From NCBI GenBank assembly GCA_965261395.1, contig OZ253462.1, positions 4,448,001 through 4,512,000 of the forward strand: a DNA stretch of 64,000 nucleotides, written 5' to 3'. Every line of letters starts with the position of its first letter. The first letter of the stretch is position 1. The notes beneath the pieces are model-generated. The model saw nothing but the letters and a program-made list of their open reading frames with translations, was not told the DNA's origin and searched no databases. The position numbers and the translations under genes are program-made. Origin of the DNA: Candidatus Latescibacterota bacterium (GTDB taxonomy: Bacteria > Latescibacterota > UBA2968 > UBA8231). This document shows positions 1 to 64,000 of this stretch, one piece after another.

Positions 1-1407
1 GTGCGGCTCGATCCGGCGGGCGTCAACGCGCAGGGCCGCGTTGACAGCCCAAGGATCCTTCTCCCACTCTTGATATGTGAACAAAGCACCGGCGTATTCC
101 TCGGCCGGTGGCGTAAAATTAAGCCCAGCCGCGGCATAGTTGCGGTACTCGTACCACAGACCAATCGCGCCGTTTGCAAAAGGCCCCATGCGATCCAAGT
201 GAGCCAGAGCGCCGCTGTTGTGCGTGAGCACGCCGAACTCCATTCCCAAGTCGCCACTATCTTCGAATTCTCCGTGCTGATAGCGTGAAAACGAGTGGTG
301 CAGTTCTAGGCGCTGGAGCCAGTCCGGCCCGGTGAGGATTTCGCCGCGCCCTTCGAGGTGCTGGCGCTGAAGATCAATGGATACACCGTCCGGGTGGCCG
401 CCCTCTGGGTCGGGGGGAATGCCGTAGTCAGAATCGTACAAACTGCCAGACGCGCCCACGTGCCCCCAAGGGCGCACCAGACTCAGGCCGACCGAAGCAT
501 TGCCCGTGCGGATGTCCGTATTGGCGAGTACCCCATGCGGCGTGGAAATATCGTCGGCATTGCGCAGACTGCTGTCGAAGCGCAAAGCCAGTGGGCCAAG
601 CCCCTGTTCGAGGGTCAGGCCGCCGGACAAGCCTCGGTTGACGCTCTCCCCTTGATAGGTCACCGAGCCTCCGAAGCCGTCGGGCCGCTCGGAGGGCACG
701 TATCCGCGCACCACGTTGACGACCCCGGCCAAGGCATTGGAGCCGTAGAGCAAGGTGCGGGGGCCGCGCACGACCTCAATGCGCTCGGTAGTCATCGGCT
801 CAATAGCCACGGCGTGGTCTGAGGAGGAGCCGGACAAATCGCCAGTGCGCTCGCCGTCTTCGAGCATCAGCAAGCGGTCGCCCCCTAGCCCGCGCAGCAC
901 CGGACGCGCGGGCGCAGGTCCCATCGAGCGCTGGGCAATGCCCGGCTCGTAGTCGATGGTCTCGGCAATGGTGCGGCTCAAATTCTGCCGCAGCTTGCTA
1001 CCGCTGAAGACGACTTCGGGGGTTTGCAGTGGAGAAACAGGACTCGTGCGTTCGCCCTCGACGAGAATCCCCTCTACGTGCAGGGACTCGTGGCCGATAA
1101 CCAGATCGACATGGGTGGTATCTCCGGCGACGACCTCGACCACGAAGCGCGCTTCGTGGTAGCCGACGTGTAGGCTTTGCAGGACGTACGCGCCGGGGGG
1201 TACGTTGGCGAAGAAGAAGTGCCCCTCGGCGTCGCTAACCCGCGCCCGTTCAAGCTCCTCGATGACTACGGTAGTCCAACCGACGGGTTGGCCGCTTTCG
1301 GCGTCAACCACATGGCCGGCTAGAGAGCCAGTCTGGTTATCGCTACCGGAGGCGGGTCCTACTGCCAAGCTGACGAGGAAAAGAGACAAGAAAACGCAGA
1401 GGCGCAT
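1..1407 (-). CDS. TonB-dependent receptor, probably metal uptake (ZnuD-like); 3' end runs off the window
   Basis: Absent from the ORF track because there is no stop in the window. Manual translation: signal peptide MRLCVFLSLFLVSLAVG, carboxypeptidase-regulatory-like domain (GSLAGHVVDAESGQPVG), plug motifs RPVLRGLGGDRLLMLEDG and ERIEVVRGPRTLLYGSNALAGVVNVV; frame open to position 1. Confidence 0.9.
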   Translation of the reverse strand, partial: MRLCVFLSLFLVSLAVGPASGSDNQTGSLAGHVVDAESGQPVGWTTVVIEELERARVSDAEGHFFFANVPPGAYVLQSLHVGYHEARFVVEVVAGDTTHVDLVIGHESLHVEGILVEGERTSPVSPLQTPEVVFSGSKLRQNLSRTIAETIDYEPGIAQRSMGPAPARPVLRGLGGDRLLMLEDGERTGDLSGSSSDHAVAIEPMTTERIEVVRGPRTLLYGSNALAGVVNVVRGYVPSERPDGFGGSVTYQGESVNRGLSGGLTLEQGLGPLALRFDSSLRNADDISTPHGVLANTDIRTGNASVGLSLVRPWGHVGASGSLYDSDYGIPPDPEGGHPDGVSIDLQRQHLEGRGEILTGPDWLQRLELHHSFSRYQHGEFEDSGDLGMEFGVLTHNSGALAHLDRMGPFANGAIGLWYEYRNYAAAGLNFTPPAEEYAGALFTYQEWEKDPWAVNAALRVDARRIEPH

Positions 1408-1409
1408 CC

Positions 1410-1913
1410 CTAGCCTTCCTCATCGGCGTGGGAGTCCTCAGAGCCTGGACCGCCTTCTTCGACGTGGATTTCGATTTCCTTAGAGACGAAATCGGCGTGG
1501 CCTTCGTGGCTGATTTTGATGACGATGGTAGTCTGGCCTTCCTCTAAGCCGACGATGTGAAACGCCCAAGCACCGTCTTCTTCGTGATGCTCGACTTCGG
1601 CAATGCTCTCGTCGGCAATTTCCCAGTCGAGAGCGAAGCCTTCGTCTTCGTCCGGGGTGAAGAGGTCGCCATCTTCGGCGATAAAGCGCACGGACAGCAG
1701 GGCCGTTTCCAGGCCGTGGCCCACTGTAATTTCGCCTTCGACCTCGCCGTTTTCGTAGCGGACGATCTCCTCGCCGCTGCTGCGAACAATTAGGCCGATG
1801 GCCTCGGCGTGTTCTTCGTCGTGCTCGCCATCGACGGGGTTATCGTCGTCGCCGCAGCTAGCAATGAAGAGGACCAGGGCGAAGATGCTCAACGCGGATA
1901 TGCTTTTAAACAT
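1410..1913 (-). CDS. Acidic/His-rich lipoprotein, TonB-receptor associated
   Basis: ATG at 1913 with GGAG RBS; lipobox FIASC; EHDEEHAE, EHHEE and HEGHAD motifs; stop 2 nt upstream of the receptor start. Confidence 0.8.
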   Translation of the reverse strand: MFKSISALSIFALVLFIASCGDDDNPVDGEHDEEHAEAIGLIVRSSGEEIVRYENGEVEGEITVGHGLETALLSVRFIAEDGDLFTPDEDEGFALDWEIADESIAEVEHHEEDGAWAFHIVGLEEGQTTIVIKISHEGHADFVSKEIEIHVEEGGPGSEDSHADEEG

Positions 1914-2050
1914 GGTGCTAGTCTCCAATGGTTTGACCGTCCACACGCATTCCCCTAGGCGTTGCGCACAAGACGGGAATTTAATGGTACGCGAAAGATG
2001 GATATGGAGAGGGGCACCCACGCACTAAGCAGCTTACAAGCGTGGATGCA

Positions 2051-2365
2051 CTAGCACCGGGGCGGGCCTCGGTTGAGATGGGTAAAGCGAGGAGAAAAAA
2101 GGGGTAACGGTACTGTGCGCAGAGCGGACGGACTTGGCTCAGAGGCATTCAGCGCCACGAGCACGAGCGCCAAGCCCCCAAAAAGGAGCGATAGACCGCT
2201 CTGCAACAGGTAGGCCGGGCAGTGCTCAGGCTCGACGAGGCTCTCGTGGAAAAGCTGGTGGCTGAAGGGCAGGCCGCATAAAACAGCCACAAAGAGCACT
2301 GTCAGCGCCAGCAGGGCCAGCGAGTACACCGAGCCTATCGGGATGTCCGTTTTGCGCGTTAGCAT
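2051..2365 (-). CDS. Small membrane protein ending in RGPP; DUF2946/CruR-like putative leader (arrest) peptide
   Basis: N-terminal hydrophobic helix, HQLFH...EHCP, Pro-rich tail ending NRGPPRC; first ORF after a sigma70-like promoter. Confidence 0.6.
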   Translation of the reverse strand: MLTRKTDIPIGSVYSLALLALTVLFVAVLCGLPFSHQLFHESLVEPEHCPAYLLQSGLSLLFGGLALVLVALNASEPSPSALRTVPLPLFSPRFTHLNRGPPRC

Positions 2366-2378
2366 GACCTTGGATTTT

Positions 2379-2406
2379 AGTATAGCGGTCCCCCTACAAA
2401 AAGCAA
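2379..2406 (-). promoter_or_regulatory. sigma70-like promoter of the leader-lipoprotein-TBDR operon
   Basis: TTGCTT (2406-2401), 16 bp spacer, TATACT (2384-2379) on the minus strand. Confidence 0.5.
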
Positions 2407-2603
2407 ATTCAAAAACTCGGGCGGTAGAGGCCTAGCGGAAGAGCGACTGCCGGGGTTTATAAGCAATGCCTATTTTCTTTATTATAGTCCAGCATCGTCT
2501 GCCATGCTTTGAGGAAAACTCTTTTTTCACCCATTGGGCAAAGCGATCCTGCAAGGTCGAACCGGACGCATAACTCTAAAGCCCTATTGGTAAGGGAGTA
2601 TCC

Positions 2604-3896
2604 ATGTTTGCTGCTAAATCATCTAGCAGGTACGTCTTCCCATTCTTGCTACTGGCCCTTTCAGCAGGGCTAATTCCTCTGGAACGCGCACACGCCGAGG
2701 GTATGTCGCGGATCAATGCTATCCGCTTGGTCGTCGAGCGCAATCCGGCCGTGGAAGCCGCCCGCAATGTCTATGAAGCCGCCCGCGCCCAAGCACAGCA
2801 GGCCGGTGCCCTACCCGATCCAGAGCTAGAGGTGGAGTTCGCAGAGGTCCCCGAGCTGGGCAGCTTGAGTGAGTATGGCGAGCGCACGATCGAACTCAGC
2901 CAACGGGTTGAATTGCCGCTGAAGTGGTGGCACCGCCTCCAAGCCGGTCGCCAGCAAGCCGAAGCGACTCGTCTCGCCGTCTTCGAGATGACCAAGCTCG
3001 ATATAACTCTCCAAGCAAAGCAGGCTTACGACCGCATCGCCCTGCAAAAGTCCCTTCTCCAGCACGCCCAGCAAGACCTCGACTTAGCGCAGAATATCCT
3101 GCGCCAAGCCGACATTCGTTTCGAAGCGGGCGATGTGCCCCAATTGGATGTCATGCGGGCCAGCGTCGAAGTCGGCCGAGCTACCAATCGCTTGACTGCG
3201 GCGAAAAACGATCTATCCGTGGCCAAGACCTCGCTCAATGCTCTCCTAGCCCGGCCGCTGCAAACTCCATTCGCGCTAGCTGACAGTTTGGTCTATCGGC
3301 CCGTTGAGACTCACCTCGACCAATTGACCGCAGCAGCCCTAAAGCAACGGCCCGATTTGGCGGGAACCGAACTGCAGCTAAAAGCCCTACAGAGCCAGCA
3401 GGCGGCAGCAACGGCGGCCTATTGGCCGGATCTGAATGTGGGTTTGAGTCGCCAACAGCGGCATGAAGGTGGAGGCCACGAGGAAAATTCCTGGCAGGTG
3501 CGTTTCGGCATAGAGATACCGCTGTGGGCCTTTTCCCGCCAGCGCAGTGAACGCGCCGAAGCCAAGGCCGAAGTAGCCAAAGTCGTAGCCGAACGCGATG
3601 TGGTGCGCTATCAAGTCCTTTTGGAAACAGAACAGGCCTATCTGGACCTCAATACCGCCGAAGAACAAGTGGCCTTGTTCCAAGACCAAATTCTACCCGA
3701 GGCAGAACGGGCATTCGAGGTGGCCGGCCGCAGCTACGACGAAGGCAAATTGACCTATCTGGAACTGCTCGAAGCCCAGCGCACTTGGATCGAGACGCAG
3801 ATAGAATACGCCCAGGTCCTGTTCAAGTATCGCGCGGCCACGGCTGCGTTGGAACGGGCCATTGCTGGTCCCCTGTCCGCTAATTCTGGAGAATGA
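2604..3896 (+). CDS. czcC: TolC/CzcC-family outer membrane efflux protein
   Basis: Signal peptide, OEP repeats (ALPDPEL, YDEGKLTYLELLEAQR), first gene of an RND triplet. Confidence 0.88.
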   Translation: MFAAKSSSRYVFPFLLLALSAGLIPLERAHAEGMSRINAIRLVVERNPAVEAARNVYEAARAQAQQAGALPDPELEVEFAEVPELGSLSEYGERTIELSQRVELPLKWWHRLQAGRQQAEATRLAVFEMTKLDITLQAKQAYDRIALQKSLLQHAQQDLDLAQNILRQADIRFEAGDVPQLDVMRASVEVGRATNRLTAAKNDLSVAKTSLNALLARPLQTPFALADSLVYRPVETHLDQLTAAALKQRPDLAGTELQLKALQSQQAAATAAYWPDLNVGLSRQQRHEGGGHEENSWQVRFGIEIPLWAFSRQRSERAEAKAEVAKVVAERDVVRYQVLLETEQAYLDLNTAEEQVALFQDQILPEAERAFEVAGRSYDEGKLTYLELLEAQRTWIETQIEYAQVLFKYRAATAALERAIAGPLSANSGE

Positions 3897-5086
3897 AAAT
3901 GCGTATCTACACGACGAGCTTGGGAATTATTGGTCTGCTGACAGCTCTCTTCGCGCTAGGAGATAGTGCGGACTTTTCTTTTTGGAACCAGCCGGTTTGG
4001 GCTGCCGAGGAGGATCACGAGGAGGAGGAAGGGCTACAGTTGAGCACGGCGGAACGGACTGAATTTGGCATCGAGGTCGCCCAAGCGGCTGCGGGCCAGT
4101 TGGCAATTCAGGTGCATACGCCTGGAGAGGTGCAGGTCAATCCCGATTTGCTGGCTCACATCGTGCCTCGCGTAGCGGGAGTGGCTCGCCAGATCCACGC
4201 CAATATCGGCGATCAAGTTCAGCAAGACCAAGTGCTGGCCGTTTTGGAAAGCCAAGAGCTGTCCGAACTGATATCGGCCTATTTAGTAGCCCAGGAGCGT
4301 TTGGAACTGGCCCAGGCAACCTTTGACCGAGAAGAAACGCTGTGGAACCAATCCATCTCTTCGGAGCGGGTTTTTCTCGAGGCCAAAACCAAGCTGGCCG
4401 AAGCGCGTATTGACCTGCGAGTAGCCAAACAAAAACTCCTCGCGCTGGGCTTTGCGGCCGCCTATCTCGAAAAGCTGTCCTTCGACAACGACAATCGCTT
4501 TACCCGCTACGAAATAAGGGCCCCCTTCACCGGGACCATCATCTACAAACACATAACCCAAGGCGAAGTGCTCAAGGACGATTCCGAAGCCTTCGTGGTG
4601 GCCGATCTGCGTTCAGTTTGGGTCTTATTGACGGCTTATCAGAAAGACTTGCCCTTCCTGCGCATCGGCCAACCCGTCCACATCAAAGCCAGTCAAGGCG
4701 GCCCTGAGACCACGGGGACCGTAGACTATATCAGCCCCATCATAAGCGAGGCGCTGCGGACGGCTTCGATCCGCGTGGAGCTCTCCAACCCGGACGGCCA
4801 ATGGCGGCCCGGCTCCTTTGTCACGGCCACGATCGATGTAGAGGGCGTCGCTGTGCCTCTCTTGGTGCCCCGATCGGCTATCCAGATGGTGGATGACCAC
4901 TCCGTCGTCTTCATGGAGACCGACGAGGGATTTGTGCCCCAGCCCGTCCAGATCGGCCGCACCAACCCCACTCATGCCGAGATTCTCTCCGGGTTAGAGG
5001 TGGGACAGCCTTACGTCGCCCAAGGGGCCTTCATCCTGAAAGCCCAGTTGGCCAAAGGCGCTTTCGGGGATGGCCACGCCCATTAA
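3893..5086 (+). CDS. czcB: CzcB/CusB-family RND periplasmic adaptor
   Basis: IRAPFTGTI, VADLRSVWV, WRPGSFV and C-terminal GHAH; ATGA overlap with czcC. Confidence 0.9.
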   Translation: MKMRIYTTSLGIIGLLTALFALGDSADFSFWNQPVWAAEEDHEEEEGLQLSTAERTEFGIEVAQAAAGQLAIQVHTPGEVQVNPDLLAHIVPRVAGVARQIHANIGDQVQQDQVLAVLESQELSELISAYLVAQERLELAQATFDREETLWNQSISSERVFLEAKTKLAEARIDLRVAKQKLLALGFAAAYLEKLSFDNDNRFTRYEIRAPFTGTIIYKHITQGEVLKDDSEAFVVADLRSVWVLLTAYQKDLPFLRIGQPVHIKASQGGPETTGTVDYISPIISEALRTASIRVELSNPDGQWRPGSFVTATIDVEGVAVPLLVPRSAIQMVDDHSVVFMETDEGFVPQPVQIGRTNPTHAEILSGLEVGQPYVAQGAFILKAQLAKGAFGDGHAH

Positions 5087-5107
5087 CCAGCGGAGAGGAT
5101 AGACCTG

Positions 5108-8100
5108 ATGATTGACCGCATTATTCAGCTAGCGTTGAACAACCGGTTGCTCATGCTGGTTTTGGGAGCAGTGGTCGTGGTGAGTGGTTATTACAGCTAT
5201 CGGCAGTTGCCCGTCGATGCCTTTCCCGATGTCTCGCCCAACCTAGTCCAGGTATTCACCGTCACCGAGGGCTTGGCTCCCGAAGAAATCGAAACCTACG
5301 TCACCTATCCCATCGAGACGGTGATGAACGGCCTGCCGAGCATCGAGAACATCCGCTCCGTGTCCAACTTCGGCCTCTCGGTCGTCAATATCTACTTTGC
5401 AGACGGAATAGACATCTACTTTGCCCGCCAGTTGGTCAACGAACGACTCCAAGAGGCCCGGGAACAGATCCCGGAGGGCTTTGGCGAACCCGCGCTGGGG
5501 CCGATTTCGACCGGCATGGGCTTGGTGCTGTTCTACTATCTCGAAGACACCACCGGCGAGCACTCGCTCGAAGAGCTGCGCACCATCCAGGATTGGTTGG
5601 TCAAATTCCACCTGCAAACCGTGCCTGGGGTCACCGAGATTTTGGGCATCGGCGGCTATGAGAAACAGTTCCACGTCGTGGTCGATCCCCACGCCTTGCT
5701 GCGCTACGGGGTGACGCTGCACAATGTCATCGAACAGATTGAAGCCAACAATCTCAACGTCGGTGCCCAGTTCATTGAAAAGGACGCCGAGGAATACGTC
5801 GTGCGCTCAGTGGGTCTGGCCTCTACGGTCGAGGATATCGAAAACATCGTCATCAAGGCCGGTGGCGGAACGCCCATCTTTCTCAACCAAGTAGCCGAGG
5901 TGGACATTGGCGGGGCCATCCGGCGCGGCGTGCAGACTCGCAACGGCGTGGAAGAAGTAGTGGCCGGCATGGTGATAAAGCTCTTCGGCACCAATTCCTC
6001 GACCGTGATCGAGCGGGTTGAAGCCAAGATGGAAGAGCTCAATCGCATCTTGCCCGCCGGGGTGCGCCTAGTACCCTACTACGAGCAAAAGACCTTGGTG
6101 GCGGCCTGCGTGGCCACGGTCACCAATGCCTTGATTCAGGGCATTGTCCTAGTCACACTCGTGTTGGTCCTCTTCATGGGTAGCGTCCGACCCAGCCTAG
6201 TAGTAGCCCTGTCCATTCCCTTTTCAGTGCTGTTTGCTACCCTCGGCATGCACTACTTCGGCCTCTCGGCCAACCTCATGTCCCTCGGCGGCTTGGCCAT
6301 CGCCATCGGCATGATGGTGGACGGCACCATTGTCGTGGTCGAAAACGTGGACCGCATCCTGCGCCAAGCCGAACCGGACGAGGGACGCATCCAGGTCGTA
6401 GCCCGCGCCTGCGTGGAAGTCGGCCGTCCCATCGTCTTCGCCATCGCCATCATCATTCTCGTATTCCTCCCCTTGTTTACCCTGCAAGGGGTAGAGGGCA
6501 AAACCTTCCGCCCTCTAGCCTACACTGTGGCCATGGCCATGTTGGGCTCGTTGATTTTTGCCCTGTTCCTGGCCCCGGTGTTGTCGAACCTGCTGCTGCG
6601 GGCACCAAAATCCGGGCGCGAAGGCACCCAAGCCAGCGAAGGCTGGATGATGCGTCGCTTGGTGGCCGCGTATCGACCCATTGTCACTCGCTTCGTCGCC
6701 CACCGCTTTTGGGCACTCGGCTCAGCGGGCATCCTCCTGCTCATCGGGCTGGTGATTTTTCCGCGCCTCGGATCGGAGTTTACCCCGGCCCTGCAGGAAG
6801 GCACCCTAGTCCTGCGGCTGACCATGGCCCCCTCCATCTCGCTCAAGGAAAGCACCCGCCTCACCATGCTAGTCGAGCGCCGTCTATTGCAGATCCCCGA
6901 AGTTACCGGCGCGGTTTCGCGCATCGGTCGCGGCGAAGTCGGCGCTCATACCGACCCCATCAACAACGCCGAGATGTTTCTCCTGCTCAAGCATAGGGAC
7001 CAGTGGCGCACGGCCCGCGACCAAGAAGAGTTGCGCGAGATCATTCGCGCCGAGTTGGGGGAAATTCCCGGTGTGCTGACCAACTTCACCCAACCCATTG
7101 CCATGACTGTGGATGAATTGCTCGAAGGGGTGCGGGCCGAACTGGCGGTCAAGCTCTTTGGGGATGATCTGGACGTGTTAAAACAGAAGGCCGACGAAAT
7201 CGCCCAAGTGGTCAACGCGGTTGCTGGGGCGGCCGATGTCCAAGTGGACCAAATAAGCGGCACGCCCCAGCTACTCATCCGGGTGGACCGACAGGCCATT
7301 GCCCGCTACGGCGTCAATGTGGCCGATGTGCAAAAGGTGGTGCAGGCAGCCGTGGGCGGCGAGACGGTGGGACAAGTGTTTGAAGGAACGCGCCGCTTCG
7401 ACATTGTGGTGCGCTTCGCCCCGCAATTTCGCAGCAGCCCCGAGGCCATTGCCCAAATTTTGGTCCAGTCCCCCAAGGGCGTCCAGCTCCCGCTGGTTCA
7501 GCTAGCCCAGATCGAAGAAGTGGTCGGGCCGCGCCAAATCACCCGCGAAAAGAGCCAGCGCTTCATCACGGTTCAGTGCAATGTCACCGACCGGGATATT
7601 GGCTCCTTTGTCGCGGACGCGCAAAAGGCCATTGCAGACCAAGTGGACCTGCCGCCGGGTTATCTGGTGACCTGGGGCGGCCAGTTCCGCCTGCAGCAAG
7701 AAGCCAACAAGCGGCTGGCCATCGTCGTGCCCATTACCCTCTTCGTGCTCTTCTTGCTGTTGTTTTCCAGCTTCAATTCGCTTAAAAACGCGACCCTTAT
7801 CTTGCTCAATATCCCGCTGGCGCTGGTGGGCGGAGTGGTGGCTTTGTGGCTGACCGGACAAAACCTGTCCGTGCCGTCCTCGGTCGGTTTCATCGCTCTG
7901 TTCGGCATTGCCCTGGAAAACAGCATGGTGCTGGTGACCTACTTCAACCAGCTCGTCCGCGATGGCGTGGACCTCGATGAAGCTTCCATCCAAGGGGCCT
8001 GTCTGCGGGTGCGGCCGGTGCTGATGACCGCCCTGACGACGGCCCTTGGGCTGCTTCCGCTGCTGTTTTCCAGCGGCACCGGCAGCGAAGTACAACGACC

Positions 8101-8248
8101 GCTAGCTACGGTAGTCGTCGGAGGCTTGGTCAGCTCCACCGTGTTGACTTTGCTGGTACTGCCGGCGCTCTACAAGTGGTTTGCTGTGCAACTGAATCAC
8201 GGAGAAGCAGAAGCGCTATTGGCGGAACGGGAAGAAGTGACCTTCTAA
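5108..8248 (+). CDS. czcA: CzcA/CusA-family heavy-metal RND efflux transporter
   Basis: LPVDAFPDVS, MSLGGLAIAIGMMVDGTIVVVEN, RPVLMTA and GSEVQRPLATVVVGGL; 1046 aa. Confidence 0.95.
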   Translation: MIDRIIQLALNNRLLMLVLGAVVVVSGYYSYRQLPVDAFPDVSPNLVQVFTVTEGLAPEEIETYVTYPIETVMNGLPSIENIRSVSNFGLSVVNIYFADGIDIYFARQLVNERLQEAREQIPEGFGEPALGPISTGMGLVLFYYLEDTTGEHSLEELRTIQDWLVKFHLQTVPGVTEILGIGGYEKQFHVVVDPHALLRYGVTLHNVIEQIEANNLNVGAQFIEKDAEEYVVRSVGLASTVEDIENIVIKAGGGTPIFLNQVAEVDIGGAIRRGVQTRNGVEEVVAGMVIKLFGTNSSTVIERVEAKMEELNRILPAGVRLVPYYEQKTLVAACVATVTNALIQGIVLVTLVLVLFMGSVRPSLVVALSIPFSVLFATLGMHYFGLSANLMSLGGLAIAIGMMVDGTIVVVENVDRILRQAEPDEGRIQVVARACVEVGRPIVFAIAIIILVFLPLFTLQGVEGKTFRPLAYTVAMAMLGSLIFALFLAPVLSNLLLRAPKSGREGTQASEGWMMRRLVAAYRPIVTRFVAHRFWALGSAGILLLIGLVIFPRLGSEFTPALQEGTLVLRLTMAPSISLKESTRLTMLVERRLLQIPEVTGAVSRIGRGEVGAHTDPINNAEMFLLLKHRDQWRTARDQEELREIIRAELGEIPGVLTNFTQPIAMTVDELLEGVRAELAVKLFGDDLDVLKQKADEIAQVVNAVAGAADVQVDQISGTPQLLIRVDRQAIARYGVNVADVQKVVQAAVGGETVGQVFEGTRRFDIVVRFAPQFRSSPEAIAQILVQSPKGVQLPLVQLAQIEEVVGPRQITREKSQRFITVQCNVTDRDIGSFVADAQKAIADQVDLPPGYLVTWGGQFRLQQEANKRLAIVVPITLFVLFLLLFSSFNSLKNATLILLNIPLALVGGVVALWLTGQNLSVPSSVGFIALFGIALENSMVLVTYFNQLVRDGVDLDEASIQGACLRVRPVLMTALTTALGLLPLLFSSGTGSEVQRPLATVVVGGLVSSTVLTLLVLPALYKWFAVQLNHGEAEALLAEREEVTF

Positions 8249-8362
8249 TCAGGGCGTCTCGACCAAAATTTCGGCCCAGCGCCGTCTATAGCCTTATTCT
8301 TATATTTATAGCATTATAAGAGTCTTGTCGCCTTATCCCAATGATGCCCAGGAGGCTATTGA

Positions 8363-9598
8363 GTGACCTTTGAATTTCTTGGGATATTGACCAGTTTTTT
8401 CGACTTCCTCTGGTCATCCTTCCTGTTGCTAGCGCCCATGCTGTTGCTGGGGCTATTCCTTTCCGGCCTGATTCATGTGTTCATCTCCCGCCAGGCCATA
8501 CTCCGCTGGCTCCGCGACGACAGTCTAAAATCCGTAACCACAAGTTCGGCCATCGGCGTGCCCGTGCCGCTGTGTAGTTGTTCGGTCGTGCCGGTAGTCG
8601 CTGAGATGCGCCGGAAGGGCGCGTCCCGTTCGGCCTGCATGTCCTTCCTGATAACTGCGCCGGAAACAGGCGCGGACTCAATTCTAGTCACCAATGCGTT
8701 CTTCGGATTCGTCGTTGCCATTGTCCGGCCCGTCATCAGCTTCATCACCGCGGTCGTCGCCGGGATCTTTTGCATTGGCCTCATAAAAGACGACCGCGAC
8801 GAAGCCAAGGCGAGCGACCCCGACCACTGCCATGACTGTGAGCACGATCATGGCGCGCACCAATCCCTCATAGCTGATAGAGATGATTGCTACGTCAATC
8901 CCTCGCAATTGAAGGTGTTATTAGTCAACTGGTTGAAGGGAAATGCCACCAGCGATCCTTCTCCGGGCGATGTCTCCACAGACGATCAGGGTCTGGACTT
9001 CAAGAAGCTGGTCAAGCACGTCTTTCGCTATGGCTTCATTGAGATAGCGGACGACATTCTCTTTGCGCTGCTGGTGGGCGTTGCCTTGGGAGGAGTGCTT
9101 TTTCTGGCGATTCCAAGCGACCTGATGTCAAATGAGTATGCCCGCTGGCTATCCTATCCGATCATGGTGCTGATCGGCATTCCCCTCTATATCTGCGCTT
9201 CCGCCAGTACCCCGATCGCCGCCGCACTAGTTGCCAAGGGAGTCAGCCCCGGTGCGGCGCTGATTTTCCTCATGACCGGACCAGCCACCAATACGGGCAC
9301 CATCGCGATCATCGTCAGTCAGTTCGGCACTCGCTTCGCGTCCATCTACGTCGTCGCAGTCATCGCGGTTACGGTCATTCTCGGCATCGCCATCGACGCG
9401 CTGCTTCTGGCCGCTGGTCTGACAATTTCCGTGAACCTCGACGCCTCCCATTCGCCGGCTATTCAACTCCTGCAATGGGGAAGCGCTTTGCTCCTCATCG
9501 CTCTGATCGTCTGGCGCTTTCGGGCCGGTGCCCTGCGCAACGGCTACGAGGATATGCTGTTCAATCTTCGTTTCCGGTCCAGCACTAGCGACCGGTGA
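8363..9598 (+). CDS. DUF318/ArsP-like permease (SO_0444-type metal transporter)
   Basis: PLCSCSVVP, PLYICASASTP, His/Cys loop HCHDCEHDHGAH; AGGAGG RBS before GTG. Confidence 0.85.
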   Translation: MTFEFLGILTSFFDFLWSSFLLLAPMLLLGLFLSGLIHVFISRQAILRWLRDDSLKSVTTSSAIGVPVPLCSCSVVPVVAEMRRKGASRSACMSFLITAPETGADSILVTNAFFGFVVAIVRPVISFITAVVAGIFCIGLIKDDRDEAKASDPDHCHDCEHDHGAHQSLIADRDDCYVNPSQLKVLLVNWLKGNATSDPSPGDVSTDDQGLDFKKLVKHVFRYGFIEIADDILFALLVGVALGGVLFLAIPSDLMSNEYARWLSYPIMVLIGIPLYICASASTPIAAALVAKGVSPGAALIFLMTGPATNTGTIAIIVSQFGTRFASIYVVAVIAVTVILGIAIDALLLAAGLTISVNLDASHSPAIQLLQWGSALLLIALIVWRFRAGALRNGYEDMLFNLRFRSSTSDR

Positions 9599-9675
9599 GG
9601 GGACCCCTGATCCGCAGTCGTTTCTTGCGGGGCATCATCTTCCCACCACACCAATCGGTCCACTTCTTCCCGTAT

Positions 9676-10257
9676 CTACGTTTCTGATCCCAGAAACTGC
9701 CGGATGTACTCGCCTTTCGGTGTTAGCTGGGTAGAGACGTCGATCACATTGGGCACTTTATCCATTATCTTTTCACGGATCTGTTTAACGACGACGTACC
9801 CTTCTGCTACTGTGAGCTCTGGGTCGGTTTCCGCCGTTAATTCAACATACAGGGCCCCACCCATGGACCGGATGCGAATATTGTGGGTAAATGTTACGCC
9901 TGCTACCTCTTCCGCCATCTCTTCGATTAGGGCTATCGTCTCTAGCGAAGGAGCGAAATCTATCAACTCTTTGACCGCTGTTGCTCCCAACTTCCCAAGC
10001 ACTGTGCAGGATCAAACCCGCGATCACGACCGTGGTGACCGGATTAATCAACGAGAAGGCCGGAAAATAGGAGGAAATGAACTACCCCGCCGCAAGCAGC
10101 GGGGTATCGAGTTAGTAGCCCGAGAGCGCCGCAAGCGGCGGGGTATTAAACCCGAATGAGAAATAAAAATGCTCAGCAGGACTGCCAAGGCGCTGATGGC
10201 AGTAGCTTCCTGAAGTCTCTGTTTTTCATTTGGTTCTGCGTGCGCGTGCATGTGCAT
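9676..10257 (-). pseudogene. Degraded cation diffusion facilitator (FieF-like)
   Basis: GGAGG plus MHMHAHAEP start; TM1-4 apparently deleted; TM5/6 split by an 86-bp insertion; +1 frameshift near 9985; intact C-terminal dimerisation domain (HNIRIRSMGGALYVEL...DPELTVAEG). Confidence 0.8.
10079..10164. mobile_element. 86-bp non-autonomous hairpin element (IS200/IS605-end-like or REP-like MITE)
   Basis: Two GC hairpins; 19/20 direct repeat CGCCGCAAGCRGCGGGGTAT at 10088 and 10127; GAAAT at 10074-78 and 10160-64; excision restores the CDF frame LLSIFISSYFP. Confidence 0.75.
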
Positions 10258-10443
10258 ACTGCTTAACCTCCTGTACAATGCCGTAGGCGACAGCTCATAC
10301 GACTTCTGGGTGGCGATCGGGGGCCGGCAGCGCGGGACCTCAGCAGTGGCAGGTACTGAGGTCAACCACGACTTTGTATATAATACTCGCACCTAACAAG
10401 GTCGCGTGGTGCAACACACAACCCGACATCGCCAAGGGGAAAA

Positions 10444-10457
10444 GCAATGATGTTGCA
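10444..10457. promoter_or_regulatory. Putative Zur/Fur-family operator upstream of the ZIP gene
   Basis: GCAATGATGTTGCA, a near match to the TGCAAC-N3-GTTGCA palindrome type, about 50 bp before the ZIP start. Confidence 0.4.
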
Positions 10458-10505
10458 GGAAACCGCGATCGCCGGCTGCCCAGCTAGTTTCCGGTTATAG
10501 CCATC

Positions 10506-11372
10506 ATGGATTCAAACGCTCTACTGGTTTTGTCGGCCTACTCAGCCGCTATCTTTGCCGCTTCCCTTCTCGGCGGGAAATTGGCGGCCTTGGGTACCAT
10601 GACGCATACGCGTACTCAGGTCGTGATGAGTCTTGTGGCCGGCTTCATCCTCGGCATCGCCATGTTTCACCTGCTACCCCACAGCCTCAATCGCATTCCC
10701 GGGCCTGACATGGTAGAAAAAACCGTGGGATGGATGGTCTTAGGCATGGTCCTGATGATTTTCTTACTGCGTATCTTTCACTTTCATCAGCATGACTTCA
10801 GCAGCGAGGCGAGCGATCTGTACGATCAACACGACCACGGTAGTTCCGGCATCCATTCTCGGAGTTTGTTCGGCGTTGCCATCGGCCTAGGAGTGCACAC
10901 CGTGACCGAAGGGATCGCGCTGGGCACTAGCATGAAGATGGGGCCGCCGCATGAAAACGACGTCGCCTTGGCGGGCTTAGGAGTATTCTTCGCCATTCTG
11001 CTGCACAAGCCGCTCGATGCGTACTCCATTATCGGCATGATGAAGTCCGCCGGGCACAGCCAGCGCGCCCGGACATTGGCCAATGTCGGATTTGCCATGC
11101 TGTGCCCTTTGGTGGCCCTGGCAAGCTTTGGGGGTGTGGAATTGCTTGGCTCGGAAGAAGGGGCGGTGGTCGGCTATGTGCTGTCTTTTGCGGCGGGCGC
11201 GTTCTTGTGCATTGCCTTGAGCGACCTGCTGCCGGAGATCCATTTCCACAGCCACGATCGCGGCAAGCTCATCGCATCCCTGCTCGTGGGCATCGGTCTC
11301 GCCTACGCACTGTATTACGTTGAATCCAGCGCCATCCACGGACATGGGATGGAGACGCACATAGGGCATTAG
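10506..11372 (+). CDS. ZIP family divalent metal transporter
   Basis: HLLPH, GVHTVTEGIALG, AILLHKPLD, SDLLPEIHFH and a His-rich loop. Confidence 0.92.
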   Translation: MDSNALLVLSAYSAAIFAASLLGGKLAALGTMTHTRTQVVMSLVAGFILGIAMFHLLPHSLNRIPGPDMVEKTVGWMVLGMVLMIFLLRIFHFHQHDFSSEASDLYDQHDHGSSGIHSRSLFGVAIGLGVHTVTEGIALGTSMKMGPPHENDVALAGLGVFFAILLHKPLDAYSIIGMMKSAGHSQRARTLANVGFAMLCPLVALASFGGVELLGSEEGAVVGYVLSFAAGAFLCIALSDLLPEIHFHSHDRGKLIASLLVGIGLAYALYYVESSAIHGHGMETHIGH

Positions 11373-11381
11373 CCCGGCGGG

Positions 11382-12392
11382 CTATATCGCCACCTTCTGC
11401 CCTGTCTTCACCGACTCGATTTCCTTCAGGCACAACAGCAGCGAGTTCCGCGCGCTCTGACCGCCTATCTCCTGCGACGCCCTACCGTGCGCGATCGCAT
11501 CTACCGCTTCCTGCAACTCGCCGACAAAGCCGTCCTCCCCCGGCAGAGATGGCGTGCAGACCTCGCCGTCCTTGGTCAACAGTTGCGGCGGCTGGCCCCA
11601 AGACGAGTTGTACTTGAGCGTGGCCTCCTCAAAGTACACGTCATAGCCGTGCTCAAAGGGACAGCCCTGTTGCGCCAACCAACCGCCTTCGGCGCTGATG
11701 GCCATTGGGCCGTCGTACTGGTAGTGGGTGTTGATGTACTCGACCGTCTCACCCCGGCCAATGTATCCTTGTGAGCTAACCGCGGTGGGCATCCCGAACA
11801 AAAACTGCACGAAGTCCGCGTCGTGGATGTGTAGGTCAATCGCTGGTCCGCCGGTGCGCTGCAAGTCTTCTGGTGCCCACCACGCTGGGCGCGAGATAAT
11901 CCGCTTGAAGTGGGCGGCGAGCACCGGGCCGTGCTCCGCGTCGGCGACGAGCTGTTTGATCAGCCGGAATTCTGGGAAATACCGCAGGACGTGGGCAACC
12001 ATAAACTGCCGCTGGTGTTCCTCGGCCGCCGCCACGATCCGGTCGGCGTCGTCCAAGGCTAATGCAATGGGCTTTTCCAATAGCACGTGCTTGCCCGCAG
12101 TTAGCGCGTGGATGCTGGTCTCGACGTGCATCGTCGTCGGCAGACAGATGTCCACCAAGTCGATCTCCGGATCGGCGCACAGCTCGTCCAACGTTTCGTA
12201 GCACCGTATTCCCGACAAGTCCTGCTCCCCCCCGCTGTCGCCGAAATTGCCCTGAATGTCGCGCCAATCCCCCGCGCGCTTTTTGGGGTTGCGCGAGACG
12301 ATGGCCGCGACTTGGCCCCCTTTAACTTGGGCTATAGCCTTGTAGTGAGTCATGCCCATGAAACCGATGCCGACAATGCCGATATTGACCAT
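11382..12392 (-). CDS. Gfo/Idh/MocA family oxidoreductase
   Basis: GIVGIGFMG, GKHVLLEKPIA, DLHIHDAD. Confidence 0.93.
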   Translation of the reverse strand: MVNIGIVGIGFMGMTHYKAIAQVKGGQVAAIVSRNPKKRAGDWRDIQGNFGDSGGEQDLSGIRCYETLDELCADPEIDLVDICLPTTMHVETSIHALTAGKHVLLEKPIALALDDADRIVAAAEEHQRQFMVAHVLRYFPEFRLIKQLVADAEHGPVLAAHFKRIISRPAWWAPEDLQRTGGPAIDLHIHDADFVQFLFGMPTAVSSQGYIGRGETVEYINTHYQYDGPMAISAEGGWLAQQGCPFEHGYDVYFEEATLKYNSSWGQPPQLLTKDGEVCTPSLPGEDGFVGELQEAVDAIAHGRASQEIGGQSARNSLLLCLKEIESVKTGQKVAI

Positions 12393-12544
12393 AGTGTTCT
12401 CCTTGTCTTTTTAGTGGTGACCACTTCCAAACAAAACCTGCGGAGCGAGACAAGGCAAGCAAGTTGCTGCCGAGAGCTAACCCGCTCTTTAATTCTTTCT
12501 TATTTTGTTCTACAATCACATCCACTCAGCCCCGAGGCCATCCC

Positions 12545-13681
12545 ATGCCCGCTGAAACCTACGGCATTCTGCTGGTCAGCTTCAGCAAGCACAGCCACCA
12601 GCAGCACTTCATCCCCTTGTACCAAGCCCATCCCCGCCTGCGCATCATCGGCGTCGCCGACTACCCCGACATCGACCCGGACTTGCGCCGCTACAATCAG
12701 CACTGGGCTGGCCAACTCGGCGTGCCCTACTCAGAGGACCTCGACGAGTCCATTGACGACCCGGCCGTCGATATTGTCAGCGTCGGCTGCGAAATCGAAC
12801 GGCGGTCCACACTCATCGTCCGCGCGGCCGAGGCTGGCAAGCACCTGTGGATCGACAAATTTCCCGGGGCCACCCTCGCCGAGGCCGAGGCGTCCGCAGT
12901 CGCGGTCGAGCGCACCGGCGTCCGGGCGATCATCCCCGGCTACGCCTACGGCACCCTCGCCCAGCACACCCGCCGCGTCCTCGCCAGCGGCGACTTGGGC
13001 ACCCTGCTCGGCGTCCACGTCGATGTGATGTTCGGCAAGGGCTGGCCGCGCCCGATAACTCAACGCCGCGCCTTTGCCGCACCCAACGGCCGGTGGAAAT
13101 ACCCCGATATCAAAAGAGAACTGCTGACGGTGGGCGCATACGCAGTCGGCCTAATCCAGGAATGCCTCGGCCCCATTCGCCACGTCGTCGGCCACGCCGG
13201 GGCCTTCTTCTTCCCCGAACACGCCGCCCACGGCTGCGACGATTTTGGCACCCTGACTATGACTGATGCCGACGGCCGCCTAGCGACCTTGTGCGGCGGG
13301 CGCATTGGTGCAGCTTCCCATCCCCAAGGCGGGCCGTCGCGGGCGTACCTAATCGGCACCCGCCAGAGCGCCACCATCGACGCCAAAAAACCAGCGCTGG
13401 ACGCCTATCTGCGCGACTACAGCACCGGCTACGACTATCGGCCCGACCCCGAGGATCCCATGCAGTGGCACGGAGGCCCGCCCGTCCCAACCGCTTCCCT
13501 ATCCGAAGACGTAGCGGGCCTAGCAGCCGGGCTCGACGATTTGGTCGCCGCCATCGACGACGACCGACCGCCCCGCTATGGCGTGCGCCAAGCGCGGGAT
13601 TTGATGGAAATTATCCTCGCTGGCTACCGCGCCGTCGAGTGCAACGCGGCCATCGACCTGCCGCTGGAGCAAGAGCTATGA
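12545..13681 (+). CDS. Gfo/Idh/MocA family oxidoreductase (divergent)
   Basis: DDPAVDIVSV and AGKHLWIDKFP; start placed at ATG 12545 after a GAGG RBS. Confidence 0.8.
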   Translation: MPAETYGILLVSFSKHSHQQHFIPLYQAHPRLRIIGVADYPDIDPDLRRYNQHWAGQLGVPYSEDLDESIDDPAVDIVSVGCEIERRSTLIVRAAEAGKHLWIDKFPGATLAEAEASAVAVERTGVRAIIPGYAYGTLAQHTRRVLASGDLGTLLGVHVDVMFGKGWPRPITQRRAFAAPNGRWKYPDIKRELLTVGAYAVGLIQECLGPIRHVVGHAGAFFFPEHAAHGCDDFGTLTMTDADGRLATLCGGRIGAASHPQGGPSRAYLIGTRQSATIDAKKPALDAYLRDYSTGYDYRPDPEDPMQWHGGPPVPTASLSEDVAGLAAGLDDLVAAIDDDRPPRYGVRQARDLMEIILAGYRAVECNAAIDLPLEQEL

Positions 13682-14514
13682 CGATCGCCCTCAGTGCCCA
13701 TCCCGCCCTCGACCCACTCGTCGGCCAACTCGCCGCCGCTCTGCCGATCAAGGGCCTGTACTATCCAGTACGTCGGCACCCCGGCACCGCCTTGCCCTTT
13801 TTTAGCGACTTGCCGACCATGCTCCAGGCAACCAGCCCCCGCGTCTGCGCCTTCCTCTCGCCTTATGCAGCCCTCCGCGACGATGTCCGCATCTGCCTCC
13901 AAGCCGGCGTCGCCGTCCTCTGCGCCGGGCCAGTGCCCAAGGCCGACCTGCCCATCGCCAGCGGCGGCGTCCATCGCGGGTCGCCCCTGTTTGCCAAGGC
14001 GCTACAGCAGCGACGCGACCCCTCGTTCGCCGAGCCGGTCTATTTGCGCCTCGTGGCCGGCGTCCAGGGGCCGGGATTGCTGTCGGCGTGGTGGGCCGCT
14101 TGTCGCCAGCTAGCCTTGGCCAGCGACCTGCTGGGCGAAACTCCCGCCCAGGTACATCTTTGCGCCAACCGCCACGGCCGCGCCTACCAAGTGGTGCTGA
14201 CCGCCACGGCTCCCAGCGGCGCGGCGCTCCAGCTAGTTGTCGCTCCCCAGCCTGCGCTGGCCGAGCTAACCTTGCTGGGCCGAGGCGGCGTGATCTCGGC
14301 CAGCGCCGCGCACAGTGGGATCGCCCTATCCAGCGCTAAGGGAACCCAAGTCGTGCCGGACGAGACAGCTCCTCCGGCCGAACTGGCGTGGTTGCGCGAT
14401 TTTTGGGAGAAAAAGAATCCGCCGAGCGAGCACTCAGGCGATTACGGCCAAGCCCTGCTCGGCGGCCTGCGGCGGGCGCTGAGGACGCGCCAGCCTGTTT
14501 TGGTCGCTCTCTAA
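13678..14514 (+). CDS. Hypothetical protein, possibly a degenerate Gfo/Idh/MocA paralog
   Basis: ATGA overlap with the upstream gene; CLQAGVAVLCAGP resembles the degenerate GKHVLCEKP motif. Confidence 0.6.
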   Translation: MTIALSAHPALDPLVGQLAAALPIKGLYYPVRRHPGTALPFFSDLPTMLQATSPRVCAFLSPYAALRDDVRICLQAGVAVLCAGPVPKADLPIASGGVHRGSPLFAKALQQRRDPSFAEPVYLRLVAGVQGPGLLSAWWAACRQLALASDLLGETPAQVHLCANRHGRAYQVVLTATAPSGAALQLVVAPQPALAELTLLGRGGVISASAAHSGIALSSAKGTQVVPDETAPPAELAWLRDFWEKKNPPSEHSGDYGQALLGGLRRALRTRQPVLVAL

Positions 14515-14541
14515 GAAGCTTCGCCCCAAGAACGGTAATTC

Positions 14542-14778
14542 ATGCCGCAACCCACTGCTCAATACAGGCCGAGACACGCCTTCGCACTGCTTTTGCTGTG
14601 CTGCTGGGGAGCGATGGGATCGGCGAGGGACGCGTACGGGCTCAAGATCTTCCGCATCGGCGGCGAAGATCTTGAGGCGGCTGAGGCCGAAGGGGCCGGG
14701 ATGGAACTCAGGGCGCGCATGGGCGACGACGCGAACCCGACAGCGTCTTGCCACCGGGTTTCTACATCCTGCAGCTAA
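14542..14778 (+). pseudogene. Probable N-terminal remnant of a secreted protein
   Basis: Signal-peptide-like start followed by LKIFRIGGED and an early stop. Confidence 0.35.
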
Positions 14779-14856
14779 AGGTAGATACCGATCGTGGCAT
14801 TGAAACGCGCCAGCAACTCCTATTGATAGTCTATTGATCGGTCCGGATAAACTCCC

Positions 14857-16269
14857 ATGAGCGAGACCACGTCCGCACAAGAGCCACTCTCGCCGTTGGA
14901 TCGGCTGCTCGAAAGTTTTCCCTTGGGCAAGGTGCCGCTGGTGATGGCGCTATTATTTATCCTCTCGGCGCTGACGATCGGCATTGGTGGCGACAGGGAG
15001 GGAACGCGGCTGAGCTATTGGTGCTTCGCGCGGACCCACTACGACGACTATGTAATAGCCAAGAGACGCTTTGAGGCCATGCACCCGGGCTGGCAGGTGG
15101 AGATCAAGCTGATGGATAGTCAAAGCTTATCCAATCGCTTGACGGCCGCTTTTGTGCGCGGCAGTGGAGCGCCGGATGCCAGCGAGATCGAGATCAACGA
15201 TATCGGCCGTTTTTTTAAAGGCGAGGCCGAGGAAGTGCCCTTTGAGGATCTGGAACAACTGGGGGCGCAATACGGCGACGAGGGCTGGGTCGAGCGGATC
15301 GTCGAGGCGCGCTATGCGCCGTGGTCTTATAAGGGACACATATTCGGCATCCCGCAGGACTTGCACCCGGTAGTGATGATGTATCGCACGGATCTTTTCG
15401 CCCAGTTGGGCTATGCCGATTTTCCGGCGGCGGCGCAAACCTGGGAAGACTTTATCCGCATCGCCCGCCAAATCAGCCGACCCAAAGAAGTAGACCCAGA
15501 CAACCCGCGCTATGCCATCGGGCTACACAACAAGGATTTCTGGCAGTTCTGGCAATTGCTGCACCAGCGCGGCGTCAGCGTCTACAGCGAAGATCGCTTG
15601 CCAATGGTCAACAGCCCTCAAGCCATTGGTGTGCTAAACTTGATCCAGGGCATGTTCAAGGACGGGGTGGCTTGGCCGATCCGCGATACGCCGACTCTTT
15701 GGGAGGCCATCAAACAGGACGAGGTGTTGACCTTTCTGGCCGCCGACTGGTTTATCGGCTTTTTGCGCAACAATGTGCCCGAGCAGGCGGGCAAGTGGCG
15801 GGCGATGCCGATCCCGGCCTGGGAGCCGGGCGGCAGGCGGGTTTCGACGCACGGGGGCACCACCACGGTCATTCCCAAACAGGGCAAGAACAAGCGCATG
15901 GCCTGGGAACTAACCAAGTTCTTCTACCTGAACTCGCAGGAGGCGGTCTATCGGGCACTGAAGACGCGGGTGATGCCGGCGTTGCACGAGTCTTACGAGG
16001 ATCCCCGGCTGCTCGAAGACCGCTTCGACTATCTGGGTGGCCAACGCCTAGGGCTGCTCTTTGCCGAATTGAAGGATGACGTGCCGGTGGTCTATCTGCA
16101 CTCGTCGTGGACCGAGGCCAGGATGCAGATGAGCAACGCGGTGTTCCAGGTGGTCGAGGAGGGGGCGGATCCGGCTGACGAGCTGGACAAGGTACAGCGA
16201 CATATCGAGGGCATTATGCAGCGCTACGCCGAGGTCGAGGCAATATTGGCGGGCAGGGGGGAGGACTGA
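14857..16269 (+). CDS. Carbohydrate ABC transporter substrate-binding protein (membrane anchored)
   Basis: GSGAPD, GIPQDLHPVVMMYRTDLF, TWEDFI, GKWRAMPIP. Confidence 0.9.
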   Translation: MSETTSAQEPLSPLDRLLESFPLGKVPLVMALLFILSALTIGIGGDREGTRLSYWCFARTHYDDYVIAKRRFEAMHPGWQVEIKLMDSQSLSNRLTAAFVRGSGAPDASEIEINDIGRFFKGEAEEVPFEDLEQLGAQYGDEGWVERIVEARYAPWSYKGHIFGIPQDLHPVVMMYRTDLFAQLGYADFPAAAQTWEDFIRIARQISRPKEVDPDNPRYAIGLHNKDFWQFWQLLHQRGVSVYSEDRLPMVNSPQAIGVLNLIQGMFKDGVAWPIRDTPTLWEAIKQDEVLTFLAADWFIGFLRNNVPEQAGKWRAMPIPAWEPGGRRVSTHGGTTTVIPKQGKNKRMAWELTKFFYLNSQEAVYRALKTRVMPALHESYEDPRLLEDRFDYLGGQRLGLLFAELKDDVPVVYLHSSWTEARMQMSNAVFQVVEEGADPADELDKVQRHIEGIMQRYAEVEAILAGRGED

Positions 16270-17126
16270 TGGCGCGGCGGCAACTGGCCCCCTATGTCTT
16301 TATCTCGCCCTTTTACGTCCTCTACGCGGCGTTTATGCTCTATCCGCTGGTCTCGTCGATGTGGACCAGTTTCCACTTCCAGCGGACGTTGGACACTCAT
16401 GTCTTCGTCGGCTTGTTCAATTACCGGATTCTGCTGGGCGACCCCCTGTTCTGGCAGGCGCTGTTCAACACCTTCTACTTCACCTGCGGGGTGCTCTTCG
16501 TGCAGTTGCCGGTGGCGCTGGGGATGGCGCTTGTTGTCAACGCGCGTTTTTTGCGCAGGCGCAACTTCTTCCGGCTGTGCTTTTTTTCGCCGACATTAGT
16601 TGCCGGGGTCTTCGTGGCGATCATCTTCCGGCAGATATATCACCCAGACTACGGGATCTTCAATATGCTCTTCGGCGTCGACATCTCTTGGCTGGAGGAG
16701 CAGTGGTTGATCATGCCGTCAATTATCATGACCAGCGTCTGGCAGTCGGCCGGGTTCAATATGCTCTACTTTTTGGCCGGGCTGCAGGGCATCCGCCGCG
16801 AGCTCTACGAAGCGGCCGAGGTCGACGGGGCCAACCGCTGGCAGAGCTTTGTCAACGTGACGCTGCCGGGTCTGCGGCCGATCCTGATCTTTGTGGTTAT
16901 CATCTCGATCATCAATTCGCTACAGCTCTTCGACGTGCCCTTCGTGCTACTCGACGGCGAGGGACCGGGCGGGCACGGGCGCACCATCGTGATGTATCTG
17001 TACCAGAAGTTCGAGACCTCCGAGCTGGGCCTAGCCTGCGCGACAGGCTGGACTCTGGCAGTGCTGATCTTCGCGGTGACCATGGCGCAGTTGCGGCTAA
17101 TGCGCGCCTTTGGGGACGAGTCGTAA
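16269..17126 (+). CDS. Carbohydrate ABC transporter permease
   Basis: EAA loop ELYEAAEVDGANRWQSF. Confidence 0.93.
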   Translation: MARRQLAPYVFISPFYVLYAAFMLYPLVSSMWTSFHFQRTLDTHVFVGLFNYRILLGDPLFWQALFNTFYFTCGVLFVQLPVALGMALVVNARFLRRRNFFRLCFFSPTLVAGVFVAIIFRQIYHPDYGIFNMLFGVDISWLEEQWLIMPSIIMTSVWQSAGFNMLYFLAGLQGIRRELYEAAEVDGANRWQSFVNVTLPGLRPILIFVVIISIINSLQLFDVPFVLLDGEGPGGHGRTIVMYLYQKFETSELGLACATGWTLAVLIFAVTMAQLRLMRAFGDES

Positions 17127-17989
17127 TGGGCGCACGGGTGTTCAAGGTCCTGGCCTACGCCCTGCTGGTGGGGACCGCGCTGGCGATCATGGTCCCGCTG
17201 GCGTGGACGGTGATGTCGTCGTTCCGGCCGGTGGGGGATATCTTCTCGCGCGAGTTGCCCACGGCGCTGGCGGATTTCACCCTGCAGAACTATCGGGGAC
17301 TCTACCAGCCGATCGAGCGTTCGGTCGGGACTGAGCAGCGGCTCTTTCCGCCGATCCCCTACGGGCGGTTCTTTTTGAACAGCGTCTTTGTCTCCACCGG
17401 CTTCACTTTGCTGGCGCTGTTTTTCAGTTCGCTGGGCGGTTTTGGTTTCGGCAAATACGAATTCCGTGGCAAGAAGGTCCTCTTTATGATATTGCTGGGG
17501 TCGATGATGATTCCCTTCCACGTAGGGCTGATCCCACTCTACAGCCTGATGGCTCAAATCGGCTGGATCAACTCGTTTCAGGCTCTGATCATTCCGGGAT
17601 CGGCCAGCGCCTTCGCGATTTTCCTAATGCGCCAGTACGTGGCGACGGTGCCCGACAGCCTGATCGACTCGGCCCGGATAGACGGTTGTTCGGAGTTCGG
17701 AATTTACTGGCAGGTAGTGCTGCCTCTGCTCAAGCCGGCCCTGGGGGCGTTGACGATCCTGCTGTTTATGGGGCGCTGGAACGATTTTCTATGGCCGTCG
17801 ATGGTGCTGTTGGACGAGGCGCATTTCACCCTGCCGGTGGGCTTGAAGTCGCTGATCAGCACCTATCAGGAGGAATATGGGGTGCTGCTAGCAGGGACGA
17901 CGCTGGCGGTGGTGCCGATGGTAGCGCTCTTTTTGTGGATGCAACGAGAATTCGTCGAGGGCATCACGCTCGGCGCGGTCAAGGAATAG
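17126..17989 (+). CDS. Carbohydrate ABC transporter permease
   Basis: TAATG overlap start; VPDSLIDSARIDG, WNDFLWP. Confidence 0.93.
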   Translation: MGARVFKVLAYALLVGTALAIMVPLAWTVMSSFRPVGDIFSRELPTALADFTLQNYRGLYQPIERSVGTEQRLFPPIPYGRFFLNSVFVSTGFTLLALFFSSLGGFGFGKYEFRGKKVLFMILLGSMMIPFHVGLIPLYSLMAQIGWINSFQALIIPGSASAFAIFLMRQYVATVPDSLIDSARIDGCSEFGIYWQVVLPLLKPALGALTILLFMGRWNDFLWPSMVLLDEAHFTLPVGLKSLISTYQEEYGVLLAGTTLAVVPMVALFLWMQREFVEGITLGAVKE

Positions 17990-18056
17990 TACCAACAACG
18001 ACTAGGCGCTAATCGAATCTTCGGATGTATTGGCGCAAGAACAGAAGGAATTGATT

Positions 18057-21000
18057 TTAAGCACGCAGCGTCGTCAACAAGCGCTCGGCCCGCTGCTTGG
18101 CAGTAGCAGCCGACGCTTCTTTTACCTGCTCGTACCCGCGAATGCCGTCCGGCAATTCGGCGATTTCTACGGCCAGCCCATAGCTTTCTTCGGTTAGTGC
18201 CAGCAAAACCTCTTCGATCAACCCGCAGTACCACCCCACCAAGGCGCGTTCCAAGCGGCGCGCCTTGGTGTACCCGAACGGGTCCAGACGCGTTCCTCGC
18301 AACCCCTTCAGCCGACTCAGCAGCACCAGCGCCGGACGCAGGCCCTTGCCAAAGCCGATCTTGCCCTTGAGCAAACGCCGCAGCGTGGGCGGATGCAGTT
18401 GCCGGACGATTTCCACCTCCCCGTCGAACAGGGCGCGCATCCGCTCCTCGCTGCTGTTGCTCGTCGCCAACCGCGCGACCTCGTATTCGTCCTTGTACGC
18501 CATCAGCTTGTACAGACCCCGCACCACGGCCCGCGTGAGCTGCAAGCCGCGTGAAAAGCCTCGATCAACTTCCCACACTTGGCGCACAAACCCCAAGTAG
18601 CGCTGGGCATAGGCGACGTCCTGATACTCGCACAACTCGGCCAGCCGCACCCCCAGCTCCTTCTGCCCCTCCGCATTCAAATCCGCCAATGCAGCCAAAC
18701 CCTCGTCGAGCAGCGCCCCAGCAGCCGCGTCATGCGCCAACCGCTCCTTCACTTCGGCCAACGTTTGGGCCACGGACACTTGCTGCGTCCCCAACGCCCG
18801 CTCCACCCACGCCGGATCGGCCACCGCCAAGCGCCCCCAGCGGAAAGCCTGCACATTGTTTTCCACCGCTTGCCCGTTTAGGACAATGGCTTGCTCAATA
18901 GAGGCCGCTTCTAGGGGCAACACTCCGGCCTGATACGCGGCCCCCAACAGGAGCATGTTGGCGAAAATAGTATCCGAAAAGAGTCGCTCGGCCAGCCAGT
19001 AGGTATCGAGGTAGATGTTGTCCTTGCCCGTGCAGCGGTCGATTAGTGCGCGCAGGCGGGCCGCATCGGGAAAGGGCTGCGTGCGCGGGTTGCGATTCAT
19101 GGCTGCATTGGCGATTTCAGCGGTGCTGATGAGGGCGCGGGTCTGCTGGGACGCGGCGTATTTGAGGTTGTCCGGCTCGGCCGCCCGTAGCAGGTCAAAC
19201 CCCAAGTATAGATCGACTTCCCCAGGGAAGAGGCGGTTGAACACGGGCTGCTCGGCAGCGCTTATCACAATCGGCGCTTCGACCGGCCCACCCTTTTGCG
19301 CCAAGCCGGTGTTGTTGGACAAATACACGTATTTGCCCTCCATCATGGCCGCGTACGCAATGAGATGAGAAATCGTCACCACGCCCGTCCCGCCCCGCCC
19401 CATGGCGAAGATCGCGTACGGCCGCTCCAACGGGCACGCTGGCGGCTCTGGCAGCTCGTCCAAAGGCTCCGGACGGCGGCGGCGCAGGCGCGTGCCCTTG
19501 GCCGGCTTGACCACGGCAAAGGACGGGCATTCGCCGTCGATGCACAGCCCGTCTTGGGCGCACTGAGCCTGCCGCACCTGCGTCTTGTCGCCAAATTCGG
19601 TCGCCACGCTGTAGAGCGCGGCGCAGCCTTCGGACTGGGTATAACAGTCGCCGCAGCCCTCGCAAATGTCTTCGTCGATGAGCACGTATTCGTCGGGCGT
19701 CAAACCCTGGCGGCGGCGGCGACGACCCTTCTCAGTAGCGCATTCCTTGTCGAGGATGAGCACAGTCGTCCCGGCAATTTCCTTAAACTGCGCTAGAGCT
19801 TCGGCGTGGCGCTCCAAGCCGAACACTTCGATCCGCTCCCCGTCCAAGTGGCGATAGCGCGCCGGGTCCTCGCTGACGACCCCCACCTTCACGACCCCCA
19901 GCCCCAAAAGCTCCTGCACGACATCCGACACCGGCCGCTGCCCCCCAGGTGTCTGCCCGCCAGTGAGCGCGACCGCCCCGTTGAAAAGCAGCAGAAAGGT
20001 GATGTTCACCTCGCCTTGGACGCAGCTTTGGATCGCGCCGCGGCCGCTGTGGAAATAGCTGCCGTCGCCCAAGTATTGGTAGATGTGCTGGTTGCCGTTG
20101 AAGGGTGCCCAGCCGCTGTAAATGGACCCGCCAGCCCCCATCGTGGGGATGTAGAGGACGCCAGTGTCGTAGGCTTCAATCGCCCGGATGGAGGAGCAGC
20201 CAATGGCTCCCCCAGGCTTTTCGTGCAAGTCGCGGAAGGTGTTGTACGGACAGCCGCCGCAGGACATGGGCGTGACGCGGGGCACGGCCGGATAGGTGCG
20301 GTCGAGTACGTGCTGCAGCTCGGCGAGGCGCTCGGGAGCCGCCCCCAGCCGCGGGCCGAGCTTGAGCGCCAATTCCTCGGGATCGACTTCGCCGTGCGCT
20401 GGGATCAGCGGCTGCCCGTCCTCGTCCCACTGGCCGTACACGGCCTCTACATCCGCTCCCCACAGCGCGGCTTTGACGCCCTCTTCGACAAAAGGACCGG
20501 GTTCCTCGACCACGTAGATACGCCGCAGTCCACGGGCGAATGCGCGCACGATTTCGTAGTCGAGCGGGTAGCTTACCGCGAGATGCAACACCGGCACCCT
20601 CAGCCCCAAGTAGGAGAGGGCCTGCCGCACGTCCGCGTAGCTCTTGCCCACGGCCACAATGCCGACTCCACCGCCCGCGTCCGCATTCACTATGCGGTTG
20701 AGGTCGTTGGCGCGGACATAGGCTTCCACCAGCGGCCACTTTTCCTCCACCAGTTGCTGCTGCATGGGCAAGGCACCCGTAGCCATGACGATCTGGTTGA
20801 ATCGCTTGGCAAACGCACGCTCGGGCAAGGCGATGTCTGGCCGCACACCGGCCAAGTCAACCGTGCTCGCGCCATCGCATACCGGCGTCGCTAGCTTGAG
20901 GGCGGTTACCACGCCAGCGTGGCGCGACAGGGCGACCGCGTGCAGCCCCAAGCGAATGACGTCCTCGACGCTGGCCGGATAGAAGATCGGCACCATGCTG

Positions 21001-21470
21001 CTGCGCAATACCCAATCGCTGGCCCCGGGCGAGACCGAGCTTTTGGAGCGGTGATCTTCTCCCGACAGCAGCACCATCGCGCCGCGTGCGCCGGTGCCGC
21101 TGAGGTTGGCCAACCACACCTCGTCGGGAATCCACATCGTGCCGTGCGCCTTGCCATACCAGAAGGCATCCACGTCCCCACTCGCTGCAAACTGGCTGCC
21201 CAATACGGCGGAGGCCGCAGTTTTCTCGTTGATGCCGAACTGGTGCACCGTGCGCCCCAACTCGTTGAGCACGTCGAGCTGGGCGACCAGCTTCAGGTCC
21301 AGTCCCCCCAGCGGCGACCCCTCATAGCCGGTGAAATAGGTCTGGTTGACGTGGCCGCTGGCTTGATCGCGCTCCTGTTTCTCGCGCACCAGGCGCACAA
21401 TCGCCTCGATGCCCGTGAGAAAGACCCGGCCATCGCGCTGTAGAAATTTGTCCTGAATATCCAGTTTCAT
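18057..21470 (-). CDS. Indolepyruvate:ferredoxin oxidoreductase family protein (fused alpha/beta)
   Basis: GYEGSPLGGLD, CGGCP, GDGSYFHSG, CEGCGDC, GLAQKGG, AYKDEYEVARL. Confidence 0.93.
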   Translation of the reverse strand: MKLDIQDKFLQRDGRVFLTGIEAIVRLVREKQERDQASGHVNQTYFTGYEGSPLGGLDLKLVAQLDVLNELGRTVHQFGINEKTAASAVLGSQFAASGDVDAFWYGKAHGTMWIPDEVWLANLSGTGARGAMVLLSGEDHRSKSSVSPGASDWVLRSSMVPIFYPASVEDVIRLGLHAVALSRHAGVVTALKLATPVCDGASTVDLAGVRPDIALPERAFAKRFNQIVMATGALPMQQQLVEEKWPLVEAYVRANDLNRIVNADAGGGVGIVAVGKSYADVRQALSYLGLRVPVLHLAVSYPLDYEIVRAFARGLRRIYVVEEPGPFVEEGVKAALWGADVEAVYGQWDEDGQPLIPAHGEVDPEELALKLGPRLGAAPERLAELQHVLDRTYPAVPRVTPMSCGGCPYNTFRDLHEKPGGAIGCSSIRAIEAYDTGVLYIPTMGAGGSIYSGWAPFNGNQHIYQYLGDGSYFHSGRGAIQSCVQGEVNITFLLLFNGAVALTGGQTPGGQRPVSDVVQELLGLGVVKVGVVSEDPARYRHLDGERIEVFGLERHAEALAQFKEIAGTTVLILDKECATEKGRRRRRQGLTPDEYVLIDEDICEGCGDCYTQSEGCAALYSVATEFGDKTQVRQAQCAQDGLCIDGECPSFAVVKPAKGTRLRRRRPEPLDELPEPPACPLERPYAIFAMGRGGTGVVTISHLIAYAAMMEGKYVYLSNNTGLAQKGGPVEAPIVISAAEQPVFNRLFPGEVDLYLGFDLLRAAEPDNLKYAASQQTRALISTAEIANAAMNRNPRTQPFPDAARLRALIDRCTGKDNIYLDTYWLAERLFSDTIFANMLLLGAAYQAGVLPLEAASIEQAIVLNGQAVENNVQAFRWGRLAVADPAWVERALGTQQVSVAQTLAEVKERLAHDAAAGALLDEGLAALADLNAEGQKELGVRLAELCEYQDVAYAQRYLGFVRQVWEVDRGFSRGLQLTRAVVRGLYKLMAYKDEYEVARLATSNSSEERMRALFDGEVEIVRQLHPPTLRRLLKGKIGFGKGLRPALVLLSRLKGLRGTRLDPFGYTKARRLERALVGWYCGLIEEVLLALTEESYGLAVEIAELPDGIRGYEQVKEASAATAKQRAERLLTTLRA

Positions 21471-21589
21471 AAGAGGCTCTCAAGCTACGCCCTCCCGTAG
21501 CTCTTGTCCGTTATGCTATATTCTGTATATAATAGACAATAGTGCCGCAGACGCACGCCAACCTTTAATCCACAACGTAGAGTTTAACC

Positions 21590-21877
21590 ATGGCCGAAAC
21601 GATTGACGAACTCACCATCCACTACGAGGAAGACGGCAGGGTCTTGCGCAAAGAAGTGGCTAGGGAAGTGCTGAGCAAGGGGGCTTGGGCGACGATCATG
21701 TACCTCTACCAAGACCTCGACCGCAAAACCGGCGAGTACGGCCCGCAAAAAATATCCATTCGCCGCTACCAAAAGCGCGACGGTACCTTTCAGCAGCGCA
21801 GTAAGTTCGATGTATCAAGCCTTGCCCAAGCGCACGCGATCTGCAGCAAGATAGAGGACTGGTTCCCCCCAGAATAG
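21590..21877 (+). CDS. Small hypothetical protein
   Basis: Natural-looking 95-aa protein on the only free strand, preceded by AT-rich promoter-like sequence. Confidence 0.7.
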   Translation: MAETIDELTIHYEEDGRVLRKEVAREVLSKGAWATIMYLYQDLDRKTGEYGPQKISIRRYQKRDGTFQQRSKFDVSSLAQAHAICSKIEDWFPPE

Positions 21878-21886
21878 ACGCGCCGC

Positions 21887-23032
21887 TCACCCTGCGGTGC
21901 TAGCGACCTTCACCGGCACGCTATGCCAGCCCGTGCGGCCATCGTACAAATCGGCTCCGGCATCGGTCCTCGGCTGCGTGTCCCCTGCACTATCCGTTGC
22001 CCGCGCAACGATCTCGTACTCGCCCGACGCGGGCAATTTCCATTCGTAGGCCCACCTGACCCAAATGTTGGGCAAGCGCTGCGTGGTAATCTGTGCCTCA
22101 GCCCAAGACCGCCCGCCATTGGTGCTGACCTCAACCGATTCGATCGTGCGCTCGCCGGCCATGGCGATCCCGTGGATGACAAACGGGCGGCCTTCGGCCC
22201 CGCGCAGGGTCTGCAGCACCCTTGTAACGCCGCCATTGGCCGGGTCTTTCACATCGTCCCACACCGAGAGGGGCGCGTCAAGCCGCGAGTTCACGGTCGC
22301 CACGGCCTCGTCCGACCACTTGAAGGGCTTGTTCTCGGGCTTGCTTTCCCAGTAGCCGAGATGGACCTCGTCGATCAGCTCGATGCGGGTAATCCACTTG
22401 GGCATCTTCTGGCCGTAGTGCCCGGGGTTTATCAAGCGCAGGGGAAACCCGTGCTTAGACGGCAGCGGCTCGCCGTTCATTTCCCAAGCGAGAATCACCT
22501 CGTCGCGGAGCGCGCGCTCCAGGGGAATCGACGTGGTATAGCCATCGACACTGTAAAACTTGACCCGAATCGCCTCGCTCTTGATCCCAGCTAGGCCGAG
22601 CACCTCGGACAGCGGCGTGCCGCCCCACTCGGCATTGCCCACCAACGGGCCGCCGATCCAGTTGCCAATGCACTGCATGGTCAAGACCTGCCGATTCATG
22701 GGCAGCGCGGTAATATCTTCGTACGTCCAGCCCCTGTTGGGCTGATCCACCAACCCATTCACCGCCAAGCGCCAACTATCGGCCACGAGATTCGGGTCGT
22801 AATTTTTCCCGTTAATCGACTGGAGATAGTGCCGTGCATTGGAAGTAATCGGCGGCAGCGGTAGCGCCCCTTCCTCGGACATCTCCTCCATATCCATAAT
22901 GTCCATGTCCGGCCCGGTGGGCATGCTTTTAAAGCGCACCTCGTTGCCGTCGCAACCCCATGTGGGGAGAATCGCGGTGGCGATAACAGCCCCACCCGAC
23001 TTGAGAAACTGACGCCTAGTTGATCTGTTCAT
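21887..23032 (-). CDS. Tat-exported sulfite-oxidase-family molybdoenzyme
   Basis: STRRQFLK Tat motif, TMQCIGN Mo-ligand Cys, MNGEPLPSKHGFPLRL, dimerisation domain (VEVSTNGGRSW, ARATD). Confidence 0.9.
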   Translation of the reverse strand: MNRSTRRQFLKSGGAVIATAILPTWGCDGNEVRFKSMPTGPDMDIMDMEEMSEEGALPLPPITSNARHYLQSINGKNYDPNLVADSWRLAVNGLVDQPNRGWTYEDITALPMNRQVLTMQCIGNWIGGPLVGNAEWGGTPLSEVLGLAGIKSEAIRVKFYSVDGYTTSIPLERALRDEVILAWEMNGEPLPSKHGFPLRLINPGHYGQKMPKWITRIELIDEVHLGYWESKPENKPFKWSDEAVATVNSRLDAPLSVWDDVKDPANGGVTRVLQTLRGAEGRPFVIHGIAMAGERTIESVEVSTNGGRSWAEAQITTQRLPNIWVRWAYEWKLPASGEYEIVARATDSAGDTQPRTDAGADLYDGRTGWHSVPVKVASTAG

Positions 23033-23042
23033 GACAACTCCT

Positions 23043-23858
23043 TTAGCGAATGAGGGCTAACCCCACGCCCAACGACGACCCAGCCCCGATGTTCTCGCCC
23101 TTAAAGACCGCCTTCCACAACAAGTCGATCCACAGCGGGCCAGCCACCTGCACGGCCGCGTTACAACCCACTTCGACAAAATCTCCCTCCGAAACCTGCA
23201 CTACTCCGACCAGCCCACCCTCCGAGTCCGCTGCGAGCGTGTACACACTGGCGACAAAGCCCTTGGCGAACAGCCACGGAAGCGGCGTGGCCCCCAGCTC
23301 GACAAAATAGGACACCTGATTGGAAAACGGGCCGCCGCGCCGCTTGTACCCCACCTCACCACCCGCGTAGAACGGTAGCGGGTAGAGCGACAGCCCCGCC
23401 AATAGCCGCGCGCCCTGTTCGGAATAACCGGTGCCAAGGGCCGGATCGTACTCGCGGTCGTACCCACTAGGAAACGCGACATCGATCTGCGGCGACAGCA
23501 CCAGCCTACCCTCGGTGAGTTGGTACTTCGCGCCCAGATGCACATCGCCCAGCCCCCAAGTGATGCGCTCGACAAAGCTATCTTCAGACACCAGCCTCCC
23601 CGCGCCGACCTGCCCGGTCAGCGTCAGCCGCTCGCGCAACCCGTACTCGCCGTATGCGAGAACCTGGCGAGCGCGGAATTGGTTGTCGTCCATGCCCATG
23701 GAGGCGCGTTTGCCCATATCGTTGAAAACCTCGGCGGTCGAGTAGTGGATCCCCGAGAGCTTGGCGTAGTAGCCTCCGCTGGGCTGGCTCCAAGCCCCAG
23801 CCCAGCCCTCGCCGGCCCAACACAGGGCCAACAACAGGCCCATTGCTAACCAACGCAT
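23043..23858 (-). CDS. Putative outer-membrane beta-barrel protein
   Basis: Signal peptide AWA-GAW, YGEYGL, GLGDVHLGAKY, alternating amphipathic strands. Confidence 0.7.
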   Translation of the reverse strand: MRWLAMGLLLALCWAGEGWAGAWSQPSGGYYAKLSGIHYSTAEVFNDMGKRASMGMDDNQFRARQVLAYGEYGLRERLTLTGQVGAGRLVSEDSFVERITWGLGDVHLGAKYQLTEGRLVLSPQIDVAFPSGYDREYDPALGTGYSEQGARLLAGLSLYPLPFYAGGEVGYKRRGGPFSNQVSYFVELGATPLPWLFAKGFVASVYTLAADSEGGLVGVVQVSEGDFVEVGCNAAVQVAGPLWIDLLWKAVFKGENIGAGSSLGVGLALIR

Positions 23859-25006
23859 TTCCCGACCCCTTTCTGCGGTACAATCCGCTCGTAGAGTGCT
23901 AACAGTTTCTCGGCCTCGGCTTCCCAGTTAAAATGCTCTTCAGCAGCTCGCCGCGCCTGTTCCCCCTTGGCCTGTGCTCCCACCGGGTCGTCGAGCAAGC
24001 ACCCGATGGCGCGCGCGTGAGCGACCGGGTCGCTCGGGTCCGCGAGCAAGCCCCAATCCGCGACCGCGTGAAACCTGCGAATGGAAGGTAAATCACTGGC
24101 GACTACGGGCAAGCCGCAGGCGAGGTATTCAAAGAGCTTGGTCGGCACAAAGGAGGCCAAATTCTTGGGCGAGATCTGCCCCGGAATCAAGCCGATCTGA
24201 CATGCGGCAATCGCCGCCCCTAATTCGTCGTACGGCACGCGCTTTTCACTGTAGTGGATCTGCTCTTCCAGCCCCCATTCGCGCCGGCGGGCCTCAAACC
24301 GCTCCCGCAGTTCCTGCGAGTGAAATGCCCCGACGCTCAAGAGGTGGGCCTGCGGATGGGTCTTGGCCAGTTCGCGCATGATTTCGAGCAAGAACAGCCC
24401 GCCCCGGTCTTCGGATAGCGAGCCAATGTGAACTAGTGCGCAAGGCCCTAACTTGCCGCGGCTAGGAGAAAACCACTCCAAGCGCGGGTAGTTCTTCACT
24501 ACCGCAAAGGGGCGGCTGGCAAAGCGCTCGCCCTGCTCCTCGACCACCCCGACCACAGCCGTGACAAAAAAGCGGGCGAGTAAGCGCTCCCCCCAATCGA
24601 CCAATCGCGAGAGGGGCCGCCGCAGCCGCTCGGGTACCCATGGCCGCACCATGGCTACCAGTGGGAAGTGCTCGTGGACGTCGTAGATGACCCGGCGGCC
24701 GCAGAGCCTGAGCACCGCACCCACCGGCAACAGCTCGGGGTCGTGGAAGTGGAAGCAAGCAGCGTCCGCATCCAGCCCGACCCGCAGCAAGCGCCACAGG
24801 TTCAAAAGCCGCTGGCCAACCCCTCGCGCCACCGGCACGGTTTGCACGCGCACCCCCGCCCGCTTTCCACACCACGCCTCCGGCCCTGGCCCCACCACCG
24901 TCACCGCGTATCCAGCCCGCGCCAAGGTCTGCGCTTGTTTGTAGAAAATCCGCGCGTCAAATGGGCTGTGGACATTCGTCAGGTGGTACACCTCAGGCGC
25001 AGCCAA
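23846..25006 (-). CDS. Glycosyltransferase family 4
   Basis: VHSPFDARIFYK, HFHDPELL, YDVHE, PTKLFEYLACGLPVV; TTG start after GGAGG. Confidence 0.9.
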   Translation of the reverse strand: MAAPEVYHLTNVHSPFDARIFYKQAQTLARAGYAVTVVGPGPEAWCGKRAGVRVQTVPVARGVGQRLLNLWRLLRVGLDADAACFHFHDPELLPVGAVLRLCGRRVIYDVHEHFPLVAMVRPWVPERLRRPLSRLVDWGERLLARFFVTAVVGVVEEQGERFASRPFAVVKNYPRLEWFSPSRGKLGPCALVHIGSLSEDRGGLFLLEIMRELAKTHPQAHLLSVGAFHSQELRERFEARRREWGLEEQIHYSEKRVPYDELGAAIAACQIGLIPGQISPKNLASFVPTKLFEYLACGLPVVASDLPSIRRFHAVADWGLLADPSDPVAHARAIGCLLDDPVGAQAKGEQARRAAEEHFNWEAEAEKLLALYERIVPQKGVGKCVG

Positions 25007-25688
25007 GAAGCACCTCCCTGCTTTGCGGGCCACAATTAAAAAGCAAATCCAACACCGACATCTCGGCGACAAAACCCTCGTGACACTGGGGGTACACCGG
25101 GTGTTCAAACTCGGTAAAGCGGCACTCAATACCGGCTGCGGCAAACGCCTCCTCGTCCAAATACGCCTTCGAGGCCCCGCCCCCCGACAAGTACACCTGA
25201 CAGTCGCACGACTTGGTCATATCCACCAAGCGCAAGGTCCGTTCGCTCCGCAGGTCCATCTGCGAACTGAAGATAACTTCGACTTCCAAGTCCAAGAGCT
25301 GCAAAAGATGGCGCAGTAGGGCCACGTTTAAGTCGATCAACTGGGTCCATGCACCCGCGTATAAGTCCTCTATGGCTGGGGCGTACGCGTCAAAAAAGGG
25401 CGCGTGGCTGTAGTGCCAGCGCAGGGATTGGCAGTGCTTGCGTCGCCAATCGCCGTCGGGCGGGATCTGGACATCGCATATCCGCTGCTGGCCCCGGCCC
25501 CGCGTCAGCACCGGCACGGTCAACCATTGCCAGCCAGCGGACGTGCGGATGCGGTTGCGGTTAGTCAGGCTGCCACGGCTGTATTGCACGTCGTCGGCCA
25601 AGACCCACACATCGGCCTGTCCCACCTTGTGAAACAAGCCCAGCCAAGGCAGAAAGTTGGGCTGGTGCGCCGCCAACACTCGGCTCAT
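24993..25688 (-). CDS. WbqC family protein
   Basis: HQPNFLPWLG, NRNRI, WLTVPV, YLSG, SVLDLLFN. Confidence 0.92.
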   Translation of the reverse strand: MSRVLAAHQPNFLPWLGLFHKVGQADVWVLADDVQYSRGSLTNRNRIRTSAGWQWLTVPVLTRGRGQQRICDVQIPPDGDWRRKHCQSLRWHYSHAPFFDAYAPAIEDLYAGAWTQLIDLNVALLRHLLQLLDLEVEVIFSSQMDLRSERTLRLVDMTKSCDCQVYLSGGGASKAYLDEEAFAAAGIECRFTEFEHPVYPQCHEGFVAEMSVLDLLFNCGPQSREVLLGCA

Positions 25689-26320
25689 CAGCGCACCCAC
25701 CTGAGCACGTCAAACGCCTCGGCGTACTCCACCATAATCTGCCCACCCCTGGTCCGCGCCCAGCTCCAGATAAAATCCTCTTGGGTGTACGGACGATGCT
25801 GCTGCGACTGGTAGCAGCGCAGCGCGGCGACCTTGGTCTGCACGTGTGCGCGGGTGAGCACGCAGAAGTGCCGATAGTCAAAGCTCAAGTTGTTCCACGG
25901 CAGCTCGTAGCCGAGCACGGTGACCGTCTTGAAGGCGCGCAGGCCCTCAAGGTGAATGGTCTGGTGGTCTTGGTGCAGATCTTGGGCACTGGGCAAGAAC
26001 ACGGTTGCTGGGTCAATTTCCCTTTTCATTCTCACCAACTCTTCGAGGATTTCTTGGCGCATGTCGGGCAGGTGGCGCACTCTGTACTTATAGACCAGCA
26101 GGTTCGCCGCGGGGATCCCCAGCACCTTCGTCCCCTCCCGCACCTCCTTTTCCAGAATGTCGGGCGGAAAGGGCGGCGGCACCGACTCGGCCGCCGTGGA
26201 AAAGGCCGCGTAGTACACCTCGCGGCCCTCTTCCACCATGCGGCTGATCGTCCCACCACAGCCGAGCTCGCCATCGTCCGTGTGCGGTGCGAGCACCAAG
26301 ACTCGGTCATTTATGGGCAC
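25688..26320 (-). CDS. PIG-L/LmbE family N-deacetylase
   Basis: APHTDDGELGCGG, DLHQDH. Confidence 0.92.
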   Translation of the reverse strand: MPINDRVLVLAPHTDDGELGCGGTISRMVEEGREVYYAAFSTAAESVPPPFPPDILEKEVREGTKVLGIPAANLLVYKYRVRHLPDMRQEILEELVRMKREIDPATVFLPSAQDLHQDHQTIHLEGLRAFKTVTVLGYELPWNNLSFDYRHFCVLTRAHVQTKVAALRCYQSQQHRPYTQEDFIWSWARTRGGQIMVEYAEAFDVLRWVR

Positions 26321-27464
26321 AGGTATCTCCTTCTGCCTCGGCCAATACTTCTGCCAAGCCGCAGCACACCCTTTCCACGGCCTCGTCGCTCAAGCCCGGG
26401 AACATTGGCAGGGTCACTATCTGTGCTAGCACGGCCTCGGCAACGGGAAAATCCCCGGGGCCATAGCCCAGCTCCCGCTGGTAAAACGGCGTCAGGTGGC
26501 ACGGCGGCCAGTACACACTGCCCGCTTCAACCCCCCAGCGTTCGCGCAATTCGGCGATCACCTCCTCACGTCTTTTTCCGGCGGGCAAGCGCACGGGAAA
26601 CTTGTAGTACGCGTGTACGCGGCCCGCGAATTCCGGCAAGAGCACATCGCCGCACCCCAAGCGTGCGAGCGTGCGCCGGTAGCGGGTGGCGAGGCAGTTG
26701 CGCGCGGTGGTGTGCTCGGCCAGCCGGGCCAATTGCCGCAAGCCGAGCGCCGCGCTCAGTTCGGGCAAGCGGTAGTTGTGGCCCAAGCGCTCCAACAAGC
26801 GGCCCTTTGCGCTCACCCCGTGCGTGCGGAAGCTCCGCGCAAAGTCGGCCAAATCGCGGTCGTTGGTGCTCAACATGCCCCCCTCGCCCGTCGTCAGCGG
26901 CTTGGTCGGAAAAAAGGAAAAGCCCGCGGCATCGCCCAAACTCCCGGCGGGCTGGCCGGCGGCGCTAGCACCGTGGGCGTGGGCCGCGTCTTCGAGCAGC
27001 AACAGCCCGCGCGCGCGGCAAAACGAGCGAATGGCCTCGAAGTCGGGCGCAATTAAACCGGCGATGTGGACCACGACTACGGCCCGCGTCTTTTCCCCAA
27101 CTTGGGCCTCGATCTGCGGCAGGCCGCTCGACAGAGTCTGCGGGTCAATGTCGCAGAGGACGGGCCGTCCTCCGGCCAGCAGCGCGGCGTTGGACGAAGC
27201 AATAAACGTATTCGTCGGCACCACCACCTCCCACCCTTCGACCCCCCAATGGCGCAAGGCCACCTCCAGCGGCGCGGTCCCCGAGTTCATGCCCACGGCG
27301 TATTCCGTGCCTACACACGCGGTAAACTCCTGCTCAAATCGCTCCAAGTAAGGCCCCATAGTCAGGCGTCCACTGCGGAGGATCTGGGCAAAATCCTCGA
27401 GCAGCGCGGCCACGTCCTCCTCGGGGATACAGGGCCTTGCCTGGGGCACTTTAGTAGGCGGCAC
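26307..27464 (-). CDS. DegT/DnrJ/EryC1/StrS aminotransferase
   Basis: [33 protein letters not shown]. Confidence 0.93.
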
Positions 27465-27650
27465 GGTCGCGCATGTCTCCTTGCGCCAGCGACGGGTCTA
27501 GCGCGCGCGCTACACGCGCTACAAAACCACCGGCTCCTAGCACCAATATCTTCACCGCAGAAGCTCCTCAGTCAATTGTGAATGCACTGCAACATAACAC
27601 AAATACACAAGCGCGTTTCCAGCAAGAGAGACGCGCTACGCCTTCTTCCT

Positions 27651-27678
27651 TTGACAAACAGGACCCCGCGTTTAATTT
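27651..27678 (+). promoter_or_regulatory. sigma70-like promoter of ispG
   Basis: TTGACA, 16 bp spacer, TAATTT ending 7 nt before the ATG. Confidence 0.5.
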
Positions 27679-27685
27679 TTGGGAC

Positions 27686-28822
27686 ATGAATCCAACGACG
27701 AGAAATCCCACCCGCGAGGTGCAAATCGGCCGCACGACCATCGGCGGAGACTACCCTATTGCCGTGCAAAGTATGGCCGCTACCCGCACCCAAGACATAG
27801 AGGCCACCACCCGCCAACTCCGGCTCTTAGCCGAGGCCGGGGCGGACGTCATCCGCGTTGCCGTAGATAGCAAAAAAGACGTGGAGGCCCTCGCCCAAAT
27901 CGCGCCGACTGTTGACGTGCCTCTGTCCGTGGATTTGCAGGAAAACTACCGGCTGGCCAGCCGCGTCGCGCCGCACGTGCAGAAAATTCGCTACAACCCC
28001 GGCCACCTCTATCACCACGAGCGAGACAAGCCGGTCGCCGACAAGGTTGCCTTTATTGCCGACGAGGCCGCCAAGCACGATTGCGCCCTGCGCGTGGGGG
28101 TCAACTGCGGCTCGGTCGATCCGGCTCAAGCCGAGCGCTTTCCGGCCGAGGACTCCATCTCGCCCATGATCGCCTCGGCCTTAGAGCACTGCGAGCTGCT
28201 CGACGACTTAGACTTTACGCGCTACTGCGTCTCGCTCAAGGACTCCGATCCGGCCAAGGTTATTGCCGCCAACACCCGCTTTGCCCAAGAGCGGCCCGAT
28301 GTGCCCTTGCACCTCGGCGTCACCGAAGCCGGGATGCCTCCCGAAGGCGTAATCAAGACCCGCATTGCCTTTGAACAGCTCATCAGCGCCGGCATCGGCG
28401 ACACCATTCGCGTCTCGCTGACCTTGCCTTTTGACGACAAGGGCGAGGAGATCAAAGTCGGGCGGCAGATCCTCGACGATATTGACTCAGGGCGCTTCCG
28501 CTCGGTCCCCAAGTTGCTCCCAGCCGGGCTGAACATCATCTCCTGCCCCTCCTGCTCGCGGGTGGAAAACGAAGCCTTCATCGACCTAGCCCACCAAGTG
28601 CGCGAGCTAACCGAGTACGCCCGCGATCACCAGATCACCATCGCCATCATGGGCTGCCGGGTCAACGGCCCGGGCGAGACTGACGACGCCGACTTGGGGC
28701 TGTGGTGCGCCCCCAACTTCGTCAACCTCAAGCGCAAAACCCAGCTCATAGGCCAGTTCCCGTACGACGAGGTCCTCGACGTGCTCAAAGAGCAAGTCGA
28801 CGAGTTGGTTGCCACCGGCTAA
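27686..28822 (+). CDS. ispG: 4-hydroxy-3-methylbut-2-enyl diphosphate synthase
   Basis: [52 protein letters not shown]. Confidence 0.95.
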
Positions 28823-28873
28823 ATCCTTTCATCGCGCTAGCAGCTCGTGGTAGGTGGCTGACGGGGCTGAGGT

Positions 28874-29071
28874 ATGCCAAAAGTTAGGGATGCGATACGG
28901 ATCGTAGAGCGAGACGGCTGGAGGTTGGATCGTACTCGTGGAAGCCACCGGCAATATCGGCACCCTGAAAAACCAGGGACCGTTACGATAGCAGGCAGGA
29001 TGAACAAGGATTTGGCACCTAAAACTTGGAACAGTATTCTGAAACAGGCTGGACTCGACAGAGGAGAATAG
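28874..29071 (+). CDS. hicA: HicA family toxin
   Basis: GWRLDRTRGSHRQYRHPEKPGTVTI. Confidence 0.9.
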   Translation: MPKVRDAIRIVERDGWRLDRTRGSHRQYRHPEKPGTVTIAGRMNKDLAPKTWNSILKQAGLDRGE

Positions 29072-29073
29072 CC

Positions 29074-29280
29074 ATGCAATACAGTGTCGTCATCGAAAAG
29101 ACCGACAACGGCTACTCGGCTTATGCGCCCGATTTGCCGGGCTGCATCGCCGCCGGAGATTCGCAGGTCGAAGTGGAGGAATTGATCCGCGAAGCGATCA
29201 TCATGCACTTGGAATCGCTGCGGGAGCACGGCGACCCAGTACCTGAACCGCAAACTTCCGTCGCCCTAGTCGAGGTATAA
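29074..29280 (+). CDS. hicB: HicB family antitoxin (short, no DNA-binding domain)
   Basis: YSAYAPDLPGCIAAG...IREAI; GAGGAG RBS. Confidence 0.9.
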   Translation: MQYSVVIEKTDNGYSAYAPDLPGCIAAGDSQVEVEELIREAIIMHLESLREHGDPVPEPQTSVALVEV

Positions 29281-29303
29281 GCGTACACAAATAAGCGAAA
29301 GGC

Positions 29304-29591
29304 GTGAAGGTGCCGGAAGCTGAGCGCGTAGAAGTTACCAACGATACCCTGATGGCGGATCTCTCCGACGGATGGACCATCTCTGTTCCGTTGGCTTGGT
29401 ATCCTAGGCTAGTTCATGCGACGCCCCCAGAAAGACGCAACTGGCGGCTTATCGGTGTAGGCCAGGGAATCCACTGGCCCGACCTAGACGAGGATATCAG
29501 CGTGGAGGGTTTGCTAGCAGGTAGGCCCTTTGGGGAGAGCCAAGAGTCTTTGAAGCGGTGGTTAGAAGCGCGGCAGACAGGGTTGCAATGA
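29304..29591 (+). CDS. DUF2442 family protein
   Basis: LSDGWTISVPLAWYPRL, GIHWPDLDEDISVEGLL. Confidence 0.85.
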   Translation: MKVPEAERVEVTNDTLMADLSDGWTISVPLAWYPRLVHATPPERRNWRLIGVGQGIHWPDLDEDISVEGLLAGRPFGESQESLKRWLEARQTGLQ

Positions 29592-29733
29592 GCTTGCAAA
29601 CCGTCTGAGATCCGCTGGCTGTCCGGTGAATCTGGACGGAACTGACTGGCACTGCGCCGGTGATTTTGACGCCGCTCTCAAGTTGGATGAGATTGACACC
29701 GCGATACGGGAATTGCATAGGAGGGCGCAATGA
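29590..29733 (+). pseudogene. C-terminal remnant of a TIR-like nucleotide-binding protein
   Basis: Startless frame ELANRLRSAGCPVNLDGTDWHCAGDFDAAL...RRAQ*; stop overlaps the next ATG; family recognised from memory. Confidence 0.5.
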
Positions 29734-30569
29734 CCACGACTCAACTGAACATCACATTTGAGGGGCCACAGGTTAGCGCGGAGGGTGTGGCGGTGGACGA
29801 CTTGCAGCCGGTGCTGGAGCGGATCCAGCGTGCGGTGCGGCTCATGGTGGAGCACCTAGCGCGCGCCGATGGGACGCCGGAGTTGGCGCGAAAGCACAGC
29901 GAACTGCGTCCGGTGCGGATTTCGCCGGGAGCGGCAAACGTCCAACTCAAGCTGGCCCACGCGCCCAACGGACAGCATCCCCATGAGGAATACGGCCCCC
30001 GTGCGCTGCGAGCCATTCTGGATTGGCCTAACAACGCTAGCCTAGCACTGCCGGAGGATGTCACCAACCAGCTAAGCAGTATCGGTGAGGGGCTATCGCC
30101 TGAGATCAGCGTGGTCTGGCTCGGCGATCCGAGCAGTGGCCGATGTCTGGAGTTCCGACGTGCTGGACTAGATCAACCTCAGCAGGTCCCGGACGCTAAG
30201 GCACTCTTGTACGGCTGGCTGAAGGAAGTGAACTGGGCACAGGGCACAGCGCAACTCCACGAGCATGAAGACAAATACGTACAGTTGCGGTTCGATGCCG
30301 CACTCAACTATGAGATGCGCCGCCTAGCGACCCAGTATGTCGAGGTCAGAGGTCGAGGTCAGTTCAACAAGGACGATAGCTGGCACATCGTTCAGGTGGA
30401 GCAGATCAGCGAAACGCGCTCGTGGCGCGAACCCTTCGACTTGGAACTCTTTCACAACAACCCCAACCCGAAGATATTCGACCCCGACAAGATGGTCACC
30501 ATCGACCTAACGGATGAAGAGTGGGAGTCCTACAACCGCGCCATCCGTGAAGGTGTGGCCAAACCCTAA
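29730..30569 (+). CDS. Hypothetical protein with an antitoxin-like acidic C-terminus
   Basis: AGGAGG RBS; tail DLTDEEWESYNRAIREG directly before a PIN fragment. Confidence 0.7.
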   Translation: MTTTQLNITFEGPQVSAEGVAVDDLQPVLERIQRAVRLMVEHLARADGTPELARKHSELRPVRISPGAANVQLKLAHAPNGQHPHEEYGPRALRAILDWPNNASLALPEDVTNQLSSIGEGLSPEISVVWLGDPSSGRCLEFRRAGLDQPQQVPDAKALLYGWLKEVNWAQGTAQLHEHEDKYVQLRFDAALNYEMRRLATQYVEVRGRGQFNKDDSWHIVQVEQISETRSWREPFDLELFHNNPNPKIFDPDKMVTIDLTDEEWESYNRAIREGVAKP

Positions 30570-30744
30570 TATGGTGCAAATCTCCGCAAATCTCCGCAGC
30601 GAACGAGAGAAATCAGGACGCAGGCTGAATACGGCAGACGCTTGGATCTCTGCAACAGCCATCATGCTGCGATGTCCACTAGCGTCTAACGACGGAGATT
30701 TCGGAGACATTCCAAATCTGCAACTAATTAGAGCACCGTCCTGA
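30555..30744 (+). pseudogene. C-terminal half of a PIN/VapC toxin
   Basis: GRRLNTADAWISATAIMLRCPLASNDGDF; the N-terminal DT motif is absent; left boundary approximate. Confidence 0.75.
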
Positions 30745-30790
30745 TAACCTCTTTAGTACACAATTTCATCCCTAAACTACTAGGTATCCC

Positions 30791-31534
30791 ATGCAAAACC
30801 CTATCAAAGAACAGCTTGCCGCCGGGCAGCCTTCCATCGGCTCCTGGCTCAACCTAACCTCGCCGCTGGCAGCCGAAGTCATGGCTGCAGCCGGCTTCAA
30901 ATGGCTGGTAGTCGATGCCGAGCACTCGGCCTTTGACCTCGGCCACATCGCCCATACCTTCCGCGCCATCGAGGCGCGAGGTGCCCTGCCCTTGGCCCGC
31001 GCCTGGGATCACGACCCGACCACGGCCGCCCGCCTGCTCGACGCCGGAGCCTGGGGCTTGGTCTTTCCACACGTCAGCACCCCAGAGCAAGCCGAAAAGC
31101 TAGCCCAAGCCGTGCGCTATCCACCGCGCGGCAACCGGTCGGTGGGCACGGGCCGCTGCGTCACGTTGGCCCCGGATTATCGCCAAAGCTTTGACGACGC
31201 CGTCCTCTGCATCCCGCAGATCGAGGACATGGAGGGCATTGAAAACGCCGAGGCCATCGCCCGCGTTGAGGGTATCGATATCGGCTTCCTCGGGCCGGGC
31301 GATTTGGCCATGTCCATGGGCGTCACTGCTGGACACCCCGACCACGAGGCCGCCTTGCAGGCTTTTCGCGCCGGCTGCGTCAAAGCCGGCAAACCCAGCG
31401 GCATCCCGGTCAAGGACTCCGCCGAAGTCAAGCGGCGCATCGCCGAGGGCTTCCAGTTCATCGACTTCAGCAACGATATGCGGTTTTTGGAAACCACGGT
31501 ACAAGCCGCCTACCGCGAAGCCACGGCTGGATGA
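30791..31534 (+). CDS. HpcH/HpaI aldolase family protein
   Basis: VVDAEHS, RLLDAGA, RYPPRGNR, QIED, FLGPGDL. Confidence 0.92.
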   Translation: MQNPIKEQLAAGQPSIGSWLNLTSPLAAEVMAAAGFKWLVVDAEHSAFDLGHIAHTFRAIEARGALPLARAWDHDPTTAARLLDAGAWGLVFPHVSTPEQAEKLAQAVRYPPRGNRSVGTGRCVTLAPDYRQSFDDAVLCIPQIEDMEGIENAEAIARVEGIDIGFLGPGDLAMSMGVTAGHPDHEAALQAFRAGCVKAGKPSGIPVKDSAEVKRRIAEGFQFIDFSNDMRFLETTVQAAYREATAG

Positions 31535-32391
31535 ACATCCTCAACTTCGGCTCGCTCAACATCGACCTCGTTTATCAAGTCGAGCACATCGCCCGCTCGG
31601 GCGAGACCATCGCCAGCTCGACGCACCAAGTCTTTGCCGGCGGCAAGGGTGCCAATCAATCAGCGGCCCTTGCCCGCGCTGGCGCGCGCGTCTTTCACGC
31701 TGGCCAAGTCGGGCCAGATGGACAATGGCTGGTCGATAAACTGGCTGGGCTGGGCGTGGATGTGCAGCACATCCGCGTCGGTGACGTACCTACTGGCCAC
31801 GCCATTATCCAAGTTGACCGCCACGGCCAAAACAGCATTGTCCTCTTTGCCGGGGCCAATGCCCAAATAGACAGAGGGGCCATAGACACCGCGCTATCTC
31901 ATTTTGACCAAGTGGATATCCTCCTCTTGCAGAATGAGATAAACGACATTGCTTACATCATAACCTCAGCCTCCGAGCGGGGTCTGACGATATGCTTAAA
32001 CCCCGCGCCTTTTGGCCCGGAGGTCTGTGCGTATCCCCTCAAATTAGTCGATTTGCTCATCGTCAACGAAACCGAGGCCATCGGCCTTACGGATGCATCT
32101 GAACTCGCTGCACTGGCCGCGCTCTGCCCCCGCGCCCAGATCGCGCTCACACTGGGAGCCGCTGGCGCCCAGTACCGCTCCCCGACCGAGGAATTCCGCC
32201 TCTCCGCGCCGCAGGTCGAAGCGGTCGATACGACGGGTGCGGGAGACACCTTCATCGGCTATTTTCTTCAGGGCCTGACCGCCGGCATGACGGCGCGAGA
32301 CGCCATGACCCGCGCGGTGCAGGCCGCTGCCCTGTGCGTCACCCGCCCGGGAGCAATGGATTCAATTCCGACCGCAGATGAAGTAGATTAA
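31531..32391 (+). CDS. rbsK: Ribokinase / PfkB kinase
   Basis: GSLNID, GGKGANQ, LLQNE, NPAP, VDTTGAGDTF. Confidence 0.9.
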   Translation: MNILNFGSLNIDLVYQVEHIARSGETIASSTHQVFAGGKGANQSAALARAGARVFHAGQVGPDGQWLVDKLAGLGVDVQHIRVGDVPTGHAIIQVDRHGQNSIVLFAGANAQIDRGAIDTALSHFDQVDILLLQNEINDIAYIITSASERGLTICLNPAPFGPEVCAYPLKLVDLLIVNETEAIGLTDASELAALAALCPRAQIALTLGAAGAQYRSPTEEFRLSAPQVEAVDTTGAGDTFIGYFLQGLTAGMTARDAMTRAVQAAALCVTRPGAMDSIPTADEVD

Positions 32392-32416
32392 CTCATTGTA
32401 GTAGAAAGGAATACAC

Positions 32417-33400
32417 ATGCCGAACATCATGATCACCGCTCAGTTCCGAAACGCCGAATTCGCCTCCAGCGAGCGCGAACAGGGCCTCGAAAAGCTCCGC
32501 TCCCTAGGCACCCTCATCCCGGAGCCAGCCGTCCTCACCGCCGAACACGCCCCGGACCTAATCGCCTCCATCGCCAGTTCATCGGTCTATACGGACGAAT
32601 TTTACGCGGCGGCCGAGGATTTGCGCATCGTCGCCCGCTGGGGCGTTGGTTTTGACAAGGTCAATATCCCAGGGGCCACGCGCTACGGCGTGATCATCAC
32701 CGTGACGCCGGTCCACATGGACGCGGTCGCCGAATACGCCATCGCCCAGTGGATGGCGACCCTCAAGCGGGTCTATACTCTCAACCACCTCTCCCACCGA
32801 GGCGACTTCTCCATCATCCGCACCTATGAGGCCCAATACACCACCCTCGGCCTGTACGGCTGCGGCCGCATCGGCCAAGAGGTAGCCAAGCGCGCCGTAC
32901 CGCTCCTAGGCACGGGCGGTCGCTTGCTCATCTATGACACCCGCCCCGATATCGCCGACATCGCCGCCCAATACGGAGCTGAAGTCGCCGACTCGCCCGA
33001 AGCGCTCTTTCGCGAATGCGACACGGTCTCGCTCCACGTCTCCGGCGACGACACCATCGTCCACTACGACCTGCTCAGCCTGATGCAGCCCCACGCCTCG
33101 CTGATCAATCCCTCGCGCGGCAACCTCGTCAACGACGAGGACGTCCACCGCGCCATCGAAGAGGAAAAGCTCTACTACTACGTGGTGGACGATCCAGTCA
33201 ACGACACCCGCGCCATCCACAAGGATCACCCACGCATCATCTGCACCAACCACAACGCCGGCATCACGGTCGAATCCACCATGCGTCTCGACGCCAAGGG
33301 CATCGAGCAAGTCGAAGCAGCCATCACCGGCCGCCAGCCCGAACACATCCTCAACCCGGAGGTCCTCGACCATCCGCGGGTCAAGGCGTGGCTGCAATGA
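32417..33400 (+). CDS. D-isomer-specific 2-hydroxyacid dehydrogenase
   Basis: ARWGVGFD, GLYGCGRIG, INPSRG, HNAG. Confidence 0.88.
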   Translation: MPNIMITAQFRNAEFASSEREQGLEKLRSLGTLIPEPAVLTAEHAPDLIASIASSSVYTDEFYAAAEDLRIVARWGVGFDKVNIPGATRYGVIITVTPVHMDAVAEYAIAQWMATLKRVYTLNHLSHRGDFSIIRTYEAQYTTLGLYGCGRIGQEVAKRAVPLLGTGGRLLIYDTRPDIADIAAQYGAEVADSPEALFRECDTVSLHVSGDDTIVHYDLLSLMQPHASLINPSRGNLVNDEDVHRAIEEEKLYYYVVDDPVNDTRAIHKDHPRIICTNHNAGITVESTMRLDAKGIEQVEAAITGRQPEHILNPEVLDHPRVKAWLQ

Positions 33401-34527
33401 AAATAACCCGCTTCGACATTACACCGCTCAACAATCGCGGCCTCTTGCTCCAAGTCGCAACCGACGCCGGCCTCACGGGCTTGGGTGCGCCCATGAACTA
33501 CGAACACGGCCGCACGGTGGAGCGGGCCATCCTCGACATGGGCGATTACCTGATTGGCCGCGATCCGCTGCAAATCGAAGACCACTGGCAGACCCTCTAC
33601 CGCTCCAGTTATTCCCGCCAGATGCCGATCCTGTTGGCGGCCCTTAGCGGCATAGAAATGGCCTGTCTGGATCTGTTGGGTAAAACCGCTAACTTACCCG
33701 TGTGGAAGCTATTAGGTGGATCAGTGCGAGAGAGAATCCGGGTCTATGGAGCAGCCGGAGGCCCCACCCCAGAGCAAGCCGCTCAGGCCGCCCGCCAGCG
33801 CGTCGCAGAAGGCTTTACAGCGCTCAAAACCACCCCCTTCCCCGACCCTGTGCGCCCCATCGAGAGCCCAGCGGGGGTCGAGCGAAGCGTGTCCCTCGTT
33901 GCGGCCATGCGCGACGCCGTCGGCCCGGCCATCGACATCGCCATCGACTTCCACCGCGCCACCAGCCCGGCATTGGCCAAAGTGCTCCTGCGCGAACTCG
34001 AGCCCCTAAGGCCGCTCTTTGTCGAGGAGCCGACCCGTTCCACCGACAATATCGGCCCCCTGCTGGAACTGACGCGCTCGACCTCCATTCCCATCGCCAC
34101 CGGCGAACGCTGTGCCACTCGCTGGGGCTTCCGCGAATTGTGCGAGCGCAAGGCCGCGGCCATCATCCAGCCCGATATCCGCCACTGCGGCGGCCTGCTC
34201 GAAATGAAGAAGATTGCCGCCTTAGCCGAAGTCCACGAGATCGCCGTCGCGCCCCACAACGCCGCCGACCCCCTCGGTGTCGTCGCCTCCGTACAGGCGA
34301 TGGCCGGCACGCCCAACTTCCTCATCATGGAATACGGCGGCGGTGGCGGCAAAGGGTTTTTCACCAACCCTTTGCAAATGAAGGATGGATTTGTGGAATT
34401 GCCCCGAGGGCCGGGGCTAGGCGTGGAGATCGACCCAGAGGGCTTAGAAGCGGCTACCCACCGAGGCCCTTGGCAGCAGCGGACAATGCGCCGTCACCCA
34501 GAGGACGGATCCTTCGCGGATTTTTAG
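33397..34527 (+). CDS. dgoD: Galactonate dehydratase-like enolase-superfamily enzyme
   Basis: IEDHWQ, GFTALK, IDFH, FVEEP, IATGER, APHN, PGLGVE; ATGA overlap. Confidence 0.8.
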   Translation: MKITRFDITPLNNRGLLLQVATDAGLTGLGAPMNYEHGRTVERAILDMGDYLIGRDPLQIEDHWQTLYRSSYSRQMPILLAALSGIEMACLDLLGKTANLPVWKLLGGSVRERIRVYGAAGGPTPEQAAQAARQRVAEGFTALKTTPFPDPVRPIESPAGVERSVSLVAAMRDAVGPAIDIAIDFHRATSPALAKVLLRELEPLRPLFVEEPTRSTDNIGPLLELTRSTSIPIATGERCATRWGFRELCERKAAAIIQPDIRHCGGLLEMKKIAALAEVHEIAVAPHNAADPLGVVASVQAMAGTPNFLIMEYGGGGGKGFFTNPLQMKDGFVELPRGPGLGVEIDPEGLEAATHRGPWQQRTMRRHPEDGSFADF

Positions 34528-34537
34528 AATTGGAGAG

Positions 34538-34609
34538 ATGACGGACGCCGAAAAAACCACAGATGCCGTGGCTATTCTTCACAGGCACTATGTTGGGGGT
34601 AAGCCGGAA
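34538..34609 (+). pseudogene. N-terminal stub, probably of an XRE-type HTH regulator/antitoxin
   Basis: GGAGAG RBS plus MTDAEKTTDAVAILHRHYVGGKPE, abutting the yoeB stop codon; family recognised from memory. Confidence 0.4.
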
Positions 34610-34912
34610 TCAGTAATGGTAGCGGGCCTGTAGGAAATCTATACGTCCTTCGCTTACCATATACACTATGCGATGTTGTTCCGTAAGACGCCGCGACCAA
34701 GTTCCAGACGGTAGGTATTTGAGAGGCTCTGGTTTGCCGATACCTGAGAAGGGGTCGCGGAGTACGGCCTGTATCAGATCAAAGGCACGCAGCGTTATTT
34801 TGCGGTTAGTATGTACCCAGTAACGCAGATCTTCAACGAATTCAGGATGGAATACCCCCATCCACTCGCGAGTGGCGGGAGCGTCCTTTCTTTTAATCTT
34901 CTTTTTCGCCAA
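34610..34912 (-). CDS. yoeB: Txe/YoeB toxin
   Basis: DLRYW, DPFSGIGKPEPLK, WSRRLTEQHRIVY, ARYHY. Confidence 0.93.
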   Translation of the reverse strand: MAKKKIKRKDAPATREWMGVFHPEFVEDLRYWVHTNRKITLRAFDLIQAVLRDPFSGIGKPEPLKYLPSGTWSRRLTEQHRIVYMVSEGRIDFLQARYHY

Positions 34913-35183
34913 GACCGAGTTCTTTGCGGAGCTCTTCTACGGAAGAAGGCGACAGCTCCCGGCTCTGTGCGCGGTTGACAGCCGCGAGAAGGCGTTGGGC
35001 GTTTTTGGGCGATCTGAGGAGATGAGCCGTCTCGAGGAGGCTAGCTAATTCGTCCGCTGAAACCAGCGCGACGTCTTCGGCATTGCGCCGCCGTATAATC
35101 ACCGGCTCTCGCGTGGAGGTGACTTCGTCGCATAGCGACGCGAATTCGGCTCTGGCTTGGGTATAAGTTGTAACGGTGGTCAT
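34893..35183 (-). CDS. yefM: Phd/YefM antitoxin
   Basis: TYTQARAEFA, EPVIIRR, LETAHLLRSPKNAQRL. Confidence 0.93.
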   Translation of the reverse strand: MTTVTTYTQARAEFASLCDEVTSTREPVIIRRRNAEDVALVSADELASLLETAHLLRSPKNAQRLLAAVNRAQSRELSPSSVEELRKELGLGEKED

Positions 35184-35198
35184 TTGATTTTCCCTATG

Positions 35199-35240
35199 AT
35201 ATGTACAGCTTTAACGTACATATTGTGAACATTTTGTCAA
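35199..35240 (-). promoter_or_regulatory. yefM-yoeB promoter and autoregulatory operator
   Basis: TTGACA (35240-35235), 16 bp spacer, TACGTT; perfect inverted repeat ATATGTAC-N9-GTACATAT (35199-35223) with TGTACA-type cores. Confidence 0.65.
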
Positions 35241-35298
35241 AGCATCTCATGTACTTAGAATATTTTGTTCAGGCGCACCAGACGGAAATCGACCGCCG

Positions 35299-36393
35299 CT
35301 AAAGCGGCATGTATTCCAGTTCAAAGACCCGCTCGATAAACCAGCCCAACCCAAAAAGCCCAATCACAGCCGACACCACCAAGACGACCGGGCGCTGATA
35401 GGGCCGTCGGCTGAGCCAAGCGACGAACGGAAAGACGAGCGCGACAATGGCTACCTGACCGATTTCCACGCCGGCGTTGAACGCAAACAGCGAGGCGATC
35501 AGCCCGCGCGTCGGCAACCCCAACTCGCGCAGCACATTGGCGAAGCCAAACCCGTGCACCAGCCCAAAGGCGAAGGTAATCATCCAGCGGTAATCTGTGC
35601 GCTTGAGCCAGAAATTCTCCACTGCGACATAAACAATGCTCAAGGCGATACCCGCCTCGATCCACTGGCTCGGCAGGCGGACTATTTCGAGTGCTGCCAA
35701 GCAGAGGGTGATGCTGTGGGCAACGGTGAAGGCCGTGACGACCTTGACCAAACTGAGCAGCCGCCCCCCCACCACGATCAGTGCCAGCAGAAACATGACG
35801 TGATCGTAGCCAAGGAAAATGTGCTCCACCCCGAGGACCGCAAATTCGTATATATGCTCCCACAGCGATTTCTGCCCGGCAAAGGTCTGCTGAGGCGATC
35901 CCGCCGAAAATACGGCTTGCACGAGCGGCTGACCGGGCAACATGATTTTGGCCAAGTTTTTGTGTGCGTCCCCAAAGCGCTCCGGCCAGCCGATCCAGAC
36001 CTCCAGCTCGCTGACTGGATCCTCCAACTCGGCACTGAAGTACAAGTCGGCAAACATATTGCCCTTGTTATCCGGGGTGATGTCCCCCCTGTCGCGCACT
36101 AGGTCGAGCGATTGGCCATTGGCCCGCAGTTTCATCTGCTCTTCGACAAAGGCGAATATGTCGTCGAGGCCAGCCTCCATCTCCTCGTAGAACAGCAGGC
36201 TGTCCCCGTCTTGATCGATGCCGATTTTCAGGAGGTCGAAATCGTCCATGCGCACACGCACTTTGAGCGCGGCGTCCTCGGCGATCAAATTCGTGTAACT
36301 AGTGTTGAGCTTGTGGGCGCGAACTGGACTGGGGGAGGCAAAAAATAGCAGGACAAATGCGAATGTGAGCGTCAAACTAAGGCGTGTCTTCAT
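35299..36393 (-). CDS. HupE/UreJ family protein with an N-terminal extracytoplasmic domain
   Basis: GVEHIFLGYDHVMF, TAFTVAHSITL, FGLVHGFGFA, FNAGVEIGQ. Confidence 0.9.
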   Translation of the reverse strand: MKTRLSLTLTFAFVLLFFASPSPVRAHKLNTSYTNLIAEDAALKVRVRMDDFDLLKIGIDQDGDSLLFYEEMEAGLDDIFAFVEEQMKLRANGQSLDLVRDRGDITPDNKGNMFADLYFSAELEDPVSELEVWIGWPERFGDAHKNLAKIMLPGQPLVQAVFSAGSPQQTFAGQKSLWEHIYEFAVLGVEHIFLGYDHVMFLLALIVVGGRLLSLVKVVTAFTVAHSITLCLAALEIVRLPSQWIEAGIALSIVYVAVENFWLKRTDYRWMITFAFGLVHGFGFANVLRELGLPTRGLIASLFAFNAGVEIGQVAIVALVFPFVAWLSRRPYQRPVVLVVSAVIGLFGLGWFIERVFELEYMPL

Positions 36394-36751
36394 TTTCCTT
36401 CTTTAGTAAAGAGCGGATATAAGCGGCAATCTGCTCGCGTTCCTCCGCCGAGAGGTGTCCATAGCCCGGCATGGAAGTACCGGGCATTCCCTTCTGAATC
36501 GTTCGGGCGATGGCTGCTTCGCTGTGGCCGTTTTTGTAGGCTGCGGGATCGCGAAAATCGCGGGGAGGCGGCTGGAGCGTCTCCGCGATCTGGCCATCGC
36601 CGCGCCCATCCGGGCCGTGGCACACCGCGCACCCATTGCGAGTAAAGAGGGCCTTGCCCTGTGCCACCGTGCCTTTGGCGTCGTCGCTCTCGCCAGCGCA
36701 GCCAGCCACTAAGGCAGCCAACGCCCAGCGCCATATCGCGGCCTTAGGCAC
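36377..36751 (-). CDS. Monoheme c-type cytochrome lipoprotein
   Basis: Lipobox VAGC, CAVCH, GMPGTSMP; start codon uncertain. Confidence 0.88.
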   Translation of the reverse strand: MPKAAIWRWALAALVAGCAGESDDAKGTVAQGKALFTRNGCAVCHGPDGRGDGQIAETLQPPPRDFRDPAAYKNGHSEAAIARTIQKGMPGTSMPGYGHLSAEEREQIAAYIRSLLKKENEDTP

Positions 36752-38057
36752 CGTGGCTCTGCAGTTCAAAGCTGAAGGTCGTCCCCGCCCCCAACTTGCT
36801 TTGCACGGTCACTTGCTCGCCGTGGGCCTCGGCAATGTGGCGCACGATGGCCAAGCCCAAGCCCGTGCCGCCGAGGGCGCGCGAGCGCCCCTTGTCAACC
36901 CGGTAGAAGCGCTCGAAAATCCGGCCCAAGTCCTCGGAGGGGATGCCAATGCCGGTATCTTCGACGTAAATCGTTAGGCGATCGGTGCCCTCTACGGGCC
37001 GCGTGCCAATGCGAACTTTCCCGCCAGCGGGCGTGTATTTGACGGCGTTGTCGAGCAAATTGATGAGGGCGTGTTCAATCAATTTAGGGTCGCAGATCAC
37101 CTTGACAGACGGCGGAATGTCGCAGTCAATGGGGATTTGCTTTTGCGCGGCCGCTTGGCTGACTGAGCCAACGGACGTATCGACCAAGGGCCTTAGCTGG
37201 CAAGGGGCCATCTCGGCCTCCAATTGATCGGACTCCAGCCGCGACAGGTCGAGCAAGTCGCCGAGCAAGTGGGTCAGGCGATCGGCGTGATTCTCGATGA
37301 TGCCGGTGAAGCGGCGCGCCGTCTCCCGGTCGTCGAGCGCGCCCTCGGACAAAATCTCGGCATAGCCCTTGATGGCTGTCAACGGCGTACACAGCTCGTG
37401 GGACACATTGGCCACAAAGTCGCGGCGCATCCGCTCTAGTTGGCGCAGGCGCGTAATATCGTAGAGGACCGCCACCGCGCCGATGCACTCGTTCCCTTCG
37501 AGGACGGGCGCGACCTGCATGTCCAAATGGCGCTCCGGGGAGCCGGTCAGCTCCACTTCCGTTTCTCGGCTGCGCCCTTCGGCCAAACATCCGGCCAGCG
37601 CGTCTTGGATGGCCGCGTAACGCACGACCTCCGCGGTCAACAGCCCCTCTACTGGCGAGTCTAAGCCAAACAGGTTGGCCAGCGCCTTGTTGGCCAGCAC
37701 CACCCGGCCATTGCGGTCGATGACCAAGATGGCCTCGGTGATGCTTTCGAGGATGACCTCTAAGCGGCTCTTTTCGCTCTCTAGCTGATCGACGTGCTGT
37801 TGAATGCGTCCGGCGAAATCCTCTAGGGCACGCGCCAGCTCGGGATGGAACACCTCCACCCAAGCCGAGTTGCCGAGGGCTGCTTCGTCGAGCTGGCGCA
37901 ATCGCTCCCCCTGCCGGCGGGCGGCGCGGCCCCATAACCAGATTTGCACGCCAGTCCACAGCGCGGCCAGCACGAGCGCGAGCGCGATATTAGCGCCCCA
38001 CCAGACGAGCGCGGCCAAGAGCGCGTTGCTCAGGAGCAATATCCACCCGAAGCGCAC
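36744..38057 (-). CDS. phoR: Phosphate regulon sensor kinase
   Basis: TM plus PAS; FVANVSHELCTP, NLLDNAVKY, DTGIGI, FYRVDKGRSR, GTGLGL. Confidence 0.9.
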   Translation of the reverse strand: MRFGWILLLSNALLAALVWWGANIALALVLAALWTGVQIWLWGRAARRQGERLRQLDEAALGNSAWVEVFHPELARALEDFAGRIQQHVDQLESEKSRLEVILESITEAILVIDRNGRVVLANKALANLFGLDSPVEGLLTAEVVRYAAIQDALAGCLAEGRSRETEVELTGSPERHLDMQVAPVLEGNECIGAVAVLYDITRLRQLERMRRDFVANVSHELCTPLTAIKGYAEILSEGALDDRETARRFTGIIENHADRLTHLLGDLLDLSRLESDQLEAEMAPCQLRPLVDTSVGSVSQAAAQKQIPIDCDIPPSVKVICDPKLIEHALINLLDNAVKYTPAGGKVRIGTRPVEGTDRLTIYVEDTGIGIPSEDLGRIFERFYRVDKGRSRALGGTGLGLAIVRHIAEAHGEQVTVQSKLGAGTTFSFELQSHGA

Positions 38058-38058
38058 T

Positions 38059-38751
38059 TTATCGTCCCTCTCTGCGAAAGCGATAGCCCATACCGCGCAC
38101 GGTTTCGACCATCGCGGCTGCCGTCCCGAGCTTTTCCCGCAGGCGACGGATGTGCGTATCAACAGTGCGGCTATAGCCAATGTACTCATAGCCCCATACC
38201 ACCTTGAGTAACTCCCCCCGCGACTGCACTCGCCCGCGCCGTTGCGCAAGGGTCGTCAAGAGCTTGAACTCGGTCGCCGTCAGATCTACAGGGTCGCTGT
38301 CGATCTGCACCTGACATCCCACCAAGTCGATGGCCAAGGGACCGGCCACGATCTGCGCGACTTCCTCTTCGTCGCGCCCCTCGATGCGGCGCAGTATGGC
38401 GCGGATGCGCAAGACCAGCTCGCGCGGGGAAAAGGGCTTGACCACGTAATCGTCCGCACCCAATTCCAAGCCAACGATGCGATCCACCTCTTCGGCCCGC
38501 GCCGTCAGCATCAAGACTGGTATGTCCTTGGTGCGGGGAGTTTGCTTGAGGAGGCGACAGACCTCCAAGCCGCTGATGCCCGGCAGCATCAGATCCAAGA
38601 CCACGAGGCCAACCGGATCTTGCTCAATCGAGTTCAGGGCCTGTTCTCCGTCTTCGGCCGTCACGACCGAAAAACCGGATTGTTCTAGATGGTATGAGAC
38701 CAACCCGAGGATGTCAGGCTCGTCCTCTACAACTATAATTTTGTCGTTCAT
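38059..38751 (-). CDS. phoB: Phosphate regulon response regulator
   Basis: VVEDE, LDLMLP, GADDYVVKPF, RTVDTHIRRLR. Confidence 0.9.
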   Translation of the reverse strand: MNDKIIVVEDEPDILGLVSYHLEQSGFSVVTAEDGEQALNSIEQDPVGLVVLDLMLPGISGLEVCRLLKQTPRTKDIPVLMLTARAEEVDRIVGLELGADDYVVKPFSPRELVLRIRAILRRIEGRDEEEVAQIVAGPLAIDLVGCQVQIDSDPVDLTATEFKLLTTLAQRRGRVQSRGELLKVVWGYEYIGYSRTVDTHIRRLREKLGTAAAMVETVRGMGYRFRREGR

Positions 38752-39437
38752 GGGTTGTTTTCCTCCCACCAGTCTTCCTTTTGGTGCCGCACGATGCGCC
38801 CCTCGACGAGGAACACCACGTTCTCGGCAATGTTGGAGGCGTGATCGCCAATCCTTTCGAGGTGCCGAGACACCAAGATCAGGTAAATGCCGCGGTCAAT
38901 GGTGTCCGGCCCAATCGACGGCGCGTGCATGTACGTCAGCAACTCGCGAAAAATCTGGTCGCGCAACAGGTCGAGCTCCTCGTCGCGCTGACCGACGGCG
39001 CGGGCTAGCTCCACATCGCGGCGCACGAAAGCATCGAGGGCATCTTTGACCATGCCCTGTGCCAATTCGGACATCCGCGGTATGTCGATCAGCGGCTTGA
39101 GCAGCGGCATCTTGTTGAGCACCTCGGCGCGTTGGACGATGTTGACGGCTTGGTCGTTGATCCGCTCTAGGTCTTCGTTGATTTTTAGGATGCAGGCCAA
39201 CAGCCGCAGGTCGCTGGCCATCGGCCCTTGGGTCGCAAACACCTTTAGGCAGGACTCCTCAATGCCGATTTCCCAATCGTCGATCTTCTTCCCGCCCTCA
39301 ATCACTACCTGTATTAGCGCGTCGTCGCGATCTACGAGGGCGCGCACGGCCTGCCCAATGGACTCCTCGACGGCCCCGCTCATCTTTAATAAGTCCTGTT
39401 TGAGCTCGTCTAATTGCTGGTCGAATCTTCGTTCCAT
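38748..39437 (-). CDS. phoU: Phosphate signalling protein PhoU
   Basis: PMASDLR, DLERIND, LERIGDHASNIAE. Confidence 0.95.
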   Translation of the reverse strand: MERRFDQQLDELKQDLLKMSGAVEESIGQAVRALVDRDDALIQVVIEGGKKIDDWEIGIEESCLKVFATQGPMASDLRLLACILKINEDLERINDQAVNIVQRAEVLNKMPLLKPLIDIPRMSELAQGMVKDALDAFVRRDVELARAVGQRDEELDLLRDQIFRELLTYMHAPSIGPDTIDRGIYLILVSRHLERIGDHASNIAENVVFLVEGRIVRHQKEDWWEENNP

Positions 39438-39451
39438 GGTGCCTTTCCGCC

Positions 39452-40234
39452 TCAGCCGAAGCGGCCGGTTACGTAGTCTTCGGTCTGTTTGCTGCGGGGG
39501 TTGGTGAACATGTCTTCGGTCTGGCTGAATTCGATCAAGGAGCCTAGATAGTAGAAGGCCGTATAGGTCGAAATCCGCGCTGCCTGTTGCAAATTGTGCG
39601 TGACGACGATGATGGTGTAATCGGACTTCAGTTCGGTGATCGTCTCCTCGACCCGCGCAGTGGCAATCGGGTCCAGCGCCGAGCAAGGCTCGTCCATCAA
39701 TACCACCTCCGGCTCGACAGCGAGGGCCCGCGCAATGCACAGTCGCTGCTGCTGACCACCGGACAGGCCCAGCGCGTTGTCCTTGAGCCGGTCCTTGACC
39801 TCGTCCCACAGCGCCGCGGCCTTCAGGCTCTTCTCCACGGCCTCGTCGAGCATCCAGCGGCGGTTTTCCCCGGCGATCCGCAGGCCGTAGGCCACATTCT
39901 CGTAGATGGACTTGGGGAAGGGATTGGACTTTTGGAACACCATGCCCACCCGCCGCCGCAAGTCGATCACATCGCAATCGGGCGCGTAAATGTCGCGACC
40001 GCTGACCCGCACTGAACCTTCAATGCGCGCGGATTCGACTAGGTCGTTGAGGCGATTGAGGCAACGCAAGAGCGTTGATTTGCCGCAGCCCGAAGGTCCG
40101 ATAAACGCGGTCACCTCGCGCTCGGGAATGCTCAAGTCGATGTGGTGTAGGGCCTGAGTCTCGCCGTAGAACATATTCAGGTTTTCCACTTCGACGATGG
40201 GATTTGCCTGGTCCGAGGCTAAGGGCTGGCTCAT
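39452..40234 (-). CDS. pstB: Phosphate ABC transporter ATPase
   Basis: [38 protein letters not shown]. Confidence 0.96.
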
Positions 40235-40242
40235 GGTATCTC

Positions 40243-41835
40243 CTAAAAGGCCGCCGTGGCGTATTTCTTGCGCAATTTGTTGCGGACGACAATCGCCGTC
40301 AAGTTCAGGAGCAGCACAATGGTCAACAGCATCAGAGCCGTGGTGTACACCATGGGCCGGGCCGCCTCCACGTTGGGCGACTGGAAGCCCACGTCGTAGA
40401 TGTGGAAGCCCAAGTGCATAAACTTGCGCTCCAAGTGAAAAAATGGCGCGAACGAATCGAGTGGTAAATCCGGTGCTAGCTTGACGACGCCAGTAATCAT
40501 CAGCGGCGCGACCTCGCCGGCCCCACGCGCCGTAGCCAAGATGACCCCGGTGAGAATGCCCGGCAGAGCACTGGGCAACACCACGCTCCAAATCATCTGA
40601 AATTTCGTCGCCCCCAAAGCCAGCGCGCCTTCGCGCATCTCTCGGGGCACGGCCGCCAAGCTCTCCTCAGTGGCCACGATGACCACCGGCACCGTCAGCA
40701 GGGCGAGGGTCAGCGAGGCCCAGAGAATGCCGCCGGTGCCATAGGTGGGTGTCGGCAGGGCATCCGCGTAAAAGAGCTGGTCAATGCTGCCGCCGATGCC
40801 GTACACAAAGAATCCCAACCCGAACATGCCAAAGACAATGGAAGGCACACCCGCCAAGTTGTTGACCGCAATCCGCACGAGGCGCACCAAAAAGCCCTGC
40901 CGGGCGTACTCGCGCAGGTAGAGCGCCGCGAGGACCCCAAAGGGCACGGCCGCCAAGCTCATCAGCATCACCATCATCACCGTGCCAAAGAGCGCGGGAA
41001 ATATTCCCCCCTCGGTGTTGGATTCGCGCGGCTCGCCCGCTACAAACTCCCAGCCCTTGGATAGATAGGTCTGTGCCTTGGCCCCGACGCTCATCGAATT
41101 GGGGCGATAGGCGCGAACGATGGCCGCCACGGCGACGCGGCGCGTCTCGCCCCCAGCCAGCGCGACCTCCACCTCCCAGCGCTGCTGCTGCGTCCGCAGC
41201 TCGTCCAAGCGCCCCGACAGGGCCTCGTGCTCGTCCCACAGGGCTTGGCGACGCACCTCGTTTGCAGCGAGTTGTGCGTCGTTTTTCTCGCGTTGCAAGC
41301 GCCGCTCTTCTAGGCGCAAGTCATCTATTGCGCGGCTGAGCTCGCCGATTTCTCCGCGCTCCAAGGCGTGGATGCGCTCATCCAGCTCGCCGGCCTGATC
41401 CATCAGCTCCTGTAAGGCATCCCAGACTCCCTCCCCTTTTGCCAGCAGCCGCTCCTCCTCGTACAAGGCCGCGATAAAGCCGTGCATATCGCCCCACTCG
41501 ACCCGCTCGAAGACCACGGCCTCAGCCGGCGTTTCGCGCTCGGCAATCGCGTCTTCATCCACCCAGCGAAAGTCTTGGCCATAGGCATCGCGGTTGCCGA
41601 CCTTTAGCTGCACTCGATAGCGCCCTGCGGTCTCGGGAATGGGCTGGCGATCCATCAGTTTGCCCATGACCGGCGGACCGTCTTTGAGGCGCAACAGGGT
41701 CAAACCCTGCGGCCAGAACACGCCCACGCCGTTATAAACAATAATCCCCACCAAGCCGGTGATCATCGCCAAGCACATAGCTAACGCCCCGCCCGTAAGC
41801 CAGATGAAAGGGTCGCCCCGCCGCCAGAATTTCAT
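40243..41835 (-). CDS. pstA: Phosphate ABC transporter permease PstA (long form)
   Basis: [32 protein letters not shown]. Confidence 0.94.
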
Positions 41836-44039
41836 CACAGTCGGTTGTACTTATCCCGCAGGCCTTGGCGCACGATCTCGGCCAACGAGTTGATAAAGAA
41901 GGTGGCGATAAACAGCAGCAAGCCACTGAGGAAGAGCACTCGGTAGAGCGTACCTTGGTGCGGTGCTTCGGGTAACTCCACGGCGATATTGGCCGAAATG
42001 GTGCGCATGCCGTTGAAAATGTTCCAATCCATGATCGGGGTATTGCCCGTGGCCATCAGCACGATCATGGTTTCCCCGATGGCGCGGCCGAGGCCGATCA
42101 TGGCTGCCGAAAAAATGCCCGGCAAGGCCATGGGCAATACTACCTTGATTGCCGTCTGCCAAGGCGTAGCTCCCAAGGCCAGCGAGCCAGCGCGCAGGTG
42201 GCTGGGCACGCTAGAGAGCGCGTCCTCGCAGATGGTGAAGACCAGCGGAACGACCGCAAAGCCCATGGCAAACCCCACTACCAAGCAATTGCGCTGGTCG
42301 TAGCCAACGCCCGCGTCTTGCCGCAGCCAGCGCAGGAAGTGCCCGTCAAAAGCCAGTTCCTCAAAGGCTGGCCCCAGCGCGTACGCCAACCAAGCGACCA
42401 GCAGGGTCACCGCGCCGAGCAAGTATATCTCCCCAACCCGCGCCACTTGGCGCACCCAAGCCTCTGGGGCGTATTGCCAGCCCCAAGCCGCAGTTAGGAC
42501 CACGGTTGGCACAGCCGGCAGCAGCAGCAAGGTCCCCAACAAGTGCGATTCGAGCAGCGGGGCCAGCCACAAGCCAGCGAGAAAGCCCAAGATGACGCTC
42601 GGCAACGAGGCCATGACTTCTACGGACGGCTTGACCAAGCTCTGCACGCGCGGCGAGGCAAATTCGGCCGTGTAAATCGCCGCTAAAACGGCCAACGGCA
42701 ACGCAAAGAGCAGGGCGTAGAACGTGCCCTTGGCCGTGCCCAAAATCAGCGGCACCAAGCTGAGCTTTGGCTCGAATTCGTCCGTGCCACCAGTGGACTG
42801 CCACACGTATTCGCGGCCCCCGTAGCCCTCGTACCAGATGGAGCCGAACAGCACAGCCGCGCTGATTTCGGGATGGGGATGGTCAAGGGTAAAGCGCCGC
42901 AACCACCCGTCTTGGCCGAGAGCTAAAAATCCGTCGGCCTTGGGCGCGAAGACCAACGCGGTCACCGGGGAGTCGCCCGGCAGTTGGAAGGATGTATGCT
43001 CGGAGGTTAGGTGGTGTAGGGCTATGGCCCCTTCGGCGTCGGCCGTGAGAAACTGCTTGTCGCGCGTAGAGGCGACAATGTGGGTAACGGCCGACTCTGA
43101 GGGGGCGAAGGCGTGGATTTTGCGATACGACCGCTGTCCGTCTTCCTCAATCTTAAACCAAGCGCTGACGTGGCCGACCGCGTCGCCGACGACCAGCGAA
43201 ACCTCGCCTAGCGCGTACGCCAGCGCCGAGACGGCGACTTCTGAGACGGCGATGCGCCCGACAAACGCAGGCGCTTGCTCCACTGCGCCCAGCCGCCACT
43301 CGTACACCTGCCCCTGATCCGTACCCACCAGCACCTGGCGAATGCGGCCATCGAGCAGCACCTGCGTGGCCTTGCCGTCGAGTTCGGCCGTTAGCTCGTA
43401 CTGCCTTGCTTGGCGCTCGCCCGGCCCCAATAGGCCCTGCTGTTGCTCGGCCACCTGCACCACCAAGCGGCCGCTCGCCGTAATCGCCGCCGCGGCCGAG
43501 CGACCGGCCTCCCCTTCCCGGAAGGCCACCTGCACCAGCGACTCGCCGGCCGGATCGACCGCGACGAGGCGCTCAACCGCAAACTGCGGCACCACCTGCC
43601 GCTGGCCGCTGCTGTAATCGAGCCGGAAACGGACCTGCGCCAACAGCAGGTGGCCGTCGTCCGTACCCAATGCTAAAACATCGTTTGGCGCGCGCTGTGC
43701 GGCCGTTACTTCGCGGCCCGCTAGCTCGGCTGGCCGCTCGCGGCTGATGACTTGGCCATCGTCCAGCCTCAACAAATCCACCCCTTGGGGGCCGACTGCA
43801 TAAGCGATTTGGTAGTAGGGGTCGAGCCCAATGGCCAATGGGCCGGCCACTGGGTGCGCCTTTTCTGCTTTTAGCTCTGGGGTGCGGAATAGGGGCCAAG
43901 CCTCGGCGAGGACGAAGACAAATATCCCCAAGACGGCGGCGATAATGCCGATGCCGCCAAAGGAGATAAAGCGCTCCGCTAGCCAGTCGAGGGTTTTCGC
44001 TCGCGGCGTGATTCCGCGCTTATATGGCTTGGGGGTCAC
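41835..44039 (-). CDS. pstC: Phosphate ABC transporter permease PstC (long form with a propeller-like domain)
   Basis: WQSTGGTDEFEPK, LPSVILGF, GRAIGETMIVLMATGN. Confidence 0.94.
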   Translation of the reverse strand: MTPKPYKRGITPRAKTLDWLAERFISFGGIGIIAAVLGIFVFVLAEAWPLFRTPELKAEKAHPVAGPLAIGLDPYYQIAYAVGPQGVDLLRLDDGQVISRERPAELAGREVTAAQRAPNDVLALGTDDGHLLLAQVRFRLDYSSGQRQVVPQFAVERLVAVDPAGESLVQVAFREGEAGRSAAAAITASGRLVVQVAEQQQGLLGPGERQARQYELTAELDGKATQVLLDGRIRQVLVGTDQGQVYEWRLGAVEQAPAFVGRIAVSEVAVSALAYALGEVSLVVGDAVGHVSAWFKIEEDGQRSYRKIHAFAPSESAVTHIVASTRDKQFLTADAEGAIALHHLTSEHTSFQLPGDSPVTALVFAPKADGFLALGQDGWLRRFTLDHPHPEISAAVLFGSIWYEGYGGREYVWQSTGGTDEFEPKLSLVPLILGTAKGTFYALLFALPLAVLAAIYTAEFASPRVQSLVKPSVEVMASLPSVILGFLAGLWLAPLLESHLLGTLLLLPAVPTVVLTAAWGWQYAPEAWVRQVARVGEIYLLGAVTLLVAWLAYALGPAFEELAFDGHFLRWLRQDAGVGYDQRNCLVVGFAMGFAVVPLVFTICEDALSSVPSHLRAGSLALGATPWQTAIKVVLPMALPGIFSAAMIGLGRAIGETMIVLMATGNTPIMDWNIFNGMRTISANIAVELPEAPHQGTLYRVLFLSGLLLFIATFFINSLAEIVRQGLRDKYNRL

Positions 44040-44051
44040 GTACCCATGCCT

Positions 44052-45023
44052 TTAGATATCCAATTTGGCCAGTTCGGCTTGGACTACTTCAAACGGCACG
44101 GGCATATAGCCATCTTTGACGATAATTTCTTGACCCTCTTTGGAGAAAATAAACTTGCAGAACTCTTTCACTAGCGGGTCCATGGCTTGGCCGGGGGCCT
44201 TGTTTATATAAATGTATAGAAAACGACCAAGGGGGTAAGAGCCGTTCAGTACGTTTTCCATGGAGCCTTGCCTAAACTCCTGTCCCTCGGCTTTGGCCAA
44301 GGGCAAGACGCGCACCCCTGAGGTCAGATAGCCAATGCCGCTGTATCCTATGGCGAAGCGGTCCTCGGTGATACCCTGGACCACGGACGCCGACCCAGGC
44401 TGCTCTTTCACCTCGTCCTTGTAGTCGCCTTTGAACAGGGCCTGTTTCTTAAAAAAGCCATAGGTGCCCGAGGCCGAGTTGCGGCCGTAGAGACTAATCT
44501 GGGCCTTGGCCCAATCCCCTTCCAGCCCCAACTGGCCCCAAGTGGTCATGTCATTGGGGAACTCGCTGCGGCGGGTCTTGGAAAAAATCGCATCGACTTG
44601 CGGCAGGCTCAGACCCTCGATGGGGTTGTCCTTGTTGACAAAGACCGCCAGCGCGTCCAGCGCAGCCCGCAAGGGCGTTGGCTTATAGCCAAAGGCCTGC
44701 TCGAATTTGTCCTCCTCGCTCGACTTCATCGACCGCGACATCGGCCCGAACTGAGCCGTGCCTTCGATTAGGGCTGGCGGCGCAGTACTCGACCCTTTGC
44801 CCTCGATCTGGATCTTGACGTTGGGATAGTACTTGCGGAAGGTCTCCAGCCAGAGTGCCATCATGTTGTTCATCGTATCGGAGCCAATGCTGCTGGCATT
44901 GCCGGACAGACCGCGCACCTTCTCGTAGGATGCGATTCGCTCATCAACGGCTATGGTCTGCGCTTGAACGCCAGCGGCGAACACCCAACACATCAGCACC
45001 ACTCCGCTCCATCTTTTTTTCAT
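44052..45023 (-). CDS. pstS: Phosphate-binding protein PstS
   Basis: GSDTM, GSSTAPPAL, GRNSASGTY, YSGIGY. Confidence 0.95.
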   Translation of the reverse strand: MKKRWSGVVLMCWVFAAGVQAQTIAVDERIASYEKVRGLSGNASSIGSDTMNNMMALWLETFRKYYPNVKIQIEGKGSSTAPPALIEGTAQFGPMSRSMKSSEEDKFEQAFGYKPTPLRAALDALAVFVNKDNPIEGLSLPQVDAIFSKTRRSEFPNDMTTWGQLGLEGDWAKAQISLYGRNSASGTYGFFKKQALFKGDYKDEVKEQPGSASVVQGITEDRFAIGYSGIGYLTSGVRVLPLAKAEGQEFRQGSMENVLNGSYPLGRFLYIYINKAPGQAMDPLVKEFCKFIFSKEGQEIIVKDGYMPVPFEVVQAELAKLDI

Positions 45024-45061
45024 CTTTGCATCCCCCTTTTATGAAAGATTGCAGGAATTGT

Positions 45062-45109
45062 GTTACATCCGCGTGTCTCATGGATGAAACCTGCGTTACA
45101 ATACGTTAC
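45062..45109 (-). promoter_or_regulatory. Pho-box-like repeat array upstream of pstS
   Basis: Minus-strand GTAAC, TTCAT, GACAC, GTAAC starting at 45099, 45088, 45077, 45066 (11-bp period), plus GTAAC at 45109. Confidence 0.55.
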
Positions 45110-45116
45110 AACACTG

Positions 45117-46085
45117 CTAAAATTTGTAGTAAAAGGTCAGCCGTCCTTGGACATTGGCATCACGGCCAGCGGACGACTCGATGAGCACATTGGGCATCAG
45201 GTGGACGTTTGTAGCTGCGGAGTAGTCGAGGCCGGTGATGAAGAGCAAATCCCTGTCGTCCTCAGCGTCGTGGGTGACCACATCAAACCGGCCAAAGCCC
45301 TTGAACGCGGCATTTAGCGGCAACGAGCCAAAGGCCGAGACCCCAGCGATGACGTGGTCCTCGCCGTTATCGCCGGCCAGCTCGTTGGTGCGCGAGAAGA
45401 CCTCCAACCCCGCACTGCCCCTCACTCCCTGCCAGCCGACGAAGCCCTTGAAGGTTCGCTCATTGCGACCGGCTGGCCTCGCATTAAAGTCCGCATAGCC
45501 TTCCAATATCAATCGGTCCGCAGCCTTGAAACTCAACGAACCATAGAATTTCTTGCCGTGGTCGTCCTCCGGCCCCTGTCCGGTACCATTGCCGACCATC
45601 AGGTGGTAGCTCAGCCGGCCCGCCGCTCCCTTGAGGGCCGCGCCCAAGTCGGCCGAAGAGCCGATTTTATTCCAGTCGAGCGCGGTCTTGGCTATCGAGC
45701 GGTAGCCCCAGACCTTTTCGGCGACCGCCCAAGTCGGCGTCCCCGCAAGCCCTAGGTATAGGTCCGCATCGCCCAGCCCCTTCTTCCACTGTAAGTAGCC
45801 GTGCTTGACGAAGGGTTCCATCTTCGCACCTTGGGCAAACCCCGCGTCCTTGGCCTCGAGGCGCAAGCGAATCGCAAAGTCAGTGGCGATATCGCTCTGG
45901 TACGTGAGGTACAGACGGCGGAACTGAAAAGCATTGCGCTTGGGAGAGTACTTGGTGTCGGCTTCATCGACGGTCAATAGATAGTAGTAGTCGCCAAACA
46001 TAAGGCCCTTGACCTTGACCTCCTGTGCTGGCGCTGTAAAGACCCAACCCAACATCAGGGTTACAAACGCCATCGTTTTTTTCAC
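45117..46085 (-). CDS. Outer-membrane porin, probably phosphate-selective
   Basis: Signal peptide, FQFRRLYLTY, C-terminal YYKF; heads the pst operon. Confidence 0.75.
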   Translation of the reverse strand: MKKTMAFVTLMLGWVFTAPAQEVKVKGLMFGDYYYLLTVDEADTKYSPKRNAFQFRRLYLTYQSDIATDFAIRLRLEAKDAGFAQGAKMEPFVKHGYLQWKKGLGDADLYLGLAGTPTWAVAEKVWGYRSIAKTALDWNKIGSSADLGAALKGAAGRLSYHLMVGNGTGQGPEDDHGKKFYGSLSFKAADRLILEGYADFNARPAGRNERTFKGFVGWQGVRGSAGLEVFSRTNELAGDNGEDHVIAGVSAFGSLPLNAAFKGFGRFDVVTHDAEDDRDLLFITGLDYSAATNVHLMPNVLIESSAGRDANVQGRLTFYYKF

Positions 46086-46133
46086 TTGTGTTACAATCCT
46101 CCCTCTTTTGGCGTTTTTCTTGTCCTACATGTA

Positions 46134-46187
46134 ACAATAGCCGCGCTATGCGACGCTTTTGTAACAGTATTGTTACGAAACGGTGAC
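46134..46187 (-). promoter_or_regulatory. PhoB-type promoter: four Pho half-sites plus -10
   Basis: GTCAC, GTAAC, GTTAC, GTCGC at 46187, 46176, 46165, 46154 (11-bp period), then 10 bp and TATTGT. Confidence 0.75.
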
Positions 46188-46235
46188 GTTTTCCTCCTTC
46201 ATCCTACGATAGACACACTTCCTCCAAGACCTCTT

Positions 46236-46262
46236 GTCACCGGATTGTGACTTCAGAGTAAC
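46236..46262 (+). promoter_or_regulatory. Pho-box array for the divergent TonB locus
   Basis: GTCAC, GTGAC, GTAAC at 46236, 46247, 46258 (11-bp period). Confidence 0.6.
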
Positions 46263-46325
46263 CTCTTCTCAACACAGCCTCTCTATCATTTTTGATTAAA
46301 TCTTTTCAAGGGAGGTTTTACAGCC

Positions 46326-46566
46326 ATGAAGCGCTGCTTGTCCATTGTCGTCCTCGCCCTTTTGGCCTTTGCCCACCCCACCCTCGCCCAGACCGGTACT
46401 GTATCCGGCTCGGTCCTCGATCGCCAGACCGGCGACCCGCTCGTAGGTGCGATCGTCTTTCTGGAAGGCACTCAGATTGGCATAACCTGCGATGTCGAGG
46501 GTCGGTTTCAGCTTTTTGACGTCCCGGTCGGGACCTATGTGCTGGCCAGCTCGATGATCGGCTATC
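46326..46566 (+). pseudogene. N-terminal remnant of a TonB-dependent receptor-like protein
   Basis: GGAGG RBS, signal peptide, AQTGTVSGSVLDRQTGDPLVGA...SMIGY (carboxypeptidase-regulatory-like domain); remainder missing. Confidence 0.75.
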
Positions 46567-46705
46567 AGGAGGATACTATGCTGCGCAAGATAATGCTCGC
46601 ATACCCAAGTTGACTATGTCGGAGCTTTTGGCAACGAACTGTGGACCTCGGGCTGGACCTTCTTCGCTGAGGCCGGCATCATGCCCAACGAGATGGCAAC
46701 CGTCA

Positions 46706-47570
46706 GAAGCTGTTGAGTTAAAGTTATTTTGTATGTTATTTTGTCGTAACCGCTTTTTTCGTCTAGGATTTAGGAGGTTTGTATTATGCTTGGGTATCCC
46801 AGTGACGTGACCGATGCAGAATGGGCGTTGCTGGCTCCTTTTTTTGCTCGCCCCGATCCGCGGGGCAATCCGGGCAAGTATGCCAAACGGGATGTGGTCA
46901 ATGCTATTTTCTATGTGGTCAAAGGCGGCATCCCCTGGCGGATGCTTCCGTTGGATTTTCCGCCGTGGGACACCGTGTATGACCATTACCGGCGCTGGAA
47001 TCAGCGCGGGGTGTGGGAACAAGCTTTGGATGCGCTGAACGAGCGCGCACGACACAAGCAGGGCAAACACAAGCATCCGACCTACGCCTTGGTCGATTCG
47101 CAATCGGTTAAGACCCAATATGCCAGTCAGGATCGAGGCATCGACGGGGGAAAAAAAGATCAAAGGTCGTAAACGCCACATCGCCACTGATACGCTAGGT
47201 AACATGCTAACGGTCCAAGTCCATGCGGCCAATCTCGCCGATACCAGCCAAGGATGGGATGTCTGCGACCAAGTCGCCGAAAAGTATGATTCGATACAAG
47301 CGTTCTGCGGCGACCAAGGATACCGAGGCACCACCGTCGAATTCGTCGAAAACCTGTTGGGATTGCGGCTGGATATAACCGATAAGCCAACCCAAGGGTT
47401 CCAAGTGGTGCCCAAACGCTGGATCATCGAACGAACGTTTGCTTGGTTGGGGGGATTTCGTCGCTTGGCCAAGGACTTTGAAATACGCACTCGATCCGCC
47501 GAAAACATGATTCGTATCGCCATGATAAACATTACCGTCGCTAAATGTGTCTGAATAACTCAACAGCTTC
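46706..47570 (+). mobile_element. IS5-family insertion sequence (865 bp)
   Basis: Perfect 15-bp terminal IR GAAGCTGTTGAGTTA; TCA target duplication at 46703-05 and 47571-73. Confidence 0.92.
46786..47554 (+). CDS. IS5-family transposase in two ORFs joined by a -1 frameshift
   Basis: YPSDVTDAEW, WRMLPLDFPPW, VDSQSVK; slippery G5A7G at 47146-47158; KIKGRKRH, DQGY, RWIIERTFAW. Confidence 0.9.
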
Positions 47571-47931
47571 TCATCGCCGAAGAGTCCGCAGTGTCTGCGA
47601 CCGTACCCAATGCTTACACACTGAACCAAAACTACCCCAATCCCTTCAACCCCAGCACGACCATTGCCTACGCCATTCCGGCTGATGGGCACGTAGAACT
47701 GACCCTTTTCAACGCCCTCGGCCAACAGGTGGCAACGCTGGCCGAAGGATGGCGCATGGCCGGCTCCTACTCGGTCACCGTCGATGCGTCGGACCTCAGC
47801 GCCGGTACGTACTTCTACCACCTCCGCGCTGGCGACCAAGTCCTGCACCGCAAAATGACCTTGCTTAAATAGAGCTTTTTCGCAGGATAAATAAAAAGAG
47901 GGACGGGTTTTTACATTTGCATTTCTTGGGA

Positions 47932-49227
47932 TCACGCGGGCCTTGGTTCTTTCCACAACCGAACAGTGAAGCGGTACTCTTCTTCGATGAGGTCGGGATC
48001 CGTGCCGTTGTGCTCTTGCATACCCCGAACAATCCTTCGTGGCACACCAAGCCCGTTGGCCTCAATGTATCGGTAGTCGCGCATAGTCTCTTTGAGCAAC
48101 TCGTTTCGAGTTGCTCGACATCCGTCGCGCATCTTTTCTACCGTCACTGATTTCGGCAACCGCCCAGGCGAAACGACCTCGATCCGGTCAGCATAGATAG
48201 AGAGTTCAATGTCAGTACCGATTATCGTGTAATCGCGATGCACAACCGCATTGACAACCGATTCTCGAATGGCCGGCAGTGGGTAGTCCCAGCGTTCAAC
48301 GCGCCTTGCGCCTTCGAGCCACGCCTCTATATCAATAGCGCGTTTTACGAACTCCATAGCCTGTTCAACGACCCCGCTTTCCACCTCTTCTCCACTTTTC
48401 GAGAACGTTTCCGGCAGAGGTGGATATGGCCGCGGAAGGTCAGCGTTCGGCAGTGTAAACAACGAAACTACGGGGCCACGCAGCATGGCTCGGGCCTTCG
48501 CGTCGTAATCTTTCTCGGTGCCAGAATACGCGGTAGCAGTGATGCCGGCTTGTTTCAGATACCTATTGGGGTTCTTGCCGAAGAGCAGCAAGCCGCCAAC
48601 AGTCCCCATGGCGTACCCTCGATCCCAAACCATCAGTTCCGTATTCACCAGCAAAGTTATCCAAGATTCGGTATCATCCTCCGCTGGGTGTTCCTGTTGG
48701 CGAATATCGCGAAAGTAATTGACCAACCTACGCAAATCAAAGTCCTCAAAAGACGAGCCCGGCAGCACCTTGCGGTCATACTGAATGCGCCCAGACTGCA
48801 TGTACAGCCGCATCTCCTCCTCGTCGCTGGCGTCGCGTGTCGTCGATCCCGCACGCACTTGCGTAACCCAAGCGGAGCCTCGCTTTGCCTTGTAGGGCTT
48901 GTCGGGAGAGTCCGCAGGAAGCGACACAATACCTATGATTTTCCCGTCGCTCCATGCAAATGTTTCCCAAACGGGCATTGTAGCTGGTCTAACATGGACA
49001 CGCGCAATTTCCATAACCCATTCTTCCGCCTTCTTGGAATCGCGAGTCAGTCCCGAGACTGTGAAATCGTCTTCCAGACCAAGAAGAATGTGTCCGCCTT
49101 CCAGATTCAGCAGGGCGGCGATCTCTTTGGCCAGTTGCTCCGGTTGTATGTCGTCCCGCTTGAATTCGACGCCAGAGTTCTCGCCATTGCGTATCAATTC
49201 TGCTGGTTCGGTTCTATTCATGCTCAC
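47932..49227 (-). CDS. AlbA_2 (Schlafen-like) plus HATPase_c_4/RecG-C domain protein
   Basis: GENSGVEFK, NLEGGHILLG, RESVVNAVVHRDY, SPGRLP, RNELL, GLGV. Confidence 0.88.
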   Translation of the reverse strand: MSMNRTEPAELIRNGENSGVEFKRDDIQPEQLAKEIAALLNLEGGHILLGLEDDFTVSGLTRDSKKAEEWVMEIARVHVRPATMPVWETFAWSDGKIIGIVSLPADSPDKPYKAKRGSAWVTQVRAGSTTRDASDEEEMRLYMQSGRIQYDRKVLPGSSFEDFDLRRLVNYFRDIRQQEHPAEDDTESWITLLVNTELMVWDRGYAMGTVGGLLLFGKNPNRYLKQAGITATAYSGTEKDYDAKARAMLRGPVVSLFTLPNADLPRPYPPLPETFSKSGEEVESGVVEQAMEFVKRAIDIEAWLEGARRVERWDYPLPAIRESVVNAVVHRDYTIIGTDIELSIYADRIEVVSPGRLPKSVTVEKMRDGCRATRNELLKETMRDYRYIEANGLGVPRRIVRGMQEHNGTDPDLIEEEYRFTVRLWKEPRPA

Positions 49228-49229
49228 CC

Positions 49230-51376
49230 TCAGAATCCATACTTTAGTCGCCGACGCTTAAAGGCCACCTCTCCTCCTTCGAGAATCTCCTCAACCAACT
49301 TTCGCACTGAAGGCGTATCGATTGAGCCTATATACTCGGGAGCGATGCGTGCCTGCCCTTCGTCGGCCTCACCCGCAGCGGTCAGCCCGAGAATCAACTC
49401 GGCGTCCCCCAAGACCGGAATGTTGGCGTTGTGAGTCGAAAAGAGAAACTGGCGACGACGTTTCCCCTCACGCATCCGGGGCACCACGCCCTCGGTAATG
49501 AATCGGTTATCGAGATCGTCCTCCGGCTGGTCCACGATTAGGGGAGCCTCGGATTCAAGTAGCAACAACAGCAGAACGGCGGTGGCCTTTTGACCTTTCG
49601 ACAGATCCTCAAGCGCCTGCCAAGAAGGCGGCTTGCCAGCGGGCGCAGTGTTGAGTTGGATCGCTGTCGTTGGTGGCAGCTCCAACTCCTCAATCTGCAT
49701 CAGAACATCAGGCGGGGCTTTGGCGAGACGCTCTGCCTGAGACGACGGGATTGCGTAGATTTTCTGAACCTCCTCCGCACCTGTTATGCACCCATTGACG
49801 AGTTCCGGCAACGAGAGATCTGGTACTTTCCTAATCTTTTCAATCGCCTCAGAAAGGCGACCGCCAATTTTCTCCTTGAGCAGATTGACGAGCGGTTCCC
49901 TGTTGCCTGCTGCGGTTACTTCGACATGGACACTGTCCCTGAGTTTAGTGTTCACTACCTTTGCGGCGCGGTTCACGAGCCTGAATTCCTCCGCTTTGAC
50001 ATCCTCCCACTCCGCAAGTAACTCACGTCGTCTCTCTACAGACTCTTTTTCCAATCGTTCGAGCAGGGGCAGGCGCTCGCGCAGCGGACGTAGACTTTCA
50101 ATCTCGCGCCGCAGGCGCATGAACTCCTCCCCATCCACGGCCGATTTCTGAAGCTCGCGCAGTATCTTGTTGTAAGTGGCTTCGACCTCGTGCTTGCGCT
50201 CGCCCCAACGGCTGCGAATTTCATCAATTCCTTCATCAGCCCGCTTGAGAGCTTCCTCATGCTGTCGTGCCACTTGCTCTATATCATGGCTCAAGCGTTC
50301 GAGTACCTTGTCCGCCCCGGCGATAATCTCCCTGCTTGGCAGCTCTTCGAGGGCCTTCGGCGACAAGAACACCCGATCAATCGGCAACTCTTGGCGGAAC
50401 ACCTCTAGGCACTCTCGCAACGCTTTCACTCGCTCGGGGATTGAATCGAGCACCTGTTCTTCCCGAACGAGGAGACTCTGCTCACGCAGGCGATCTTCGA
50501 GTCCGGCTTCCTGAAATCGCTTGAGCGTCTCCTCAAGACCTGGCAGCGTCAACAGTCTCTCGTTGATCTGCTGAAGCTCGGAGCGAACATCCATGATGGC
50601 CTGTTTCGTCTTCTGAAGCTCTCGTCGCAAGTCAGCCTTACGCCGGTCGAGAGACTCGTCGCGCTCCACGAAGCGATATAGTAGCCGAGTTAGCTTCTCA
50701 CGGCTCTTGGTAAGTTCCGAGATCTCGTGCTGACCATATACTTCGCCACGGGGTGCTCACGCCGGTACTCTGCGTTTTTATTTTTTAGAATTGGCCGCAG
50801 GTCATCAGGAGCGTCACCGACTGGACCGGGCAGAGAACAAGCCAACAAGTTGGGCGATTGCCAAGCGTTAATGCGCGATCGTCCCGACAGCTTGCGAAGA
50901 AGACCACCATCGGAGGCTATGTGGGCGGCGATACAAACTGCCCCCCAGTTCTGAGCCTCGTCTAGAAACTCCATGACATCGTACTGCCCTGTGGGCGACT
51001 CTTGGTGCTCTTGGTGGATTCCACAAGCCCCTAAAATCCGCTCCAACTCGTCGAGATCTATTTCAGGGTCAAATAGGCAGAGCAGATGAACCCCATCCTT
51101 AGTCACCGCCTCAAAACCGGGAAACGCCGTAATCCCGGCTGCCTTGGAATGCTCAATCAGGCTCGCCGCAGAGCGGACGCGATAGTGGTCCGTCACAGCA
51201 ATTGCGTCGATCTTCTGCTCTTGGCAGGCCTCAATGAGCGCTGCGTTATATTCGCTCTCGTTTGTAAACGACGAGGGTTTGTCATGTGCGACGAGGTATT
51301 CAAACGGATTCACTTGTAGCGCACACTTGAAGAAATGCGCTCCCGATGGAAGCTGTCTCATGTCCGTCTCATTCAT
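49230..51376 (-). pseudogene. PHP-phosphoesterase plus SMC-like ATPase (Ppl/TrlF-like), internally deleted and frameshifted
   Basis: AVTDH, PGFE, GVHLLCLF, AAH; jump near 50745 to EVYGQHEISEL in another frame; LSKGQK, IVDQPEDDLDN and STHNAN present, Walker A absent. Confidence 0.85.
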
Positions 51377-51431
51377 GGTTCCCTCCATCTCTATACGACT
51401 CTCATCCCTCGTTTTTTTGTTCCCGTTTTTG

Positions 51432-52676
51432 CTAGATAACCGTCCCCGACGGAATCACCGCGTCCTTAGGCACAACCACAATCCCGTCGCGGATGTGGTA
51501 ATTTGCCTCATCGGCCTCGACACCCCGGTCCTTGTTGGTGATGCAAACCCGCTCGCCGATGCGCGCGTTTTTGTCGATGATCGCGCCGGTAATCGTGCTG
51601 TTCGCGCCAATCCCCATATCTGGAATTCCTTGGGCGGCATTGCGCGCCCGATCGGCCGGCGACTCGTAGAAATCAGCACCCATGACGATCGTATTGGCGA
51701 TCCGGCAGTCGGCACCGATCATTGAGCGAATGCCGATTACTGAGCGTTCGAGCCGCGCCGAGCGAATAACGACCCCCTCGCAGACGATCCCACGCTCGAT
51801 GTGGCAATCTTCCAGTCTGGTCCCAGCCAAAAAGCGCGCGTGAGTATAAATCGGCGCGTCGGCATAGTAGAATTCAAAGGGCGGCTGCGGATCGGTCAGC
51901 GCTAGGTTGGCCTCGTAAAAGGAGCGTATGGTGCCGATGTCCTCCCAATAGCCTTCAAAGGGATGGGCGAACACCCCTATCTTGTGGATAGCGTCGGGGA
52001 TGATGTGCTTGCCAAAGTCATCTTGGTCATTGCTCATCAGCAGGCTAACCAGAACCTGCGGCTCGAAAATGTAGATGCCCATCGAGGCTAAAAAGCGTCC
52101 GTCGGGCAAGCACAATTCGTCTAGTTCGGCGTCGGTCTGTGGCTTTTCGCGGAAGTTGCGGATCCGCCCTTGGGCGTCGGCGTGCAAAATCCCCAGTGCC
52201 GGTGCTTCCTCGCGCGTCACCGGCTTGACGGCAATCGACACATCAGCCCCGCGCTCCCGGTGCTGCTCCACAAAGGCGCGGTAGTCCATGCGATAGAGGT
52301 GGTCCCCCGACAAGATCAGCACCTGCTCGGCCTTGCGCGAAAGCACCTGCCGGAGCTGTTGGCGCACCGCATCGGCTGTGCCCTGGTACCAGTCGGCGCT
52401 GTCTCGGGTCTGCTCGGCAGCCAAGATTTCGACAAAGCCATCGGAAAAGGAATCAAAGCGGTACGTCGTGCTGATGTGGCGGTGCAGCGAAGCGGAATTG
52501 AATTGGGTCAAGGCGAAGATACGGTTGACCCCGGAATGCAGACAATTGCTGATGGGAATGTCGATTAAACGGTACTTGCCGCCAATCGGCACGGCCGGCT
52601 TGGAGCGAAGCTGCGTCAACGGGAAGAGCCGCGCGCCCTGCCCGCCTCCGAGGATGACTCCAATGACGTTCCTCAT
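51432..52676 (-). CDS. glgC: Glucose-1-phosphate adenylyltransferase
   Basis: ILGGGQGARLFPLT, SKPAVPIGGKYRLID, WYQGTADAV, REKP, DFGK. Confidence 0.96.
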   Translation of the reverse strand: MRNVIGVILGGGQGARLFPLTQLRSKPAVPIGGKYRLIDIPISNCLHSGVNRIFALTQFNSASLHRHISTTYRFDSFSDGFVEILAAEQTRDSADWYQGTADAVRQQLRQVLSRKAEQVLILSGDHLYRMDYRAFVEQHRERGADVSIAVKPVTREEAPALGILHADAQGRIRNFREKPQTDAELDELCLPDGRFLASMGIYIFEPQVLVSLLMSNDQDDFGKHIIPDAIHKIGVFAHPFEGYWEDIGTIRSFYEANLALTDPQPPFEFYYADAPIYTHARFLAGTRLEDCHIERGIVCEGVVIRSARLERSVIGIRSMIGADCRIANTIVMGADFYESPADRARNAAQGIPDMGIGANSTITGAIIDKNARIGERVCITNKDRGVEADEANYHIRDGIVVVPKDAVIPSGTVI

Positions 52677-52850
52677 AACTGAAAACTCCCGATTGCTAAA
52701 GTTCGGCGTGGCTCCTCTAAGCGGCCTTATACTCATAGATTTTTCCCAACTTAACAAGCACGAGCCACAGACTGCGCACATTGGTCTGCCGCACAAAATG
52801 GCATATGTTCTGGTCTAACTTGCTGGTCAACAGCGAAGCGGGAATGCGAC

Positions 52851-53579
52851 ATGACGGGAAAATTACAGCACAAGACCGCGTTGATCACCGGCGCCGGCCG
52901 GGGCATCGGTCGGGCCATCGCCGAGTGTTTTGCCCGCGAGGGAGCGCGGGTGGCCATCGCCGATATCGACTCGAGCACCGCCCGCGCCACGGCCGCCGAA
53001 TTCGGCGCGTTGGGATTGGAAATGGACGTGTCGTCCAAAGCCTCGGTCCTCGCCGGCACGAGCCGCGTGCTCGACGAATTCGGCCAGCTCGACATCCTTG
53101 TCAACAATGCCGGCTATTTGGTCTATACGACCTTTGAATCGTGCAGCGAAGAGAACTGGGACCGCATCGTCGATGTCAACATGAAGGGCCCCTTCCTCTG
53201 CGCCCAAGCGGTCATCCCCCATATGAAGGCGCGCCGCCAAGGGGCTATCATCAACATGACTTCCCTAGCGGCCAAGACCGGCGGCCTAGCCGCTGGGCCT
53301 CCCTACGCAGCGGCCAAAGCCGGCGTCCTGACCTTAACCATTGGCCTAGCGCGCGCCCTAGCCCCCGACCAAATCCGCGTCAACGCCATCGCGCCCGGCG
53401 TCATCGACACCGCCATGACCTCCGCCCCCGAACACGACCAGCTCAAGGCCTCCATCCCCCTCGGCCGCCCCGGCCAGCCCGAAGACGTAGCTAACTGCGC
53501 GCTCTTTCTGGCTTCGGACGACGCGCGGCACATCACCGGCGAGACCATCGATGTCAACGGGGGGTTGTACATGGATTGA
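52851..53579 (+). CDS. Short-chain dehydrogenase/reductase
   Basis: TGAGRGIG, NNAG, YAAAK, DVNGG. Confidence 0.93.
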   Translation: MTGKLQHKTALITGAGRGIGRAIAECFAREGARVAIADIDSSTARATAAEFGALGLEMDVSSKASVLAGTSRVLDEFGQLDILVNNAGYLVYTTFESCSEENWDRIVDVNMKGPFLCAQAVIPHMKARRQGAIINMTSLAAKTGGLAAGPPYAAAKAGVLTLTIGLARALAPDQIRVNAIAPGVIDTAMTSAPEHDQLKASIPLGRPGQPEDVANCALFLASDDARHITGETIDVNGGLYMD

Positions 53580-53650
53580 TTGCGCAGGTGCAAACCACAC
53601 CCCAGGCACCGGCGTTGACCACACAATAAGAGCTTTTGTTGGGTAAAATT

Positions 53651-54427
53651 TCAGTCGCGCCCAGCGGCCAAGTCGCGCAATAAGGCGGCGTAGCCCGCCT
53701 CCCCTTCTCGTTCCCAGATCTCCAGTAGCACCGATCCGACGATGCCGATTTCGGCTTGGCCCTGTAGCTGGCGCATATCTTCCCCGCTGCGGAGGCCGAA
53801 GCCGACCCCCAGCGGCAGGTCCGTCGCCTTGCGGCAACGCGCGATAAAGTGATAGAGTTCATCGTCTAAGTCGGTCTGGCGGCCGGTTACGCCCTTGCGC
53901 GCCACCGCATAGACAAACCCTTTGGCTTGGGCACCGATCTGCTGCAGTCGCTGGTTGGTGTTGGTCGGAGTCATCAGCACAATCGGCGCTTGCTCCCACT
54001 CCGCGCTTGCTGCCCGCAGATCGCCGTACTCTTCGACCGGCAAGTCGGGCAGGATAAAGCCGCAGGCCCCGTTTGCTGCCAAGCGGCGACAGAACGGGCC
54101 ATGCCCTAAGCGGAACGCCGTGTTGTAGTAGCCCATCAGCAAATGCGGAAAGGGAAAAGACGCGGTCGAACGCTGCATCAGGTCGAAGTACTGGTCGAGG
54201 GTCAGGCCGTTTTCGAGGGCCTGTTGGTTAGCTCGCGCAAAGGTCGGCCCGTCGGCGATTGGCTCGCTAAAGGGCATCTGTAGCTCGACCAGATCAATAC
54301 CGACATCGGCCATGATCTCCAGCATCCGCCAGTTGGCCTCTAGCGAGGGGAAACCGGCGATCAGGTGCGTCATTAGCAGAACTTTGCGCTCTGTGAGCTG
54401 CTCTTCGATATGGGCTTGCAGATTCAC
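53651..54427 (-). CDS. trpA: Tryptophan synthase alpha chain
   Basis: ELQMPFSEPIADGPT, LMGYYN, ILPDLP, GVTG, VGFG, IVGS. Confidence 0.95.
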   Translation of the reverse strand: MNLQAHIEEQLTERKVLLMTHLIAGFPSLEANWRMLEIMADVGIDLVELQMPFSEPIADGPTFARANQQALENGLTLDQYFDLMQRSTASFPFPHLLMGYYNTAFRLGHGPFCRRLAANGACGFILPDLPVEEYGDLRAASAEWEQAPIVLMTPTNTNQRLQQIGAQAKGFVYAVARKGVTGRQTDLDDELYHFIARCRKATDLPLGVGFGLRSGEDMRQLQGQAEIGIVGSVLLEIWEREGEAGYAALLRDLAAGRD

Positions 54428-55674
54428 GACTGGGCGGCCTTTTCCACGAGGAAGCGCTGCCAGTTTTCGTCCTCGAGCGCGCTGGCAATCGTGAAAATGT
54501 CCTTGTCGCCGCGACCCGACAGGCCGATCAGCACGGTTTGGTCAGGCGTCATTTCACCCACTTCGCGCAGGGCACCAGCCAAGGCGTGAGTACTTTCGAG
54601 CGCGCCGATGATCCCCTCGCTGCGCATCATCCGCTTGAGGGCTGCGATCACTTCCCGGTCGGTCGCGGCCTCAACGCGCACCCGGCCCATCTCGGTCAAG
54701 TGGGCGAGGATCGGGCTGACGCCGATGTAGTCTAACCCCGCCGCCACTGAGTGAGTGTGCCGCATTTGGCCTTCGGCGTCTTGGAAGAAGAAGGTCTTGT
54801 AGCCTTGGGCGACCCCGGGCGTACCGACGCGACCGGCTAGGCGAGAGGCATGCTCGCCCGTCTCCAGACCCCGGCCTCCAGCCTCGACCCCGACCAATTC
54901 GACGGCTGCGTCGTCGAGGAACCCCAAGAACAGGCCCGTGGCATTGGAGCCGCCGCCAACGCAGGCGTACACCCTATCGGGCAGGCACCCCACTGAGTCC
55001 AACATCTGCTGGCGGCTCTCCTCGCCGATAATCCGCTGGAAATAGGCGACGATTTGCGGGAAGGGATGCGGGCCGCAAGCCGTGCCAAGCACATAGTGCG
55101 TGTCGGCCATGGAATAGGCCCAATCGCGGAGGCTCTCGTTGATGGCATCCTTGAGCGTGGCCGAGCCATCGGTCACAGACACCACCTCGGCACCCAGTTG
55201 CTCCATCCAAAACACGTTGGGGCGCTGGCGCTCGACATCGACGGCCCCCATGTAGATGGTGCATTCCAGCCCCAAGCGAGCGGCCATCGTCGCCGTGGCC
55301 ACGCCGTGCTGACCGGCCCCGGTCTCGGCGATGACTCGACTTTTGCCCATCCGGCGCACCAACAAGCCCTGGCCCATGACGTTGTTGACCTTGTGGGCAC
55401 CCGTGTGGTTGAGGTCCTCGCGCTTGAGAAAGATCCGCGCCCCGCCGACTTCGCGGGAGAGATTTTCGAGCAAGGTAATCGGGGTCGGCCGGCAGGAATA
55501 CGTCCGCATCACCTGCTCAAACTCCGCCCAAAAGGAGGGGTCGCGGCGTGCGTCCTCAAAAATTTGGATTAGTTCGTCGAGGGTCGTGCGTAGAATTTCG
55601 GGGATAAAGGCCCCACCGTACTCCCCGTAGTACCCAGGGCGCTGGTGGTTAAAAATGGCGTCGGCCAGCCCCAT
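54424..55674 (-). CDS. trpB: Tryptophan synthase beta chain
   Basis: KREDLNHTGAHK, AETGAGQHG, CVGGGSNA, SGRGDKD. Confidence 0.97.
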   Translation of the reverse strand: MGLADAIFNHQRPGYYGEYGGAFIPEILRTTLDELIQIFEDARRDPSFWAEFEQVMRTYSCRPTPITLLENLSREVGGARIFLKREDLNHTGAHKVNNVMGQGLLVRRMGKSRVIAETGAGQHGVATATMAARLGLECTIYMGAVDVERQRPNVFWMEQLGAEVVSVTDGSATLKDAINESLRDWAYSMADTHYVLGTACGPHPFPQIVAYFQRIIGEESRQQMLDSVGCLPDRVYACVGGGSNATGLFLGFLDDAAVELVGVEAGGRGLETGEHASRLAGRVGTPGVAQGYKTFFFQDAEGQMRHTHSVAAGLDYIGVSPILAHLTEMGRVRVEAATDREVIAALKRMMRSEGIIGALESTHALAGALREVGEMTPDQTVLIGLSGRGDKDIFTIASALEDENWQRFLVEKAAQS

Positions 55675-55675
55675 C

Positions 55676-56920
55676 TCAGTCGGTCAGATTGGCGCGGCGG
55701 AGCGCGTCGAGCATGGCGCTGCTGCCCTGCGCCGCTTCCTGCTCCTGCTGCTGCCGCTGGCGGAACTCGGCGAGATGGGCCTCGGATTCGAGGGCATCGA
55801 CTTGGTTGATCGACAGGCGCAGGCGCTGGCGACGGACATCCACTTCGAGCACCACCACCTTGACCTCTTCCTCGAGCGAGAGAACCTCGCGCGGGTGGCC
55901 GATGCGGCGGTCGGCGATCTCCGAGACGTGCACTAGTCCACGCACGCCTTCAGCCAGCTCGACGAACGCGCCAAAATCCTCCAGCCCTTCGACCTTGCCC
56001 GTAGCGACCGTGCCGACCGCGAACTGCTCTTTGATCTCTTGCCAAGGGTCCTTTTCCAGCGCCTTGATCGAAAGCGATATCCGCTCCTTGCGCCGCTGGC
56101 CCAAGTCCTTGGTGCGCAAGACCGCGACTTGGATCTGCTGCCCCACCGCGAGGACCTCCTGCGGATGACCGACGCGCCGATGGCTGATTTCCGAGACGTG
56201 TACCAAGCCCTCTACCCCGGAACCTAAATCGACGAACGCCCCAAAAGACTCCAGCCGCGTCACCTTGCCCGCCAGTTGCGTGCCATTCTTTAGCTGACTG
56301 CGCACCAAGCCGGCGGACTTGTCCTGCTCGGCTTCGAGCAAGGCCCGGCGCGACAGGACGATAACGCGGCCCTGGTGGCGAAACTCGATAATCTTAAAGG
56401 TCAAGGTCTGGCCGCGGTACTCTTCGGCGTTTTCCACGTACTGGGTATCGACGTGCGAAATCGGGCAAAAACCGCGCACATCGCCCTCGATGGTCACGCC
56501 CAATCCCCCTTTGTTGACCGCGTCAACCCGGCCCTCAATCGGCAGCCCGGCCTTGTACGCTTGGTAGAGCAAGTCGGCCTGGGCGTCTTGGCGACTCAAC
56601 CCATGGCTGAGTTGGACCTCGTCGCCGACGGTCACTACAAACGCCGCGATCGGGTCGCCGACCTTGTAGCGCATTTCCCCATCCGGGCCTTTGAGCTCGC
56701 TGGTGCGGATTATGGCCTCGTCCCGACTGCCGTACTCGACAAAGCTGTTTTCGTCCTCGATTTTGACGATCACGCCGCTGACCTCATCGCCGACTGCGAC
56801 CTCATTAGTGGTCGGGGCTGTTGGCGCTCCTTCGGCGTCGAGCATCTGGGCAAAGTCCTCGCCCTGTGCATCGGGGCCTGCGGCCGGGGTTAGTTCGTCC
56901 TTTGAATCTGCCTCTGCCAT
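55676..56920 (-). CDS. S1 RNA-binding protein (four S1 domains, RpsA-like)
   Basis: FGAFVDLGSGVEGLVHVSEI and FGAFVELAEGVRGLVHVSEI repeats. Confidence 0.9.
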   Translation of the reverse strand: MAEADSKDELTPAAGPDAQGEDFAQMLDAEGAPTAPTTNEVAVGDEVSGVIVKIEDENSFVEYGSRDEAIIRTSELKGPDGEMRYKVGDPIAAFVVTVGDEVQLSHGLSRQDAQADLLYQAYKAGLPIEGRVDAVNKGGLGVTIEGDVRGFCPISHVDTQYVENAEEYRGQTLTFKIIEFRHQGRVIVLSRRALLEAEQDKSAGLVRSQLKNGTQLAGKVTRLESFGAFVDLGSGVEGLVHVSEISHRRVGHPQEVLAVGQQIQVAVLRTKDLGQRRKERISLSIKALEKDPWQEIKEQFAVGTVATGKVEGLEDFGAFVELAEGVRGLVHVSEIADRRIGHPREVLSLEEEVKVVVLEVDVRRQRLRLSINQVDALESEAHLAEFRQRQQQEQEAAQGSSAMLDALRRANLTD

Positions 56921-56940
56921 CGCCTACCTCCTTTGCTACT

Positions 56941-57912
56941 TCAATCCGGTATGAGGACGACCTTGCCGGTCGTCTTGCGCCCCTGCAAGGCGCGGTGGGC
57001 TGCAGCCGCGTCCGACAAGGCAAATTGCTCGCTGATGCGCAGCGCCAATTCGCCGCTGGCGATCCATTCCAACACCGCGCCGGCGCGTTCCAATAGCTCC
57101 TCGCGGGTTTGGATATAGTGCAGCATGGTCGGCCGAGTCAAAAAGAGCGACCCTTTGGTGCTGAGAATACCGGGGTCAAAGGGCGGGACTGGGCCGCTCG
57201 ACTGACCAAACAAAACCAAGTAGCCCAAGGGCCTGAGCACGTTCAAGCTCTTGTCAAAAGTCGCCTGGCCTACCGAATCGTACACTACATTGACCCCGCG
57301 TCCTTCGGTGAGTGCCATGACATCCTGTTCAAAGTCTCGCTCGGTATAGCGGATGACCTCGTCGGCCCCAGCGCCTCGCGCCAACTGCTCCTTTTCTGCG
57401 GTCGAGACCGTACAAAACACTCGCGCCCCGCACCGCTTGGCCATCTGAATTAGGAGCAGCCCCACGCCGCCAGCCCCAGCGTGGATCAGGGCCGTGTCTT
57501 CGCGGCCCAAAGAATAGGACCCATGGGCGAGGTAATGCGCCGTCATGCCTTGTAGCAAAGCGGCGGCTCCCACCTTATAGGAGGCTGTGTCAGGCAGAGG
57601 GACCAAGCGGTCGGCGGGCACGGCAGCCTCTGCGGCATACGACCCCATCGCCCCAGCATAGGCCACGCGATCACCCACTTGCACGCCCTCTACGCCCTCG
57701 CCGACGCGAGCGACGACTCCGGCGGCTTCCATGCCGGGGATGCAGGGCAACTCGACTGGGTACAGCCCTTCGCGGTGATAGGTGTCGATATAATTTAAAC
57801 CGATGGCTTTGATTTCGACTACGGCTTCGCCCGGCCCGGCTGTGGGCGCGGGTACGTCCTCATAAGTGAGGACCTCAGGACCTCCGCACTGGTGGAAACG
57901 CACTGCTTTCAT
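56941..57912 (-). CDS. qor: NADPH:quinone oxidoreductase (zeta-crystallin family)
   Basis: GLNYID, LLQGMTAHYL, HAGAGGVG, YDSVG, SLFLTRP. Confidence 0.92.
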   Translation of the reverse strand: MKAVRFHQCGGPEVLTYEDVPAPTAGPGEAVVEIKAIGLNYIDTYHREGLYPVELPCIPGMEAAGVVARVGEGVEGVQVGDRVAYAGAMGSYAAEAAVPADRLVPLPDTASYKVGAAALLQGMTAHYLAHGSYSLGREDTALIHAGAGGVGLLLIQMAKRCGARVFCTVSTAEKEQLARGAGADEVIRYTERDFEQDVMALTEGRGVNVVYDSVGQATFDKSLNVLRPLGYLVLFGQSSGPVPPFDPGILSTKGSLFLTRPTMLHYIQTREELLERAGAVLEWIASGELALRISEQFALSDAAAAHRALQGRKTTGKVVLIPD

Positions 57913-58070
57913 CGTGGACCTTCGCGTGGGATGGGGGGCCGCTGGCGCGGCATCTTATCATTCAGTGATAAGCTTTTTAAGATAATCACAAAGCTCCCTC
58001 AAGACAAATTTGTAAAAATGGCGATTCGTGCATTTTTTATGATGTGAACTTGTATTCGCAAAGGAACGCC

Positions 58071-59423
58071 ATGAAAGTAGCTAAATTCGGCGGCACGTCC
58101 CTCTCGTCAGCCGAGCAAATAAAAAAAATCTGCGCCATTGTCACTGCCGATCCAGCGCGCCGACTCGTCGTGGTCTCGGCCCCGGGCAAACGCGACCGGA
58201 CGGACACCAAAGTCACCGACCTCCTCATCGAGGTGGTCCGCGCTCAGCTAACCAATCAAGACGGCCATATCGCACTGACGCGCGTCATCGACCGCTATGC
58301 CGCCATCATCGGCGACCTCGGCTTGCCGGACACCGCGCTCGCGCCCATTGTCGCCGACTTTGAGCGGCGGCTAGCCATGAGCACGAGCGACGAAGCGCTC
58401 TATGCGGACGCCATGAAGGCCGGTGGCGAGGACAACTGCGCCCGCCTAGTCGCCGAATACCTACGCCACAGCGGAACCGAGGCCCACTATCTCGACCCAG
58501 GCGAGGGCGGCCTAATTCTCTCGGAAGAGCCGGGCAACGCCCGCGTCTTGCAGGCGTCCTATGGCAAGCTGCGCCAGCTCAAGGACCGCCCGGGCATCAC
58601 CATTTTCCCCGGTTTTTTCGGCTATTCACCCACCGGCCGAGTCGTCACCTTCTCACGCGGTGGCTCGGACATAACCGGCGCGATCCTCGCCGCGGCTGTC
58701 GATGCGACCGTGTACGAAAACTTCACGGACGTGGACTCGGTCTTTGTGGCCAATCCCGCGCTCGTAGCCAACCCGGTCGCCGTCGCCGAGATTACCTACC
58801 GCGAGATGCGCGAGCTGTCCTACGCGGGGTTTTCCGTGTTTCACGACGAGGCCCTAGAACCCGTGTTCCACGCCGGGATTCCGGTCGTCGTCAAAAACAC
58901 CAACAACCCGCAGGCACCCGGCACCCGCATCGTCCCCGAGCGCGCGGTCGGCGACCATCCCGTCGTCGGCATCGCCGCCACCGACGGGTTTTGTAGCGTG
59001 TACATCAGCAAGTACCTGATGAACCGAGAAGTGGGCTTTGGCCGCCGCTTGCTGGCCATTTTTGAGGACGAGAGCATCCCCTTTGAGCACACGCCTTCGG
59101 GCATTGACAATATGTCGGTGATCGTGCGCGAGTCGTATTTCAACCACGCGGCCGAAGAGCGGGTTCTGCGCCGGATTCGCACCGAGCTAGAAGTAGATGA
59201 GCTGTCGGTCGCCCGTGGCCTCGCCTTGGTGATGGTCGTCGGCGAGGGCATGCACCACACCATTGGCCTAGCAGGCCGCGCTTGCCGTGCCTTTGCCCGC
59301 GCCACTGTCAACATAGAGATGATCAATCAGGGGTCGAGCGAGGTCAGCATGATGTTTGGGATCGCGGCTGCGGACATTCCCGCGGCCGTGCGCTCGCTCT
59401 ACGGAGAGTTTTTTGGCGATTGA
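58071..59423 (+). CDS. Aspartate kinase
   Basis: KFGGTSL, VVSAPG, SRGGSDITG, TDVD, YREMRELSY, two ACT domains. Confidence 0.94.
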   Translation: MKVAKFGGTSLSSAEQIKKICAIVTADPARRLVVVSAPGKRDRTDTKVTDLLIEVVRAQLTNQDGHIALTRVIDRYAAIIGDLGLPDTALAPIVADFERRLAMSTSDEALYADAMKAGGEDNCARLVAEYLRHSGTEAHYLDPGEGGLILSEEPGNARVLQASYGKLRQLKDRPGITIFPGFFGYSPTGRVVTFSRGGSDITGAILAAAVDATVYENFTDVDSVFVANPALVANPVAVAEITYREMRELSYAGFSVFHDEALEPVFHAGIPVVVKNTNNPQAPGTRIVPERAVGDHPVVGIAATDGFCSVYISKYLMNREVGFGRRLLAIFEDESIPFEHTPSGIDNMSVIVRESYFNHAAEERVLRRIRTELEVDELSVARGLALVMVVGEGMHHTIGLAGRACRAFARATVNIEMINQGSSEVSMMFGIAAADIPAAVRSLYGEFFGD

Positions 59424-59428
59424 TTGGG

Positions 59429-60259
59429 CTACGCCGCCCAAATCACCAACCGCAACTCGCTATCGTCAATCAGACTGTACTCGGGCAGGCGACCCGAGAG
59501 TTGCTGGCACTCTGCGAGGATAATCGGCACGCCATCGCCGCGTCGGTCCATCAAGTGCGTCCGTCCAAGACCGGCTGGTGCGGGACAACGCGCCAACAGC
59601 GACACGATAAGTTCATTGCGGTTGGATTGCCGCAGATGCAGGCTGTCCGGCGAGAGCGTATTCGCTAGGGCACCGGGGACGTATAACTCAAGGCGATCCC
59701 CGAACATGTGCAGACGCACCCGCGAACCCCCCATCGAATAATCCCGATGCGCCACGGCGTTGACGAGCGCCTCAAACACGGCCCGTTCGCTGAACTGCGG
59801 CCGATCAACCCGGGCCGTTATTTTGGTTGCTCGGATCAGCATGTTCCGCCGCACGAAGTGCAATGCTTCTGCCACCTGCTCGTCGAGCGGCCCTTCAATA
59901 TCGCGGGCGTCGGTCTGATAGTTGACATCCGTCCGCTCCCCTGCATAGCTGACGGCTTGTATGTATGCGTGGGGCATCCATTGTTGCGGCTCCCGCGTAC
60001 ACAGTAGGACGACGACGAGAGTGAGGCGCACGACGTCTTCCTCATCGGCAGCGACGATGCGGAGCTTGTGCAACGTGTCCTCGGTCAGCTCGGCGTCTTC
60101 GCGGAGAAACCGGCGCGTCAGTTCATCGTCGAGGTGCTCTGGCAAGGTGCGGGGAACAACCGATTCGTCGAAGGGGTCGCCGGACGGCAAGACGCGCTTG
60201 AGTTCCAATGTCGGGTCCTCGCCGAGGCGGATGCGACGGGATAGGTCAGCAACAGCCAT
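59429..60259 (-). pseudogene. AlbA_2 plus HATPase_c_4 protein with an in-frame deletion of most of AlbA_2
   Basis: GEDPTLELKR joins directly to PFDESVV; EALVNAVAHRDY, RNELI and RRGDGV retained. Confidence 0.75.
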
Positions 60260-60292
60260 CTGTTTCGTTTTCCTTTTTCAAGGCCCTTACCA

Positions 60293-63019
60293 TCATACCC
60301 GACGGGCCGCCGTTTCTAGACGACGATATTCTGGAGTCCGAACGAGATTGGGCGCGACTTTTCGCACCTGCTCAAGTGCATCTCCCAGATCATGAGGGAT
60401 TACCGCGTTTTCCGCTGTCCCAATCGTCCGATCCAGAAGGCGTAACAGTGATTCGGCTTTAGCTTCGTCGTCAATCATTGACAGTTTTGGCGTTCTGTCG
60501 CTGTCGCCCGCAGACAGATCATAATCGAGTATTGACCAGCACTCAAACGGTAAGAGGAAACGCTCGATGGTGTTCACGGCTTCGGAGAATTCACCACGAG
60601 CGATTGCTGGAAGCCTAGAGAGGCGCTCGCTGACTCCTGGCGACGCTAGCGAGCGCTCCTGAGGCCAGACCTGTTGTAGGAAAGGCTTGGCGGCTGATTG
60701 GAACAGATGCTCCGGTGACAATGGGTCCGACACTTGATCTCTCTGTTTCGAAAGCTCGCTTATGAAGCGAGTTATCGCTCCCGCACATTCTGCACGTACT
60801 TCGTCGTCCAGTAACCGTATCATTTGCTGAATGCGATCTTGTTCGACCGCAGAATCTCGTCCTTCTCGCAGGGCGTGAAGGGACTCGATCACAAGGCTGA
60901 ACGCAAGCGAACGACGGGTCTCCCGATCAAGAAGACGATCCGTGGCTCGCTCCACCATGTCGTTGCCAATGATTCTCAACACTTCCGTAGATCGTCTTTG
61001 TAAACCGATACAACGCCAGAGGGTGAGTGATTCGTCGTCGTTTGCGCGGAGCGGCTCAATAAGATGCTTTTCCGTCCACCTTTGGTCGGCACGCAAAAAA
61101 TATTCCAGCGGCTCGATCATCAGTTGTTTGGCGATCAAGCCTGAATACCCCGAAGCATTGATCACTTCATTTCTCATTCTTCCCAAGTCGCTAGAGCCAT
61201 CAAATGGCTGAGGATTTTTTTCGAGATTAGGACGAGCAGCTAAAAACACGCCAACGAGCTTTCCCACGGAGGTGTTCAGTCCATAGAAATCGAGGGATTG
61301 GTTGGGCTCGGGATCCGCTAAGACATTAAGGTCAGGTTTTTCGTTGGGTGGCTGCATTGTATTCGTCGCCTCGACAGCTAATGGCCAAGCACGGTGCCAG
61401 ATCACCGACCAATCCAGCACGGCGACAACGTATTCTTCCCAACAACTGAGCCAGTGGGAAATACCTCCGATGGCTTCGGATAGAGTCTCGCTGGGCAACT
61501 TTGCAAGGAGGATAAGGATCCGGCCAGTCTCCGCAGACAAATCGCGTACATGGGTTTCTTGACCTTGATTCTCTGAAGGAGAATGCACCAAACCGAAATT
61601 TTCCCAGACCTTCGGAAAATCCGCTCCGCTATCAGAGGTGGCTTCAATATCCTCCAAGATCCGTACGCAGTTATCTTTTTCTTTCATCCAGTCGGATGCT
61701 CTACCTGCTAGGTCATCATCCCACCCACGGCACGGGGCTGAAAGGGCCTGTTCCAGTGCTTTCAACCGATCAATATCTTCAAGGGAATCCAGTGAGCGAT
61801 CAGGATTCGGCGGCATCCCCTGTGACCGCGGGGATCCCAAGAATCCCTTATCGATTCGGTTCATTTCGGCCAACTCAGGAAACCGGCCAATGTTCGATTC
61901 GAGCCAGATTTTGTCGCGTGGCGGAAGCGTAGCCTCGGCGACCTCAATGCGTTTCAGTTCCCGAACAACCCAGTAGAGGCGGTCTTCCTCAATGCGGTCC
62001 GCTTCCGCATTCTCAGGCCACAAATGGCGGGACGGCCCCCTGAGTATTCTTCTGATGATCGCCCTTTGTGTGGCGTCATCTAATTCGGAGAAGCGCCGGG
62101 CACGTAGTTCGGTAATTTCTGGATGGCGATGTACGTCCCAGAAGACCCTATAATTCAAATGAAGGAGAAAATCACCTACCTCGGTAGCGGGCGTAATCCG
62201 AGAATCACGAGACATAGAGGACCAGAGTCGTAAATGGATAGGAGAATCTGTCCGTTTCCAGCGACTGATAAAAGTAAGCGCGGCGGAGTAGTCGATATCG
62301 ACGAGCCGCACAACAACTGCGTGAAGGAGCTTTACCGATGGTGCAATTCCTTGGCTAAACTCATCAGGCTCGTGCATTTCTTCACCGCGTTCAGACTCGG
62401 ATACGTAATAAACGCGATGCAGGAAGGGATATATTCGTCTCCATCCGATGCGTCGTGCAATGTCCAGCCCACGCACAATCACGGCGTCTAGCGCGTTGGC
62501 TAGAGAAATGAGGAATTCCCCCTCAGTTAATTCTTGCAATTCCAAGGAAGCCGGATCGACAACTTTTCCACTTGTCAGCGTAGCCCAAAACAGATCGTGA
62601 AACGTCTTTGGCCGCTTGGGAAATTTGCGAAATTGGTGTTGCCAACTTTCGTAGGCTTTAATCTCTAGCCTCGGTGCAACGAGATCGACGATAGCCGATA
62701 CAAGTGCTCCAGACCGCTCCCCGGAGCGCAGACGATTCTGAACATCATATACGTCCAGCCGTCCGTAAAAATCGGGAATTGGAGTGTCCCAAAATTCTTC
62801 GATCAGACGCCAAGCTGAACGCCAAGGTTCGCGGAGGTTTATTCCCTCCGATGTGTTTAGCAGATCCAGGATCGCCCATCGCTTGACAATATCACCGCGA
62901 CCAAGACCCAATGCCCATTCGATAGTTTCTTTTTCTTCGAGACGACCTTTGAGAAATGCAACCGTGGAACGCATCGTCGCTTGGTCTTTTGCATTCAAAC
63001 CAAGCTGGAGCAGTCTCAT
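60293..63019 (-). CDS. Large (908 aa) Trp/Leu-rich hypothetical protein, SIR2 partner
   Basis: GGGAGG RBS and ATGA overlap with the SIR2 stop; long uninterrupted ORF. Confidence 0.85.
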   Translation of the reverse strand: MRLLQLGLNAKDQATMRSTVAFLKGRLEEKETIEWALGLGRGDIVKRWAILDLLNTSEGINLREPWRSAWRLIEEFWDTPIPDFYGRLDVYDVQNRLRSGERSGALVSAIVDLVAPRLEIKAYESWQHQFRKFPKRPKTFHDLFWATLTSGKVVDPASLELQELTEGEFLISLANALDAVIVRGLDIARRIGWRRIYPFLHRVYYVSESERGEEMHEPDEFSQGIAPSVKLLHAVVVRLVDIDYSAALTFISRWKRTDSPIHLRLWSSMSRDSRITPATEVGDFLLHLNYRVFWDVHRHPEITELRARRFSELDDATQRAIIRRILRGPSRHLWPENAEADRIEEDRLYWVVRELKRIEVAEATLPPRDKIWLESNIGRFPELAEMNRIDKGFLGSPRSQGMPPNPDRSLDSLEDIDRLKALEQALSAPCRGWDDDLAGRASDWMKEKDNCVRILEDIEATSDSGADFPKVWENFGLVHSPSENQGQETHVRDLSAETGRILILLAKLPSETLSEAIGGISHWLSCWEEYVVAVLDWSVIWHRAWPLAVEATNTMQPPNEKPDLNVLADPEPNQSLDFYGLNTSVGKLVGVFLAARPNLEKNPQPFDGSSDLGRMRNEVINASGYSGLIAKQLMIEPLEYFLRADQRWTEKHLIEPLRANDDESLTLWRCIGLQRRSTEVLRIIGNDMVERATDRLLDRETRRSLAFSLVIESLHALREGRDSAVEQDRIQQMIRLLDDEVRAECAGAITRFISELSKQRDQVSDPLSPEHLFQSAAKPFLQQVWPQERSLASPGVSERLSRLPAIARGEFSEAVNTIERFLLPFECWSILDYDLSAGDSDRTPKLSMIDDEAKAESLLRLLDRTIGTAENAVIPHDLGDALEQVRKVAPNLVRTPEYRRLETAARRV

Positions 63020-64000
63020 CGGTGGCCCTCCCGGCTTTCCTCCGACGACACAGCCACGATGGCGTCGAGCCATCCCAAATCCGCTTTGTGCTTGGAAACT
63101 AGCTTAGACAAGCGCTCACGTTCTTTTGTGTCACTTCGGCGGATGAAATGGTCGAATAAATCACGATCTTCATCTCTGGCCTCTGTCCTTTTGCGCTTCA
63201 CAATTTTCTTCAGTTCGCGATCAACGCGGCTTTTATCGCCATTGATCGTAGAGAATTCGGCCCATTTAGCCAGTGTACGCTGAAGCTGGGAGTGGTCGTT
63301 ACCTTGACTCTTATACTGAATCGGCGTGATACCGCGAGCCTTCCAGTCCTCTAATTCTACGGGATTGTCTTCACTCATTCCGACGAATATGAACCGTTTC
63401 TTGAGATCGGAAAAAAGCGACACATCCGCAGCTACAGCATTCAGCAAGTATCTCATCGGAGGATCGTTCGCGCTATAGCCTACGAGGACCAAGTTATACA
63501 AGCGTGCAGCGTCGTAAATCAGATCGGGAACGATCCGCCGGCGTAAATAGAACTCGCCCAAATCTTGATCGGAAATGATCAGATCAGACGTCCTCTTAGG
63601 GTTCCGGTCCAGAGCACCGTGGATGTGCAAGACGCCATTGAATTCTGGATTCGATGGTGGCCTAGGCCTAGGTATGCCTCCAAGTGCGTACGTCTGGACC
63701 GGCGATTTCATTTTTTTTGCGGCGTCTTCAAAGAGGAGATCGAAATTTGTCGTGATGATTGCTACCGCTACATCGCGATCCGCAAGACGCATCAGATTTC
63801 GATGAATTGGAGCCGGTTTCAGTCCAGCGGGACGCAGTATCTTTCCGATCTCCTTCCTGACTGGGCTCCGGGAGTTCTCTCTGCCTTCAAGCCTTCGCTC
63901 AAGCATACCTAGGACGACATCGTACTCGCCTTTTTGGAAACGCTCAACCTCGGCTTTCTGGCTAGCGTTTAATTCTGGAGGATCTTGACCGTTATGTGAA
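63016..64000 (-). CDS. SIR2-family NADase-like protein; 5' end beyond the window
   Basis: IITTNFD, VLHIHG, LVLVGYSANDP; frame open to the window end (SHNGQDPPEL...EYDVVLGM). Confidence 0.9.
   Translation of the reverse strand, partial: SHNGQDPPELNASQKAEVERFQKGEYDVVLGMLERRLEGRENSRSPVRKEIGKILRPAGLKPAPIHRNLMRLADRDVAVAIITTNFDLLFEDAAKKMKSPVQTYALGGIPRPRPPSNPEFNGVLHIHGALDRNPKRTSDLIISDQDLGEFYLRRRIVPDLIYDAARLYNLVLVGYSANDPPMRYLLNAVAADVSLFSDLKKRFIFVGMSEDNPVELEDWKARGITPIQYKSQGNDHSQLQRTLAKWAEFSTINGDKSRVDRELKKIVKRKRTEARDEDRDLFDHFIRRSDTKERERLSKLVSKHKADLGWLDAIVAVSSEESREGHR

Follow-up and report, generated by a model that had tools for sequence, protein, structure and literature searches.

A conserved CruR/CutF-like leader ORF as a candidate metal-sensing arrest peptide upstream of a lipoprotein and TonB receptor operon in Gemmatimonadota

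INTRODUCTION

In SecM-secA and MifM-yidC2, ribosome arrest melts a secondary structure that otherwise masks the ribosome-binding site downstream, and the arrest is relieved when the nascent chain is pulled as it is exported or inserted. Metal control through the nascent chain has been shown experimentally for copper only, namely, for CruR and CutF, both from Pseudomonadota. CruR (Bp2923 of Bordetella pertussis), a DUF2946 protein, controls a TonB transporter by RAPP-dependent arrest, and 45 residues separate its CXXC motif from RAPP, a distance that is constant within 1 to 2 residues (PMC9426467). PMC12992588 reports that CruR arrest was shown in vitro by toeprinting, that the ribosome arrested on RAPP/RGPP peptides and CruR has the third motif codon in its P site and the fourth in its A site, that RAPP/RGPP upstream ORFs (uORFs) are enriched upstream of TonB receptors (its section 13), and that this class upstream of TonB-dependent receptors is widespread in Gram-negative phyla.

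Here, we analyzed a uORF in a 64,000-nt stretch of DNA (the window), for which an initial annotation had proposed a metal-sensing arrest peptide, possibly for Zn, Ni or Co, controlling a TonB uptake operon. As a set, the comparative predictions of that annotation were supported, and its statements on CruR and RAPP/RGPP agree with PMC9426467 and PMC12992588. Judged from the sequence, the switch is most likely of the type already described for CruR and CutF, here with a different set of metal-binding residues and in a little-studied phylum.

RESULTS

Locus organization and genes downstream of the uORF

The uORF, a spacer of 137 nt (counted to the next ATG), the lipoprotein gene and the TonB-dependent receptor gene follow each other in that order, all on the minus strand (Table 1). 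All of these elements had been listed in the initial annotation, which left the strand unstated, and the other features that it gave for the 104-aa ORF, i.e., a Pro-rich tail, the NRGPPRC end before the stop codon, H-x3-H and H-C, are likewise present. The same order of uORF, lipoprotein and TonB receptor was retained in 19/19 same-genus loci, as far as the contigs reach; in loci of other genera or families (n = 20), a lipoprotein homologue came next in 17 and a receptor homologue lay downstream in 18, so that the anticipated synteny with a TonB receptor operon was borne out. Furthermore, 12 of the 19 same-genus loci carry a joint duplication of the uORF and the lipoprotein gene.

Table 1. Window coordinates of the features discussed in the text
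Feature	Position	Strand	Description
Promoter-like element	2374-2412	-	TTGAAT 2412-2407, TTGCTT 2406-2401, TATACT 2384-2379, TAAAAT 2379-2374
uORF (DUF2946-like, CruR/CutF-like candidate arrest peptide)	2051-2365	-	104 aa; stop 2051-2053
Hydrophobic segment 1, residues ~12-32	2270-2332	-	Kyte-Doolittle scan; signal-anchor or TM1; R4 and K5 precede
Putative sensor loop, residues 33-52, LPFSHQLFHESLVEPEHCPAY	2210-2269	-	H36, H40, H48, C49, CPAY
Hydrophobic segment 2, residues 53-73	2147-2209	-	Kyte-Doolittle scan; between sensor loop and arrest tail
RGPP codons R99 G100 P101 P102	2060-2071	-	P101 = 2063-2065, P102 = 2060-2062
Outer helix, 5' strand, GGUGCUAGU	2050-2058	-	Part of last two sense codons, stop, one further base; partner 1914-1922
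Hairpin 1, GCAUCCACGC - loop - GCGUGGGUGC	2014-2049	-	Directly 3' of uORF stop; RNAalifold
Anti-SD UCUCCA (inner helix, 5' strand)	2005-2010	-	Partner UGGAGA 1922-1927
Hairpin 2 in spacer (approximate limits)	1937-1976	-	7 pairs, 2 with compensatory changes
Lipoprotein translation-initiation region, UGGAGACUAGCACC	1914-1927	-	SD GGAG 1923-1926; 3' strands of both helices
Lipoprotein gene	1410-1913	-	167 aa, acidic, His-rich, Ig-like beta-sandwich fold (model)
TonB-dependent receptor gene	1-1407	-	N-terminal 469 aa inside window; continues past window start

The lipoprotein has a signal peptide whose lipobox reads IASC, and 10 of its 167 aa are His; five of these (H35, H110, H119, H136, and H139) showed no variation in the homologue alignment. 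Its AlphaFold2 model (pLDDT 83) had Ig-like or Big_2-like domains as best PDB matches; the fold search returned these generic domains only and gave no ligand clue, and no Pfam or NCBIfam family matched the protein. From the sequence layout, the lipoprotein gene would be the immediate target of the proposed switch. The receptor gene, which begins 2 nt past the lipoprotein stop and encodes 739 aa at full length, ranked first with ZnuD among NCBIfam families (176.7 bits), followed by heme receptors (132.9) and a copper receptor (80.3); as the ZnuD score lies far under its cut-off of 950, zinc is weakly supported.

Conservation of the uORF product

The uORF product reads MLTRKTD at its start and NRGPPRC at the end of its Pro-rich tail. 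The hydrophobic helix of the initial annotation is present, but the Kyte-Doolittle scan resolved two segments rather than one. The first is hydrophobic in every aligned homologue, the second begins with a conserved LLQ/LLE, and H36-x3-H40 and H48-C49 sit in the loop between them. In an alignment reaching down to 23% identity, H36, C49, P101, and P102 were invariant and P33, H40, and R99 were conserved in at least 90%; G100 was swapped for A or P in orthologues, with R..PP retained. Conservation of the RGPP and His/Cys residues in homologous loci, on which the initial proposal had staked itself, was thus found, and it extends to the C-terminal motif as such: 118 of the 126 retrieved family proteins carry [RK]xPP within 15 residues of the C-terminus (RGPP in 89, RAPP in 26, and RPPP, KRPP, and KAPP in 1 each), with exactly 2 residues after PP in 103 of these 118. 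The distance from the Cys to the Arg was 50 in 105/118 proteins and 48-52 in 116/118, and 46 residues intervene in the window copy.

C49-P-A-Y52 occupies the position equivalent to CxxC, with the second Cys replaced; the window copy does lack CxxC, as had been noted. The fourth residue of this CxxX motif was Y in 56, C in 37, H in 14, and another residue in 11 of the 118 proteins, and tandem uORF paralogues in relatives have CPAC. Since the first Cys is invariant, the candidate metal site of the loop would be mixed His/Cys rather than His-only; "His-liganded," as the site had been called, holds for the conserved His residues but leaves out this Cys.

Selection on the uORF is purifying over its whole length (dN/dS 0.16-0.65, 8 pairs), the sensor loop being the region of lowest dN/dS in the more diverged pairs, and synonymous codon variation was seen at invariant residues. 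By these sequence measures, the uORF is a conserved coding gene. An RGPP-like motif near an ORF end is by itself not rare: among 38,279 six-frame ORFs of 50-250 aa in the same genome, 45 had R[AGP]PP in their last 10 residues, and of those 45 the uORF alone had a TM-like segment.

Distribution and relationship to DUF2946

Full-length uORF homologues (E<=1.3e-30) were found in 19 of 24 same-genus genomes. Across the phylum, the family occurred in 53/168 genomes (50/75 in its own family, 2/13 in a second family, and none in the others), and a search of 1.84 billion proteins gave 27 representatives at E<=1e-3. On these homology searches, the uORF is a conserved coding gene within one Gemmatimonadota family, with remote relatives named Latescibacteria.

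The relationship to DUF2946 that the initial annotation had suggested checking by HMM search emerged through relatives rather than through the window protein itself, which gave no Pfam match at E<=1 and was absent from the PF11162 (DUF2946) matches of its own genome at E<=10. A same-genus paralogue with CxxC (P0110, 76% identical) scored 25.7 bits over profile positions 3-117, versus a gathering threshold of 23.7 bits. Two remote members (P0021 and P0007) gave sub-threshold matches that were co-linear and end-anchored, with their Cys motif and RAPP end at profile positions 51/53-117. Among the 27 aligned family members, none reached the PF11162 cut-off; 5 had weak DUF2946 matches (best E 0.0025), which were commoner than those for any other family. 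Precomputed PF11162 annotation was attached to 1 of 105 database matches. A PF11162 search found nothing over the cut-off in the same genome or in 81 genomes of the phylum; the control genome did match over it. Separately, the nearest named Atlas clusters carry PF11162, which we note as a lead only. These profile comparisons suggest that the uORF family is DUF2946-like, i.e., a divergent branch of DUF2946 (CruR/CutF), with the window copy under the Pfam threshold. Standard Pfam annotation misses the mixed His/Cys sensor, so that every named family member is labelled "hypothetical protein."

Promoter-like element and transcripts

Upstream of the uORF lies a promoter-like element (TTGCTT-16-TATACT, with TAAAAT overlapping TATACT) that ends 8 nt before the ATG. 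A TANNNT-type hexamer at this distance and an upstream TTG were kept before almost every relative copy, first and internal, so the promoter of the initial annotation survives as a conserved promoter-like element, but a sigma-70 consensus scan of 1300-2700 called no minus-strand promoter before the uORF or in the spacer. That scan also bears on an independent spacer promoter, which had been named as the observation that would speak against the proposal: none that is promoter-like was found. No conserved Shine-Dalgarno sequence was seen between the element and the uORF ATG among the copies in relatives, and an Rfam search of 1700-2700 at E<=1 matched no family, which leaves the spacer without a known riboswitch to account for it. 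The relative L010 has two modules; a terminator scan did not call the GC-rich hairpin that separates its lipoprotein copy 1 from its uORF copy 2.

Metatranscriptome contigs from four runs of one study matched 2060-2404 and 2062-2330 (uORF) and 1575-1944 (5' part of the lipoprotein gene), and none of them covered 1945-2059. These contigs derive from relatives 90-97% alike, show no RNA ends, strand or level, and may include DNA carry-over; given these limits, they were not used as evidence for co-transcription, processing or a stall site. Both contig ends near 2060 may be a mere repeat branch, because relatives carry two copies. An RNA-library contig of a relative extends 39 nt upstream of the uORF ATG, which does not fit a leaderless uORF, provided that the contig represents RNA.

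A conserved predicted RNA structure closes the lipoprotein start

New at this locus is a predicted pairing in which the uORF end and stop codon pair with the lipoprotein ribosome-binding region and an anti-SD sequence following a hairpin pairs with the SD. For 25 copies from the genus, RNAalifold gave a consensus made up of the outer helix, hairpin 1, the anti-SD helix and hairpin 2. Its cells were paired in 98.2%, versus 29-52% with slid partners, and compensatory changes occurred at 6 pairs, versus 1.5 ± 1.1 in shuffles (6 reached by 0/500), with the structure derived from the same alignment as was used for pair counting and all 25 copies coming from one genus. One of the compensatory pairs belongs to the outer helix, where the last uORF codon UGC (Cys) becomes CGC (Arg) and the leader A becomes G. 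Hairpin 1 has 10 pairs in the 25 copies, 2 of them with compensatory changes, and the anti-SD helix was paired in 100% of cells, with no informative covariation. The outer helix duplex (-21.0 kcal/mol) was matched by 2/300 dinucleotide shuffles and by 0/240 windows of the uORF body; the fold of the window sequence alone was modestly better than shuffles (z = -1.77).

The layout recurs outside the genus. In other genera, CCUGAGCAU in the stop region pairs with AUGCUCAGG at the lipoprotein start, followed by a hairpin, at the place of hairpin 1 and of different sequence, and by GUUCUCC:GGAGAAC. Loci of the second family have AUACUCCUG and CACUCCU at the uORF end, which pair with CAGGAGUAU and AGGAGUG, respectively, in the SD region. 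The energy of the stop-region duplex was reached by at most 11/300 dinucleotide shuffles in 12/17 loci, and complementarity was no better than shuffles in the other 5 (L024, 19/300; L025, 173/300; L039, 28/300; L047, 75/300; L054, 35/300); as the tested loci are related, they amount to about five independent lineages. Because the uORF end pairs with bases before the lipoprotein AUG and the anti-SD pairs with the SD, the whole lipoprotein initiation region is predicted to be closed in free mRNA.

The 5' strand of the outer helix would coincide with the reach of a ribosome arrested at RGPP. Most bases of this strand are tied to R103, C104 and the stop codon, and residues 103 and 104 vary naturally among family members. 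Ribosomes have a footprint of known size on the mRNA, and the segment from +7 to +15 relative to the P-site codon is exactly 2058-2050. In second-family loci, just the first 4 of ~9 paired bases would fall inside the arrested ribosome.

Proposed mechanism and alternative readings

On balance, we think it probable that the uORF product works in cis as a sensor peptide in the manner of CruR and CutF (DUF2946-like) and gates the lipoprotein start. As reported for CruR and the RAPP/RGPP peptides, the ribosome would halt when Pro101 occupies the P site and Pro102 the A site, and its mRNA channel would cover the 5' strand of the outer helix, so that stalling should open the lipoprotein initiation site: with the short anti-SD helix alone remaining, the lipoprotein would be translated, and the receptor gene along with it. 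Metal binding by the periplasmic loop while segment 2 enters the membrane might then free the arrest by extra pull or by folding, whereupon the ribosome would terminate, the helix would re-form and the uptake genes would be shut off. If metal frees the arrest and thereby closes the helix, scarce metal would mean ON and sufficient metal OFF; this direction is a guess from physiology, the two known systems going opposite ways, in that metal releases CruR and stalls CutF.

The same sensor peptide could have a transcriptional output, as in CruR. Here, the RGPP-arrested ribosome would keep Rho off a rut site at the uORF end and in the spacer, release of the arrest would lead to Rho termination before the lipoprotein gene, and the RNA structure would be secondary. 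CruR, the sole studied member ahead of a TonB transporter, works in this manner with a similarly long spacer of 162 nt (PMC9426467). C-rich, G-poor tracts lie at the uORF 3' end (C/G 2.5-3.0 at 2135-2046) and in the spacer (2.9 at 2015-1956), and a scan of the spacer found no intrinsic-terminator-like site. However, such tracts are not diagnostic, and the uORF end owes its high C content to its Pro codons; most of the spacer is paired in the conserved model, in which the conserved feature is the sequestered initiation region. We consider a Rho-dependent output unlikely as the main one, although translational and transcriptional outputs are compatible with each other.

Any terminating ribosome would briefly open the outer helix, so that simple translational coupling would use the same structure. 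A leaderless or near-leaderless uORF might accordingly feed a slow, RGPP-delayed terminating ribosome that constitutively opens the lipoprotein start, with the His/Cys loop having another purpose or none. Coupling requires an initiation region that is closed by a 5' strand at the uORF stop, as predicted here, there is no conserved SD ahead of the uORF, and no regulator- or operator-like inverted repeat was found in 2340-2620. But H36 and C49 are invariant, at a fixed spacing to RxPP, in proteins sharing just 23-30% identity, dN/dS in the more diverged pairs is lowest in the loop, and paralogues differ precisely at ligand residues and His-rich inserts. Such a pattern would be difficult to account for if the loop bound no ligand, and we give coupling devoid of metal sensing little credence.

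Quite improbable, too, is a stable two-pass inner-membrane metal-binding protein acting in trans (e.g., as an uptake relay or partner) with a non-regulatory RGPP: its two conserved hydrophobic segments, purifying selection over the whole length, and duplication with the lipoprotein gene would suit it, as would CzcI-type DUF2946 relatives, which have no Pro motif and whose function is ascribed to the protein itself (PMC9973294), but RxPP stays two residues from the stop in 103 of the 126 proteins while its surroundings diverge, RAPP/RGPP are reportedly strongly avoided in proteomes save in arrest peptides (PMC12992588), and the Cys-to-Arg change of the last codon is matched by a compensatory base change in the lipoprotein leader. 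Trans and cis roles could nevertheless coexist.

With the cis-acting sensor peptide as the preferred reading, zinc or some other borderline divalent metal is suggested more than Cu(I) by the His-rich ligand set, by the likeness of the receptor to ZnuD and by the His content of the lipoprotein. The locus might even harbor the first arrest-peptide sensor of a metal other than copper, with zinc as the likeliest, and with three features jointly: a periplasmic His/His/Cys site between two membrane segments, in which binding would be coupled to insertion of segment 2; a force on the RGPP arrest that would gate a ribosome-binding-site helix whose 5' strand is the uORF stop region; and CPAY and CPAC (His-rich inserts) paralogues that would each control their own lipoprotein, giving two-metal discrimination in one operon. 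This full combination is a tentative possibility, somewhat on the doubtful side.

DISCUSSION

With this locus, the principle of nascent-chain metal control would reach Gemmatimonadota, of which few members have been cultured, as well as remote relatives that bear the name Latescibacteria. The sensor, overlooked by standard Pfam annotation, would have a mixed His/Cys site, and its targets would be a ZnuD-like receptor and the His-rich lipoprotein that accompanies it. Because the module occurs naturally in duplicate, with ligand residues that differ between the copies, metal specificity could readily be compared between them; should the metal be zinc or some other ion than copper, sensing by arrest peptides would prove to be a general means of metal homeostasis.

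Comparison with known systems

SecM and MifM sense translocon or insertase activity, have no metal ligand, and use arrest sequences unlike the RGPP of the uORF. Like the uORF product, ApdA, ApdP, ApcA, and the RAPP/RGPP uORF classes of Fujiwara et al. 2025 (PMC12992588) are small proteins, secreted or in the membrane, that carry R-A/G-P-P near the C-terminus and whose genes precede the regulated one. In contrast, the Apd/Apc peptides monitor Sec/YidC activity, not metals, and the TonB class in PMC12992588 is reported to have mostly signal peptides, whereas the uORF product has two hydrophobic segments.

CutF of Rhodobacter capsulatus (DUF2946), like the uORF product as we read it, is a co-translationally exported sensor with a periplasmic metal motif and a C-terminal Pro motif (PMC9973294 and bioRxiv 10.1101/2025.02.05.636593). 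Its stall melts an mRNA structure shielding the SD of the next gene, a likeness that for the uORF comes from predicted structure, in which the uORF itself supplies, with its stop region, the 5' strand of the helix. CutF has CxxxC and an EF-P-dependent PPP, and copper induces its stall, switching a detoxifying oxidase ON; the uORF has RGPP, reported to be EF-P refractory, and since its targets are uptake genes, metal would be expected to release the stall, opposite to CutF.

CruR resembles the uORF in its small exported or membrane-targeted product with a metal-binding motif, in a C-terminal R-A/G-P-P 2-3 residues before the stop, in the spacing from metal motif to RxPP (45 versus 46, taken as the same), in a long spacer (162 versus 137 nt), and in a downstream TonB-dependent transporter operon with uptake OFF in the presence of metal, as would be expected for the uORF. 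The two differ in that CruR has CXXC and senses copper, whereas the uORF has H-x3-H ... C-P-A-Y, with an invariant Cys and the second Cys replaced, and carries a second hydrophobic segment between sensor and arrest motif. The next gene is the receptor itself in CruR and the lipoprotein after the uORF; the phylum is Pseudomonadota for CruR and Gemmatimonadota for the uORF, whose window copy falls under the Pfam threshold. Finally, the output of CruR is Rho-dependent termination, whereas the uORF locus has a conserved predicted structure closing the ribosome-binding site of the next gene. The locus would thus join a CruR-type target to a CutF-type RNA switch, in a geometry that is testable base by base.

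Organization of the locus

The initial annotation had described a promoter-like element, an RGPP-ending ORF, a 137-nt spacer, a lipoprotein gene, and a TonB receptor gene in that order, and our analysis confirmed this arrangement on the minus strand. The promoter-like element stops 8 nt 5' of the uORF ATG at 2365, and the receptor gene starts 2 nt past the lipoprotein stop and leaves the window (739 aa in the genome). The receptor's top NCBIfam models were ZnuD (176.7 bits; cut-off 950), heme receptors (132.9 bits), and a copper receptor (80.3 bits), and it is not a member of any of these NCBIfam equivalogs. The lipoprotein has no family in Pfam or NCBIfam. Its model (pLDDT 83) shows a beta sandwich of Ig-like or Big_2-like type, and the lipoprotein of a second family of the phylum has two such domains. 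Down to 29% identity, no variation is seen at five histidines (H35, H110, H119, H136, and H139) or at several acidic positions, and we regard the lipoprotein as a candidate partner of the receptor in metal binding.

Nearly every uORF copy, whether first or internal, has a TANNNT-type hexamer that stops 8 nt short of its ATG (window 2366-2412, minus strand; relatives' loci L009-L027), and no conserved SD precedes the uORF in the window or the equivalent regions of these loci. Together, these features suggest that the uORF mRNA is leaderless or nearly so; however, one RNA-library contig from a relative includes 39 nt of sequence 5' of the ATG.

The locus adjoins a group of metal-homeostasis genes (window 2604-11372, plus strand). 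In Caulobacter, czrCBA is headed by a DUF2946 gene (PMC4176598), whereas no DUF2946-type ORF precedes the czcC-like gene of the window.

Features of the locus, its neighbors, and the duplicated modules of relatives
Feature	Position	Strand	Basis or remark
Promoter-like TTGCTT / TATACT / overlapping TAAAAT	2406-2401 / 2384-2379 / 2379-2374	-	sequence
uORF, 104 aa, MLTRKTD...NRGPPRC*	2051-2365	-	ORF call
Lipoprotein gene, 167 aa, signal peptide, lipobox IASC, 10 His	1410-1913	-	sequence
Outer helix GGUGCUA(GU) : (AC)UAGCACC	2058-2050 to 1922-1914	-	RNAalifold
Hairpin 1	directly 3' of uORF stop	-	RNAalifold
Inner helix UCUCCA : UGGAGA, anti-SD with SD		-	RNAalifold
Hairpin 2		-	RNAalifold
czcC-like outer-membrane factor, upstream and divergent	2604-3896	+	OEP in Pfam
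Long ORF, 397 aa	3893-5086	+	ORF call
Long ORF, 1046 aa	5108-8248	+	ORF call
ArsP_1-type permease with His/Cys/Asp-rich loop	8363-9598	+	Pfam
ZIP transporter	10506-11372	+	Pfam
Duplicated-module loci	L010:2945-4901, L011, L012, L014-L020, L026		relatives; absent from window

Conservation of the uORF and its motifs

Full-length homologues were present in 19 of 24 same-genus genomes (62-90% identity, E<=1.3e-30), and the same search found none in the 16 genomes it covered from other genera. When 1.84 billion proteins were searched with a profile built from 27 copies, 27 representatives reached E<=1e-3; the family occurs in 53 of 168 genomes of the phylum (own family, 50/75; second family, 2/13; elsewhere, none). 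The sources name family members Gemmatimonadota, and two remote relatives Latescibacteria. Synonymous codons vary at invariant residues, and dN/dS was 0.16-0.65 in eight pairs, with loop 33-52 lowest in the more diverged pairs. R[AGP]PP within the last 10 residues is found in 45 of the 38,279 six-frame ORFs of 50-250 aa in the genome itself, so the motif alone is unremarkable, and the uORF is the only one of these 45 with a TM-like segment. By these sequence comparisons, the uORF is a real, conserved gene.

From 5' to 3', the family layout comprises a hydrophobic segment 1, LP-x-x-H-x3-H ... E-P-x-x-C-P-x-[Y/C/H]-L-L-Q, a hydrophobic segment 2, a variable tail, R-[G/A/P]-P-P, about two residues, and the stop. 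As the initial annotation would lead one to expect, the arrest motif and the putative ligands are retained in homologues: an alignment extending down to 23% identity shows no variation at H36, C49, P101, or P102 and conservation of 90% or more at P33, H40, and R99, and [RK]xPP lies near the end of 118 of 126 retrieved proteins (RGPP, 89; RAPP, 26; RPPP, 1; KRPP, 1; KAPP, 1). Among the eight proteins lacking the motif are one of 348 aa that is probably a false match and some products that look truncated or frame-shifted. Exactly two residues follow PP in 103 of the retrieved proteins, the Cys-to-Arg distance is 50 in 105/118 (48-52 in 116/118), and, of the 29 positions invariant within the genus, 10 fall in the C-terminal 16 residues. 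The proposed His-liganded site lacking CxxC held in that the second Cys is missing, but it is not purely His, since C49 is invariant and the ligands are thus mixed His/Cys. By the positive-inside rule, an N-in, loop-out, C-in topology would fit the charge distribution, which is basic ahead of segment 1 and in the tail and acidic in the loop.

As to the suggested relation to DUF2946, the window protein has no PF11162 match, but P0110, a same-genus paralogue 76% identical to it with CPAC and a His-rich insert, scored 25.7 bits against a cut-off of 23.7, its alignment spanning profile positions 3-117. Weak PF11162 matches, exceeding those to any other family, occurred in 5 of 27 family members, and in two remote members the Cys motif and the RAPP end fall on profile positions 51/53-117. 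PF11162 is carried by 50% and 24% of members of the closest named ESM Atlas clusters, which is a lead only. The uORF family may be read as a divergent branch of DUF2946, with the window copy having lost the second Cys of CxxC.

Synteny and duplicated modules

The uORF-lipoprotein-receptor order, predicted to be syntenic, was kept in 19 same-genus loci wherever the contig extends. Among 20 loci of other genera and the second family, where identity drops to 29-31%, a lipoprotein homologue comes next in 17, and 18 have a same-strand receptor homologue downstream (only a fragment in one, ~5 kb distant in two); another contig is too short for a receptor call. The uORF-lipoprotein module is in tandem (uORF-lip-uORF-lip-receptor) in 12 of the 19 same-genus loci, one of which, L013, has a fragmented second lipoprotein gene; the window and five other loci have a single module, that of the window being of copy-1 (CPAY) type. 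Copy 2 carries CPAC, a true CxxC, with extra Cys39 and His43 and, in some genomes, a His-rich sensor-loop insert, (SHE/SHG)n, that varies in length. Several relatives have a long GC-rich hairpin after lipoprotein copy 1, before uORF copy 2 (L010:3890-3991 and equivalents), which the terminator scan did not call.

Predicted RNA structure around the spacer

RNAalifold predicted four elements from 25 distinct genus copies: an outer helix, hairpin 1, an inner helix, and hairpin 2. Pairing was found in 98.2% of cells versus 29-52% with slid partners, and six pairs had compensatory changes versus 1.5 +/- 1.1 in shuffles (0/500 reached 6), both values coming from the alignment of kindred copies that yielded the structure. 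In one outer-helix pair, the last uORF codon changes from UGC (Cys) to CGC (Arg) together with A to G in the lipoprotein leader, so that pairing is preserved through an amino acid change. The architecture recurs in other genera with different sequences: the stop region CCUGAGCAU pairs with AUGCUCAGG, i.e., the lipoprotein start codon and the bases after it, followed by a hairpin, GCAUCCGCAC...GUGCGGAUGC, and anti-SD GUUCUCC:GGAGAAC. The last uORF codons of the second family pair directly with the SD (AUACUCCUG:CAGGAGUAU and CACUCCU:AGGAGUG). For 12 of the 17 loci tested, no more than 11 of 300 dinucleotide shuffles equalled the observed duplex energy; the other five exceeded this number, and the window sequence folded alone gave a z of only -1.77.

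Within the uORF, a small 5-bp hairpin (CCUCG...CGAGG; window ~2067-2092, minus strand; columns 4-8 with 25-29 of alignment A3) lies just 5' of the Pro-Pro codons and takes in those of R99-G100; one of its pairs is compensatory in 3/25 copies. Separately, a 34-nt stretch of sensor-loop codons (2243-2276) is matched with three mismatches by high-depth contigs (71-102x) of metatranscriptome runs, which continue as unlike sequence on either side; the match may reflect chance or a distant, highly expressed relative.

Proposed switch and candidate metal

The arrest geometry was drawn using the general size of a ribosome footprint. If the P101 codon (2065-2063) occupies the P site, positions +7 to +15 coincide exactly with 2058-2050, the 5' strand of the outer helix; an arrested ribosome there would therefore leave only the 6-bp anti-SD helix, with a loop of ~80 nt. 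When RAPP-type peptides arrest, the P site is occupied by codon three of the motif and the A site by codon four, as toeprinting also showed for CruR (PMC12992588).

With the gene, motifs, spacing, synteny, and complementary segments established, a switch can be proposed. Arrest at RGP|P would open the lipoprotein initiation region (ON), and the receptor gene would be expressed by coupling to the lipoprotein. The exported His/His/Cys loop would bind metal during membrane insertion of segment 2, the added force or folding would release the arrest, and the ribosome would then terminate and let the structure close (OFF). The ligand set, the ZnuD-like receptor, the five invariant His of the lipoprotein, and the Zn-type neighbors point to zinc or a similar ion. 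The initial view of the ORF as a metal-sensing arrest peptide is thus supported as far as computation goes.

Comparison with known systems

The kind of system is already known from CruR, CutF, and RAPP/RGPP uORFs. In CruR, which controls a TonB transporter, 45 residues separate CXXC from RAPP, copper relieves the arrest, and transcription is terminated by Rho (PMC9426467). A release of arrest by metal would share this direction and suit uptake genes; that of CutF, which serves a detoxifying enzyme, is opposite. CutF has CxxxC and PPP motifs (PMC9973294; bioRxiv 10.1101/2025.02.05.636593), and CutF-like clusters whose motifs are Cys, His, or mixed and whose neighbors are TonB-like are mentioned mostly for Pseudomonadota and Bacteroidota in PMC9973294, where 'Gemmatimonad' occurs 0 times. 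Among the arrest-peptide and DUF2946 papers that literature searches listed, no main text names Gemmatimonad*, and supplementary lists may already include the uORF family. RAPP/RGPP uORFs are enriched upstream of TonB receptors across Gram-negative phyla (PMC12992588), and the Zur-dependent expression set of Caulobacter includes DUF2946 genes (PMC4176598). New relative to these systems are (i) the putative mixed His/Cys ligands; (ii) the second membrane segment; (iii) the lipoprotein as first target; (iv) the predicted RNA layout closing the lipoprotein initiation region, with an RBS helix from the uORF's own stop region; and (v) the duplicated modules of relatives, with different ligand sets.
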